From the IMG/VR virus record IMGVR_UViG_2700989544_000016: a DNA stretch of 7,174 bases. One strand, 5' to 3'. Each line of letters opens with the position of its first letter. The stretch's first letter is position 1. The position numbers and the translations under genes were made by a program. The notes under the pieces are model-generated. The model did no database searches. It saw only the letters and a list, made by a program, of their open reading frames with translations, and was not told the origin of the DNA. This document shows positions 1 through 7,174 of the stretch, one piece after another. Source of the stretch: a virus. Its lineage: Duplodnaviria; Heunggongvirae; Uroviricota; Caudoviricetes.

Positions 1-839
1 ACTTCATTTTTAGCCCAGCGAAGGATGCTGCCGTCAATGTTTCCGGCATCCGCATCACCAGGCCAGAGATAGTAGGCCAGCTCCCTGTCCAGGGTTTTCC
101 ATGTCTGCTTGTATTCGCGATGAATGGCGGCAGTTACAGGAGGGATTTTTTCTGCTGGGTTTTCAGTGTGCTGTCGGTTGGCTTTGGCGCGGGCAAGATC
201 AACAACAGACGTGTATTTTCCAGTCTCTTTGCGCTCTGCGTCCTGCCGTTTTTTCCAGTTACGTAATTCAGCCTGAATTTCGGGCCATTTGGTACCCGGC
301 TTACATTTGTGTTTAACCCATCCGATAGCGAACAGTTTGCGTTCCGGATACATAGCGTTAATTTCAGGCGTTTTCATCAGTGCTTCAACGATATGCCCGT
401 CAAAGGTAGCCACGTCTTCTTGCAGTAATTCCTGCGCGTCAATCGCCATATCAACGGTGATGTTTTCACATGTACCGAACTTAACCAGGACCGCGTTCTG
501 TACTTCAAGGGACAGCTTGTCAAAATTGACGTTAATAGGATCGGATTCTGGTTCGACCGGAATAAAGGAAGCGGATTCCTCATCCCAGCGGTTTTCCTGC
601 ATATATTCGGTATCCCAGGAGTCGATAGCAGGGCGGGGCATGCCGGGTTTATCTTCGCAGACAAGAAATTTATAAGCGCAGTCCTGAGCAGCAGGATATT
701 GCTCCAGGAATTGCCAGGTAAATTTGGCACGGGCGCGGCGTTCATCACCGGCTTCAATGGCAGTGGCTACAGCAACTGCGCCCTCTTCTTTTATTGCCTG
801 TTCGTCCGGAATGGCGGCGCAAATAAAGACTTTACTCAT
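1..839 (-). CDS. Hypothetical prophage early-left protein, N-terminal ~279 codons; the 3' end lies beyond the window start
   Basis: Uninterrupted minus-strand frame from ATG (plus 837-839) to the window edge, by my own translation: MSKVFICAAIPDEQAIKEEGAVAVATAIEAGDERRARAKF...GSILRWAKNE. GAGGT lies about 9 nt upstream of the ATG. Absent from the ORF track only because it has no stop inside the window. No family recognised. Confidence 0.6.
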   Translation of the reverse strand, partial: MSKVFICAAIPDEQAIKEEGAVAVATAIEAGDERRARAKFTWQFLEQYPAAQDCAYKFLVCEDKPGMPRPAIDSWDTEYMQENRWDEESASFIPVEPESDPINVNFDKLSLEVQNAVLVKFGTCENITVDMAIDAQELLQEDVATFDGHIVEALMKTPEINAMYPERKLFAIGWVKHKCKPGTKWPEIQAELRNWKKRQDAERKETGKYTSVVDLARAKANRQHTENPAEKIPPVTAAIHREYKQTWKTLDRELAYYLWPGDADAGNIDGSILRWAKNE

Positions 840-932
840 TTTGTTTTAACCTCATTACAGATTTAAGGGTGAACAAATCCCTGCCATTGCTGGCATATAA
901 AAATGAAACCGGATATTAATTACGGTGCTGTT

Positions 933-1124
933 TTAAAGTCCTGCCGGTATTTCGTTATTATTAGTGTGAGTAGTTTTATCTACCGGATAACAGTTACCGG
1001 GAATTTTTTGTTCTGCTGCTGCAGCCATGCATTCTTTCATTGAACCGTATAAGCCAGTCACCAGCTCAAGAGATTCGCCGGAAACAAGATAAACTGTCAG
1101 AACGAGTGCAAATGTTGTATTCAT
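933..1124 (-). CDS. Small protein (63 aa) with a hydrophobic N-terminal segment (MNTTFALVLTVYLVSG) and 2 Cys; function unknown
   Basis: ATG at plus 1122-1124 overlaps the stop of the upstream gene as ATGA (translational coupling). AAGGA Shine-Dalgarno 8 nt upstream. Track ORF 933..1124. Confidence 0.55.
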   Translation of the reverse strand: MNTTFALVLTVYLVSGESLELVTGLYGSMKECMAAAAEQKIPGNCYPVDKTTHTNNNEIPAGL

Positions 1125-1309
1125 TGTTTATATCCTTTTTGCAGCAGGTCCAGACGAGCCAGCATTGAAGGAATGCATACTTCATTTAACAGGTCCTGCT
1201 CGAGTTTTCTCTGCTTAATGGCGTCTTCAATAAATGTTTTGTCTCCAGTGATAACGCCAATTTCGAAACGAAGTTCAGACGTGCTGGCATTACATGATAA
1301 CTTTTCCAT
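1121..1309 (-). CDS. Small early protein (62 aa), possibly Kil-like host cell-division inhibitor (tentative)
   Basis: ATG at plus 1307-1309 preceded by GAGGA 7 nt upstream. Protein MEKLSCNASTSELRFEIGVITGDKTFIEDAIKQRK... The F.I..I.GD.K.F.E.A pattern resembles my recollection of lambda Kil, which I cannot verify. The 97-aa track form starts at a GTG with no RBS and is less likely. Confidence 0.5.
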   Translation of the reverse strand: MEKLSCNASTSELRFEIGVITGDKTFIEDAIKQRKLEQDLLNEVCIPSMLARLDLLQKGYKQ

Positions 1310-1785
1310 TATCGCGTCCTCAACAATGAATTTTGTGATGCGGTGCCTAGTGCCTCCAGGTGACGTTAACCAGTTAACAATTAACGCCGGATACAGAGAA
1401 TCCACCCATAACACTGTTTTTGGTTTTAACTGTTCCGCGTGCGCTGAGCCGCATTCACCGCATCACAAAATTCACTTTTAAAAAAGGGCGGCAGAGCAGT
1501 CACGGAGTAAAACTGATACTGCCAAATGTCACCAGAATATTGATAACAGAGGGCGTTGTAGCGGGGTTGTCACTTAAGCGTATGGTCAACCTGACAACCC
1601 GGTGTCCTCAACTGGGGAAGGAATAACCCCGCCATACTTACCGCCGCGCCATTTCGCGGATTGCCACAACCGGAAGCGCACGTTCGAAGAAATCTAACGA
1701 CAAGCCTTCTAAGGGAAAGAGCTTCGCCGTACGCTTTCGCGTTGTGTGCCTGCTTTTAACCACGTCAGGCGAGGTGGTTTCCGTC

Positions 1786-1814
1786 GTTCCCCAACGACAG
1801 GAAATCTGTATAAT
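1786..1814 (+). promoter_or_regulatory. Putative plus-strand promoter for the small-ORF/membrane-protein insert: TG-TATAAT -10 with a weak -35, overlapped by a palindrome
   Basis: Perfect TATAAT at 1809-1814, immediately preceded by TG (1807-1808). The -35 position (1786-1791, GTTCCC) is poor. Inverted repeat GTCGTT-CCCC-AACGAC at 1783-1798 overlaps the -35 zone. Confidence 0.3.
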
Positions 1815-1847
1815 CTGGATATCCCCAACAACAGGAAGGTGTTTTAT

Positions 1848-2006
1848 ATGGTGGTTCAAAAGAATTGTTCAGGTACTGGTAAGCCTGCGGACAGGTCGGA
1901 CATTCCGAATACCAGGAAACATATACCTGAGAAAAACATTCGACCAAAACCATCTCCAGCTCCTTCAGAGGAGAGGGGGAACAGCAACAATCAAACAAGC
2001 AGGTGA
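1848..2006 (+). CDS. Small basic, low-complexity protein (52 aa), possibly the leader gene of the insert operon
   Basis: ATG at 1848-1850 with a strong AGGAAGG Shine-Dalgarno (1833-1839, 8-nt spacing). Its TGA (2004-2006) lies inside the RBS of the next gene. Translation MVVQKNCSGTGKPADRSDIPNTRKHIPEKNIRPKPSPAPSEERGNSNNQTSR. Coding status uncertain. Confidence 0.35.
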   Translation: MVVQKNCSGTGKPADRSDIPNTRKHIPEKNIRPKPSPAPSEERGNSNNQTSR

Positions 2007-2012
2007 TGATAT

Positions 2013-2459
2013 ATGGACCGGGATGATATTCTTGACAGGGTTTTATATGGTTATTTTCTTGAACAACTATTCTCTGTAGCGACTGGTCGTCTCGATAAAC
2101 TTCTCTCAGTGGTGAGTATTATCCTCGGTTCATCTGTCATTGGTGGATTTATTCCTGAAGTTTCTGGAGTTCTCATTGTTGTGATAGCAACCGTTCAAAC
2201 GATTTACGGATTCGGACAAAAGTCAGGTAACGCAATGAGAAAATCCGCAGAATATCTGCAGCTTTATGATGATGCAGAAAAATATTCCGATTCGGAATTG
2301 AAAATGCAGTTAAAGCTCCTGGAAAAAACAGATGATAATATTTGGTCGTCGCTTAAAGATATCGCAATCTTAAAAACCCAGATCAAAATAGGAATCTCCG
2401 TAGAACAACAAGAGAAACTGTCTGCAAAATCCAAATTGATGCGATTCCTTTGTGGTTAG
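2013..2459 (+). CDS. Two-transmembrane-helix protein (148 aa); candidate superinfection-exclusion / abortive-infection protein, in the position SieB occupies in Rac
   Basis: ATG 2013 with AGGTGA (2001-2006) 6 nt upstream. Two adjacent hydrophobic segments (LLSVVSIILGSSVIGGFI and VSGVLIVVIATVQTIYGF) followed by a charged C-terminal domain. Visibly AT-rich relative to flanks. Opposite strand to the surrounding early-left genes. Confidence 0.6.
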   Translation: MDRDDILDRVLYGYFLEQLFSVATGRLDKLLSVVSIILGSSVIGGFIPEVSGVLIVVIATVQTIYGFGQKSGNAMRKSAEYLQLYDDAEKYSDSELKMQLKLLEKTDDNIWSSLKDIAILKTQIKIGISVEQQEKLSAKSKLMRFLCG

Positions 2460-2574
2460 GAATACCCAGATTGTTAAAGAGCATGCCGGATGCTTACCCG
2501 TGTCCGGCGAACGTATTCCACTTCGCCTGTGGAGAACTCTTTAATTACTAACCTTCATCAGTCAGAGTTTCTTG

Positions 2575-2709
2575 CTAACCAGCGACGCGCGCCAGCTTCC
2601 GTTTTAAACGTTTTGCTTCTGGTAACGTCATCGCGGTGAACGTGCCGTCCAGGTTGGGGAATACTCCGCATACCAGAGATTCGTTGTTGCCAAGATTGAG
2701 CATATCCAT
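2575..2709 (-). CDS. Small ORF (44 aa) MDMLNLGNNESLVCGVFPNLDGTFTAMTLPEAKRLKRKLARVAG; possibly YdaG/YdfB-like small prophage protein (tentative)
   Basis: ATG at plus 2707-2709 with GAGGT 4 nt upstream; stop TAG at plus 2575-2577. Below the ORF-track length cutoff. Lies downstream of the minus-strand promoter at 2890-2917. The family assignment rests on memory only. Confidence 0.35.
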   Translation of the reverse strand: MDMLNLGNNESLVCGVFPNLDGTFTAMTLPEAKRLKRKLARVAG

Positions 2710-2889
2710 GTTGACCTCATTTACCCTTAACGCCGGGTCGCGGAACTAAAAACCTGCTGCGCTGTTATACAAAGTGTTCCCGCCGTCATGTTCTTACGCC
2801 TCGGGCTGGCTACTTAACCCCTGACCACTGCCTGGTAACTCTAGGTATTGCCCTGCGTTCTGTGGGGCGGAGTGGGTTGGTAAAATCAG

Positions 2890-2917
2890 TTTATACAAAA
2901 ATAAACTAAACAGTCAA
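2890..2917 (-). promoter_or_regulatory. Strong sigma70-like promoter on the minus strand (TTGACT, 16-nt spacer, TATAAA), positional analogue of lambda pL
   Basis: On the minus strand: -35 TTGACT (plus 2912-2917), 16-nt spacer, -10 TATAAA (plus 2890-2895) preceded by TG. Lies immediately downstream of the terminator hairpin of the repressor/TA operon and fires leftward. Confidence 0.4.
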
Positions 2918-2946
2918 TATTTAACTTAACTCTTTGGCAAGAATAA

Positions 2947-2962
2947 CCCCTCTTGAGAGGGG
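2947..2962 (-). terminator. Intrinsic terminator-like hairpin ending the repressor/toxin-antitoxin operon
   Basis: Perfect 6-bp GC-rich stem CCCCTC/GAGGGG with a 4-nt loop, 10 nt after the toxin stop. On the minus-strand transcript it is followed by UUAUUCUUG. Confidence 0.5.
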
Positions 2963-2972
2963 CTTAGGGGGA

Positions 2973-3260
2973 TTAAGGTGTTACAGGGAACTGTCGGCGG
3001 GCGTGAACTACGTTAACAATTTCAATGCCTGAAATTGTCACGCGGTACAGAATGATGTAATTGGGGTGAGCTACAATTTCACGCAAACCAGGCACTCTGT
3101 CGCTTGGCGGGTATAAATACGGATGTTCAGATAATGGCAGGACGCAAGTCCTTAAGCGTTTCCACAAACGTTCTGCCGCATCTATGTCAAAACGTGCAAT
3201 ATAGCTGGTTATATTATCTAGGTCGGCATCTGCGCTTTCGAGCCATAAAACCGGTAACAT
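2973..3260 (-). CDS. parE: Type II toxin, RelE/ParE superfamily (ParE-like), 95 aa
   Basis: Track ORF 2973..3260. The sequence MLPVLWLESADADLDNITSYIARFDIDAAERLWKRL...REIVAHPNYIILYRVTISGIEIVNVVHARRQF matches the conserved layout of ParE/RelE toxins. The start abuts the antitoxin stop. Confidence 0.85.
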   Translation of the reverse strand: MLPVLWLESADADLDNITSYIARFDIDAAERLWKRLRTCVLPLSEHPYLYPPSDRVPGLREIVAHPNYIILYRVTISGIEIVNVVHARRQFPVTP

Positions 3261-3452
3261 TTACTGTTTGCTCCGTTCCTTGCGCATGTTAGCAAAGCGT
3301 TCAGCCATTCTGCGTTCAACTTCGTCATGGGGAATGGCTGGACGTGGATCAGCAAGGCTTGCGGCCACTTTTGCACGCAGCCATTCGTTATAACTATTTT
3401 CTTGCTCGACGGTTTCAAATTCAGAAACCATTGGTGAAAGGGCCGTGTTCAT
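3261..3452 (-). CDS. paaA: Small antitoxin (63 aa) cognate to the ParE-like toxin, PaaA2-like
   Basis: Sits immediately upstream of the toxin and is adjacent to it. Size, order and charged C-terminal half fit PaaA-type antitoxins of three-component paaR-paaA-parE modules (from memory of E. coli O157 prophages). GAGG lies 9 nt upstream of the ATG at plus 3450-3452. Overlaps the regulator gene end by 32 nt. Confidence 0.7.
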   Translation of the reverse strand: MNTALSPMVSEFETVEQENSYNEWLRAKVAASLADPRPAIPHDEVERRMAERFANMRKERSKQ

Positions 3453-3882
3453 GGTGAACCTCGTCTTGTAAGTGCTGGTAATCCTGCCTAGGAACTTTTT
3501 GTTGTGCTGCTAGCCACTTTGCAACTATACGATCCATTGTCTCTTTTTTCTCTTTCATATCTTTAAGCATTTGCTGTTGCTCTTCCTCTGGAAATGCCTC
3601 AAATGTTTGAAGTAGTTCCTTTTGCGTAGGGGTTATTTTTAATATATCCTGTGCCCTGTCCTTATTTTCTTCATTTAATGGTAAGAAAAACCAATACTGA
3701 GGAAATCCAGTCACATCAGATAGTTTATCTAGGTTGGCTGCTGTAGGGCTTGAGATGCCACAAGCCCACCTTTGGACGGATTGTTGAGCAATACCAATTC
3801 TGCGCGCAAGTTCTGCTTGGCTCCAGCCTTTTGCCAATAGAAGCATCTTAATTCTAAGAGCACTAATTTCGAGTACGCCCAT
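3421..3882 (-). CDS. paaR: HTH_XRE transcriptional regulator (153 aa), PaaR-like / DicA-like, paralogous to the adjacent repressor
   Basis: N-terminal helix-turn-helix (SQAELARRIGIAQQSVQRWACG). The central segment ITPTQKELLQTFEAFPEEEQQQMLKDMKEKKETMDRIVAKWLAAQ is clearly homologous to the C-terminus of the neighbouring repressor. No LexA-type peptidase domain. Confidence 0.8.
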   Translation of the reverse strand: MGVLEISALRIKMLLLAKGWSQAELARRIGIAQQSVQRWACGISSPTAANLDKLSDVTGFPQYWFFLPLNEENKDRAQDILKITPTQKELLQTFEAFPEEEQQQMLKDMKEKKETMDRIVAKWLAAQQKVPRQDYQHLQDEVHHEHGPFTNGF

Positions 3883-3912
3883 CTGATATCTCTTGTTTTA
3901 GTAAGTATCCCG

Positions 3913-4284
3913 TCAGGCTCGGCGACCCTGCCGCGCCAACCAACGTGCAACAAGATCTTCCATTGCCTCTTTTTTGTTTCTTAGCTCTTTTATGATTTCC
4001 TGCTGCTCAGCGTCAGGAAAAGCACTAAATATTTGCAACAATTCCAATTGGTTAGGCGTTAATGCCATAGTTCTTGATGACGGAGATTCTGTTGTATCTT
4101 CAGGTTCCATATCAAGATACCCCCCAGGCATCCCATATGTTTGCTCAATACGTCTAGCTGCCTTTTCGCCAAACGTAGCTTTACCGCTCATTAACTGAGA
4201 TAAGTAACTTTTCTCTTTAGGCGGCAAAGTCCTGTCTTTGAACCACTCTTTGAGGCGTAAACGCCGAATCTCTTTTGTTTCCAT
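3913..4284 (-). CDS. Prophage repressor (123 aa), DicA/RacR-like, lacking an S24 peptidase domain
   Basis: Sits at the divergent promoter region opposite the cro-like gene. N-terminal phage-CI-type HTH (KEKSYLSQLMSGKATFGEKAARRIEQTYGMPGGYLD). C-terminal LTPNQLELLQIFSAFPDAEQQEIIKELRNKKEAMEDLVARWLARQ resembles my recollection of DicA. No SD before the ATG, consistent with a leaderless transcript. Confidence 0.8.
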   Translation of the reverse strand: METKEIRRLRLKEWFKDRTLPPKEKSYLSQLMSGKATFGEKAARRIEQTYGMPGGYLDMEPEDTTESPSSRTMALTPNQLELLQIFSAFPDAEQQEIIKELRNKKEAMEDLVARWLARQGRRA

Positions 4285-4290
4285 ACATGC

Positions 4291-4370
4291 ATTATCTTTA
4301 GTAATCGCAAAACAAGCAAATGCTTGACTGGTTTATTTAGTTGCGAATAAACTCTTGCTTGTTCTAAATG
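4291..4370. promoter_or_regulatory. Divergent promoter/operator region of the genetic switch
   Basis: Inverted repeats AACAAGCAA (4311-4319) / TTGCTTGTT (4355-4363) and TCGCAA (4305-4310) / TTGCGA (4341-4346); palindrome CAAGCA-AA-TGCTTG (4313-4326). Rightward -35 TTGACT (4324-4329) with a weak -10 (ATAAAC, 4347-4352). Leftward -35 TTGCTT (plus 4314-4319) and -10 GATAAT (plus 4291-4296), ending 6 nt before the repressor ATG. Confidence 0.5.
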
Positions 4371-4386
4371 TGCTGAGATAAAAATT

Positions 4387-4668
4387 ATGACGCTAAAGGA
4401 ATTCATCAAATCATTAAAAACTGGAGAAGCAAAAAAATTTGCGACCAATCTTGGTGTGTCTCCGTCTTTCTTGTCCCAAATGGCATCTGGAACTTCACCT
4501 GTGTCTCCTGTTCGTGCGTTGATGATAGAAGCAGAAACTGGGGGACATGTTACAAGACGAGAATTGAGACCTAATGACTGGGAGCTTATATGGCCCGAAT
4601 ACACGGGAATCACGTCCCCTTCACGTCACAAATATGAACTTAACACCAAAAAGGCTGATGGAGGTTGA
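4387..4668 (+). CDS. Cro-like HTH protein (YdaS-type), 93 aa
   Basis: Divergent from the repressor. The N-terminal sequence KKFATNLGVSPSFLSQMASG reads as an HTH. Track ORF 4387..4668. Weak RBS. Confidence 0.7.
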   Translation: MTLKEFIKSLKTGEAKKFATNLGVSPSFLSQMASGTSPVSPVRALMIEAETGGHVTRRELRPNDWELIWPEYTGITSPSRHKYELNTKKADGG

Positions 4669-4671
4669 TTC

Positions 4672-5097
4672 ATGAAAATCAAGCATGAGCACATCCGCAT
4701 GGCGATCAATGCTTGGGCCTATCCGGACGGTGAGAAAGTTCCTGCAGCTGAAATAGCCCGGACTTATTTCGAACTGGGGATGACGTTCCCTGAACTGTAC
4801 GACGATACTCATCCAGGCGCTCTGGGTCTTAATACCCAGAAGATTTTCCGCTGGGTAAAGAAAGATACTCCTGATGCCGTTGAAAAAATGCAGGCTCTGT
4901 TACCAGCTATCGAAAAAGCAATGCCGCCTCTGCTGGTGGCCCGAATGCGCAGCCACAGTTCCGCTTATTTTCGGGAGTTGGTAGAGACGAAGGAACGGCT
5001 GGTGAAAGATATTGATGATTTCGTTGCATCAGCGATCGTTCTGTTCGATCAGATGAATCGTGGTGGCCCGGCAGGAAACACTCTGGCTGTGCATTAA
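4672..5097 (+). CDS. YdaT-like protein (141 aa), probable functional analogue of CII
   Basis: ATG 4672 with a strong GGAGG (4660-4664, 7-nt spacing), 3 nt after the cro-like stop. Position after cro, and the MKIKHEHI... start, match my recollection of YdaT-family proteins; unverified. Confidence 0.55.
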   Translation: MKIKHEHIRMAINAWAYPDGEKVPAAEIARTYFELGMTFPELYDDTHPGALGLNTQKIFRWVKKDTPDAVEKMQALLPAIEKAMPPLLVARMRSHSSAYFRELVETKERLVKDIDDFVASAIVLFDQMNRGGPAGNTLAVH

Positions 5098-5110
5098 TTG
5101 GGTAATAAAT

Positions 5111-5620
5111 ATGAGTAATGACAAAAAATTGACACTGAGCGTTTACGAAAACAGTCCGCACATCTGGCGTGGCGGTTTATCTGATGTGGAGCTGGCAGAG
5201 TGGTTGATACATAAAGCTAATGCGCTGCTCTGGCGTTTGTCAGCCAGAGAACAGCGCAAGGAAACCAGAATAAAGCTGGCTGATGCAGAAGCGTGTGCCG
5301 GGCTTATTGAGGATTATACAAATCTTGGTATTTCTTCAGCAGAGAGTGATCCCATTCAGCCTCTGAGCAGGGAGTCAATCCAGCACGCTGGTTGTATGGC
5401 ACATCTTGTAACTGCTCGTCAACATGAGGTGGGTATTGGATCACTTCCGGTGGGATATTCGATGATTCCAGAGCTGGTTGAAGCAAGAAAATCAGTTCAG
5501 AAAAAGAGAGATGACGCACTTCAATTATTGAGAGAGCACTATGGCGCGATACCAGAATGCGAACAGCGTCGATACCCTGAAGGTTATGAATGGATGCAGT
5601 CTCTTTTTGAAGTTCGCTAA
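5111..5620 (+). CDS. Hypothetical protein (169 aa), unrecognised, between the CII-like gene and the replication gene
   Basis: ATG 5111 lies 13 nt after the previous stop, with a weak RBS. The track ORF 5060..5620 begins at a GTG overlapping the upstream gene. Composition is coding-like. No motif recognised. Confidence 0.55.
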   Translation: MSNDKKLTLSVYENSPHIWRGGLSDVELAEWLIHKANALLWRLSAREQRKETRIKLADAEACAGLIEDYTNLGISSAESDPIQPLSRESIQHAGCMAHLVTARQHEVGIGSLPVGYSMIPELVEARKSVQKKRDDALQLLREHYGAIPECEQRRYPEGYEWMQSLFEVR

Positions 5621-5837
5621 TCAATATGTCGAGACGAAGGTATGTTTCGGCGCGCAGCCAGGCTCTGTAATCCGGGAGCATTTCGGGGCTGTTACACCAG
5701 CGGTTTGTTGCTGCAACATTTAATACATGAGCCTGATAAAGGCTTTTCAAAAAATACATGTCGAACCTCCTCTGGTTCTGTCGATTGGGAACCACAGATT
5801 ATATCCGGAGGAAGGTTCGGCACCAGATGAGGTAGCC

Positions 5838-6149
5838 ATGCGTGATTACGCAAAAGTTTCTCCGCGATTCTGGCTGGGAGAAACGGGGAGAGAACTTAGA
5901 AAGGCGGGTGCAGAAGCGCAAGTTGTTGCTTTTTACCTGATGACATCCCCTCACGCAAATATGCTGGGTTTGTATTACCTGCCAGTTTTATACCTTGCTC
6001 ATGAAACCGGGCTTGGTCTGGAAGGGGCTTCAAAGGGGCTTCAAAGGGGCTTAAAAGGGCTGTTGAAGCTGGTTTTTGTAGCTATGACCATGATGCAGAG
6101 ATGGTCTGGGTCCATGAAATGGCAGCCTGGCAGGTTGGGGAAACGTTGA
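5838..6149 (+). CDS. Replication initiator (lambda O-equivalent, YdaU-like), N-terminal part; the frame is broken inside the 11-bp repeat at 6022-6065 (frameshift or assembly error)
   Basis: Frame-3 ORF. Likely start is ATG 5838 (GAGG 5 nt upstream, MRDYAKVSPRFWLGETGRELRKAG...); the alternative ATG 5727 is in frame but has no RBS. After ...LAHETGLGLEGASKGL the conserved-looking reading continues in frame 2, not frame 3. Confidence 0.6.
   Translation: MRDYAKVSPRFWLGETGRELRKAGAEAQVVAFYLMTSPHANMLGLYYLPVLYLAHETGLGLEGASKGLQRGLKGLLKLVFVAMTMMQRWSGSMKWQPGRLGKR
6022..6065. repeat. Iteron-like 11-bp tandem repeat cluster 1 (AAGGGGCTTCA x2, AAGGGGCTTAA, degenerate AAGGGCTGTTG)
   Basis: Direct reading of the sequence: units at 6022-6032, 6033-6043 and 6044-6054, with a degenerate unit at 6055-6065. 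One helical turn per unit. Confidence 0.7.
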
Positions 6150-6670
6150 AGCCTGGCGATAACCGTTGTGCAGGTGTCAGGAATGAGTATGCATCATTAC
6201 CTGAAAACGCTTTTCTGTCAGTGTTTTACGACAGATATAAAACGGATTTCCATCTGGATGTGAGGCGGAATAATAGCCGAAATTCGGTAAGGGGCTTCGA
6301 AGGGGCTTTTAAGGGGCTTCGAAGCCAAGAACAGGAACAGGAGCAGGAGAAAGAACAGGAACAGGACAAAAACACTATGGTTCATGGCAAAAAAAACACC
6401 ACGAACCAGGCAGGGGATGTTCAGACCGTCAATCCTGGTCAGCCAGCAGGCACGACACCGGAAGCCGATTCAGCGTATGCGCTGAAAGCCGATTCGGGCG
6501 CTGTGCAGCAGGTGATGACCGCAGGGTCGGAGCAATCACACCAACTGCAGCAGCCTGAAGCCGATTCCGCCATTCAGCGGGAAGCCGATCGGGTAGTCCC
6601 GGAAAGCACCGGGCAGTCTGTGGGACGAGTGGATTATCCGGATGTGTTCGAACAGGTCTGGCGGGAATAC
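6101..6670 (+). CDS. Replication initiator, C-terminal part in the shifted frame, truncated by the assembly gap
   Basis: Frame 2 is open from 6005 to the gap and encodes ...KRAVEAGFCSYDHDAEMVWVHEMAAWQVGETLKPGDNRCAGVRNEYASLPENAFLSVFYDRYKTDFHLDVRR... plus a QEQEQEQEKEQEQDK linker. Deleting one 11-bp repeat unit joins it in frame to the upstream part. Confidence 0.6.
6289..6326. repeat. Iteron-like 11-bp tandem repeat cluster 2 (AAGGGGCTTCG, AAGGGGCTTTT, AAGGGGCTTCG) with flanking palindromes; candidate origin core
   Basis: Units at 6289-6299, 6300-6310 and 6311-6321. Palindromes CCGAAATTCGG (6277-6287) and GGCTTCGAAGCC (6315-6326). The 33 bp are in frame, encoding RGFEGAFKGLRS. Confidence 0.65.
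6329..6364. repeat. Imperfect hexanucleotide repeat (GAACAG)n encoding a Q/E-rich linker, followed by an A-rich tract
   Basis: GAACAG GAACAG GAGCAG GAGAAA GAACAG GAACAG, then ACAAAAACACTATGGTTCATGGCAAAAAAAACACC (6366-6400). Confidence 0.6.
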
Positions 6671-6781
6671 NNNNNNNNNNNNNNNNNNNNNNNNNNNNNN
6701 NNNNNNNNNNNNNNNNNNNNNNNNNNNNNNNNNNNNNNNNNNNNNNNNNNNNNNNNNNNNNNNNNNNNNNNNNNNNNNNNN
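6671..6781. other. Assembly gap (111 N)
   Basis: A run of n characters. True length and sequence are unknown, so frames cannot be carried across it. Confidence 0.95.
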
Positions 6782-6782
6782 A

Positions 6783-7174
6783 TGCTCGTTTGCGAATTAT
6801 CAGGTGCAGAACGACGGGCAAAAATACGCGCTGAGCCAGGCCAAATCCATAGCTGACGAACTGATGACCGGGTGCACGAATTTTGTGTTCAGCGGTAAAA
6901 CCGGCACCGGGAAAAATCACCTTGCAGCGGCGATGGGTAACCGGCTGATGGCGAAGGGGCGCAGCGTGATTATCGTCACCGTGTCTGATGTCATGAGCGT
7001 GTTGCATGACAGCTACGACAACGGCAAATCCGGGGAAAAATTTTTACAGGAGCTTTGCAGTGTTGATTTGCTGGTCCTGGATGAAATAGGCGTTCAGCGG
7101 GAGACGAAAAACGAGCAGGTGGTATTACACCAGATAATTGATCGCCGGACAGCATCACTGTGCAGTGTCGGGAT
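6783..7174 (+). CDS. dnaC: DnaC-like helicase loader (AAA+ ATPase), internal fragment; start lost in or before the gap, end beyond the window
   Basis: Frame-3 translation CSFANYQVQNDGQKYALSQAK...NFVFSGKTGTGKNHLAAAMGNRLMAKGRSVIIVTVSDVMSVLHDSYDNGKSGEKFLQELCSVDLLVLDEIGVQRETKNEQVVLHQIIDRRTAS. It carries a Walker A motif (GKTGTGKN) and a Walker B motif (DLLVLDEIG), and is colinear with E. coli DnaC as I recall it. Confidence 0.85.

Follow-up and report, generated by a model that had tools for sequence, protein, structure and literature searches.

The leftward early transcript of an E. coli lambdoid prophage probably begins with a conserved, structured leader RNA of 108 nt. We found it in a 7,174-nucleotide stretch of DNA, called the window below, where it occupies the minus strand just past the promoter of the early-left operon. 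Judged by its conservation and covariation, it appears to be a well-supported candidate for a new RNA family, for which we found neither a description nor an annotation. We have little doubt that the RNA is real and under selection, and we tentatively place its action in the control of its own transcript.

The gap opens the early-left operon of a lambdoid prophage

The window comes from an E. coli lambdoid prophage of the Rac/Qin/CP-933P type, of which it covers the immunity and early region, and two complete E. coli chromosomes are 100% identical to it over 2460-2940. This 480-bp interval is the beginning of the early-left operon of a Rac/CP-933P-type prophage. It had been singled out from the letters alone because it seemed to contain no ORF of 60 aa or more, and the ORF listing bears this out. 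The surrounding features are as follows.

4387-5097, right of the gap: YdaS/Cro-like and YdaT/CII-like genes
3913-4284, minus: repressor-like gene, 123 aa
3421-3882, minus: HTH gene, 153 aa
3261-3452, minus: PaaA2 antitoxin
2973-3260, minus: ParE toxin
2945-2962, minus: intrinsic-terminator-like hairpin CCCCTC-TCAA-GAGGGG, then TTATTCTTG (scan site 2960-2947)
2888-2917, minus: PL-type early-left promoter (sequence, promoter scan, inverted repeat, PL933P homology)
2013-2459, plus: 148-aa ORF at the place of sieB
1486-1537, minus, further left of the gap: DicF (Rfam match, 69 bits)
1121-1315, minus, further left of the gap: DicB
Minus, further left of the gap: DUF1482 gene and exonuclease

The terminator-like hairpin closes the repressor/PaaA2-ParE2 operon, and the -35 element of the promoter lies about 30 nt downstream of it. 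The sequence-only reading had proposed a near-consensus minus-strand promoter, TTGACT-16-TATAAA, just past a terminator of the repressor and toxin-antitoxin (TA) genes. Both elements are where it put them: the hairpin appears on the minus strand at 2947-2960, TTGACT at 2917-2912 (minus strand) and, in a direct reading of the sequence, TATAAA at 2895-2890 after a 16-nt spacer. The promoter scan gives an overlapping register, with an 18-nt spacer and TAAACT at 2893-2888. In that register, TTGACT-18-TAAACT is common to 2917-2888 (minus) and to the rightward promoter at 4324-4353 (plus), and the two 30-nt arms form an inverted repeat with 77% identity. The consensus match alone is at chance level, since a scan of the AT-rich segment 1300-4500 yielded 5 promoter sites against 5.2 expected. 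We judge the promoter real because of its symmetry with 4324-4353, its agreement in position with the published promoter PL933P and its fixed distance upstream of the RNA across lineages. It is a PL equivalent of a known kind, as had been suggested: it lies beyond the repressor/TA operon, shares hexamers and spacing with the pR-like promoter and has a counterpart in PL933P. Operator-like sequences occur at 2911-2903 (GTTTAGTTT) and 2930-2922 (GTTAAGTTA) on the minus strand. Matches to the half-site GTTTAGTAA with at most two mismatches cluster at 2903-2911, 2922-2930, 4296-4306 and 4331-4339, with a window-wide count of 20 that equals the 20 expected by chance.

PL933P belongs to prophage CP-933P of E. 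coli O157:H7, where it lies beyond the paaR2-paaA2-parE2 operon and has the same -35 and -10 elements as PR933P (Jurenas et al. 2021, mBio, PMC8630535). It is active and is repressed about 100-fold by PaaR2 and by YdaS, and the authors could assign function to nothing downstream of it (PMC8630535). The two promoters share their position just past parE2 of a repressor-paaA2-parE2 operon and the use of the same -35 and -10 as the rightward promoter. The TA genes of the window are about 85% identical to those of O157:H7. Both promoters are also followed by the same leader RNA; phage Evi carries the PL933P primer sequence, and there the covariance-model match begins one base after the reverse primer of the PL933P-gfp fusion. 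Because the primer ends one base before the element in Evi, the leader RNA was left out of the published fusion, the sole experiment known to us on promoters of this family. The promoter and operator sequences themselves differ: megablast aligns no part of window 2860-2985 to O157:H7, the spacer is 18 nt in the window compared to 16 nt in Evi, and the window has an additional repressor-like gene (3913-4284 and 3421-3882). Given related TA genes but an unaligned promoter segment, the sequence comparison indicates that the immunity region is a variant related to that of CP-933P and not identical to it. By analogy, repression by CI-like and Cro-like proteins, shown for PL933P only, is a candidate mode of control for the window promoter.

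A conserved structured RNA follows the promoter

We infer that transcription starts at about A2881, 7 nt past TAAACT, which is position 1 of our RNA model and the A of AUACC/ACCAACCC, the predicted 5' end. From this probable start to the ATG at 2709, the leader would measure 172 nt, matching the roughly 170 nt estimated earlier. The same reading allowed that the leader might be a regulatory RNA, and this suggestion gains substance here: covariation in a seed alignment and in 62 distinct sequences reveals a conserved structured RNA with three helices and about 45 invariant bases.

2774-2881, minus: conserved structured leader RNA, 108 nt (covariance model R1, 103.5 bits, E ~1e-35)
2874-2878, minus: 5' arm of closing helix P1, pairs with 2777-2781
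2862-2873, minus: 5' arm of P2a/P2c, pairs with 2817-2828
2851-2857, minus: 5' arm of P2b, pairing partner 2829-2835, with a 4-nt A-rich bulge (2858-2861) before it
2836-2850, minus: near-invariant apical loop CAAUACCUAGAGUUA (family consensus CAAUACCnCGAGUUA)
2782-2816, minus: invariant strand UAAGUAGCCAGCCCGAGGCGUAAGAACAUGACGGC, 35 nt (invariant alignment columns)
2808-2810 with 2798-2800, minus: possible 3-bp helix P3 inside the invariant strand, without variation and so without a covariation test
2727-2789, minus: possible 20-codon leader ORF MTAGTLCITAQQVFSSATRR, which would begin in the invariant strand

P2 is a long bulged hairpin capped by the loop CAAUACCnCGAGUUA, and the 5' arms of the RNA are rich in C and A and poor in G. 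The helices are best seen in comparisons. On MAFFT alignments, RNAalifold detected the invariant P3 alone because the other helix arms were out of register, a problem that we mended with anchors in the invariant blocks and a gapless seed of 11 sequences. With the anchors in place, shuffled arms gave a less stable P2 hairpin than the real ones in 26 of 26 lineages (mean z = -2.5), and the three-part shape of P2 is constant. In the gapless seed, 84.2% of pair cells are paired, compared to 62.6% after shuffling (0/500 shuffles as high) and 30-44% after the partners had been shifted by 1-3 columns; both sides have changed in 22 of the 27 pairs. Four seed sequences had a bulged A following GGC, which was taken out so that P1 stayed in register. 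All counts on the 62 distinct real sequences were made on unedited sequences, and these give the same picture, with 85.7% of cells paired against 62.2% in shuffles (0/500), changes on both sides in 24/27 pairs and at least four pair types at each position of P1.

We built covariance model R1 from the gapless seed. It recovers window 2881-2774 and 66 further significant copies, all of them in Enterobacterales or viral loci, while ten loci from unrelated phyla gave just two marginal, pattern-driven matches. The window copy is a poor example of the family. Only 2-3 of the 5 P1 pairs form in it, compared to 92% paired across the family, a 3x3 internal loop (2866-2868 / 2822-2824) interrupts P2a/P2c, and with mismatches in P1 and P2b it is the weakest P2 folder (z = -0.53). 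These several mismatches explain why folding the window leader as a single sequence is misleading (z = +1.86 for the whole leader). The copy may be decaying together with the pseudogene that lies next to it.

The element is widespread, occurring in 3,873 of 5,426 complete E. coli genomes (about 70%) with up to seven copies per genome. At 40 matches sampled across the ranking in these genomes, no annotation lies under it. Within Rac of K-12, the racR-ydaG spacer is about 93% identical to some 105 nt of the leader and scores 107.5 bits with the covariance model, and the promoters are unrelated. Throughout the phages and prophages, the element always stands after a repressor gene of the RacR, DicA-like, LexA-like CI or PaaR2 type. 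The first genes after it differ (DUF1391, ydaG, ydfC and others), and conservation begins immediately past each lineage's own -10. Each immunity region has one copy, confined to the PL side, and the window has a single copy even with filters off. More diverged copies came from a scan for an invariant 17-mer in one genome per species, in which about 70 chance matches were expected. They occur in Pectobacterium, Superficieibacter, Winslowiella, Serratia, Pantoea, Symbiopectobacterium and Arsenophonus/Phlomobacter, where the helix arms are wholly different and the loop and 35-nt strand invariant. Neither nhmmer nor the covariance model upheld the 17-mer matches outside Enterobacterales.

The promoters upstream of the element fix its place in the transcript. 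Most lineages have a strong, non-homologous sigma70 promoter, whose end precedes model position 1 by 5-14 nt (mode 9-10), and the opposite side of the element has weak promoter matches only (mean score 6.7 of 12). Because of this geometry, we take the leftward transcript to begin with the leader RNA. The rule fails for the Symbiopectobacterium copies, next to which no promoter lies.

Searches for known counterparts returned nothing that describes the element. At E <= 1, no Rfam 15 family matches 2460-2940 or the element as it occurs in five diverged loci. Searching the literature by gene name, by topic and by core sequence gave no account of it, and the papers matched by the core sequence were unrelated. 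We also set aside several elements from related contexts. In Rac, the Rho-dependent terminator 'trac' is a different element, located within racR and transcribed from PRM. The Pas sRNAs, AgvB/AsxR and other reviewed phage sRNAs are located elsewhere in the prophage. Finally, the likeness to an RfaH ops site (GGCGGTAG..TG) after GACGGC is loose and by eye, at about 9/12 in Symbiopectobacterium and worse in E. coli.

The leader precedes a DUF1391 pseudogene and a possible nut-like site

Between the leader RNA and the end of the gap, three further features can be recognized.

2712-2773, minus: second conserved block with GCGCAGCAGG, AGUUCCGCG and the hairpin CCC-GGCGUUAA-GGG at 2737-2724 (alignment of relatives)
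2558-2709, minus: DUF1391 (YdfA/YdaF family) pseudogene (Pfam, alignment to relatives, PGAP)
2483-2471, minus (transcript strand): exact rrn-type boxA TGCTCTTTAACAA

A 44-aa ORF with a ribosome-binding site had been noted at 2575-2709 and taken for a small gene. The ORF exists, with GAGG at 2718-2715, five nt ahead of its ATG, but Pfam, near-identical prophages and PGAP agree that it is not intact. It is the 5' part of a DUF1391 gene, whose C-terminal part lies out of frame within a 37-aa ORF at 2558-2671. Against the 48 positions of PF07151, the 44-aa ORF covers 2-37 (55 bits) and the second frame 29-48 (34 bits); no single frame of the window gene gives a full 48-position match. An intact relative matches positions 2-48 with 98.5 bits. 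Near-identical prophages have one extra base and an intact 50-aa gene. The window is missing an A between 2625 and 2624, and apart from it, the 421 aligned bases are identical. A sequencing error is probably not the cause, since the deletion allele is found in two independent complete genomes, and PGAP labels the identical sequence 'DUF1391 family protein, frameshifted'. On this comparison, the gene reads as an ordinary pseudogene broken by a 1-nt deletion. The peptide had been guessed to be YdaG/YdfB-like, but a homolog search leads to YdfA/YdaF instead.

Two K-12 operons are of the same type. The dicB operon of Qin (dicBp-ydfA-ydfB-ydfC-dicF-dicB) also has a repressor-controlled leftward promoter, and the early-left operon of Rac (ydaG-ydaF-...-kilR-recET) begins with the same leader RNA. 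The likeness extends to a DUF1391 gene in first or second place, with DicF and DicB downstream. Of the leader, Qin retains no more than about the final 35 nt, and the 108-nt element is missing, unlike in the window; in Rac, ydaG is inserted between the leader and ydaF, its DUF1391 gene. The frameshift in the DUF1391 gene sets the window apart from both.

The second conserved block is possibly a diverged nut-like site. The stem of its hairpin at 2737-2724 covaries among E. coli-type leaders (CCC/GGG, GCC/GGC, GCCG/CGGC, GCCAG/CUGGC), and in relatives the loop is GAAAGA or GGCGACAA, resembling boxB loops. The boxA lies about 290 nt downstream of the element, preceded by hairpins at 2487-2510 and 2505-2527. 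It is not kept in the PPompW homolog, the closest for that segment, and is absent from most E. coli copies of the element. The sequence-only reading had seen neither an N-like gene nor a boxB-like site. Its first half stands, as Pfam searches of the ORFs found no N-like protein encoded in the window. Its second half does not, given the exact boxA and a covarying hairpin with boxB-like loops in relatives. A boxB with a GNRA-like pentaloop next to an N gene is not found in the window, where the loop of the 2737-2724 hairpin is GGCGUUAA.

The arrangement resembles a lambda-type nut region in that a leader element of the early-left transcript is accompanied, in the window, by a boxA and a covarying hairpin. 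It differs in that the 108-nt element has neither boxA (CGCTCTTTAACAA-like) nor boxB and lies upstream of both. In the Arsenophonus copies, CGCTCTTTAAC comes within 15-20 nt past the element, followed by a hairpin with the loop GAAAA and then by an ORF whose N-terminus is rich in arginine. This ORF matches the Pfam N_peptide model at E = 0.003, under the Pfam cut-off, and such a match was seen in Arsenophonus only. The immunity regions of these bacteria have two opposed boxA sites and one element. Because the element lies upstream of nutL in Arsenophonus, where an N-like gene exists, it does not replace nutL.

Cis-acting control of the early-left transcript is the leading proposal

We tentatively favor a role for the leader RNA in controlling elongation or termination of the early-left transcript in cis, and consider it the most likely role. 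In this model, the RNA would fold while emerging and act on its own transcription complex or transcript, setting how far polymerase reaches into the long leftward operon (DicF, DicB, the exonuclease and beyond). It might do so by making the transcription complex resistant to termination or pausing, or by hiding the C-rich 5' half of the RNA from Rho. When RacR is removed from K-12, the whole leftward Rac operon rises 40-fold to more than 100-fold, out to recE and intR. That operon carries the leader and no recognisable N gene, and its distal induction despite the missing N gene supports elongation control. Other observations weigh against it. In Arsenophonus, the element stands upstream of a standard boxA, boxB and N-like gene, indicating that antitermination is otherwise provided. 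Qin of K-12, which is without the element, still expresses the dicBF operon once derepressed, and the window copy is itself the weakest folder, with its P1 and P2b mismatches.

The role that we favor would be akin to that of the put RNA of phage HK022, which binds the zinc-binding domain of the RNA polymerase beta' subunit and suppresses termination and pausing. By analogy with putL, the leader RNA would be a structured, candidate cis-acting element without a dedicated protein at the 5' end of a lambdoid PL transcript. It also shares the position just past an early promoter, with the element beginning at 2881 after a TAAACT whose last base is 2888, and the phages that carry it in E. coli have no recognisable N gene. 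It would nonetheless be a separate molecule. Put is about 73 nt long, with two stem-loops and a short triplex (PMC9378689), while the leader RNA has 108 nt, a closing helix and a junction. Put is present at both PL and PR, a further point against elongation control by the leader element, which is single. With filters off, the best covariance-model score in the HK022 nun-cI-cro-cII (PL-PR) region is 6.4 bits (E = 0.89). With size, architecture, sequence and copy number all different, we rejected homology to put.

Alternative roles for the leader RNA

The best of the alternatives, though we think it unlikely, is that the leader is a sensor, riboswitch-like or protein-binding, in which the three-way junction would have as its ligand a small molecule or a conserved protein of host or phage. 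Binding would gate the GAGG at 2802-2799 and the AUG at 2789-2787, and translation of the leader ORF would then set the Rho sensitivity or translation of the operon. A conserved junction in a 5' leader, with this architecture and degree of conservation, is typical of aptamers. The GAGG and the AUG, 9 nt apart, both lie in the invariant strand, P3 would sequester the GAGG, and the first codons of the ORF overlap the 3' arm of P1. In the window, the ORF ends within the loop of the hairpin that follows, leaving 18 nt to the start of DUF1391; the E2348/Tritos type has the ORF and DUF1391 in one frame. Yet two Arsenophonus/Phlomobacter copies have AUA in place of the start codon, Pantoea has GAG, and neither the length nor the frame of the peptide is kept among relatives, with 1-nt indels in the 3' part of the ORF. 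This variation, with short ORFs in all frames, led us to reject a coding function for the leader. The strict 5'-terminal position is also atypical of riboswitches, and no Rfam riboswitch matches the window or the five diverged loci.

A somewhat smaller chance goes to an element of RNA stability or processing: a 5' shield against decay, a self-cleaving or RNase-targeted module, or a trimmer of read-through from the repressor operon. P1 begins within a few nt of the inferred 5' end in nearly all lineages, and a helix close to the 5' end has the geometry that protects against RNase E entry. A three-helix junction with an invariant core is also a small-ribozyme pattern. However, some 45 invariant bases are more than simple protection requires, no known ribozyme class matches, and we did not identify the signature of a cleavage site.

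Still less probable is a role in trans, by which a stable leader of about 110 nt would be released and act on targets of the host or of competing phages early in induction or infection, for example as a decoy for a host factor or defence system. The leader would be the first RNA made from PL, it is near-identical across heteroimmune prophages with as many as seven copies per genome, and other prophage leaders and 3' ends yield sRNAs, among them DicF in the same operon. Against such a role, no terminator follows the element, and the window contains no site complementary to the invariant strands. It is also absent from the literature that we searched, including an Hfq-crosslinking study of O157 and a review of phage-derived sRNAs.

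We consider it very unlikely that the functional strand is the plus strand, giving an antisense RNA that ends at the promoter, or that the element works as DNA. The base-pair statistics pull in opposite directions and do not decide the strand by themselves. Overall there are 65 A·C cells, equivalent to G·U if read on the opposite strand, compared to 33 G·U cells, and an A·C recurs in P2b, but at well-paired positions G·U prevails by 23 to 16. Unconstrained folding is slightly better for the antisense strand (z = -0.57) than for the sense strand (-0.25). However, no promoter faces in from the other side, the sense promoters are strong and at a fixed distance, and the terminator scan found no terminator on the plus strand. 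The simplest earlier reading, in which a genuine 44-aa gene stands behind an ordinary untranslated leader, has an existing ORF and RBS to its credit but is scarcely credible and was ruled out, because the ORF is a truncated DUF1391 gene one base away from its intact 50-aa form and the leader is conserved beyond the surrounding genes and carries compensatory changes.

Implications for prophage gene expression

Rac/Qin/CP-933P-type prophages are present in most E. coli genomes, and their leftward operons encode functions both toxic and protective, among them KilR, DicB, DicF, RecET and excision. We know of no explanation for how, in the absence of an N protein, transcription of these operons extends to genes over 10 kb away. 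An RNA at the exact 5' end of the PL transcript is a concrete candidate for the missing control step. It is conceivable, if short of probable, that it represents a new class of phage leader RNA that works without a dedicated protein, either a polymerase-reprogramming RNA unrelated to put or a sensor that gates the early-left programme by a host signal. That programme comprises the host-killing, recombination and excision genes of Rac-type prophages. If this is true, the leader would be among the commonest uncharacterised regulatory RNAs of E. coli, since about 70% of genomes carry it. Action on RNA polymerase or Rho would make it just the second known type of protein-independent antitermination RNA in phages, and sensing of a signal would tie prophage gene expression to the physiology of the host. 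At the very least, it is a well-supported candidate RNA family worth annotating.

The early-left operon

Genes further along the early-left transcript identify the kind of operon that it forms. Three features lie here in order of transcription:

1486-1537 (-), full-length DicF small RNA (scores 69.3 bits with Rfam RF00039, whose gathering score is 48)
1332-1472 (-), weak match to STnc100 (33.9 bits, under the gathering score of 47)
1121-1315 (-), dicB

Since DicF is followed by dicB, the locus is a dicBF-type operon driven from the PL-type early-left promoter. STnc100, weakly matched between the two, is related to the prophage small RNA PasD according to a 2026 preprint.

Closer to the promoter, directly past the frameshifted DUF1391 pseudogene, the same strand carries a boxA motif with two hairpins ahead of it:

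2505-2527 (-), hairpin
2487-2510 (-), hairpin
2471-2483 (-), boxA that matches the rrn type exactly, TGCTCTTTAACAA

By chance, an exact 13-mer such as this boxA would be expected about 2e-4 times in the window. In PPompW/Stx2a phages, the hairpins are kept but the boxA is not conserved.

The conserved leader RNA at the 5′ end of the transcript has a common E. coli variant in which the AUG of its invariant strand shares a frame with the DUF1391 start, as in E2348/69 (L010, 1201-1527) and phage Tritos (L008, 2589-2825). The Tritos annotation contains a 78-aa protein whose start falls within the structured RNA.

Flanking genes and repeats

Two repressor-like genes stand in tandem, with a half-site-like sequence between them:

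3913-4284 (-), repressor-like gene
3896-3904, half-site-like TTTTAGTAA
3421-3882 (-), repressor-like gene

The C-terminal halves of their products are paralogous (…ELLQIFSAFPDAEQQEIIKEL… and …ELLQTFEAFPEEEQQQMLKDM…), and in Winslowiella and Pantoea, homologs of the 123-aa repressor-like type occur immediately upstream of the leader RNA.

Other features lie on the plus strand or in the replication-gene region:

1848-2006 (+), 52-codon ORF with a high content of Lys, Pro and Arg (MVVQKNCSGTGKPADRSDIPNTRKH…)
about 6020-6065 and 6290-6325 (+), repeated GGGGCTTCAAAGGGGCTTCAAAGGGGCTTAAAAGGGC and GGGGCTTCGAAGGGGCTTTTAAGGGGCTTCGAAG units within putative replication-protein genes
6671-6781, run of 111 N within the replication-gene region

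The 52-codon ORF is immediately upstream of the plus-strand ORF in the sieB position and is convergent with the early-left transcript. The repeats resemble iterons and could be the sign of a phage origin. The N run is an assembly gap or masking, and ORFs called across it are unreliable.

Copies in other hosts

The leader element is present in many copies in genomes of insect symbionts. There are at least seven in one Symbiopectobacterium genome (S. purcellii loci L027, L038, L047, L082, L096, L098 and L099); the Symbiopectobacterium copies are without an adjacent promoter and have in common an upstream CCACC…GGTGG hairpin. The many Arsenophonus loci include L016, L030, L064, L075 and L094, and same-strand pairs lie approximately 2 kb apart.

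The element also occurs in "Actinobacillus phage vB_Apl-pPE4" (L005, PP818812.1, 2502-2609; 81 bits). This phage, whose recorded host is Actinobacillus pleuropneumoniae, has DicA-, YdaT-, Kil- and RecE-type genes, a set characteristic of Rac-like prophages of E. coli. Either the assigned host or the possibility of a recent transfer may merit scrutiny.

What the first reader, a model, noticed from the sequence alone, without database searches (positions are those of the whole stretch)
2947..4370. ParE-type toxin-antitoxin module embedded as cargo in the lysogeny repressor operon
Four co-oriented, closely packed genes (repressor 3913-4284, paralogous regulator 3421-3882, antitoxin 3261-3452, ParE toxin 2973-3260) run from the switch region to one hairpin terminator. 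The regulator-antitoxin overlap and the abutting antitoxin-toxin junction suggest co-transcription from the repressor promoter. This mirrors cI-rexA-rexB in lambda, where an abortive-infection system rides on the immunity transcript. Three-component paaR-paaA-parE modules are known from E. coli O157 prophages, so the module itself is probably not new; its coupling to the switch repressor is the point worth testing (addiction or anti-phage function expressed only in lysogens).
Basis: partly seen in the sequence, partly recalled or inferred. Interest (0 to 1): 0.5.

Follow-up and report, generated by a model that had tools for sequence, protein, structure and literature searches.

The report
Toxin-antitoxin pair in prophage repressor operon
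This is the lysogeny-switch region of an E. coli lambda-like prophage in which the known PaaA2-ParE2 toxin-antitoxin pair is carried on the repressor transcript, as already published for prophage CP-933P; the one unusual feature is a second, apparently target-less repressor gene between the repressor and the antitoxin.

Summary
They are an ortholog of the CP-933P/Sp12 repressor PaaR2 (3913-4284), a second regulator of the PaaR1 family (3421-3882, here "reg2"), PaaA2-type antitoxin (3261-3452) and ParE2-type toxin (2973-3260). They end at a hairpin terminator. The published circuit is conserved at sequence level: a leaderless PRM, a PR and PL that share the same hexamers, divergent ydaS-ydaT, and an exact YdaT operator. 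The coupling of this toxin-antitoxin (TA) pair to the switch repressor, and the cI-rexAB analogy, were shown experimentally in 2021-2023 (PMC8630535, PMC9986795). The core finding is therefore already known.

What differs is reg2. The four-gene layout occurs in 17 of 5426 complete E. coli genomes and has a single origin. Reg2 is under purifying selection (dN/dS 0.13-0.39). It has no promoter of its own, no partner cro gene, and no operators of its family in the window or in 46 kb of one host prophage. Its overlap with paaA comes from a lineage-specific frameshift tail.

Best reading: a CI-type immunity operon carrying an addiction module plus an orphan second repressor. That repressor probably acts in trans, giving heterotypic immunity, but this is inferred, not shown. 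It is a minor new variant of a known system.

The parts
2888..2917 (-). PL-like promoter with operator-like sequence. It is leftward and lies downstream of the TA operon. TTGACT is at 2917-2912 and TAAACT at 2893-2888.
   Evidence: Promoter scan. A 30-nt inverted repeat with PR (I1). The sequence is almost identical to the OL/PL of the three-gene locus L002, and its layout matches that of Sp12. A PL with hexamers identical to PR is described for CP-933P in PMC8630535.
2945..2964 (-). Intrinsic-terminator-like hairpin that ends the repressor-TA operon
   Evidence: an 8-bp stem, AGCCCCUC/GAGGGGUU, followed by AUUCUU. Hairpins of different sequence occupy the same position in L002 and L003.
2973..3260 (-). 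parE, a ParE2-type toxin of 95 aa
   Evidence: Pfam ParE_toxin E=4.6e-16. PDB 5cw7_B ParE2 E=2e-55. 90% aa identity to Sakai Sp12 ParE2 and 67% to ParE1. dN/dS 0.03-0.25.
3261..3452 (-). paaA, a PaaA2-type antitoxin of 63 aa with no DNA-binding domain
   Evidence: Pfam PaaA2 E=1.1e-20. PDB 3zbe E=1.3e-34. 94% aa identity to Sp12 PaaA2 and 63% to PaaA1. dN/dS 0.02-0.06. It has its own GAGG Shine-Dalgarno sequence 6 nt upstream.
3421..3882 (-). reg2, the extra PaaR1-family repressor paralog. It has an HTH_3 domain and the PaaR-type helical C-terminal domain. The last ~25 aa are a frameshift-derived tail.
   Evidence: Pfam HTH_3 E=7e-12. 53% aa identity to PaaR1, 61% to the L003-type switch repressor and 35% to PaaR2. 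Absent from the three-gene locus L002. dN/dS 0.13-0.39. AlphaFold2 model: HTH pLDDT 82-91, tail below 50.
3883..3912 (-). 30-nt spacer and junction between paaR2 and reg2. No promoter; at most a weak AAGAG ribosome-binding site.
   Evidence: No promoter hit. All four-gene lineages share the same junction, with an 11-nt indel (spacer 19-34 nt), which indicates a single origin.
3913..4284 (-). paaR2-like switch repressor, the CI analog (123 aa), leaderless
   Evidence: PDB 7nkv/8c3l 'phage repressor protein CI', which is the PaaR2 N-domain, E=1.6e-31. 77% aa identity to Sp12 PaaR2. dN/dS 0.06-0.28.
4291..4319 (-). PRM-like promoter. TTGCTT is at 4319-4314, then a 17-nt spacer, then GATAAT at 4296-4291. 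The ATG lies 6 nt after the -10, which implies a leaderless mRNA.
   Evidence: Sequence positions. The hexamers and spacing are the same as in Sp12, where 5' RACE and N-terminal sequencing proved leaderless paaR2 (PMC8630535).
4324..4353 (+). PR-like promoter for ydaS-ydaT (TTGACT, 18 nt, TAAACT), overlapping operator repeats
4387..4668 (+). ydaS, the Cro analog
   Evidence: Pfam YdaS_toxin E=1.3e-9. 67% aa identity to Sp12 YdaS. Its function was shown for CP-933P in PMC8630535.
4665..4682 (+). YdaT operator OM (TTGATTCATGAAAATCAA) at the ydaS/ydaT junction, the site of the PRE-like promoter that feeds the repressor operon
   Evidence: Exact match to TTGATTN6AATCAA. The motif and its position are from PMC9986795.
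4672..5097 (+). ydaT, the CII analog
   Evidence: Pfam YdaT_toxin. phrog_163 'CII-like transcriptional activator' E=7e-44. 82% aa identity to Sp12 YdaT.

Best explanation
The region is the immunity (lysis-lysogeny switch) region of a Rac/CP-933P-type lambdoid prophage of E. coli.

Proposed mechanism, inferred by orthology:
- In the lysogenic state a leaderless transcript starts at PRM (4291-4319). After infection a YdaT-activated PRE at 4665-4682 does the same.
- This transcript runs through paaR2-like, reg2, paaA and parE to the hairpin at 2945-2964.
- PaaR2-like is the CI analog. It represses PR (ydaS-ydaT, the Cro and CII analogs) and PL through related operators on both sides.
- PaaA2 is an unstable antitoxin that neutralises ParE2. 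Cells that lose or silence the immunity region are therefore poisoned (addiction). Any anti-phage role is untested.

All of this was shown experimentally only for the CP-933P ortholog.

The added gene, reg2, is a complete PaaR1-family repressor. It was left behind, or captured, when a paaR2-ydaS-ydaT immunity cassette was joined just upstream of the start codon of an older repressor-paaA-parE unit. Reg2 has lost its own leaderless promoter, operators and cro partner, and is now expressed from the PaaR2 promoter.

Reg2 is kept intact by selection but has no recognisable binding sites in cis. The most likely role is therefore as a trans-acting second immunity repressor, giving the lysogen heterotypic immunity against, or cross-control of, PaaR1/L003-type lambdoid phages.
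For: Identity of the parts.

Conservation of the circuit:
- The PRM hexamers, spacing and ATG position are the same as in Sp12.
- PR and PL share hexamers and operator-like sequence.
- The YdaT site is an exact match.
- No promoter was found between 2973 and 4284 apart from weak intragenic matches at chance level (4 found, 3.1 expected).

Experimental basis in the ortholog: PMC8630535 and PMC9986795.

Reg2 as an insertion or relic junction:
- The three-gene form of the same allele lacks exactly window 3454-3912 and has the canonical paaR2-paaA spacer.
- In L003, L004 and Sp4, the homologous HTH_3 repressor is itself the switch repressor. It faces its own ydaS-like and ydaT genes and is followed by paaA-parE.

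Reg2 is functional:
- The ORF core is intact in all seven loci read in full, and none of the 17 genome hits is annotated as a pseudogene.
- dS reaches 0.43 with dN/dS 0.13-0.39. Binomial p is 2e-6 to 7e-3 against neutrality.
- The recognition helix QQSVQRW is invariant.

Reg2 is an orphan:
- PaaR1 has five perfect ACA-N9-TGT operators with A/T-rich spacers at its OL and OR. The L003 type has the ACAC-N7-GTGT family.
- None of these occurs in the window or in 46 kb of the host prophage.
- Proteins at least 85% identical to reg2 occur only in the four-gene layout.

Precedent for an acquired extra repressor giving heterotypic immunity: mycobacteriophage Mcgavigan (PMC12700041).
Against: - No expression, toxicity, immunity or DNA-binding data exist for this variant. 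Everything mechanistic is transferred from an ortholog whose repressor is only 77% identical, whose Cro analog is only 67% identical, and whose operator half-sites differ.
- For reg2, the Shine-Dalgarno sequence is weak or absent.
- Its C-terminus varies by frameshifts (131, 132, 139 or 153 aa), and one lineage has a codon deletion in helix 1.
- Its dN/dS is about twice that of paaR2.
- No phage with a closely matching repressor or operator set (above 67% identity) was found that it could target. The operator specificity of reg2 is inferred only from conservation of the recognition helix with the L003-type repressor.
- The pairwise dN/dS values are not independent, and recombination occurs among these loci. 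L013's 3' end is L003-like.
Confidence: 0.7

Rival explanations
1. Reg2 is a non-functional relic of an immunity-region swap. It persists only because it is sandwiched between the repressor and an addictive TA pair, so any imprecise deletion that lowered PaaA expression would kill the cell.
For: - It has no own promoter, operators or cro partner.
- It has a weak or absent ribosome-binding site and a variable spacer.
- Its frameshifted, variable C-terminal tails are modelled with pLDDT below 50.
- Its dN/dS is higher than that of neighbouring genes.
- The TA locus was shown to be addictive in CP-933P (PMC8630535).
Against: - Linkage to a TA pair cannot by itself produce codon-level purifying selection. 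dN/dS is 0.13-0.39 and significantly below 1 in five pairs of lineages within the four-gene layout.
- There is no premature stop or frameshift within residues 1-128 in any of the seven loci read.
- The recognition helix is invariant.
Confidence: 0.2
2. Reg2 acts within its own switch. It forms mixed oligomers with PaaR2 through the shared C-terminal domain, or titrates an antirepressor that targets that domain. Either would change the set-point of the bistable switch and the level of TA expression.
For: - The two proteins share the PaaR-type C-terminal domain (25 of 45 identical, with invariant ELLQ.F.AFP...KKE.M...W.A).
- PaaR2 forms octamers in solution (PMC8630535).
- Both proteins would be made from the same mRNA.
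- Distant relatives include the Gifsy-1 and Gifsy-2 repressors (38% identical). From my own knowledge, not checked here, these are controlled by antirepressors.
- A fused double-HTH relative exists (P0027), so combining two DNA-binding modules in a single repressor also occurs in this family.
Against: - No hetero-oligomer evidence was obtained, because the tools fold single chains only.
- At 56% identity, the C-terminal domain is no closer to PaaR2 than expected for different immunity types (22-26 of 45 among the other types).
- OR and OL in four-gene loci are the same as in the three-gene locus, so nothing in cis has adapted to a second DNA-binding domain.
Confidence: 0.1
3. The TA pair on the repressor transcript is primarily an abortive-infection or anti-phage system expressed in lysogens, a functional equivalent of rexAB, rather than an addiction or stabilisation module.
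For: - It occupies the position of rexAB (PMC9986795).
- The slot downstream of the repressor holds other toxin-like cargo in relatives, namely HipA_2 plus DUF3037.
- It would be expressed only in the lysogenic state, by analogy with PMC8630535.
Against: - There are no PADLOC matches for PaaA or ParE.
- In CP-933P no ParE2 activation was seen in either transcriptional state, whereas plasmid stabilisation (addiction) was demonstrated (PMC8630535).
- No phage-challenge data exist.
Confidence: 0.15
4. The TA genes, or reg2 together with the TA genes, form an independent transcription unit with their own promoter, unconnected to lysogeny.
For: Weak promoter-like matches occur inside paaR2 (4115-4086) and inside parE (3241-3213). 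PaaA has its own Shine-Dalgarno sequence.
Against: - Those matches score 9 of 12 and their number is at chance level (4 found, 3.1 expected).
- The 19-34 nt spacer before reg2 is too short for a promoter, varies in length and contains none.
- In the ortholog the three genes were shown to be a single operon transcribed from the promoter upstream of paaR2 (Hallez 2010, as summarised in PMC4803016; PMC8630535).
Confidence: 0.05

Closest known systems
paaR2-paaA2-parE2 (RAE2) locus and ydaS-ydaT immunity region of E. coli O157:H7 prophage CP-933P / Sakai Sp12 (Hallez 2010; Jurenas 2021, PMC8630535; PMC9986795)
   Same: - The gene order and orientation match.
- The toxin is 90% and the antitoxin 94% identical.
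- The repressor has the same length and architecture (77% identical; N-domain about 90%).
- The leaderless PRM has the same hexamers and spacing.
- PR and PL share hexamers.
- The YdaT operator sits at the ydaS/ydaT junction.
- A terminator follows parE.

   Different: - An extra 462-bp gene, reg2, lies between paaR2 and paaA.
- The repressor/Cro pair is a distinct allele: 74% nt identity, YdaS 67% aa, and several operator half-sites differ. This allele is found in only 19 of 5426 genomes, against about 593 for the canonical one.
paaR1-paaA1-parE1 of CP-933M / Sakai Sp4 (ECs1069-1067)
   Same: - Reg2 has PaaR1's architecture, an HTH_3 domain plus the same C-terminal domain, and is 53% identical to it.
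- The window's prophage backbone is Sp4-like on both sides (90-100% nt identity) and, in strain OkiPb01713, sits at the same yccA-side integration site.

   Different: - In Sp4, PaaR1 is the only repressor. It faces its own cro-like gene and has five ACA-N9-TGT operators.
- In the window, reg2 has none of these, and the TA pair is type 2, not type 1 (63-67% identical to PaaA1 and ParE1).
L003/L004-type prophages (E. coli JNEC-KY171 and A19): PaaR1-like repressor followed by a PaaA2/ParE2-type TA pair
   Same: - These carry the closest stand-alone relatives of reg2 (61-66% aa), with a nearly identical recognition helix (QQSVQKW against QQSVQRW).
- Window 1205-3819 aligns continuously with L003 at 86.6% nt identity.

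   Different: - There the repressor is leaderless at its own OR, with CACTTWWAAAGTG-type operators at both OR and OL.
- In the window, OL and OR are PaaR2-type and those operators are absent.
Lambda cI-rexA-rexB
   Same: Lysogen-expressed cargo is co-transcribed with a leaderless repressor gene from PRM and PRE, between OR and OL. The analogy is stated in PMC8630535 and PMC9986795.
   Different: The cargo is a type II TA pair, not RexAB. The repressor lacks the S24 peptidase domain and is not SOS-cleavable (PMC8630535). A second repressor gene is present.
Acquired 'Bxb1-like' second repressor of mycobacteriophage Mcgavigan (PMC12700041)
   Same: A temperate phage carries an additional repressor of another immunity type. 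This repressor is not needed for the phage's own lysogeny.
   Different: It is an unrelated protein family in an unrelated host. In Mcgavigan, heterotypic immunity was demonstrated by deletion. Here it is only inferred.

Membership tests
paaR-paaA-parE three-component type II TA (Hallez 2010) | ParE-family toxin | tested here: met
   Pfam PF05016 E=4.6e-16 over the full length. 90% identical to ParE2, whose structure is solved.
paaR-paaA-parE three-component type II TA (Hallez 2010) | PaaA-family antitoxin without a DNA-binding domain, immediately upstream of parE | tested here: met
   Pfam PF21217 PaaA2 E=1.1e-20. 94% identical to PaaA2. The stop codon abuts the parE start.
paaR-paaA-parE three-component type II TA (Hallez 2010) | A separate PaaR regulator gene upstream in the same operon | tested here: met
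   Both a PaaR2 ortholog and a PaaR1-family paralog are present. That makes four genes, not three.
paaR-paaA-parE three-component type II TA (Hallez 2010) | Single sigma-70 promoter upstream of paaR driving all genes | tested here: inconclusive
   The sequence shows a conserved PRM and no credible internal promoter. Transcripts were not measured.
paaR-paaA-parE three-component type II TA (Hallez 2010) | Toxicity of ParE, specific neutralisation by the cognate PaaA, and ClpXP/ClpAP-dependent post-segregational killing | not testable with these tools
   Only very low dN/dS (0.02-0.25) supports retained function.
CP-933P-type lambdoid immunity region (Jurenas 2021) | Leaderless CI-analog gene: the -10 element lies 6 nt before the ATG | tested here: met
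   The sequence reads TTGCTT, 17 nt, GATAAT, 6 nt, ATG at 4319-4284, identical in layout to Sp12. The transcription start was not measured.
CP-933P-type lambdoid immunity region (Jurenas 2021) | Divergent ydaS (Cro analog) and ydaT (CII analog) across a ~100-bp operator region | tested here: met
   The intergenic region is 102 bp. There are Pfam YdaS and YdaT hits, plus a PHROG hit to a CII-like activator.
CP-933P-type lambdoid immunity region (Jurenas 2021) | A PL downstream of the TA pair with the same hexamers as PR and related operators | tested here: met
   Both carry TTGACT, 18 nt, TAAACT, and the two sites form a 30-nt inverted repeat at 77%.
CP-933P-type lambdoid immunity region (Jurenas 2021) | YdaT operator TTGATTN6AATCAA at the ydaS/ydaT junction (PRE) | tested here: met
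   Exact match at 4665-4682.
CP-933P-type lambdoid immunity region (Jurenas 2021) | Bistable, heritable expression states; repression of PR and PL by the repressor | not testable with these tools
   This needs reporter or single-cell experiments.
Acquired second repressor giving heterotypic superinfection immunity (e.g. Mcgavigan) | Intact DNA-binding repressor of a different immunity type, maintained by selection | tested here: met
   HTH_3 E=7e-12. dN/dS 0.13-0.39. Invariant recognition helix.
Acquired second repressor giving heterotypic superinfection immunity (e.g. Mcgavigan) | Not needed for the phage's own switch: no cognate operators or cro in cis | tested here: met
   No PaaR1-type or L003-type operators occur in the window or in 46 kb of the host prophage. 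OR and OL equal those of the three-gene locus. This test assumes reg2 keeps the family's operator pattern.
Acquired second repressor giving heterotypic superinfection immunity (e.g. Mcgavigan) | Existence of target phages carrying matching operators | tested here: inconclusive
   L003-type prophages exist within the set of 119 genomes whose reg2 match is 60-80% nt identical. Their repressor is only 61-66% identical to reg2, although the recognition helix is nearly identical. No stand-alone repressor at 85% identity or above was found.
Acquired second repressor giving heterotypic superinfection immunity (e.g. Mcgavigan) | Loss of immunity on deleting the gene | not testable with these tools
   This needs a phage-challenge experiment.

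The most novel reading that the evidence does not exclude
Reg2 is a working, trans-acting orphan repressor that a PaaR2-type prophage expresses from its own PRM together with an addictive TA pair. One transcript would then carry self-immunity, immunity against a second (PaaR1/L003-type) lambdoid immunity group, and an addiction module that locks the package in place. On this reading the four-gene locus is a natural trace of the immunity-cassette exchange that Jurenas et al. proposed the TA pair polices. It would also show that such swaps keep the TA pair and can stack repressors.
Probability: 0.3. Interest if true: 0.5.

Novelty: new variant of a known kind. Interest (0 to 1): 0.3.

Why it matters
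The headline of the finding is a toxin-antitoxin pair riding on the prophage repressor transcript, as rexAB does in lambda. That is already established experimentally for the orthologous CP-933P locus, so confirming it here adds little.

The modest added value is comparative:
- The same PaaA2/ParE2 pair is linked to at least four different repressor arrangements. Repressor and TA alleles are therefore shuffled while the TA pair is always retained. This fits the published idea that the TA pair stabilises the immunity region.
- One small lineage has stacked two repressors of different immunity types on a single transcript. It comprises 17 of 5426 complete E. coli genomes plus a few metagenome contigs. 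The second repressor is kept under purifying selection.

If that second repressor confers heterotypic immunity, it would be an enterobacterial example of 'immunity stacking'. That would bear on competition among the many co-resident lambdoid prophages of Shiga-toxin-producing and enteropathogenic E. coli (STEC/EPEC).

Tried and rejected
1. Hypothesis: the hybrid prophage needs both repressors because its OR is PaaR2-type and its OL is of the reg2 type. Rejected. The window's OL/PL is almost identical to that of the three-gene PaaR2-type locus and unlike L003's OL.

2. Search for reg2-type operators. All of the following found nothing:
- ACTTTWWAAGT with up to 1 mismatch.
- ACA-N9-TGT with an A/T-rich spacer.
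- L003-type core patterns across the window, L001 and L018.
Two 1-mismatch sites at 5716 and 5747 lie in sequence shared with Sp4 and were judged to be chance.

3. A perfect 9-bp inverted repeat inside parE (3016-3038, ACAATTTCA-N5-TGAAATTGT) was considered as a possible operator. It has the wrong spacing for the family, is absent from one four-gene lineage (L013), is 8 of 9 in the three-gene locus, and about 0.4 such repeats are expected by chance. Not pursued.

4. An internal promoter for reg2 in the 3' end of paaR2 or in the spacer. None was found, and the spacer carries an 11-nt indel among lineages.

5. Read-through fusion of PaaR2 and reg2. The two ATGs are in the same frame in the window, but an in-frame TAA lies in the spacer, and other lineages have a 19-nt spacer. 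Rejected.

6. A stand-alone phage with a repressor at least 85% identical to reg2. None was found among 5.8 billion protein clusters or 50,697 phage records.

7. PADLOC gave only generic HTH matches and nothing for the TA pair.

8. Structure search of the reg2 model returned only generic HTH_XRE or SinR-like folds.


Full report
**Observation**

- The second and third overlap by 32 nt.
- The third stops (TAA, 3261-3263) directly against the ATG of the fourth (3260).
- The first two are 30 nt apart.
- An 8-bp G+C-rich hairpin followed by AUUCUU lies 8 nt after the last stop (2945-2964).

**Identity of the genes**

- The last ORF is a ParE toxin (Pfam E=4.6e-16). It is about 90% identical to ParE2, whose crystal structure is solved (5cw7, E=2e-55).
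- The 63-aa ORF is a PaaA2 antitoxin (Pfam E=1.1e-20; PDB 3zbe E=1e-34). It is 94% identical to Sakai Sp12 PaaA2 and 63% to PaaA1.
- The first ORF has no Pfam hit. Its N-terminal 63 residues match the solved N-terminal domain of PaaR2, deposited as 'phage repressor protein CI' (7nkv, 8c3l), at E=1.6e-31. Over its full length it is 77% identical to Sp12 PaaR2 and has the same length, 123 aa.
- The second ORF ('reg2', 153 aa) has an HTH_3 domain (E=7e-12). It is 53% identical to PaaR1 of Sakai Sp4/CP-933M, 61% to a related switch repressor (L003) and only 35% to PaaR2.
- The two regulators share a C-terminal helical domain (25 of 45 identical), so 'paralogous' is correct.
- On the plus strand follow ydaS (4387-4668) and ydaT (4672-5097).

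**Genomic setting**

The window is 100% identical to a defective lambdoid prophage next to yccA in E. coli OkiPb01713. The one difference is that the OkiPb01713 copy has an IS3 element in ydaT. Outside the immunity region the backbone is Sp4-like.

**What is already known**

Jurenas et al. 2021 (PMC8630535) showed the following for CP-933P:
- paaR2-paaA2-parE2 lies in the immunity region.
- PaaR2 is the functional CI analog and is translated from a leaderless mRNA.
- YdaS and YdaT are the Cro and CII analogs.
- PRM, PR, PL and a YdaT-activated PRE exist.
- The locus is bistable and addictive.

PMC9986795 states outright that paaA2-parE2 'replace rexA and rexB' and defines the YdaT operator TTGATTN6AATCAA.

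The window conserves these elements at sequence level:
- TTGCTT, 17 nt, GATAAT, 6 nt, ATG (4319-4284), as in Sp12.
- A PR (4324-4353) and a PL (2917-2888) with identical hexamers and a 30-nt related operator stretch.
- An exact YdaT site at 4665-4682.

The 'coupling to the switch repressor' is intrinsic to the known system, because PaaR2 is itself the switch repressor.

**What differs: the extra repressor**

- The canonical Sp12 locus, and the three-gene form of this same allele (L002, strain STEC17-183), lack exactly window 3454-3912. They have the canonical paaR2-paaA spacer.
- In other prophages (L003, L004, Sp4) the HTH_3-type homolog of reg2 is itself the switch repressor. It is apparently leaderless, faces its own ydaS-like and ydaT genes, and is followed by paaA-parE.
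- The window therefore looks like a join of a paaR2-ydaS-ydaT cassette onto an older 'repressor-paaA-parE' unit, just upstream of that repressor's start codon.
- All four-gene loci share this junction, with an 11-nt indel, so the arrangement arose once.
- The window's paaR2 allele is in 19 of 5426 complete E. coli genomes, 17 of them with reg2. The canonical allele is in about 593.
- Proteins at least 85% identical to reg2 were found only in this four-gene context, including metagenome contigs.

**Is reg2 alive?**

- The seven loci read in full, representing six distinct lineages, diverge at synonymous sites by up to dS=0.43. Residues 1-128 of reg2 stay open in all of them, with dN/dS 0.13-0.39. 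For comparison, paaR2 gives 0.06-0.28, paaA 0.02-0.06 and parE 0.03-0.25.
- The deficit of non-synonymous changes is significant in every pair tested (binomial p=2e-6 to 7e-3).
- The recognition helix QQSVQRW is invariant.
- Everything after ...WLAAQQK varies through 1-2 nt indels, giving products of 131, 132, 139 or 153 aa.
- The 153-aa tail that overlaps paaA in the window is modelled with pLDDT below 50.
- No promoter is detectable before reg2. The ribosome-binding site is weak.

**Does reg2 have targets in cis?**

- PaaR1 in Sp4 has five perfect ACA(A/G)-N7-(C/T)TGT sites with A/T-rich spacers at its OL and OR. The L003 type has ACAC-N7-GTGT/GTTA sites.
- None of these occurs in the window or in the 46 kb of the OkiPb01713 prophage.
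- The window's OR and OL are essentially those of the three-gene locus.
- My first idea, that reg2 controls a heterologous OL, was refuted by this comparison.
- Reg2 is thus an orphan repressor, expressed (by inference) from PRM and PRE.

**Mechanism proposed**

Steps shown by sequence:
- The gene identities.
- The promoter, operator and terminator layout.
- The absence of internal promoters.
- The orphan status of reg2.
- Purifying selection on reg2.

Steps inferred by orthology with CP-933P:
- A leaderless PRM transcript covers all four genes.
- PaaR2-like represses PR and PL.
- YdaS and YdaT act as Cro and CII.
- PaaA/ParE acts as an addiction module.

Step inferred without direct support: reg2 acts in trans as a second immunity repressor against PaaR1/L003-type lambdoid phages. 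Its recognition helix is nearly identical to that of the L003-type repressor. An acquired extra repressor with exactly this role has been demonstrated in mycobacteriophage Mcgavigan (PMC12700041).

My confidence that the operon is a CP-933P-type immunity operon is above 0.9. My confidence in the trans-immunity role of reg2 is about 0.3-0.35.

**Rivals**

- Relic only (0.2). This is contradicted by codon-level selection but supported by the sloppy C-terminus and the weak ribosome-binding site.
- Hetero-oligomerisation with PaaR2, or antirepressor titration through the shared C-terminal domain (0.1). PaaR2 forms octamers, but the hypothesis could not be tested here.
- The TA pair as an abortive-infection system rather than an addiction module (0.15). 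There is no PADLOC hit, and no toxin activation was seen in CP-933P.
- An independent TA promoter (0.05).

**Comparative note**

PaaA2/ParE2-type pairs (87-95% identical) are linked to four different repressor arrangements. In a further relative, the slot after a fused double-HTH repressor holds HipA_2 plus DUF3037 instead. The position downstream of the repressor is thus a cargo slot. The TA pair is retained through immunity swaps, in line with the stabilisation hypothesis of Jurenas et al.

**Verdict**

The locus is a new four-gene variant of a known system, and the function of its added repressor is open. Interest is low to moderate (0.3).

Noticed in passing
window 1486-1537 (-) and 1121-1309 (-): A DicF sRNA (Rfam RF00039, 69 bits) and a DicB cell-division inhibitor (Pfam E=3.6e-38) lie downstream of PL. 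The leftward early operon of this prophage therefore carries the dicBF-type division-inhibition cassette.
   Followed up: partly
window 2013-2459 (+): A 148-aa ORF runs in the opposite orientation between PL and dicF. It has a hydrophobic N-terminal half. Its only match is PHROG 6315 (unknown function), with no Pfam or PADLOC hit. It is present in L003 but not in Sp4 or Sp12, so it is a possible moron or exclusion gene.
   Followed up: partly
L015 4001-6360, L016, L017 (metagenome contigs): A 244-aa relative (P0027) fuses an extra CI-like HTH domain to a complete PaaR1-like repressor and sits at the switch position. Its downstream cargo is HipA_2 plus DUF3037 instead of paaA-parE. The slot after the repressor therefore takes different toxin-like modules.
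   Followed up: partly
L010 7366-7405 and 8376-8439 (Sakai Sp4): PaaR1's likely operators can be read directly from the sequence. There are five perfect ACA(A/G)-N7(A/T)-(C/T)TGT sites, two at OL and three at OR, resembling 434-type ACAA operators. I did not look for a published description of them.
   Followed up: partly
window 3016-3038 (inside parE): A perfect 9-bp inverted repeat, ACAATTTCA-N5-TGAAATTGT, is conserved in five of six four-gene lineages and is 8 of 9 in the three-gene locus. It is probably coding-constrained or due to chance.
   Followed up: partly
window 6671-6781: A run of 111 N (masked bases) lies inside the replication-gene region. ORFs listed across it are artefacts.
   Followed up: no
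L001 14217-15430 and L018 (E. coli OkiPb01713): In the genome with the 100% match, ydaT is split by an IS3 element that the window lacks. That prophage is defective: its head genes are missing and it carries IS66. It also carries the type III effectors nleL, espN and espK.
   Followed up: partly
window 5304-5759 (-): An ECs1072-family phage-associated gene lies on the minus strand between ydaT and the replication genes. It has no Pfam, PHROG or PADLOC match. It is shared with Sp4.
   Followed up: no
NZ_CP148435.1 4238667-4239037 (hit H94/H7): In strain Z1323CEC0012 the paaR2-like gene aligns over 371 of 372 nt, which suggests a 1-nt deletion. The annotation there reads 'Cro/CI family transcriptional regulator', so paaR2 may be frameshifted or re-called in this four-gene locus.
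   Followed up: no

Follow-up and report, generated by a model that had tools for sequence, protein, structure and literature searches.

A rare variant of the PaaR2-PaaA2-ParE2 immunity locus with two non-cleavable repressor genes in tandem

Introduction

The paaR2-paaA2-parE2 operon and the ydaS-ydaT genes form the immunity region of CP-933P/Sp12, a cryptic prophage found in Escherichia coli O157:H7 (Hallez 2010; Jurenas 2021, PMC8630535). The locus is a model for the wiring of a toxin-antitoxin (TA) pair into a phage lysis-lysogeny switch, and PaaR2 alone couples immunity to TA expression. PaaR2 is encoded by a leaderless transcript, lacks a peptidase motif, is unresponsive to mitomycin C and shows no SOS response (PMC8630535). 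DicA (of Qin), RacR and the Gifsy proteins GfoR, GfhR and GtgR are likewise short, non-cleavable lambdoid repressors, and they are inactivated by antirepressors (Lemire 2011, PMC3121763; Ragunathan 2023, PMC10448788). In the mycobacteriophage Mcgavigan, a horizontally acquired second repressor is used only for heterotypic superinfection immunity (PMC12700041).

Here we describe a locus in which a second repressor gene has entered the operon itself. The window, by which we mean the whole 7,174-nucleotide stretch of DNA that we analyzed, is the immunity region of a defective CP-933P/Sp12-like lambdoid prophage of E. coli. It represents a rare form of the well-studied immunity locus PaaR2-PaaA2-ParE2, with two non-cleavable repressor genes, here called R_A and R_B, in tandem.

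Results

Organization of the locus

A four-gene unit on the minus strand (R_A, R_B, paaA and parE) runs from a PRM-like promoter to the hairpin after parE, opposite the divergent genes ydaS (Cro analogue) and ydaT (CII analogue) (Table 1). Both repressor reading frames lie on the minus strand where an initial annotation of this DNA had placed them, and the peptides that it quoted are their exact translations.

Table 1. Coordinates of features in the two-repressor immunity region
Feature	Position	Strand	Description and basis
PL/OL analogue	2888..2917	-	TTGACT-18-TAAACT promoter and operator-like sequence; inverted copy of PR/OR
Terminator-like hairpin	2947..2960	-	Follows the parE stop directly; the four-gene operon probably ends here
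ParE-family toxin	2973..3260	-	95 aa; Pfam ParE_toxin 4.6e-16
PaaA2-type antitoxin	3261..3452	-	63 aa; Pfam PaaA2 1.1e-20
R_B	3421..3882	-	153 aa; HTH_3 repressor of the DicA/GtgR/PaaR1 class; Pfam, NCBIfam, matches to GtgR and ECs_1069, AF2, dN/dS
R_A/R_B spacer	3883..3912	-	30 nt between R_A stop and R_B start; from sequence
R_A	3913..4284	-	123 aa; PaaR2 orthologue (CI analogue of CP-933P); match to PaaR2 N-domain structures, AF2 model, dN/dS
OR region	4285..4386	.	102 bp; PRM on the minus strand, PR on the plus strand
YdaS (Cro analogue)	4387..4668	+	93 aa; Pfam YdaS_toxin 1.3e-9
Predicted YdaT operator OM	4665..4682	+	Exact TTGATT-N6-AATCAA at the ydaS/ydaT junction
YdaT (CII analogue)	4672..5097	+	141 aa; Pfam YdaT_toxin 6.8e-8

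The likeness to CP-933P/Sp12 extends over the whole region. Gene order and orientation are the same; a PaaA2-type antitoxin without a DNA-binding domain and a ParE toxin follow downstream on the same strand; ydaS and ydaT diverge across an OR of about 100 bp with a leaderless PRM layout; an S24 domain is absent; a PL/OL copy whose hexamers are those of PR lies past the TA pair; and the YdaT operator motif (PMC9986795) occurs exactly at the junction. YdaS, annotated as WP_021577226.1, also occurs, as the same protein, in the single-repressor locus L002. There are two differences. With P0095, which includes the sequence of EDL933 PaaR2, R_A shares just 73% identity over its full length, and an entire additional repressor gene, R_B (462 bp with the stop codon), lies between the PaaR2-type gene and paaA. 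The CP-933P/Sp12 operon has exactly three genes, regulator then antitoxin; here R_B intervenes, so the window's paaR2 is not directly followed by the antitoxin gene. Compared with L002, the window has an additional 459 bp (3454-3912).

R_A resembles PaaR2 and R_B resembles DicA and GtgR

R_A consists of a DNA-binding N-domain (residues 1-58), a disordered linker and a DicA-type helical C-domain (77-122). It matches the PaaR2 N-domain structures (PDB 7NKV, 8C3K and 8C3L, deposited as 'phage repressor protein CI') with E 1.6e-31 and about 90% identity, and a Foldseek comparison of its AlphaFold2 (AF2) model with the same entries gave TM-scores of 0.79-0.94, normalized to the target. No Pfam model matched R_A in our Pfam scan. 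NCBIfam DicA is matched through the C-domain only (4.4e-8), with a score under the curated cutoff; in the AF2 model this domain forms helices at 77-87 and 91-122 with pLDDT above 90. Homology to PaaR2 covers both the N-domain and the C-domain, and R_A is an orthologue of PaaR2, the published CI analogue.

R_B comprises a five-helix HTH (3-66), a C-domain (85-128, modeled as helices 85-95 and 99-128 with pLDDT of about 76-80) and a tail (130-153). It matches Pfam HTH_3 (7e-12) and, over model positions 18-132 of 135, NCBIfam DicA (1.4e-15; 57 bits, below the curated cutoff of 101). Its relatives include Gifsy-2 GtgR (37.7% identity over 86% of the length, E 5e-16), dicA-annotated prophage genes (E 1e-6) and ECs_1069 of Sakai Sp4 (53% identity over 128 residues, E 1e-50); R_A and R_B both match phrog_5736. 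R_B agrees with DicA, GfoR and GtgR in size, HTH N-domain, short helical C-domain and sequence similarity, and is a complete second repressor of the DicA/Gifsy-GtgR/PaaR1 class. Like DicA, RacR and the Gifsy repressors, which are about 130-150 aa long, both proteins have an HTH N-domain and no Ala-Gly/S24 cleavage module; they differ in that both fall under the curated DicA cutoff and that the N-domains of R_A and DicA are unrelated in sequence.

ECs_1069 of Sp4/CP-933M, which we take from its position to be PaaR1 (its record does not carry that name), also combines an HTH_3 domain with a DicA-type C-domain and lies directly upstream of a PaaA-ParE pair, the sister system PaaA1-ParE1. It differs from R_B in being the sole repressor of its locus, with its own cro-like gene opposite and operators of the 434-like ACAA...TTGT type, as judged from L004, a near-identical locus; R_B lacks both a divergent cro-like gene and a recognizable operator. 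The cI position, with a divergent cro-like gene and its own operators, is held by R_A, and R_B is the second gene, 30 nt further on, whereas the relatives of R_B in L003, L004, L010 and Sp4 do sit at the cI position.

The final 24 or so residues of R_B are a lineage-specific read-through tail, about 21 residues beyond its relatives of 131-133 aa, that overlaps the paaA start codon and is predicted to be disordered. Other tandem loci lack it, and the protein there has 131, 132 or 139 aa. This variability (131-153 aa) looks like relaxed constraint at the C-terminal end.

A shared C-terminal domain on unrelated N-domains

The initial annotation had described the two proteins as sharing a C-terminal domain, differing in their DNA-binding domains and lacking an autocleavage domain, and our comparisons bear out all three points. 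BLASTP aligned the pair with E 5e-17 (36% identity over 75 residues), and the homologous part of the C-termini is a helical domain of about 50 residues. Identity is 49% over the final 52 residues, where 25 positions are invariant, hhalign of the C-domain family profiles gave 98.4% probability (E 5.9e-15), and AF2 models both C-domains as the same short helix-turn-long helix unit. The same hhalign comparison of N-domain profiles found nothing (probability 0.4%), and HTH_3 is matched by R_B only.

Neither protein matches Peptidase_S24 (PF00717) at E values up to 1, and both are too short for the autocleaving LexA/lambda-CI type. RecA-stimulated self-cleavage is thus not expected, as had been proposed, and PaaR2 was likewise reported without a peptidase motif (PMC8630535). 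PF00717 is carried by proteins of about 210 aa with an R_A-type N-domain (P0120, P0123, P0125-P0128, P0130 and P0134), and the short C-domain is therefore an alternative module that takes the place of S24. The C-domain, with its 'ELLxxFxxLPExEQ...' pattern, is common to DicA and, more distantly, to GtgR. Among 1.84 billion proteins it has only 21 cluster representatives, joined to diverse HTH domains; across the family it is a module that has been joined to at least five different ones. Natural single-chain proteins at the cI position (P0006 and P0052) join two different HTH domains to a single C-domain of this kind. A profile search of proteins with the C-domain returned only truncated annotations of the same gene; fold searches gave known HTH folds only, and no solved structure matching the C-domain was found.

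Induction through an antirepressor, the route that the annotation had suggested, is plausible, as the DicA/Gifsy class that owns the shared C-domain is controlled in this way (PMC3121763, PMC10448788). We found no antirepressor-like Pfam or PHROG match among the window ORFs scanned, and in strain OkiPb01713 the remainder of the prophage has no antirepressor annotation.

Promoters and operators

On the minus strand, the PRM candidate (TTGCTT-17-GATAAT) is followed 6 nt on by the R_A ATG, with no Shine-Dalgarno motif, a layout compatible with a leaderless transcript. A promoter scan placed PR (TTGACT-18-TAAACT) at 4324-4353 on the plus strand, and the PL/OL analogue is a 30-nt inverted match to it (pair I1), with identical hexamers, 1.4 kb from OR. 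The same PL layout was reported for PL933P (PMC8630535). OR and OL are the same in the window as in the relative with R_A alone, the OR is nearly identical across the tandem loci and that relative, and both sites fit the PaaR2-type protein. We considered an extra operator in the OR of the tandem loci and rejected it, since their OR is essentially that of the single-repressor locus.

The spacer before R_B contains a Shine-Dalgarno-like AAGAG motif 7 nt before the R_B ATG and has no room for a promoter. In other tandem loci it measures 19-34 nt, with indels, and the motif, itself weak, is deleted in L006. Immediately upstream of R_B, in the spacer and around it, the scan gave no promoter-like site; the sole minus-strand promoter match inside R_A is about 200 nt upstream (4115-4086), and the count of such matches is no better than in shuffled sequences.

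Searches for R_B operators of the L003/L010 type (CACTTTAAAAGTG, up to three mismatches), of the L004/Sp4 type (ACAATAAAAAACTGT) and for generic ACAS-N7/8-STGT palindromes each stayed at chance level, with no site in OR, OL or the spacer. The CP-933P half-site GTTTAGTAA had three one-mismatch matches versus 1.4 expected, which is not significant. The R_B operator queries were the sites of relatives just 52-65% identical overall, so a different R_B site in the window could be missed; R_B may equally well bind outside the window, in another part of the prophage or of the host genome.

Distribution and origin of the tandem form

We surveyed 5,426 complete E. coli genomes. The tandem form is present in 17 of them, and the same 17 hold the R_B gene. 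A PaaR2-family gene occurs in 612 genomes, 19 of which have one with at least 90% identity to R_A; in 17 of these 19 it is in tandem. L005-L008 and the metagenome contigs L015-L017 all carry intact copies of both genes, and R_B has no frameshift or premature stop in any of the eight tandem loci examined. In comparisons among tandem loci that span dS up to about 0.49, dN/dS is 0.03-0.14 for R_A and 0.13-0.23 for R_B (about 0.08-0.21 in its HTH domain). Both genes are thus intact and under purifying selection in diverged tandem loci.

In relatives, each repressor type stands alone at the cI position (type A in L002; type B in L003, L004, L010 and Sakai Sp4), opposite its own cro-like gene and at the head of a paaA-parE operon. 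The type-B loci examined (L003 and L004) each have their own OR/OL inverted pair. The annotation had suggested that one protein is the prophage CI and the other the TA regulator. That division of roles is not borne out: both proteins are of the CI class, either one alone heads paaA-parE in relatives, and coupling of immunity to TA expression needs no second protein, since it is a published property of PaaR2 alone.

The R_B C-domain is 78% identical to that of the single type-B repressor of L003 and 56% identical to that of R_A; the pair is therefore a product of recombination between heteroimmune prophages. The same two figures rule out that one gene is a local tandem duplicate of the other with a swapped N-domain, and there is no sign of gene conversion. 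At the DNA level the R_A and R_B C-domains are 66% identical, equal to the value against unrelated type-B genes. The R_B subtype was seen in tandem only, so its divergence most likely accumulated in the tandem state. Neither the 5,426 E. coli genomes nor 50,697 phage records nor one genome per species for 185,579 species yielded a phage with exactly R_B as sole repressor, and the donor and target group are therefore deduced from relatives. A scan of genome contigs for R_B gave no confirmed relative. Among sequenced phages we found none with the R_A-R_B pair; the sole match, in Escherichia phage Evi, was partial (74%, to the R_A part).

Discussion

The reading that we prefer, and to which we give about an even chance of being right, is a four-gene operon with a leaderless PRM transcript, in which R_B, captured from a heteroimmune phage, works in trans. 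R_A would run the switch of its own prophage, repressing PR and PL and autoregulating PRM, as published for PaaR2. R_B would share the transcript and be translated by way of a weak Shine-Dalgarno motif of its own, to judge from the sequence only. It would provide a second immunity specificity, most likely in trans, as there is no recognizable operator in cis, and would repress, or keep out, those lambdoid phages in the type-B immunity group whose repressors share its recognition helix (AQQSVQRW in R_B, AQQSVQKW in type-B relatives). The addictive PaaA-ParE pair downstream would stabilize the whole cassette. Neither repressor would cleave itself, and induction would come from an antirepressor or from the Cro-driven bistable switching described for CP-933P. 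The Bxb1-like second repressor of Mcgavigan is comparable in being horizontally acquired, dispensable for its own lysogeny and active against a different phage group; it differs in that proteins and hosts are unrelated and that its role was shown by deletion, whereas that of R_B is proposed from comparison (PMC12700041).

The initial annotation raised the possibility that R_A and R_B form hetero-oligomers, and we regard this as unlikely. The two proteins would co-assemble through the C-domain into mixed dimers or octamers with two DNA specificities, which may alter cooperativity or OR/OL looping, or bridge to other sites, and so tune both the immunity switch and the TA pair. Paralogous HTH regulators that share a C-terminal helical oligomerization domain and form heteromers with altered activity are known from Bacillus subtilis (SinR, SlrR and SinI), the best-known precedent for this idea. 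Our Foldseek searches matched PDB 1B0N, but weakly (E 1.3e-3, rmsd 13.7 A) and through the HTH, and no sequence relationship emerged. The C-domains of R_A and R_B are 49-56% identical, are modeled as the same helical hairpin and are alike at nearly all hydrophobic positions (L, L, F, F, I/M, I/L, L/M, M, L/I, V, W, L), and the two proteins would be made together, as their genes lie in one operon. PaaR2 octamerizes in solution (PMC8630535), and the natural single-chain proteins P0006 and P0052 carry both of their HTH domains on one such C-domain. Against co-assembly, the C-domain of R_A differs little between tandem loci and the single-repressor relative (96-98% identity) and so shows no adaptation to a partner; the two C-domains show no sign of gene conversion; and mixed oligomers would dilute the cooperative binding of R_A. 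Phage repressors that are related to each other, such as those of P22 and 434, keep dimerization specific despite similar C-domains, which also counts against it. A narrower version, in which mixed oligomers with two unrelated DNA-binding domains would be the two-gene equivalent of P0006/P0052, holding their own OR/OL while recognizing the operators of a second group, strikes us as improbable.

We also consider it a rather poor prospect that R_B is a functionless remnant of an immunity swap, kept by its position between the essential R_A and the addictive TA pair. Such a passenger would account for the lack of cis operators found for R_B, the variable spacer with its indels and weak Shine-Dalgarno motif, and the lost stop codon and varying length of the tail. 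Fused double-HTH relatives carry the R_B-type module second, without matching operators nearby, and the TA pair has been proposed to stabilize the region against rearrangement (Jurenas et al., PMC8630535). However, the low dN/dS of R_B, overall and in the HTH, holds across dS up to 0.46, its reading frame is undamaged in all tandem loci examined, and its tandem-only subtype most likely diverged in place. That R_B is instead a dedicated TA regulator, the DNA-binding partner of a 'split antitoxin' that controls paaA-parE while R_A controls the prophage, is very improbable: R_B does lie directly upstream of paaA, and the same protein type regulates three-component PaaR-PaaA-ParE systems in Sp4/CP-933M and other type-B loci, but there it holds the cI position with OR/OL-type pairs flanking the whole unit and is an immunity repressor that happens to head a TA operon, and in the window no promoter-like or palindromic site lies between R_A and R_B or before paaA, at an R_B-paaA junction that is not conserved (overlap in some loci, a gap of about 8-35 nt in others).

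The two-repressor locus asks whether non-cleavable repressors of the DicA/Gifsy class keep their oligomerization specific or cross-assemble, whether prophages stack immunity specificities by capturing the repressors of heteroimmune relatives, and how recombination of immunity regions proceeds while selection keeps an addiction module in place. These questions bear on polylysogenic pathogens such as STEC, where numerous lambdoid prophages live side by side and cross-talk. Should R_B be no more than an additional immunity gene that acts in trans, as in the reading that we prefer, it would be a modest addition to known biology. If mixed oligomers do form, they would link the stability of the prophage's own switch, cross-immunity and expression of the addictive ParE module.

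Two tandem repressors share a C-terminal domain

The initial annotation had described two tandem repressors with unlike N-terminal DNA-binding domains, a common C-terminal domain and no autocleavage domain, and our comparisons bear this description out. Both peptides that it quoted are present in the translations of R_A and R_B, which lie in a row before the paaA-parE genes. The two proteins match by BLASTP (E 5e-17), with 49% identity over the final 52 residues. Profile-profile comparison joined their C-domain families with 98.4% probability (E 5.9e-15), whereas similarity was absent between the N-domain families (0.4% probability). A Pfam search found an HTH_3 domain in R_B, no match for R_A, and Peptidase_S24 in neither protein. 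AlphaFold2 models, built with 29 (R_A) and 34 (R_B) homologues, contain the same C-terminal unit, a short helix, a turn and a long helix, with pLDDT >90 in R_A and ~76-80 in R_B. The linker before this unit is modelled as disordered in R_A (pLDDT <50) and as helical, at lower confidence, in R_B, whose N-domain is predicted to be a classic five-helix HTH and whose last 24 residues are predicted to be disordered.

Coordinates of genes, candidate regulatory elements and other features in the window
Feature	Position	Strand	Description
dicB homologue	1121-1309	minus	
DUF1482 gene	933-1124	minus	
DicF small RNA	1486-1537	minus	Rfam RF00039, 69 bits, E 4e-14
148-aa ORF	2013-2459	plus	between DicF and DUF1391 gene
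PL/OL analogue	2917-2888		
ParE toxin	2973-3260	minus	downstream of repressors
PaaA2-type antitoxin	3261-3452	minus	downstream of repressors; Pfam 1.1e-20
R_B	3421-3882	minus	ORF, 153 aa
R_B read-through	3421-3492	minus	
Extra segment relative to L002	3454-3912		459 bp
R_A	3913-4284	minus	ORF, 123 aa
Palindrome in OR	4313-4326		CAAGCA-AA-TGCTTG
PR	4324-4353		TTGACT-18-TAAACT
YdaS	4387-4668		divergent from repressors
YdaT operator	4665-4682		TTGATT-N6-AATCAA
YdaT	4672-5097		divergent from repressors
ORF	6101-6856	plus	
ORF	6429-7007	minus	
Masked run	6671-6781		111 N

The pair lies in a CP-933P/Sp12-type immunity region

The architecture of the window is that of the CP-933P/Sp12 immunity region, in which PaaR2 is the CI analogue, YdaS is Cro and YdaT is CII (PMC8630535). 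The R_A N-domain matches the solved N-terminal domain of PaaR2 (E 1.6e-31, ~90% identity), and full-length R_A is 73% identical to EDL933 PaaR2. Further CP-933P-like details are a putative leaderless layout, with a -10-like GATAAT 6 nt before the R_A ATG and no Shine-Dalgarno motif; PR; a PL/OL analogue that is an inverted PR copy with identical hexamers; and a YdaT operator of CP-933P type with zero mismatches. OR, the R_A/ydaS intergenic operator region, is virtually identical between the tandem loci and the single-R_A locus. A perfect palindrome in OR abuts the PR -35 hexamer and has one mismatch in most relatives. It is terminator-like by tool score, but is more likely an operator element than a terminator.

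The chromosome of E. coli OkiPb01713 contains a copy of the window at 99.98-100% identity. That copy belongs to a defective lambdoid prophage and is flanked on one side by integrase, exonuclease and dicB genes and on the other by replication genes. This heavily degraded prophage also has three T3SS effector genes, nleL, espN and espK. An IS3-family element (L001 8117-9330) sits inside ydaT of OkiPb01713, at window 4961/4962; the window is without it, and the genome is otherwise 99.98% identical. A dicB homologue and a DUF1482 gene lie downstream of DicF, and the PL-side operon is therefore of the dicBF cell-division-inhibitor type, as in Qin. On the strand opposite this operon, a 148-aa ORF annotated as a hypothetical protein (WP_000373334.1) has phrog_6315 (unknown function, E 2e-24) as its sole match, Pfam and NCBIfam searches returning none; it is possibly a moron. 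A masked N run falls within the replication-gene region, and the two ORFs that span it are unreliable.

The C-domain is a module of non-cleavable repressors

When the C-domain profile was run with HMMER against all 1.84 billion cluster representatives, only 21 matched. Among these, the C-domain is joined to several unrelated HTH domains, one of them lambda-CI-like, and some proteins of 240-250 aa have two HTH domains in series. The same type of C-domain occurs in DicA of Qin and, in a distant version, in Gifsy-2 GtgR; R_A and R_B match one and the same PHROG. The DicA and GfoR/GtgR class, defined by the short C-domain, is under antirepressor control and not RecA-stimulated cleavage (PMC3121763, PMC10448788), and PaaR2 reportedly has no peptidase motif, does not respond to mitomycin C and assembles into octamers (PMC8630535). 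The R_A-type N-domain, which is without a Pfam model, is also found on LexA/CI-like proteins of ~210 aa with a Peptidase_S24 domain, from Yersinia and other bacteria (P0120, P0123, P0125-P0128, P0130, P0134). Because this N-domain carries either the short C-domain or S24, the short C-domain is a module replacing the cleavable S24, and the DNA-binding module exists in cleavable and non-cleavable forms. The earlier reading of non-cleavable repressors with a shared modular C-domain stands, but its framing as CI versus TA regulator does not, because R_A and R_B are both CI-class repressors.

The single-chain double-HTH repressors consist of a lambda-CI-like HTH, a complete R_B-type HTH and one DicA-type C-domain (L012 3001-3735, L013, L014; P0006, P0052, P0066-P0068, P0086, P0088). 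They occupy the cI position, with ydaS/ydaT-like genes facing them; the slot after them, held by paaA-parE in the window, contains HipA_2 and DUF3037 genes. Their OR contains AATAGCATnGTTATT-like repeats, not sites of the type found in L003, a single type-B (R_B-like) locus.

The shared C-domain had also suggested hetero-oligomers of R_A and R_B. Hydrophobic positions are conserved between the two C-domains and double-HTH fusions occur naturally, but there is no sign that the R_A C-domain has adapted to the tandem arrangement, and we consider such hetero-oligomers unlikely.

The tandem pair is rare and is not a local duplication

Relatives carry a single regulator, whereas the window carries two. 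In L002 a type-A (R_A-like) repressor stands alone, with paaA 20 nt further on. At the corresponding position, L003, L004, L010 and Sakai Sp4 (= CP-933M) encode a 132-133-aa HTH_3 protein alone; the Sp4 protein ECs_1069 (53% identity to R_B, E 1e-50) heads a sister TA system. L003 and L004, the type-B loci checked for repeats, have their own OR/OL inverted pairs, which differ from those of the window. Among 5,426 complete E. coli genomes, 612 have a PaaR2-family gene and 17 have R_A and R_B together. This R_B gene was found only in the same 17, other matches having <80% DNA identity and at most ~70% gene coverage. Nineteen genomes have at least 90% identity to R_A (17 tandem, two single-repressor), and R_B at 85% identity occurs on three metagenome/SRA contigs, each of them tandem. 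The pair was absent from the sequenced phages searched, and we found no description of the tandem arrangement in the searchable literature; every component is from a known, published family.

The R_B C-domain is 78% identical, in protein and DNA, to the C-domain of the single type-B repressor in L003, versus 56% (protein) and 66% (DNA) to the neighbouring R_A C-domain, an identity no closer than that to unrelated type-B genes. These values rule out local duplication as the origin of the pair. The pair is a recombination product of heteroimmune prophages. A resemblance to the type-B gene leader persists over ~25 nt in front of R_B.

R_B is under purifying constraint and its spacer is too short for a promoter

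Across five tandem loci (dS to ~0.45), dN/dS was 0.03-0.14 for R_A and 0.13-0.23 for R_B, whose HTH domain is its most constrained part (~0.08-0.21). No broken R_B was found in the tandem loci examined. The dN/dS values disfavour a functionless passenger, a reading of R_B that we hold to be somewhat less probable still than hetero-oligomers.

The R_A-R_B spacer is 19-34 nt across tandem loci, with indels, which leaves no room for an R_B promoter; an AAGAG motif lies 7 nt ahead of the R_B ATG in most loci. That R_B is a dedicated TA regulator is very improbable, as neither a site nor a promoter lies between the genes.

R_B is 131, 132 or 139 aa elsewhere; it is longer here because the stop codon usual in the family has been lost in this lineage. 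The gene extends 32 nt into paaA in a different frame, which gives the protein a predicted disordered tail; the stop comes sooner in other tandem loci. Because both the Shine-Dalgarno motif and the start codon of paaA fall within the read-through, translational coupling might be affected.

R_B as a candidate trans immunity repressor

The recognition helix of R_B (AQQSVQRW) is nearly identical to that of the L003 and L010 proteins (AQQSVQKW), and OR/OL of these loci carry ACACTTTAAAAGT-like palindromes. In the window, palindromes of this type, 434-like sites of the L004/Sp4 type and a generic ACAS-N7/8-STGT pattern were not above chance, and OR, OL and the spacer contain none of them. Because the window has no operator of a type found in its relatives, R_B looks like a functional DNA-binding protein that lacks a cis target. 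Mycobacteriophage Mcgavigan has a second, horizontally acquired repressor that confers solely heterotypic immunity, as shown by deletion (PMC12700041). Our preferred reading, to which we give roughly an even chance, is that R_A, R_B, paaA and parE form one PRM operon. R_A would control the switch of its own prophage, the published role of PaaR2, and the addictive PaaA-ParE pair would stabilise the cassette. R_B would be a captured second immunity repressor, with type-B immunity-group phages as its targets in trans.

Follow-up and report, generated by a model that had tools for sequence, protein, structure and literature searches.

The window, by which we mean the whole 7,174-nucleotide stretch of DNA that was analysed, comes from an E. 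coli prophage of the lambdoid, Qin/Rac-like type and covers its immunity-replication region. Two genes of the window converge on opposite strands between the CII-like gene and the replication initiator, and are referred to here as FWD and REV. The features relevant to this work are as follows.

1486-1537, minus strand: DicF sRNA (Rfam RF00039, 69.3 bits)
2013-2459, plus strand: ORF of 148 aa (phrog_6315), oriented opposite to its neighbours
2973-3260, minus strand: ParE-family toxin (PF05016)
3261-3452, minus strand: PaaA2/RelB-type antitoxin (PF21217, NF050103)
3421-3882 and 3913-4284, minus strand: two adjacent DicA-like regulators with a common C-terminal domain (phrog_5736)
4387-4668, plus strand: YdaS/Cro-like gene
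4672-5097, plus strand: YdaT_toxin/CII-like gene directly upstream of FWD (PF06254, phrog_163)
5111-5620, plus strand: FWD gene, ATG at 5111, TAA ending at 5620, 169 aa, beginning MSNDKKLTLSVYENSPHIWRGGLSDVELAEWL
5111-5303, plus strand: FWD-only region, the N-terminal 'partner' domain, with the motif SPHIWxGGLsDxELAxWLxxKANA
5304-5620, both strands: 317-bp overlap, very likely dual-coding, in which FWD codon positions 1/2/3 face REV positions 1/3/2
5304-5759, minus strand: REV gene, 151 aa plus stop, with its conserved start at ATG 5759 and not at GTG 5795
5760-5825, minus strand: portable leader of REV, conserved from E. coli to Serratia and present as a single copy in the window
5766-5771, minus strand: Shine-Dalgarno (SD) sequence AGGAGG, 6 nt before ATG 5759
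5798-5803, minus strand: -10-like box TATAAT, a candidate REV promoter element identified from the alignment, between the two arms of the leader
5808-5819, minus strand: anti-SD arm CGAACCTTCCTC, complementary to the SD/start region
5838-6982, plus strand: O-like (DnaD-like) replication initiator, frameshifted (phrog_1701/25210; RefSeq 'DNA-binding protein, frameshifted')

Several observations concern the surroundings of this gene pair. A dicB-like ORF adjoins the DicF sRNA (1486-1537 and 1332-1472, minus strand), and an STnc100-like match in the same region is sub-threshold (33.9 bits versus a gathering score of 47). Similarity of the 2013-2459 ORF to the SLATT domain is weak (NF033632, E = 0.011). 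The ParE/PaaA2 toxin-antitoxin pair (2973-3452) lies directly downstream of the repressor gene, and an HTH_3 domain is clear only in the first of the two DicA-like regulators (3421-3882). The O-like initiator is split over two frames (ORFs 5727-6149 and 6101-6856) and includes a masked run of 111 N (6671-6781), which makes the prophage probably defective in replication; ydaT is also broken up by an IS3 element in OkiPb01713, the genome that matches best. The DNA of the 169-aa ORF was found in 457 out of 5,426 complete E. coli genomes, with at least 99% identity in 452 of these. Rfam gave no match within the FWD/REV cassette.

A reading of this DNA from sequence alone had placed a well-formed 169-aa ORF at 5111-5620 between the CII-like gene and the initiator. 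This placement is exact, and both the homologues and the coding signature of the ORF exceed what is expected by chance. FWD is oriented in the same direction as the early operon (cro-like/YdaT-like/O-like), starting 13 nt after the stop of the YdaT/CII-like gene and ending 217 nt before the O-like start (5838). Its interpretation as an extra accessory gene in the cII-O slot is likewise borne out: it is real and non-core, and searches of Pfam, NCBIfam, PADLOC and PHROG found no match to a conserved core phage gene of known function. The description of the protein as unrecognised holds for Pfam, NCBIfam and PADLOC (PADLOC-DB 2.0, E <= 1), none of which contains a family for it, but not for PHROG, where phrog_8304 matches over the full length (residues 1-169 versus profile positions 1-169, 397.7 bits). 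Moreover, FWD had already been called in the original EDL933 annotation (AAG55469.1/UniProt Q8X4I3, 'unknown protein encoded by cryptic prophage CP-933M') and is also called by several GenBank submissions. Homologues of 148-192 aa, down to ~35-50% identity, are present in E. coli, Salmonella and Serratia. Searches with FWD and with REV each reached ~50% identity in E. coli and Salmonella, and a profile search extended this to ~35-45% in Serratia and others, whereas neither FWD nor REV had a tblastn match in 50,697 phage records that include phi80. The 'Rha family' names within the FWD cluster were traced to mis-clustered YdaT fragments and dropped as a lead. At 17-19 kDa, the products of FWD and REV are both acidic and soluble (computed GRAVY of -0.25 and -0.49). 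The AlphaFold2 (AF2) model of FWD is helical and of low confidence (pLDDT 55.6), too poor for a fold search, and its C-terminal extension could therefore be a weakly constrained tail.

On the opposite strand, RefSeq/PGAP annotates REV alone (WP_001364549.1, 'ECs1072 family phage-associated protein'). The NCBIfam model NF033230 matches REV (105.7 bits, E = 2.1e-30, curated cutoff 70) and not FWD, for which NCBIfam has no match, and hence the RefSeq family name belongs to the strand opposite FWD. The antisense ORF 5304..5795 raised by the sequence-only reading is thus a real gene, but one whose conserved start shortens it to 5304..5759. The O157:H7 reference annotations have picked opposite strands, EDL933 the forward ORF and Sakai now the reverse: the current Sakai record (NC_002695.2, 19361-19816 of our extracted locus) lists only REV, now tagged ECs_5703, and no longer contains the tag ECs_1072. 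An AF2 model of REV built from 8 sequences is all-helical and compact (pLDDT 88.7, pTM 0.85), and a structure search with it gave no match; REV also lacks a Pfam domain and any PADLOC-DB 2.0 defence HMM at E <= 1. A direct hmmscan of REV against phrog_5286 is weak (E = 0.016). HHalign comparison of the REV family with SfIV gp36, an unannotated ST64B ORF and the corresponding protein of locus L123, the last of which scores 112 bits against phrog_5286, gave a probability of 98.7% (E = 1.6e-16) over 136 columns, i.e. the full length. These results place REV as a compact all-helical protein of the phrog_5286/ECs1072 superfamily, with homologues that match over the full length in SfIV, ST64B and Klebsiella phages. 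An exhaustive profile search of 1.84 billion proteins recovered only 24 REV-family representatives, none of them informative, and a profile scan of genome contigs with the REV alignment returned no confirmed relative. REV is intact in all diverged lineages examined except L051, which carries a nonsense codon at W34.

Which strand codes became the key question, since a real antisense gene had been named as the outcome that would overturn the forward reading. To address it we compared ~15 diverged loci at the DNA level, drawn from prophages of E. coli, Salmonella and Serratia. The window (E. coli) has both ORFs intact, as do L033, L049 and L050 from the same species, the Salmonella loci L038, L039/40, L045-48 and L053, and Serratia fonticola (L052). 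The distance from the FWD start to the REV start is 645-655 nt in every locus having both start codons, and 628 nt in L051. In the FWD-only region (5111-5303), divergence at forward codon positions 1, 2 and 3 is ~0.35/0.25/0.55, and in the REV-only region (5621-5759) the reverse frame gives ~0.35/0.24/0.58, both of which are ordinary coding signatures. Within the overlap (5304-5620) divergence is flat (~0.38/0.40/0.40) and well under the free-wobble rate of the flanks (~0.6), leaving no free wobble position. Comparison of L041, a lineage in which FWD has been lost, with every other lineage shows a single-gene REV pattern over the same stretch (0.50/0.42/0.68).

Selection on each frame was then estimated with OLGenie-like site classes, where a ratio below 1 indicates purifying selection on the tested frame. 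As a lone close pair was not significant under strong transition bias, and therefore not decisive, we pooled 5 phylogenetically independent close pairs and complemented them with a frame-identity test. With kappa = 1 the forward test gave an NN/NS of 0.37 (0.24-0.56) and the reverse test an NN/SN of 0.38 (0.23-0.61); with an upper-bound kappa of 3.7 these became about 0.57 (0.36-0.90, P = 0.0095) and about 0.59 (0.36-0.93, P = 0.013), respectively. Simulations with selection on one frame are asymmetric (~0.2 for the selected frame versus 0.7-1.0 for the other), and predict an SN/NS of ~4 or ~0.25 for a single gene, versus an observed value of 0.96 (0.64-1.47). In pairs that include L041 the forward test is ~1.0 and the reverse test 0.5-0.7.

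Resampling of the sequences leads in the same direction. When REV is resampled synonymously, the forward frame stays free of stops with a probability of 0.002-0.07 in most lineages (0.17 in L038, 0 in L043), and in the reciprocal experiment the reverse frame stays open with a probability of 0.0025-0.049. The forward frame of L041 contains 5 stops, versus a null mean of 5.2. Given the REV proteins alone, forward-frame identity is 0.24-0.47 versus a null of 0.12-0.21 (z = 3.6-7.3), while for L041 pairs it is 0.11-0.16 versus 0.12-0.15 (z = -0.9 to 1.0). Given the FWD proteins alone, reverse-frame identity is 0.29-0.53 versus a null of 0.14-0.20 (z = 4.2-8.4). Conservation of each frame is thus 2-2.5 times that imposed by the other protein on its own (z = 3.6-8.4), and L041, reverting to a single-gene pattern, calibrates the null.

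From these comparisons both ORFs very likely encode proteins and share a 317-bp overlap subject to dual constraint, so that the forward and antisense ORFs, which had been posed as alternatives, would both be genes according to the codon-position, OLGenie-like and frame-identity tests. The two single-gene readings are disfavoured by the same tests, and to unequal degrees. That REV alone is a gene, with the 169-aa ORF a shadow held open by REV codon constraints, is what the PGAP call would imply; REV has in addition a curated HMM, a strong SD and a confident fold, and FWD is broken in several lineages. This reading nevertheless leaves the forward coding signature of 5111-5303 and the homology of FWD to stand-alone partner proteins (see below) unaccounted for, and it predicts ~1.5-5.7 forward stops and identities within the null range, as opposed to the 0 internal stops and the identities observed. 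A genuine shadow frame is seen in L041, and we regard the REV-only reading as improbable. More improbable still is the converse, FWD as the only gene and the antisense ORF as its shadow. It has on its side the original EDL933 annotation, the GenBank submissions that call FWD and the co-directionality of FWD with the operon, and has to contend with the reverse-frame coding signature of 5621-5759, the conserved SD and leader of REV, a REV fold predicted at a pLDDT of 88.7, the full-length relatives of REV from SfIV, ST64B and Klebsiella phages, a reverse frame that stands far above the FWD-only null, and the persistence of REV in L041 without FWD.

Either gene can be lost on its own. Frameshifts disrupt FWD in L037 and in two independent assemblies, L043/44, and the gene is absent from L041/42. 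In NZ_CP027331 a TTT to TT deletion at 5142-5144 shifts the FWD frame after 11 codons and leads to a stop after 31 aa, yet REV is kept intact. Three more complete E. coli genomes share the same 648-nt match length and so presumably the same deletion, which makes at least 4 such genomes (three of them by this criterion), and FWD is therefore dispensable in nature. With FWD broken or lost in some lineages and REV carrying a nonsense codon in L051, the two genes are not strictly interdependent.

REV is preceded in all lineages by a leader of ~66-75 nt with the pattern TGGTGCCGAACCTCCT...TAnnnT...AACAGAACCnAAGGAGGTTCGACATG. In a 13-sequence alignment the segment GGAGGTTCGAC(A/G)TG is invariant, with single-base exceptions in L051 and L043. 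RNAalifold predicts a 14-pair stem between the upstream arm and the SD/start region, in which 96.7% of cells are paired versus ~40% for slid controls; the stem has 2 compensatory pairs, and several of its G.U pairs fit REV-sense RNA only. The -10-like box varies to TGnTAGCCT in Salmonella and to TATATT in Serratia. The anti-SD arm may be part either of the mRNA, where it would act in translational sequestration, or of the promoter. A consensus scan of the cassette returned no sigma-70 promoter and no relevant terminator, with none between the genes; at the REV leader it reported no promoter because a -35 match is lacking. The leader has no Rfam family. An exact-pattern scan of IMG/VR found it in 73 contigs, where it precedes at least 5 unrelated families of cargo ORFs (145-157 aa, 92-97 aa, 88 aa and 70-72 aa), including REV-type genes, a second family (151-155 aa) and several small ORFs.

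All of the 145-157-aa leader cargos examined have a convergent antisense ORF. These partners are mostly 125-178 aa long with an overlap of 190-320 nt (102 aa and 137 nt in L123), and their N-termini carry the FWD motif x-I-x-x-G-x-L-[ST]-x-x-E-L-x-x-W-L. In contig L062 the cargo scores 67 bits against phrog_5286 and the partner 94.9 bits against phrog_8304. The second, distantly related family shares this architecture, and one of its pairs sits in the same ydaT-O slot of the sequenced phage PP818812, where both members (gp12/gp13) are annotated. HHalign matched the family-2 partners to short partner proteins from SfIV, ST64B (sb50) and L123 at a probability of 94.4%, versus 0.1% for profile cross-controls. 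The family-2 overlap evolves mainly under the cargo frame, and the degree of dual constraint thus differs between families. In Salmonella Minnesota (L041/L042) there are tandem leader-plus-cargo cassettes, a REV-type gene followed by a family-2 gene, the family-2 cassette replacing the FWD 5' region.

The pairs of SfIV and ST64B have partners of just 68-85 aa and overlaps of only 29 and 71 nt, from which it follows that FWD consists of an N-terminal partner domain plus a C-terminal extension. Consistent with this, HHalign aligned FWD residues 13-61 with the short partners (the SfIV 68-aa ORF, ST64B sb50 and L123; probability 95.7%, E = 8.6e-9). On this homology evidence FWD comprises a ~60-aa partner domain that lies outside the overlap and a ~105-aa extension that in the ECs1072 lineage overprints the 3' half of REV, an extension that, once overprinted, appears to have come under selection. 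The REV-type ORF of ST64B (144 aa; NC_004313, 2501-2935, plus strand) is unannotated, and lies antisense between sb50 and the holin gene of the late operon.

The earlier picture of a lone insertion in the cII-O slot does not survive these comparisons: FWD is half of a mobile two-gene module that also sits at other prophage positions. The E. coli, Salmonella and Serratia loci with both ORFs intact represent at least three genomic contexts, and the cassette changes prophage slots as a unit. In E. coli and Serratia FWD (or its partner counterpart) belongs to the pR-type early operon, in Salmonella to the ASH/ExoVIII early operon, in ST64B to the Q-dependent late operon, and in SfIV and L043/44 to the cI operon, downstream of a cI-type repressor; because of the last of these contexts, FWD cannot universally be a lytic-phase gene. 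In loci with gene calls FWD or the partner runs with the neighbouring operon genes, and REV is always antisense with its own leader. ORF strands at the leader loci mostly agree, the ORFs flanking the leader being on the partner strand and those on the other flank mixed.

This arrangement corresponds to that of a noncontiguous operon, defined as an opposite-orientation gene nested among co-directional operon genes (Saenz-Lahoya 2019, as cited in PMC11087260). REV lies antisense between the YdaT-like/FWD and O-like genes, and the same orientation rule applies in the Salmonella, Serratia and family-2 loci. We propose that FWD would be expressed from the early pR-type transcript (cro-like, YdaT-like, FWD, O-like) and REV from a promoter of its own within the leader. 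Reciprocal expression would be expected from the head-on collision of the two transcription units over ~650 bp, and is suggested by the geometry shared with the noncontiguous operons Tha/Ith and Tai/Ati; it could be brought about by RNA polymerase collision and/or duplex RNA, such that REV would be favoured when the operon is repressed and FWD when it is derepressed. Our main reading is thus that two convergent protein-coding genes sharing their 3' halves form an accessory cassette of temperate enterobacterial phages with probably reciprocal expression, to which we assign a probability of roughly 0.55.

The principal competitor accepts that both ORFs are translated and takes them for unrelated neighbours, the overlap being a tolerated by-product of FWD C-terminal read-through with no regulatory coupling. 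We think this unlikely, although it has far more to recommend it than either single-gene reading: FWD homologues range from 148 to 192 aa through their C-terminal length and the AF2 confidence of FWD is low, relatives with short overlaps exist, the family-2 overlap is dominated by the cargo frame, and either gene can be lost alone. Against a by-product stand the forward frame in the overlap, which is far above its null and has motifs common to E. coli and Serratia, and the finding that NN is below NS. The two gene types also stay paired over very distant families and many insertion sites, which argues for a joint function.

What that joint function might be is a matter of speculation. FWD and REV could be antagonists, for example a function in exclusion or toxicity expressed in the lysogen and its lytic-phase antidote, although the cI-operon contexts, and the fact that each gene has been lost independently, speak against effector/antidote pairing as a strict and universal rule. 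Type I and type II toxin-antitoxin systems were considered and rejected, as the products are acidic and soluble, have no TA domain in Pfam or NCBIfam, and are encoded convergently rather than co-transcribed. Taken at its most ambitious, and only as a tentative suggestion that we would ourselves bet against, FWD/REV and its sister families might represent widespread, unrecognised prophage switch modules, in which a lysogen-expressed effector, acting in exclusion, abortive infection or toxicity, and its antidote are encoded on opposite DNA strands, with their expression mutually exclusive and the genes inseparable by recombination. The leader would then serve as a portable expression or riboregulatory cassette, its SD/start sequestered by the upstream arm, that drives moron genes against the flow of the phage operon.

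Taken together, FWD and REV appear to constitute a deeply conserved and partly overprinted convergent antisense pair in a noncontiguous-operon arrangement, half of which is hidden by the RefSeq annotation. Most candidates for long antisense dual-coding in bacteria and phages are young ORFs supported by expression data, which is why such coding is still disputed. The present pair offers evidence of a comparative kind: two old families with private regions, 317 bp shared across genera, and one lineage in which a partner has been lost. It also exemplifies a systematic annotation loss, with RefSeq keeping one strand in ~450 complete E. coli genomes, the O157:H7 reference strains included. If the pair proves to be an effector and antidote or a lysogeny/lysis switch, the noncontiguous-operon principle would extend to lambdoid phages of Enterobacteriaceae, and a new protein fold would join the prophage accessory functions.

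Among known systems, a parallel in position is found in lambda itself. The sequence-only reading took its CII-like gene to be followed directly by the initiator, a statement that needs qualification: the interval between cII and O contains the leftward oop RNA together with the promoter pO. REV resembles oop in being a leftward unit between cII and O, but it encodes a conserved 151-aa soluble protein instead of a short RNA. A second parallel is bsrG/SR4, a convergent type I toxin-antitoxin locus with 3'-overlapping transcripts, although in contrast to bsrG-type toxins neither FWD nor REV has a small hydrophobic product. As convergent units with 3'-overlapping transcripts (as in bsrG/SR4), or as a leftward cII-O unit (as in oop), the two genes would be expected to give duplex RNA and interference. 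REV and FWD are members or relatives of phrog_5286/NF033230 and phrog_8304/phrog_37051, respectively; all four families are labelled 'unknown function', and their entries hold no record of overlapping convergent pairing.

Long antisense overlapping pairs have been described in EHEC (pop/ompA, asa, ano and laoB; PMC7103648, PMC6294744, PMC5960689, PMC5810103) and in the P. aeruginosa phage Fc02 (gene 10/olg1; PMC9936078). As in FWD/REV, the proteins are encoded on opposite strands, one part has probably been overprinted, and annotation pipelines keep only one of the two. The EHEC cases are mostly young, taxonomically restricted ORFs inside an older gene and are supported mainly by expression data, whereas FWD/REV has private coding regions, deep homologues, an overlap conserved across genera and a loss-of-partner control, i.e. 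evidence from sequence rather than from expression.

In arrangement, the closest analogues are two noncontiguous operons, Tha/Ith in S. aureus phage 80alpha (PMC11087260) and TaiEcA/AtiEcA in E. coli phage phi80 (PMC11364771), where head-on transcription prevents an immunity gene and its inhibitor from being expressed together. Homology to the phi80 pair was examined and rejected, HHalign against TaiEcA (orf63) and AtiEcA (orf64) giving probabilities of only 0.2% and 0.1%, and FWD and REV contain no HEPN or other Pfam domain. Tai and Ati of phi80 are divergent genes with a 20-nt 5' overlap, in contrast to the convergent FWD and REV with their 317 bp of shared coding sequence. Common to all three systems are an antisense accessory gene within a phage operon, a partner that is co-directional with that operon, and a pair that travels together; a promoter belonging to the antisense gene and reciprocal expression through head-on transcription would, in FWD/REV, be further shared features.

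Follow-up and report, generated by a model that had tools for sequence, protein, structure and literature searches.

Gain of one 11-bp unit in a coding repeat of the replication initiator gene of a lambdoid E. coli prophage, and a candidate origin within that gene

The replication initiator gene at this locus is read in two frames, and the change of frame falls inside an 11-bp tandem repeat. This raises the question of whether a change in repeat number has inactivated the gene, and why a repeat whose unit is not a multiple of three should lie within codons 62–69 of an open reading frame. As a whole, we consider it likely that the gain of one unit has killed the initiator and that the repeat arrays in the gene, of which there are two, are most likely its iterons, placing the origin within the gene.

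Frameshift within array 1

The window (the whole stretch of DNA that was analysed, 7174 nucleotides) corresponds to the early region of a lambdoid prophage in E. coli, with DicF/DicB, a RelBE toxin–antitoxin pair and YdaS/YdaT-like genes. Over 6670 bp it shares 99.94% identity with the E. coli 2013C-4974 chromosome (NZ_CP027587.1); three SNPs, one indel in a G-run and an N gap set the two apart, so the window is from a separate assembly. The initiator gene extends beyond 6670 into the run of N. The features of the region are collected in Table 1.

Table 1. Coordinates of the initiator gene, its repeat arrays and the neighbouring features in the window
Feature	Position	Strand	Description
ECs1072-family phage-associated protein	5304–5759	−	Divergent upstream neighbour of the initiator
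Initiator 5′ fragment	5838–6149	+	Frame 3: 68 native codons (5838–6041), 35 out-of-frame codons, stop
Array 1	6022–6059	+	Three full 11-bp units and a degenerate fourth; codes for the start of helix 3, residues 62–69
Array 1, first full unit	6022–6032	+	AAGGGGCTTCA
Array 1, second full unit	6033–6043	+	AAGGGGCTTCA
Array 1, third full unit	6044–6054	+	AAGGGGCTTAA
Initiator continuation	6053–6670	+	Frame 2: rest of the winged helix, EQ-rich linker, start of the C-terminal domain; enters the N gap; PHROG 1701 and 3729 matches
Array 2	6289–6324	+	3.3 units of the array-1 11-bp motif: AAGGGGCTTCG / AAGGGGCTTTT / AAGGGGCTTCG / AAG; N-domain/linker boundary
(GAACAG)n and A-rich stretch	6325–6400	+	Codes for the EQEQEQEKEQEQDKN linker; candidate unwinding region adjoining array 2
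N run	6671–6781		111 N; corresponds to 507 bp in a near-identical complete genome (initiator end and start of the DnaC-like gene)
DnaC-type helicase-loader gene, internal part	6782–7174	+	Intact L003 homologue: PRK12377 (1.3e-151), IstB_IS21

Array 1 was delimited by TRF as a period-11 tandem array (3.5 copies, 96% matches, score 69), in which the three full units are directly followed by the degenerate unit AAGGGCTG. Normal alleles have two full units, and the extra copy is one of the two identical ones. Translation in frame 3 from the ATG at 5838 gives a product of 103 aa with its stop at 6147–6149; the first 68 residues, up to ...LEGASKGL, match the intact protein exactly, and the following 35 are out of frame. 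Frame 2 is open from 6020 to 6670 with no stop and contains ...KRAVEAGFCSYDHDAEMVWVHEM..., so that a −1 (or +2) shift is required for rescue. One unit of 11 bp does not make up whole codons; the reading frame is therefore displaced after Leu68, and adding or removing a single unit in array 1 kills the gene. The sequence-only reading had located the frameshift inside the 11-bp repeat, and both the three units at 6022–6054 and the use of frames 3 and 2 were confirmed. It had also restored the frame by deleting one unit in silico, and this has a natural counterpart in the 2-unit allele (L003:3139–4263), which codes for a continuous 374-aa protein and reads LEGASKGLKRAVEAGF.

The number of units was then counted with short queries spanning the repeat tract in 5426 complete E. 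coli genomes, 469 of which contain the module. Of the 469, 460 have two units and code for the intact protein of 374 aa (e.g. WP_072097015.1), three (2013C-4974, OkiPb01713 and War) have three units, on two haplotypes, and a single genome has one unit; no genome has four, and the remaining few carry diverged alleles. Compared with the normal 2-unit state, exactly one unit has been gained, which bears out the proposal that a change in repeat number inactivated the initiator. In the PGAP annotation, the three genomes with three units and the one with a single unit all have the gene marked as ‘frameshifted’, and the label on the identical gene sequence in NZ_CP027587.1 is ‘DNA-binding protein, frameshifted’.

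The gain of one array-1 unit is thus almost certainly real and inactivating. At the sequence level the initiator is dead: the 103-aa product is the only one possible, and it has no wing, linker or C-domain. Most likely, the unit was gained by slippage or by unequal pairing of adjacent units during replication or repair; the gain shifts the frame after Leu68, inside the recognition helix, and leaves a truncated initiator. Because this product keeps little of the recognition helix and nothing from the wing onwards, and no second copy of the N-module was found in the genome of 2013C-4974, we infer on good grounds that the prophage would no longer initiate autonomous replication at its own origin. 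As such, the frameshift, which RefSeq already flags, is prophage decay of an ordinary kind. It would mark the prophage as unable to replicate alone, which bears on induction and mobilisation in Shiga-toxin-type E. coli lineages.

The initiator family and its modules

In intact relatives, the initiator is a 374-aa protein consisting of a winged-helix N-domain, an EQ-rich linker and a C-domain, the last of which is common to many lambdoid ‘O / primosomal protein I’ proteins. The intact protein gave no Pfam family at E ≤ 0.01 and no family in an NCBIfam scan, where DnaT matched in the tail only and with 17.8 bits against a cut-off of 201; the DnaT tail was also the sole match in a sequence search of the PDB. 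PHROG 1701 (‘DnaD-like helicase loader’) matches the full length of the intact protein (1.7e-148) and PHROG 3729 (‘replication initiation protein’) its C-half. Fold matches were to generic winged-helix domains, with nothing below E = 0.078 in a Foldseek search against the PDB. Assignment to a replisome-organiser or DnaD-like family was not supported: there is no Pfam match, PHROG 1701 is the sole source of the DnaD-like label, and the winged-helix fold is of a generic kind. A likeness to the C-terminal tail of DnaT (primosomal protein I) is seen in the last ~24 residues (SEPDTEIPPGFRG), and it is because of this DnaT-like tail that some phage records name homologues ‘primosomal protein I’. However, the match is limited to the tail and far below the cut-off, and the initiator is not a member of the DnaT family.

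The identification of the gene as a replication initiator, first made from the sequence, is supported by its lambdoid initiator position, by the PHROG 1701 and 3729 matches, and by the DnaC-type helicase-loader gene directly downstream (PRK12377, 1.3e-151). The more specific description ‘YdaU/O-like’ stands for position and layout, which are O-like, but not for sequence, with no Pfam family at the threshold above. The family is widespread, has no Pfam model and is named only ‘DNA-binding protein’. We found no paper on the family or on its repeat motif in the literature on lambdoid iterons, the motif, and origins and replisome organisers.

At the DNA level, the C-half of the gene is 95–98% identical to genes labelled ‘replication protein O / primosomal protein I’ in other coliphages; it is present in 2065 E. 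coli genomes compared to 469 for the N-half. The far wider distribution of the C-half, shared with other coliphages, shows that the gene is modular. Within the N-module, helix 3, whose start is coded by array 1, is the usual recognition helix.

The arrays as DNA elements and candidate iterons

The 11-bp unit is a quasi-palindrome, GAAG-GGG-CTTC. Its 9-mer AAGGGGCTT occurs in six exact copies in the window, three of them in array 2, compared to a mean of 0.05 and a maximum of 2 in 2000 shuffles. Array 2 lies about 256 bp downstream of array 1. To follow both arrays beyond E. coli, homologues were collected from phage records and from one genome per species through tblastn matches spanning the N-domain, giving 84 usable genes, a set biased towards intact genes, with a locus GC of 36–69%; the sources are Enterobacteriaceae, Proteus, Acinetobacter, Xanthomonadales and many Burkholderiales, i.e. 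gamma- and beta-proteobacteria. Nearly all homologues have the motif at +184/+195; a second site at +428 to +462, where array 2 keeps its position in either orientation, is present in 80 of 85 loci, and in the other five the array-2 motif was not found by the criterion used. Within the first 560 nt of the gene the motif occurs 7.0 times per kb, compared to 0.19 per kb in the rest of the loci.

Codon usage at the arrays is close to frozen. Across the 84 homologues, Gly63 is GGG in 97% (0.20 bits), Ala64 is GCT in 81%, Gly67 is GGG in 85% and Leu68 is CTT in 88%, while at the end of array 2 every homologue uses AGC for Ser159 (100%); for thirty other conserved Gly, Ala, Leu, Pro, Thr, Val and Arg codons the codon entropy is 1.4–2.4 bits. 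The units of array 2 all point in the ‘−’ direction in 56 loci and in the ‘+’ direction in 14, with both directions in a further 10, and the flip changes the peptide (EGASKGL vs APSKPL) but keeps the 11-bp phase and the position. The frozen synonymous sites together with the orientation flips indicate that double-stranded DNA is the target of selection, for the most part regardless of orientation, which would fit binding of a symmetric dimer to the GAAG/CTTC arms. It is very likely, then, that arrays 1 and 2 are cis-acting DNA elements. They offer a natural example of dual coding, in which putative binding sites within the codons of a recognition helix freeze synonymous sites across GC contents of 36–69%, and this dual coding creates a built-in frameshift hazard in the gene family. 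Such a coding array, with a unit that is not a multiple of three, fails seldom but more than once.

Two further functions considered for the repeats were rejected. Long-range pairing of array 1 with array 2 as RNA or single-stranded DNA is not a conserved function, as array 2 occurs in both orientations. AAGGGG is not an internal Shine–Dalgarno or restart signal: the nearest in-frame ATG, at 6101, lies ~50 nt off, and array 2 is inverted in most homologues. An Rfam search at the gathering thresholds found no family at the repeats and matched DicF elsewhere only.

The arrays are probably origin iterons, that is, putative binding sites of the initiator itself, and the origin would then lie inside the initiator gene, as in lambda O/ori-lambda. 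The earlier description of the repeat as iteron-like gains indirect comparative support from the fixed positions, the frozen synonymous sites, the orientation flips and the layout in phage Tritos (below). The linker tract would complete the candidate origin: the 80-nt stretch after array 2 is nearly free of T on the + strand, with an AT skew of 0.6–1.0, and its GC is 35–52% (35% at 6360–6399), making it strand-asymmetric but no more than moderately AT-rich. Two 11-bp iteron-like arrays and this tract are a useful by-product of the analysis, a candidate origin that can be tested.

Origins inside initiator genes have precedents. G38P of SPP1 is an initiator of the replisome-organiser type, with oriL inside gene 38. 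Lambda and Stx phages have their origin within the O gene, where an AT-rich tract follows the iterons, and the number of iterons differs, with four in lambda and six in Stx-phage variants, where the two extra iterons add 13 residues in frame (PMC7466680). Like lambda O/ori-lambda, the present locus has repeated candidate sites within the coding sequence of the initiator itself, adjoining the linker; a tract of unusual composition comes after the sites, and a helicase-loader gene lies next to the initiator. As with lambda O, the N-domain would set specificity, the C-domain is exchangeable, and the number of sites varies between phages. There are also clear differences. The N-terminal domain of lambda O has its own Pfam model, Phage_rep_O, whereas the initiator described here has no Pfam match and no sequence relationship to lambda O. 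The units here are 11 bp and head to tail, in two arrays ~256 bp apart, the first of them in recognition-helix codons, and binding is putative; the loader is of the DnaC type and not lambda P. Finally, one unit here does not equal whole codons, so that a single gain or loss is a frameshift, whereas the extra iterons of Stx phages stay in frame.

The replication protein of phage Tritos (L091; replisome-organiser type) provides a second comparison. Its C-domain is that of the initiator (97% DNA identity), but no similarity of the N-domains was detectable (hhalign probability 0.2), and neither protein matches a Pfam model. The Tritos gene contains four GTCACG repeats, 260 nt, five GTCACG repeats and an acidic linker, (ACAGATAAAGAT)3; AAGGGGCTT is absent from Tritos. 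The likeness thus extends from the C-terminal domain to the order of array, ~260 nt, array and acidic low-complexity linker, while the motif differs, GTCACG having a period of about 10 and AAGGGGCTT one of 11. As Tritos has its own motif in the same layout, each N-module travels with its own set of repeats, as expected for initiator/iteron pairs.

A different cis-acting role, as operators for autoregulation or as conserved linkers that promote module exchange, would explain some of these observations. Homologues from Acinetobacter phages have an extra pair of motifs 24–38 nt upstream of the start codon, a promoter-like position, and array 2 with the EQ linker is exactly where N-modules join different C-modules. 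Array 1, however, is internal to the N-module and not at a junction, and the combination of two arrays with a strand-asymmetric tract in an initiator gene matches the lambda O layout, which the unrelated Tritos-type module repeats. We regard a non-origin role as unlikely to be the explanation; moreover, operator and origin roles are compatible and do not exclude each other.

Much less probable still is that the repeats are a protein feature only, a duplicated EGASKGL peptide with no function as DNA. Array 1 does code for a conserved peptide, so its conservation is partly at the protein level, and in E. coli and Klebsiella array 2 codes for a peptide similar to that of array 1. This does not account for the synonymous sites frozen over the whole range of GC content, for the 56 loci in which a reverse-complemented array 2 (APSKPL) retains the 11-bp motif and its position, or for the use of AGC at Ser159 without exception.

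Unit-number history and other readings of the frameshift

The three genomes with the extra unit give some insight into its history. 2013C-4974 and OkiPb01713 carry the same prophage, with immunity genes and a downstream IS3 in common. Since then, an IS3 inserted into ydaT and the loss of 2 nt from the DnaC-like gene have set the two apart, yet both have kept three units. Strain War has a different immunity region, and its 971-bp segment is 6 SNPs from the window. When each 3-unit haplotype was compared with its own 2-unit counterparts, the identity was 98.9% (960 of 971 positions), with one 11-bp gap and zero other mismatches. The simplest reading of the sequences is that two independent gains and one loss of a unit would have occurred among the 469 genomes, though a short gene-conversion tract could stand in for the second gain. 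Array 1 is a recurrent but rare hotspot of mutational slippage, with 4 of about 464 alleles affected.

Slippage in both directions could also suggest a phase-variable contingency switch, in which the length of the 11-bp tract changes often and reversibly and so toggles prophage replication. Contingency loci that vary by slipped-strand mispairing are known from bacterial pathogens, and array 1 resembles them as a tandem repeat inside an ORF whose unit is not a multiple of three, so that ±1 unit alters the frame; in addition, both a one-unit gain and a one-unit loss were seen, the gains on two haplotypes. The initiator tract, in contrast, has just two or three units and is nearly monomorphic in the 469 genomes, with no sign of reversion: 460 of about 464 close alleles have two units, none has four, and the 3-unit state persisted in two genomes that were later split by the IS3 insertion and the 2-nt deletion. 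The affected prophages also bear further lesions, which fits decay better than regulation. The sequence-only reading had proposed a reversible on/off switch, and the census of about 460:3:1 (two, three and one unit), the lack of any 4-unit allele and the stable inheritance of three units speak against it, making such a switch very improbable.

Equally speculative is an extended version, to which we attach little probability: an undescribed phage replicon, widespread in gamma- and beta-proteobacteria, whose own iterons code for its recognition helix, in which a unit change would act as a heritable and occasionally reversible toggle and the iterons of an off-prophage would serve as decoys. If this were true, the decoy iterons of a switched-off prophage could titrate the initiator of incoming phages with the same origin, an idea that may be compared with the lambda ‘inhibition phenotype’ (PMC3349717).

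We also considered whether the frameshifted allele could still yield a full-length initiator through a leaky or programmed −1 ribosomal frameshift at A_AAG_GGG (6032–6038), which would insert GASK. This X_XXY_YYZ heptamer is in phase and inside the rescue window (6005–6146), with an SD-like AAGGGG upstream and a possible GCTTCAA/TTGAAGC stem downstream. The two-frame state, though, is rare and derived, as 460 of 469 E. coli alleles and 84 of 84 homologues have a single ORF across array 1. Furthermore, the heptamer depends on a base that varies in the family (the N of TCN-AAG; A 0.42, G 0.40), the spacings of the stimulators are atypical, and the product would have four extra residues in the recognition helix (helix 3). 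A ribosomal rescue is therefore extremely unlikely.

The inactivating gain of a unit is also seen well beyond the complete genomes. The exact 103-aa product, with a tail specific to the 3-unit frame, is recorded on 68 contigs and a 140-aa version of it, from an upstream ATG, on 38; the intact protein is recorded on at least 1000. Ten assemblies, draft or complete, fetched via the 103-aa product were inspected, for which the array sequences alone were used, mismatch counts being meaningless past the N gap, and the 3-unit array was present in all ten, again on two haplotypes. The possibility raised at the outset that a draft assembly produced the third unit by mis-assembly or collapse, and that the true gene is intact, is thus next to nil: although the array is followed, 617 bp downstream, by an N gap in the window, and many E. 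coli members of the protein family are contig-end partials, so that the locus is hard to assemble, the 3-unit array recurs in three finished chromosomes from different laboratories and in the ten further assemblies, its frameshift product is exact on the contigs counted above, the array of 33–44 bp is shorter than any read, and the gap sits not in the array but in the C-domain, which is common to up to four prophages per genome.

Prophage identity and neighbouring genes

The antisense RNA DicF is encoded in the window, and dicB lies near DicF in the matching genome, E. coli 2013C-4974 (NZ_CP027587.1). Together these place the window in the early region of a Qin/Rac-like lambdoid prophage. The two adjacent repressor-like genes of this region share a similar C-terminal segment, TPxQxELLQxFxAFPxxEQQ...KKExMxxxVAxWLAxQ, and because of this similarity they look like tandem paralogues.

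Features of the window and of the phage Tritos locus
Feature	Position	Strand	Remarks
DicF antisense RNA	1486-1537	-	Rfam RF00039, 69.3 bits (gathering score 48)
RelE/ParE toxin and RelB antitoxin pair	2973-3452	-	Within prophage early region
Repressor-like gene 1	3421-3882	-	PGAP: helix-turn-helix
Repressor-like gene 2	3913-4284	-	PGAP: hypothetical
36-nt direct repeat	6458-6493 and 6554-6589		75% identical; precedes C-domain of initiator
Run of 111 N	6671-6781		Stands for 507 bp of near-identical finished genome
Two GTCACG arrays (phage Tritos)	L091 1154-1192 and 1414-1462		Period ~10; 260 nt apart

Comparison of the window with NZ_CP027587.1 gave a sole indel, one G in the G-run at window 2967, which sits in the spacer immediately before the relE stop and is probably a homopolymer sequencing difference. 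In that near-identical finished genome the gene after the initiator, which encodes a DnaC-like loader, is also frameshifted, by a 2-nt deletion at position 7460 of locus L001, within the stretch hidden by the window's N run. The same gene is intact in OkiPb01713, a second finished genome with the three-unit allele of array 1.

Repeats within the initiator gene

As read from the sequence, array 1 of the three-unit allele (window 6024-6059) holds four G-runs separated by 7-nt loops (GGGG-N7-GGGG-N7-GGGG-N7-GGG), an arrangement that formally matches the G-quadruplex consensus; the normal two-unit allele has three G-runs only. Further downstream, the 36-nt direct repeat pair contains four copies of GAAGCCGAT and codes for PEADSA.../(K/E)ADS motifs. 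This pair, which is also found in phage Tritos, could be a protein repeat or could provide additional DNA sites.

Related arrangements in other loci

The GTCACG arrays of phage Tritos are located inside a replication gene whose N-domain is unrelated, and are followed by a (ACAGATAAAGAT)3 linker; this is a parallel layout of a putative in-gene origin. Among the homologous initiator loci, several from Acinetobacter (L007, L017, L020, L028, L032, L033, and L051) have either a single additional AAGGGGCTT motif or a pair spaced 11 bp apart directly upstream of the initiator start codon, at positions -38 to -24; these copies may serve as an operator or as a third iteron set. The orientation of array 2 is mixed in some loci (L014, L015, L019, L055, L062, L065, L080, and L087), as in AAGGGGCTTGC-AAGGGGCTTCC-AAGCCCCATCG, with the GGG/CCC centre flipped in place within single units.

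Follow-up and report, generated by a model that had tools for sequence, protein, structure and literature searches.

The window, i.e. the whole 7174-bp stretch of phage DNA that was analysed, carries near its right end a gene for a replication initiator (5838-6671, plus strand), which sits in a lambdoid or Rac-like early-right operon. Upstream of the initiator gene lie HTH repressor-like genes on the minus strand (3421-4284), a YdaS-like gene (4387-4668) and a YdaT-like gene (4672-5097). Downstream, beyond a run of Ns (6672-6782), the window contains the internal part of a DnaC-like helicase loader gene (6783-7174, plus strand; Pfam IstB_IS21, 1.3e-17), the intact homologue of which matches NCBIfam PRK12377 and DnaC as well as PHROG 50. 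This DnaC-like loader is the partner of the initiator.

A Pfam search with the intact 374-aa initiator at E values up to 1 returned no family and a single insignificant match only, and a profile search against PDB sequences found no homologue of the protein. Residues 1-371 are covered by phrog_1701 (E = 1.7e-148), which bears the annotation name 'DnaD-like helicase loader', the C-terminal half matches phrog_3729, 270 and 26426, all of which carry replication protein as their annotation name, and the last residues match the DnaT tail. The AF2 model of the N-terminal domain is a winged helix with the topology H1-S1-H2-H3-S2-S3, and its third helix (residues 60-73) is, by its place in this fold, the putative recognition helix. 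DNA similarity to sequenced phages begins only at 6369, right after an (EQ)n linker, and these phages possess other types of N-domain. The C-terminal half was shown to be a separate, exchangeable module with a DnaT-like tail, which is followed by the gene for the DnaC-like loader.

Repeat arrays within the initiator gene

The presence of 11-bp repeats in two clusters, as described in the earlier note, was borne out by our analysis. Six exact copies of AAGGGGCTT were found in the window, three at 6022-6052 (starting at 6022, 6033 and 6044) and three at 6289-6319 (starting at 6289, 6300 and 6311), in both cases with a step of 11 bp and against a chance expectation of 0.3, and no further copy occurs elsewhere in the 7174 bp. 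The orientation-neutral pattern AAGSSSCTT recovered the identical six matches, compared to 0.34 +/- 0.61 expected, and at least six matches were reached in 0 of 200 shuffles. Likewise, Tandem Repeats Finder reported a period of 11 at 6022-6059 (3.5 copies, 96% matches) and at 6289-6324 (3.3 copies), next to a period of 6 (GAACAG) at 6329-6366. The complete unit, GAAG-SSS-CTTC, is an 11-bp near-palindrome, and such a dyad-symmetric unit suggests a symmetric reader.

The first array, putative iteron cluster 1 (6021-6075, plus strand), consists of GAAGGGGCTTC at 6021, AAAGGGGCTTC at 6032 and AAAGGGGCTTA at 6043, followed by the degenerate unit AAAGGGCTGTT at 6054 and by GAAGC at 6065, and its family consensus is GAAGGGGCttcgAAGGGgCTTcaa.g...catcGAAGc. 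In the intact gene cluster 1 encodes residues 62-73 and overlaps the codons of the third helix of the modelled winged helix. Putative iteron cluster 2 (6288-6331, plus strand) is composed of TAAGGGGCTTC at 6288, GAAGGGGCTTT at 6299, a second TAAGGGGCTTC at 6310 and the invariant terminal element GAAGCCAAGAA at 6321, with all three full units in direct orientation in the window, and it codes for part of a disordered linker that was modelled with low confidence (pLDDT <50, residues 141-173). The clusters are separate, as previously noted, but the distance between them is 224 bp from end to start rather than about 235 bp; measured between the two starts it is 267 bp, and 256 bp for the intact allele. 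The proposed phasing at helical turns holds within the clusters, where the period is 11 bp, but could not be established between them, since the anchor-to-anchor distances of 267, 279 and 291 bp (12-bp steps) are off phase at 10.5 bp per turn and are, in addition, codon-quantised and confounded by shared ancestry.

Two palindromes had been described as flanking cluster 2. While GGCTTCGAAGCC (6315-6326) is indeed a perfect palindrome, formed by the unit junction of CTTC and GAAG together with the terminal half unit GAAGCC, CCGAAATTCGG (6277-6287) is a weak one with only two 5-bp arms flanking a central A, and it is not conserved. Cluster 2 is adjoined by the (GAACAG)n repeat (6329-6366, plus strand), which encodes the (EQ)n linker and represents the candidate unwinding region. 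On average over 56 loci (GAR CAR)n is the least stable 30-mer (z ~+1.4), and in GC-rich hosts the linker reads (GAGCAG)n. At the junction with the C-terminal module there follows an A-rich tract (6366-6408) with an inverted repeat, the arms of which are TGGTTCATGG and CCACGAACCA (6378-6408). The A-rich stretch reported earlier exists, but it is modest, with a duplex stability over 40 bp that is about 1 sd below the window mean, and it is not conserved in relatives. Both the A-rich tract and CCGAAATTCGG were rejected as conserved parts of an origin because they are lineage-specific and not conserved. No other 60-mer of the window is as rich in purines as 6321-6380 (80%, top strand). The candidate unwinding element is weak.

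Further repeat clusters did not turn up in the replication region of the window, DnaA boxes did not occur beyond chance, and no Rfam match was obtained within 5600-6671. A different set of four repeats, RAAGCCGAT(TC), lies in the C-terminal module (6460-6590, plus strand), where the copies are in frame with spacings of 24, 72 and 24 bp and encode the peptides EADS, KADS, EADS and EADR; these repeats are present too in phage Tritos, which has a different N-domain.

The frameshifted initiator copy of the window

The earlier note had located the clusters inside the coding sequence of the initiator, which is correct with respect to their position in the gene, but in the window this gene is frameshifted and not intact. 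The 5' part of the resulting pseudogene (frame A, 5838-6149, plus strand) reads normally up to about codon 68 and is then out of frame until it meets a premature stop codon (6147-6149). Homologous reading resumes in another frame from 6053 (frame B, 6053-6671, plus strand), and the translation of this frame, which corresponds to the residues of an intact allele from about 69 on, completes the winged-helix N-domain, passes through the linker and enters the C-terminal loader-recruiting module before it runs into the Ns. The switch of reading frames falls within cluster 1. When the window was aligned with intact alleles, which encode proteins of 374 and 371 aa (E. coli 2014C-3599 and O103:H2 12009; WP_072097015 is an intact allele), it was found to contain exactly one additional 11-bp unit in cluster 1, e.g. 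6032-6042. Since 11 is not a multiple of 3, the gain of a unit shifts the reading frame of the initiator, in this case within the putative recognition helix. The alignment indicates that the initiator was inactivated in the window by its own repeats, through one added unit. As the gene is a pseudogene here, the protein constraint is lifted from the window copy. The extra unit of cluster 1 was added by replication slippage and the system is dead in the window, where the sites could fire only with the help of an intact initiator of this type provided in trans.

Out-of-frame alleles of this kind are rare. In a survey of 469 complete E. coli genomes carrying the segment, 459 possessed the in-frame allele with two full cluster-1 units, three (2013C-4974, War and OkiPb01713) had the same +11 bp allele as the window, and one had a -11 bp allele; all four out-of-frame copies carry an annotation as frameshifted pseudogenes. 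A phase-variation switch was considered and rejected, as out-of-frame alleles in only 4 of 469 genomes (three +11 bp, one -11 bp) do not amount to a frequent and reversible change between on and off states. With regard to a rescue of the +11 bp allele by programmed frameshifting, no canonical slippery heptamer was seen upon inspection of 6043-6149 by eye. Positions 5700-6670 of the window are 100% identical to the prophage of E. coli 2013C-4974 (L001), where PGAP labels the initiator gene 'DNA-binding protein, frameshifted'. Other genes of this prophage, the DnaC-like gene among them, likewise bear a frameshift annotation, the locus includes an annotated IS3 transposase gene, and the run of Ns in the window (6672-6782) represents about 507 bp of this genome. 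The prophage is decaying, and slippage on the iterons is one of its lesions.

Codon fixation and orientation of the repeats among relatives

Searches with the N-domain (tblastn) identified homologues in Klebsiella prophage-derived phages, the Stx phages POCJ13 and 75/02, and Acinetobacter phages, with further matches in the Escherichia phages Fraca and CharmingMan and in the Ralstonia phage NK-7. By pattern scans a further 79 genomic loci, from many Gamma- and Betaproteobacteria and from other lineages, and 80 viral contigs were obtained; some homologues come from bins that are assigned to other phyla. For the comparison of codons we used a set of 57 non-redundant homologues with less than 90% amino-acid identity and a locus GC of 0.35-0.68. 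In the window, as in each of the 57 homologues, the initiator reading frame contains both clusters, and nearly all relatives carry the motif at two fixed positions of the gene with an 11-bp period. Cluster 2 of the relatives comprises 2-4 units, also at the 11-bp period, and always adjoins AGC CAR (GAR CAR)n. Acinetobacter phage B1251, the genome of which is complete (45 kb), has six AAGSSSCTT sites, compared to 1.4 expected; four of the six are located in the homologous initiator gene and another is found 38 bp upstream of this gene.

Codon choice at the repeats differed strongly from that in the rest of the gene. For 66 conserved columns outside the clusters, which served as background, the normalised codon entropy had a median of 0.87 and a minimum of 0.53, whereas all eight columns of cluster 1 fell below this minimum (Mann-Whitney p = 2e-6) and the six columns of cluster 2 had a median of 0.07 (p = 4e-5). 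In cluster 1 the fixed codons are GAA (48/48), GGG (50/51), AAG (49/49), CTT (47/55) and, for E73, GAA (46/49), and in cluster 2 they are CCT (41/43), AAG (45/45), CCC (42/42) and AGC (56/56). Moreover, successive 11-bp units fall in three different reading frames, so that the periodicity could not be produced by any peptide repeat. The situation is different for the (GAACAG)n repeat, which was suggested earlier to belong to the origin. It is present next to cluster 2, and its synonymous sites vary like the background (median 0.83 vs 0.87), which makes it a peptide feature, the (EQ)n linker, and led us to reject it as an element constrained at the level of DNA.

The orientation of cluster 2 varies among relatives. 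The window shares direct units with some enterobacterial relatives, most others have inverted units, and several carry mixed arrays. Solely inverted units were found next to the linker in 33 of the 57 homologues, while both clusters are direct in the window, in the Klebsiella prophages and in the isolated phage Fraca. These flips are scattered along the order of N-domain similarity. For example, POCJ13, with two inverted units, shares 80% N-domain identity with an E. coli prophage protein that has three direct units. Inversion of the array is seamless because the GAAG-SSS-CTTC unit is near-palindromic; upon a flip the encoded peptide changes from EGASKGL to EAPSKPL, while motif, period and position remain unchanged. 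These patterns show that the repeats are selected as DNA and not as peptide, and that they very probably represent a set of DNA sites. The conservation of cluster 1 could in part result from gene conversion with cluster 2.

A candidate in-gene origin and alternative readings

The earlier note had also compared the locus to lambda, as a case of DNA sites within a gene and of a sequence constrained both as protein and as DNA. This view receives strong comparative support from the codon fixation, the flips of cluster 2 and the covariation with phage Tritos described below. [quoted passage not shown] Similar to ori lambda and to the origins of the lambdoid Stx phages 933W and P27, the candidate origin lies in the middle of an initiator gene and has short inverted-repeat units with G-tracts (PMC7466680). 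The array adjoins a tract that encodes the interdomain linker and is a candidate counterpart of the low-stability tract of ori lambda, and the division into an N-terminal domain that binds DNA and a C-terminal domain that recruits the loader, established for lambda (PMC7466680), is predicted here from sequence. The number of iterons differs between lambdoid phages (PMC7466680). However, the intact initiator gave no Pfam match to Phage_rep_O and is not homologous to lambda O, a relationship that was thus rejected, and the loader is DnaC-like instead of P. The units measure 11 bp at an 11-bp period, in contrast to 19 bp in lambda, they form two clusters about 256 bp apart, one of which lies over the codons of the putative recognition helix, and the orientation of the array flips between relatives. 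Furthermore, one unit gained or lost causes a frameshift here, whereas two extra iterons of the lambda type add 13 residues in frame.

A relationship to Rac, which the earlier note had recommended for comparison, did not hold for the initiator. The order of genes, YdaS-like, YdaT-like, initiator and DnaC-like YdaV, is like that of Rac (ydaS-ydaT-ydaU-ydaV, oriJ), which was reported to carry the active origin oriJ (PMC3945230), and ydaU has mid-gene repeats of its own. However, YdaU is a DUF1376 protein with a dissimilar N-domain and its gene contains AGATGTTCAAACA rather than GAAGGGGCTTC repeats. Membership of the initiator in the YdaU/DUF1376 family was rejected, since BLASTP of K-12 YdaU aligned only 19 C-terminal residues, including the tail IPPGFRG common to both, and no DUF1376 match was found. 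Because both homology tests failed, the element can be filed under neither lambda O nor Rac YdaU.

A parallel in organisation is Escherichia phage Tritos, a representative of the replisome-organiser type of initiators (N-domain annotated as Phage_rep_org_N), which shares the same C-terminal module (95-97% DNA identity from 6369 on) and also has two short-repeat clusters, about 260 bp apart, in the region coding for the N-domain, followed by a repetitive acidic linker. In contrast, its N-domain is unrelated in sequence, its repeat is GTCACG at a 10-bp period and its linker is made of TDKD repeats. Three types of N-domain, taken as individual examples, can be set beside their repeats, namely the N-domain studied here with GAAGSSSCTTC, Tritos with GTCACG and Rac YdaU with AGATGTTCAAACA, and a repeat that changes with the type of N-domain is the classical mark of an initiator paired with its iterons. 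In plasmids, iterons usually measure 17-22 bp and are located outside or beside rep. No sequence homology was detected to iteron plasmids with a winged-helix Rep, such as the initiator of a staphylococcal multiresistance plasmid (PDB 4pta).

On this comparative evidence the clusters are very probably the initiator's own binding sites, and we consider it probable, with some reserve, that both are iterons bound by the winged-helix N-domain and form the core of an in-gene prophage origin. The N-domain encoded by the same gene would bind the clusters as double-stranded DNA, with initiator molecules filling the units, one per helical turn, and the filled units would bend or wrap the origin. The DNA would then open in the weakly paired (GAR CAR)n next to cluster 2, and the C-terminal module would bring in the DnaC-like loader with the host DnaB.

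There is a small chance that the repeats are instead protein-binding sites that act as operators, roadblocks or autoregulatory sites, with the initiator or another phage protein as the binder and the origin located elsewhere. The constraint at the DNA level demonstrates that sites exist and leaves their role unspecified, the adjacent unwinding element is weak, as stated above, and the Acinetobacter phage has an extra copy of the motif just upstream of the gene, all of which counts in favour of this alternative. However, the layout matches that of proven in-gene origins (PMC7466680): the array adjoins a linker of modestly low stability and is placed within a winged-helix initiator gene ahead of the gene for a helicase loader. 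Another type of N-domain shows this layout again with a repeat of its own, and the replication region of the window was not seen to contain another repeat cluster. Selection at the protein level only, on the peptide repeats GASKGL and GFEGAFKGL, is the least probable of the explanations and can practically be dismissed. The winged helix does have a conserved EGASKGL, which reappears in the linker of lineages with direct orientation, but this reading is contradicted by the fixation of synonymous sites, by units lying in three frames, and by flips that turn the linker into EAPSKPL while the DNA motif, its period and its position stay the same.

We regard it as improbable that the repeats function as a single-stranded element, in which cluster 1 would pair with an inverted cluster 2 over about 22 nt, either in the mRNA, affecting translation control, or in single-stranded DNA. 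In most relatives cluster 2 is in fact the reverse complement of cluster 1, as in the 33 of 57 homologues with inverted units only. However, the pairing is not conserved, given that both clusters are direct in the window, the Klebsiella prophages and Fraca and that several arrays are mixed, an Rfam match is lacking, and a stem assigns no role to the 11-bp period or to the dyad symmetry of the unit. Little probability likewise attaches to the repeats being conserved junctions at which phage modules recombine, by a homologous or site-specific route, or slippage-prone low-complexity sequence without any function as sites. The copy number does vary (+11 bp in three genomes, -11 bp in one) and a module boundary lies shortly downstream at 6369, but slippage alleles are rare (4/469) and disruptive, the boundary is positioned after the linker, outside the repeats, and neutral low-complexity sequence would not fix the rare codons GGG and CTT across 35-68% GC.

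A more far-reaching version of the origin reading is doubtful, namely that cluster 1 is an initiator site coinciding with the codons of the very recognition helix that reads it, that the clusters are bridged by initiator oligomers, so that about 250 bp with the remaining N-domain codons are looped out, and that slippage in cluster 1 provides a recurrent, potentially reversible off-switch of replication. If this were true, a single stretch of DNA would inseparably hold both the determinant of specificity and its target, and the overlap would explain why the 11-bp iteron is frozen from Acinetobacter to Burkholderiales. An identical iteron across very distant hosts is unusual and counts against an origin reading; iteron systems normally diversify together with their initiator.

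The system is distinctive in its 11-bp dyad units, in the arrangement of two clusters of which one lies over the codons of a putative recognition helix, in the free inversion of the second array, in the occurrence of the same iteron across distant hosts and in a unit length that converts slippage into a frameshift. It represents a natural example of selection at the DNA level overlapping a coding sequence, with the same array present in either orientation and in three frames, and it also shows how iteron slippage can kill an initiator gene if the length of the unit is not divisible by three. Our literature searches found no origin described for this initiator family, and a search for the motif returned unrelated primers only. 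Members of the family, for which Pfam offers no domain, are nevertheless common among prophages of Gamma- and Betaproteobacteria, and the Eru4 Shiga-toxin phages belong to it. The paper that classified the Eru types describes the replication proteins of these Stx phages as entirely unknown (PMC8951638). A precise origin prediction would provide a basis for annotating such origins in prophages and for studying the effects of replication on toxin production. Shigella phage 75/02, the Eru4-type representative, carries the N-domain described here.

Spacing of the proposed iteron clusters and repeats within other initiator genes

The first unit of cluster 1 and the invariant AGC codon past cluster 2 were almost always 267, 279 or 291 bp apart in the homologous loci (L002-L131, n = 57), and these values differ in steps of 12 bp, a pattern that is confounded by the shared ancestry of these loci. 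The 12-bp steps may reflect either the gain of one unit together with one compensating base or a helical phasing of the two clusters. Repeats were also detected in initiator genes of other phages and prophages. The initiator gene of Escherichia phage Tritos has the same layout as that of the window, with a different N-domain: GTCACG units with a 10-bp period form two clusters located 260 bp apart (954-992 and 1214-1262 in L174, the Tritos locus), and these are followed by (ACAGATAAAGAT)3, which encodes a TDKD linker. Likewise, the DUF1376 gene ydaU of Rac in E. coli K-12 carries about five copies of AGATGTTCAAACA in its middle part (L172 4505-4580), in both direct and inverted orientation, and these copies could represent the iterons of oriJ. 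In Acinetobacter phage B1251, an extra copy of AAGCCCCTT is extragenic and lies 38 bp 5' of the initiator start (5611-5619 in L173, the locus of this phage).

Repeats in the C-terminal module and the masked initiator end

Four RAAGCCGAT(TC) repeats were found at 6460-6590 of the window, within the C-terminal module that is common to phages with other N-domain types. The repeats are spaced in frame by 24, 72 and 24 bp, encode the peptides EADS, KADS, EADS and EADR, and agree with GAAGCCCCTTC, the iteron in inverted orientation, in 9 of 11 positions. One 24-bp unit of the array is missing from the database variant P0001. An inverted repeat with 10-bp arms and an A8 run in its loop is located at the module junction (6378-6408); since a T-run comes after it when it is read on the minus strand, this element resembles an intrinsic terminator that is oriented antisense to the initiator. 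Further downstream, the run of 111 Ns at 6672-6782 stands for about 507 bp in the near-identical E. coli 2013C-4974 (L001 6973-7479) and masks the C-terminal end of the initiator as well as the 5' start of the DnaC-like gene, which is likewise annotated as frameshifted in that genome.

Genes upstream of the initiator

Between ydaT and the initiator, PGAP annotates a minus-strand gene for an 'ECs1072 family phage-associated protein' (5304-5759), which is overlapped by a longer plus-strand ORF (5060-5620); neither had a Pfam or PHROG match. Two adjacent minus-strand genes of the repressor-like type (3421-3882 and 3913-4284) have some 45 C-terminal residues in common (…TP.Q.ELLQ.F.AFP..EQQ…KKE.M…VA.WLA), whereas relatives such as L002, a locus with an intact initiator allele, possess a single HTH gene at this position. 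A RelE/ParE-RelB toxin-antitoxin pair adjoins the immunity region on the minus strand (2973-3452), and a dicB gene is annotated further upstream in the near-identical E. coli 2013C-4974.
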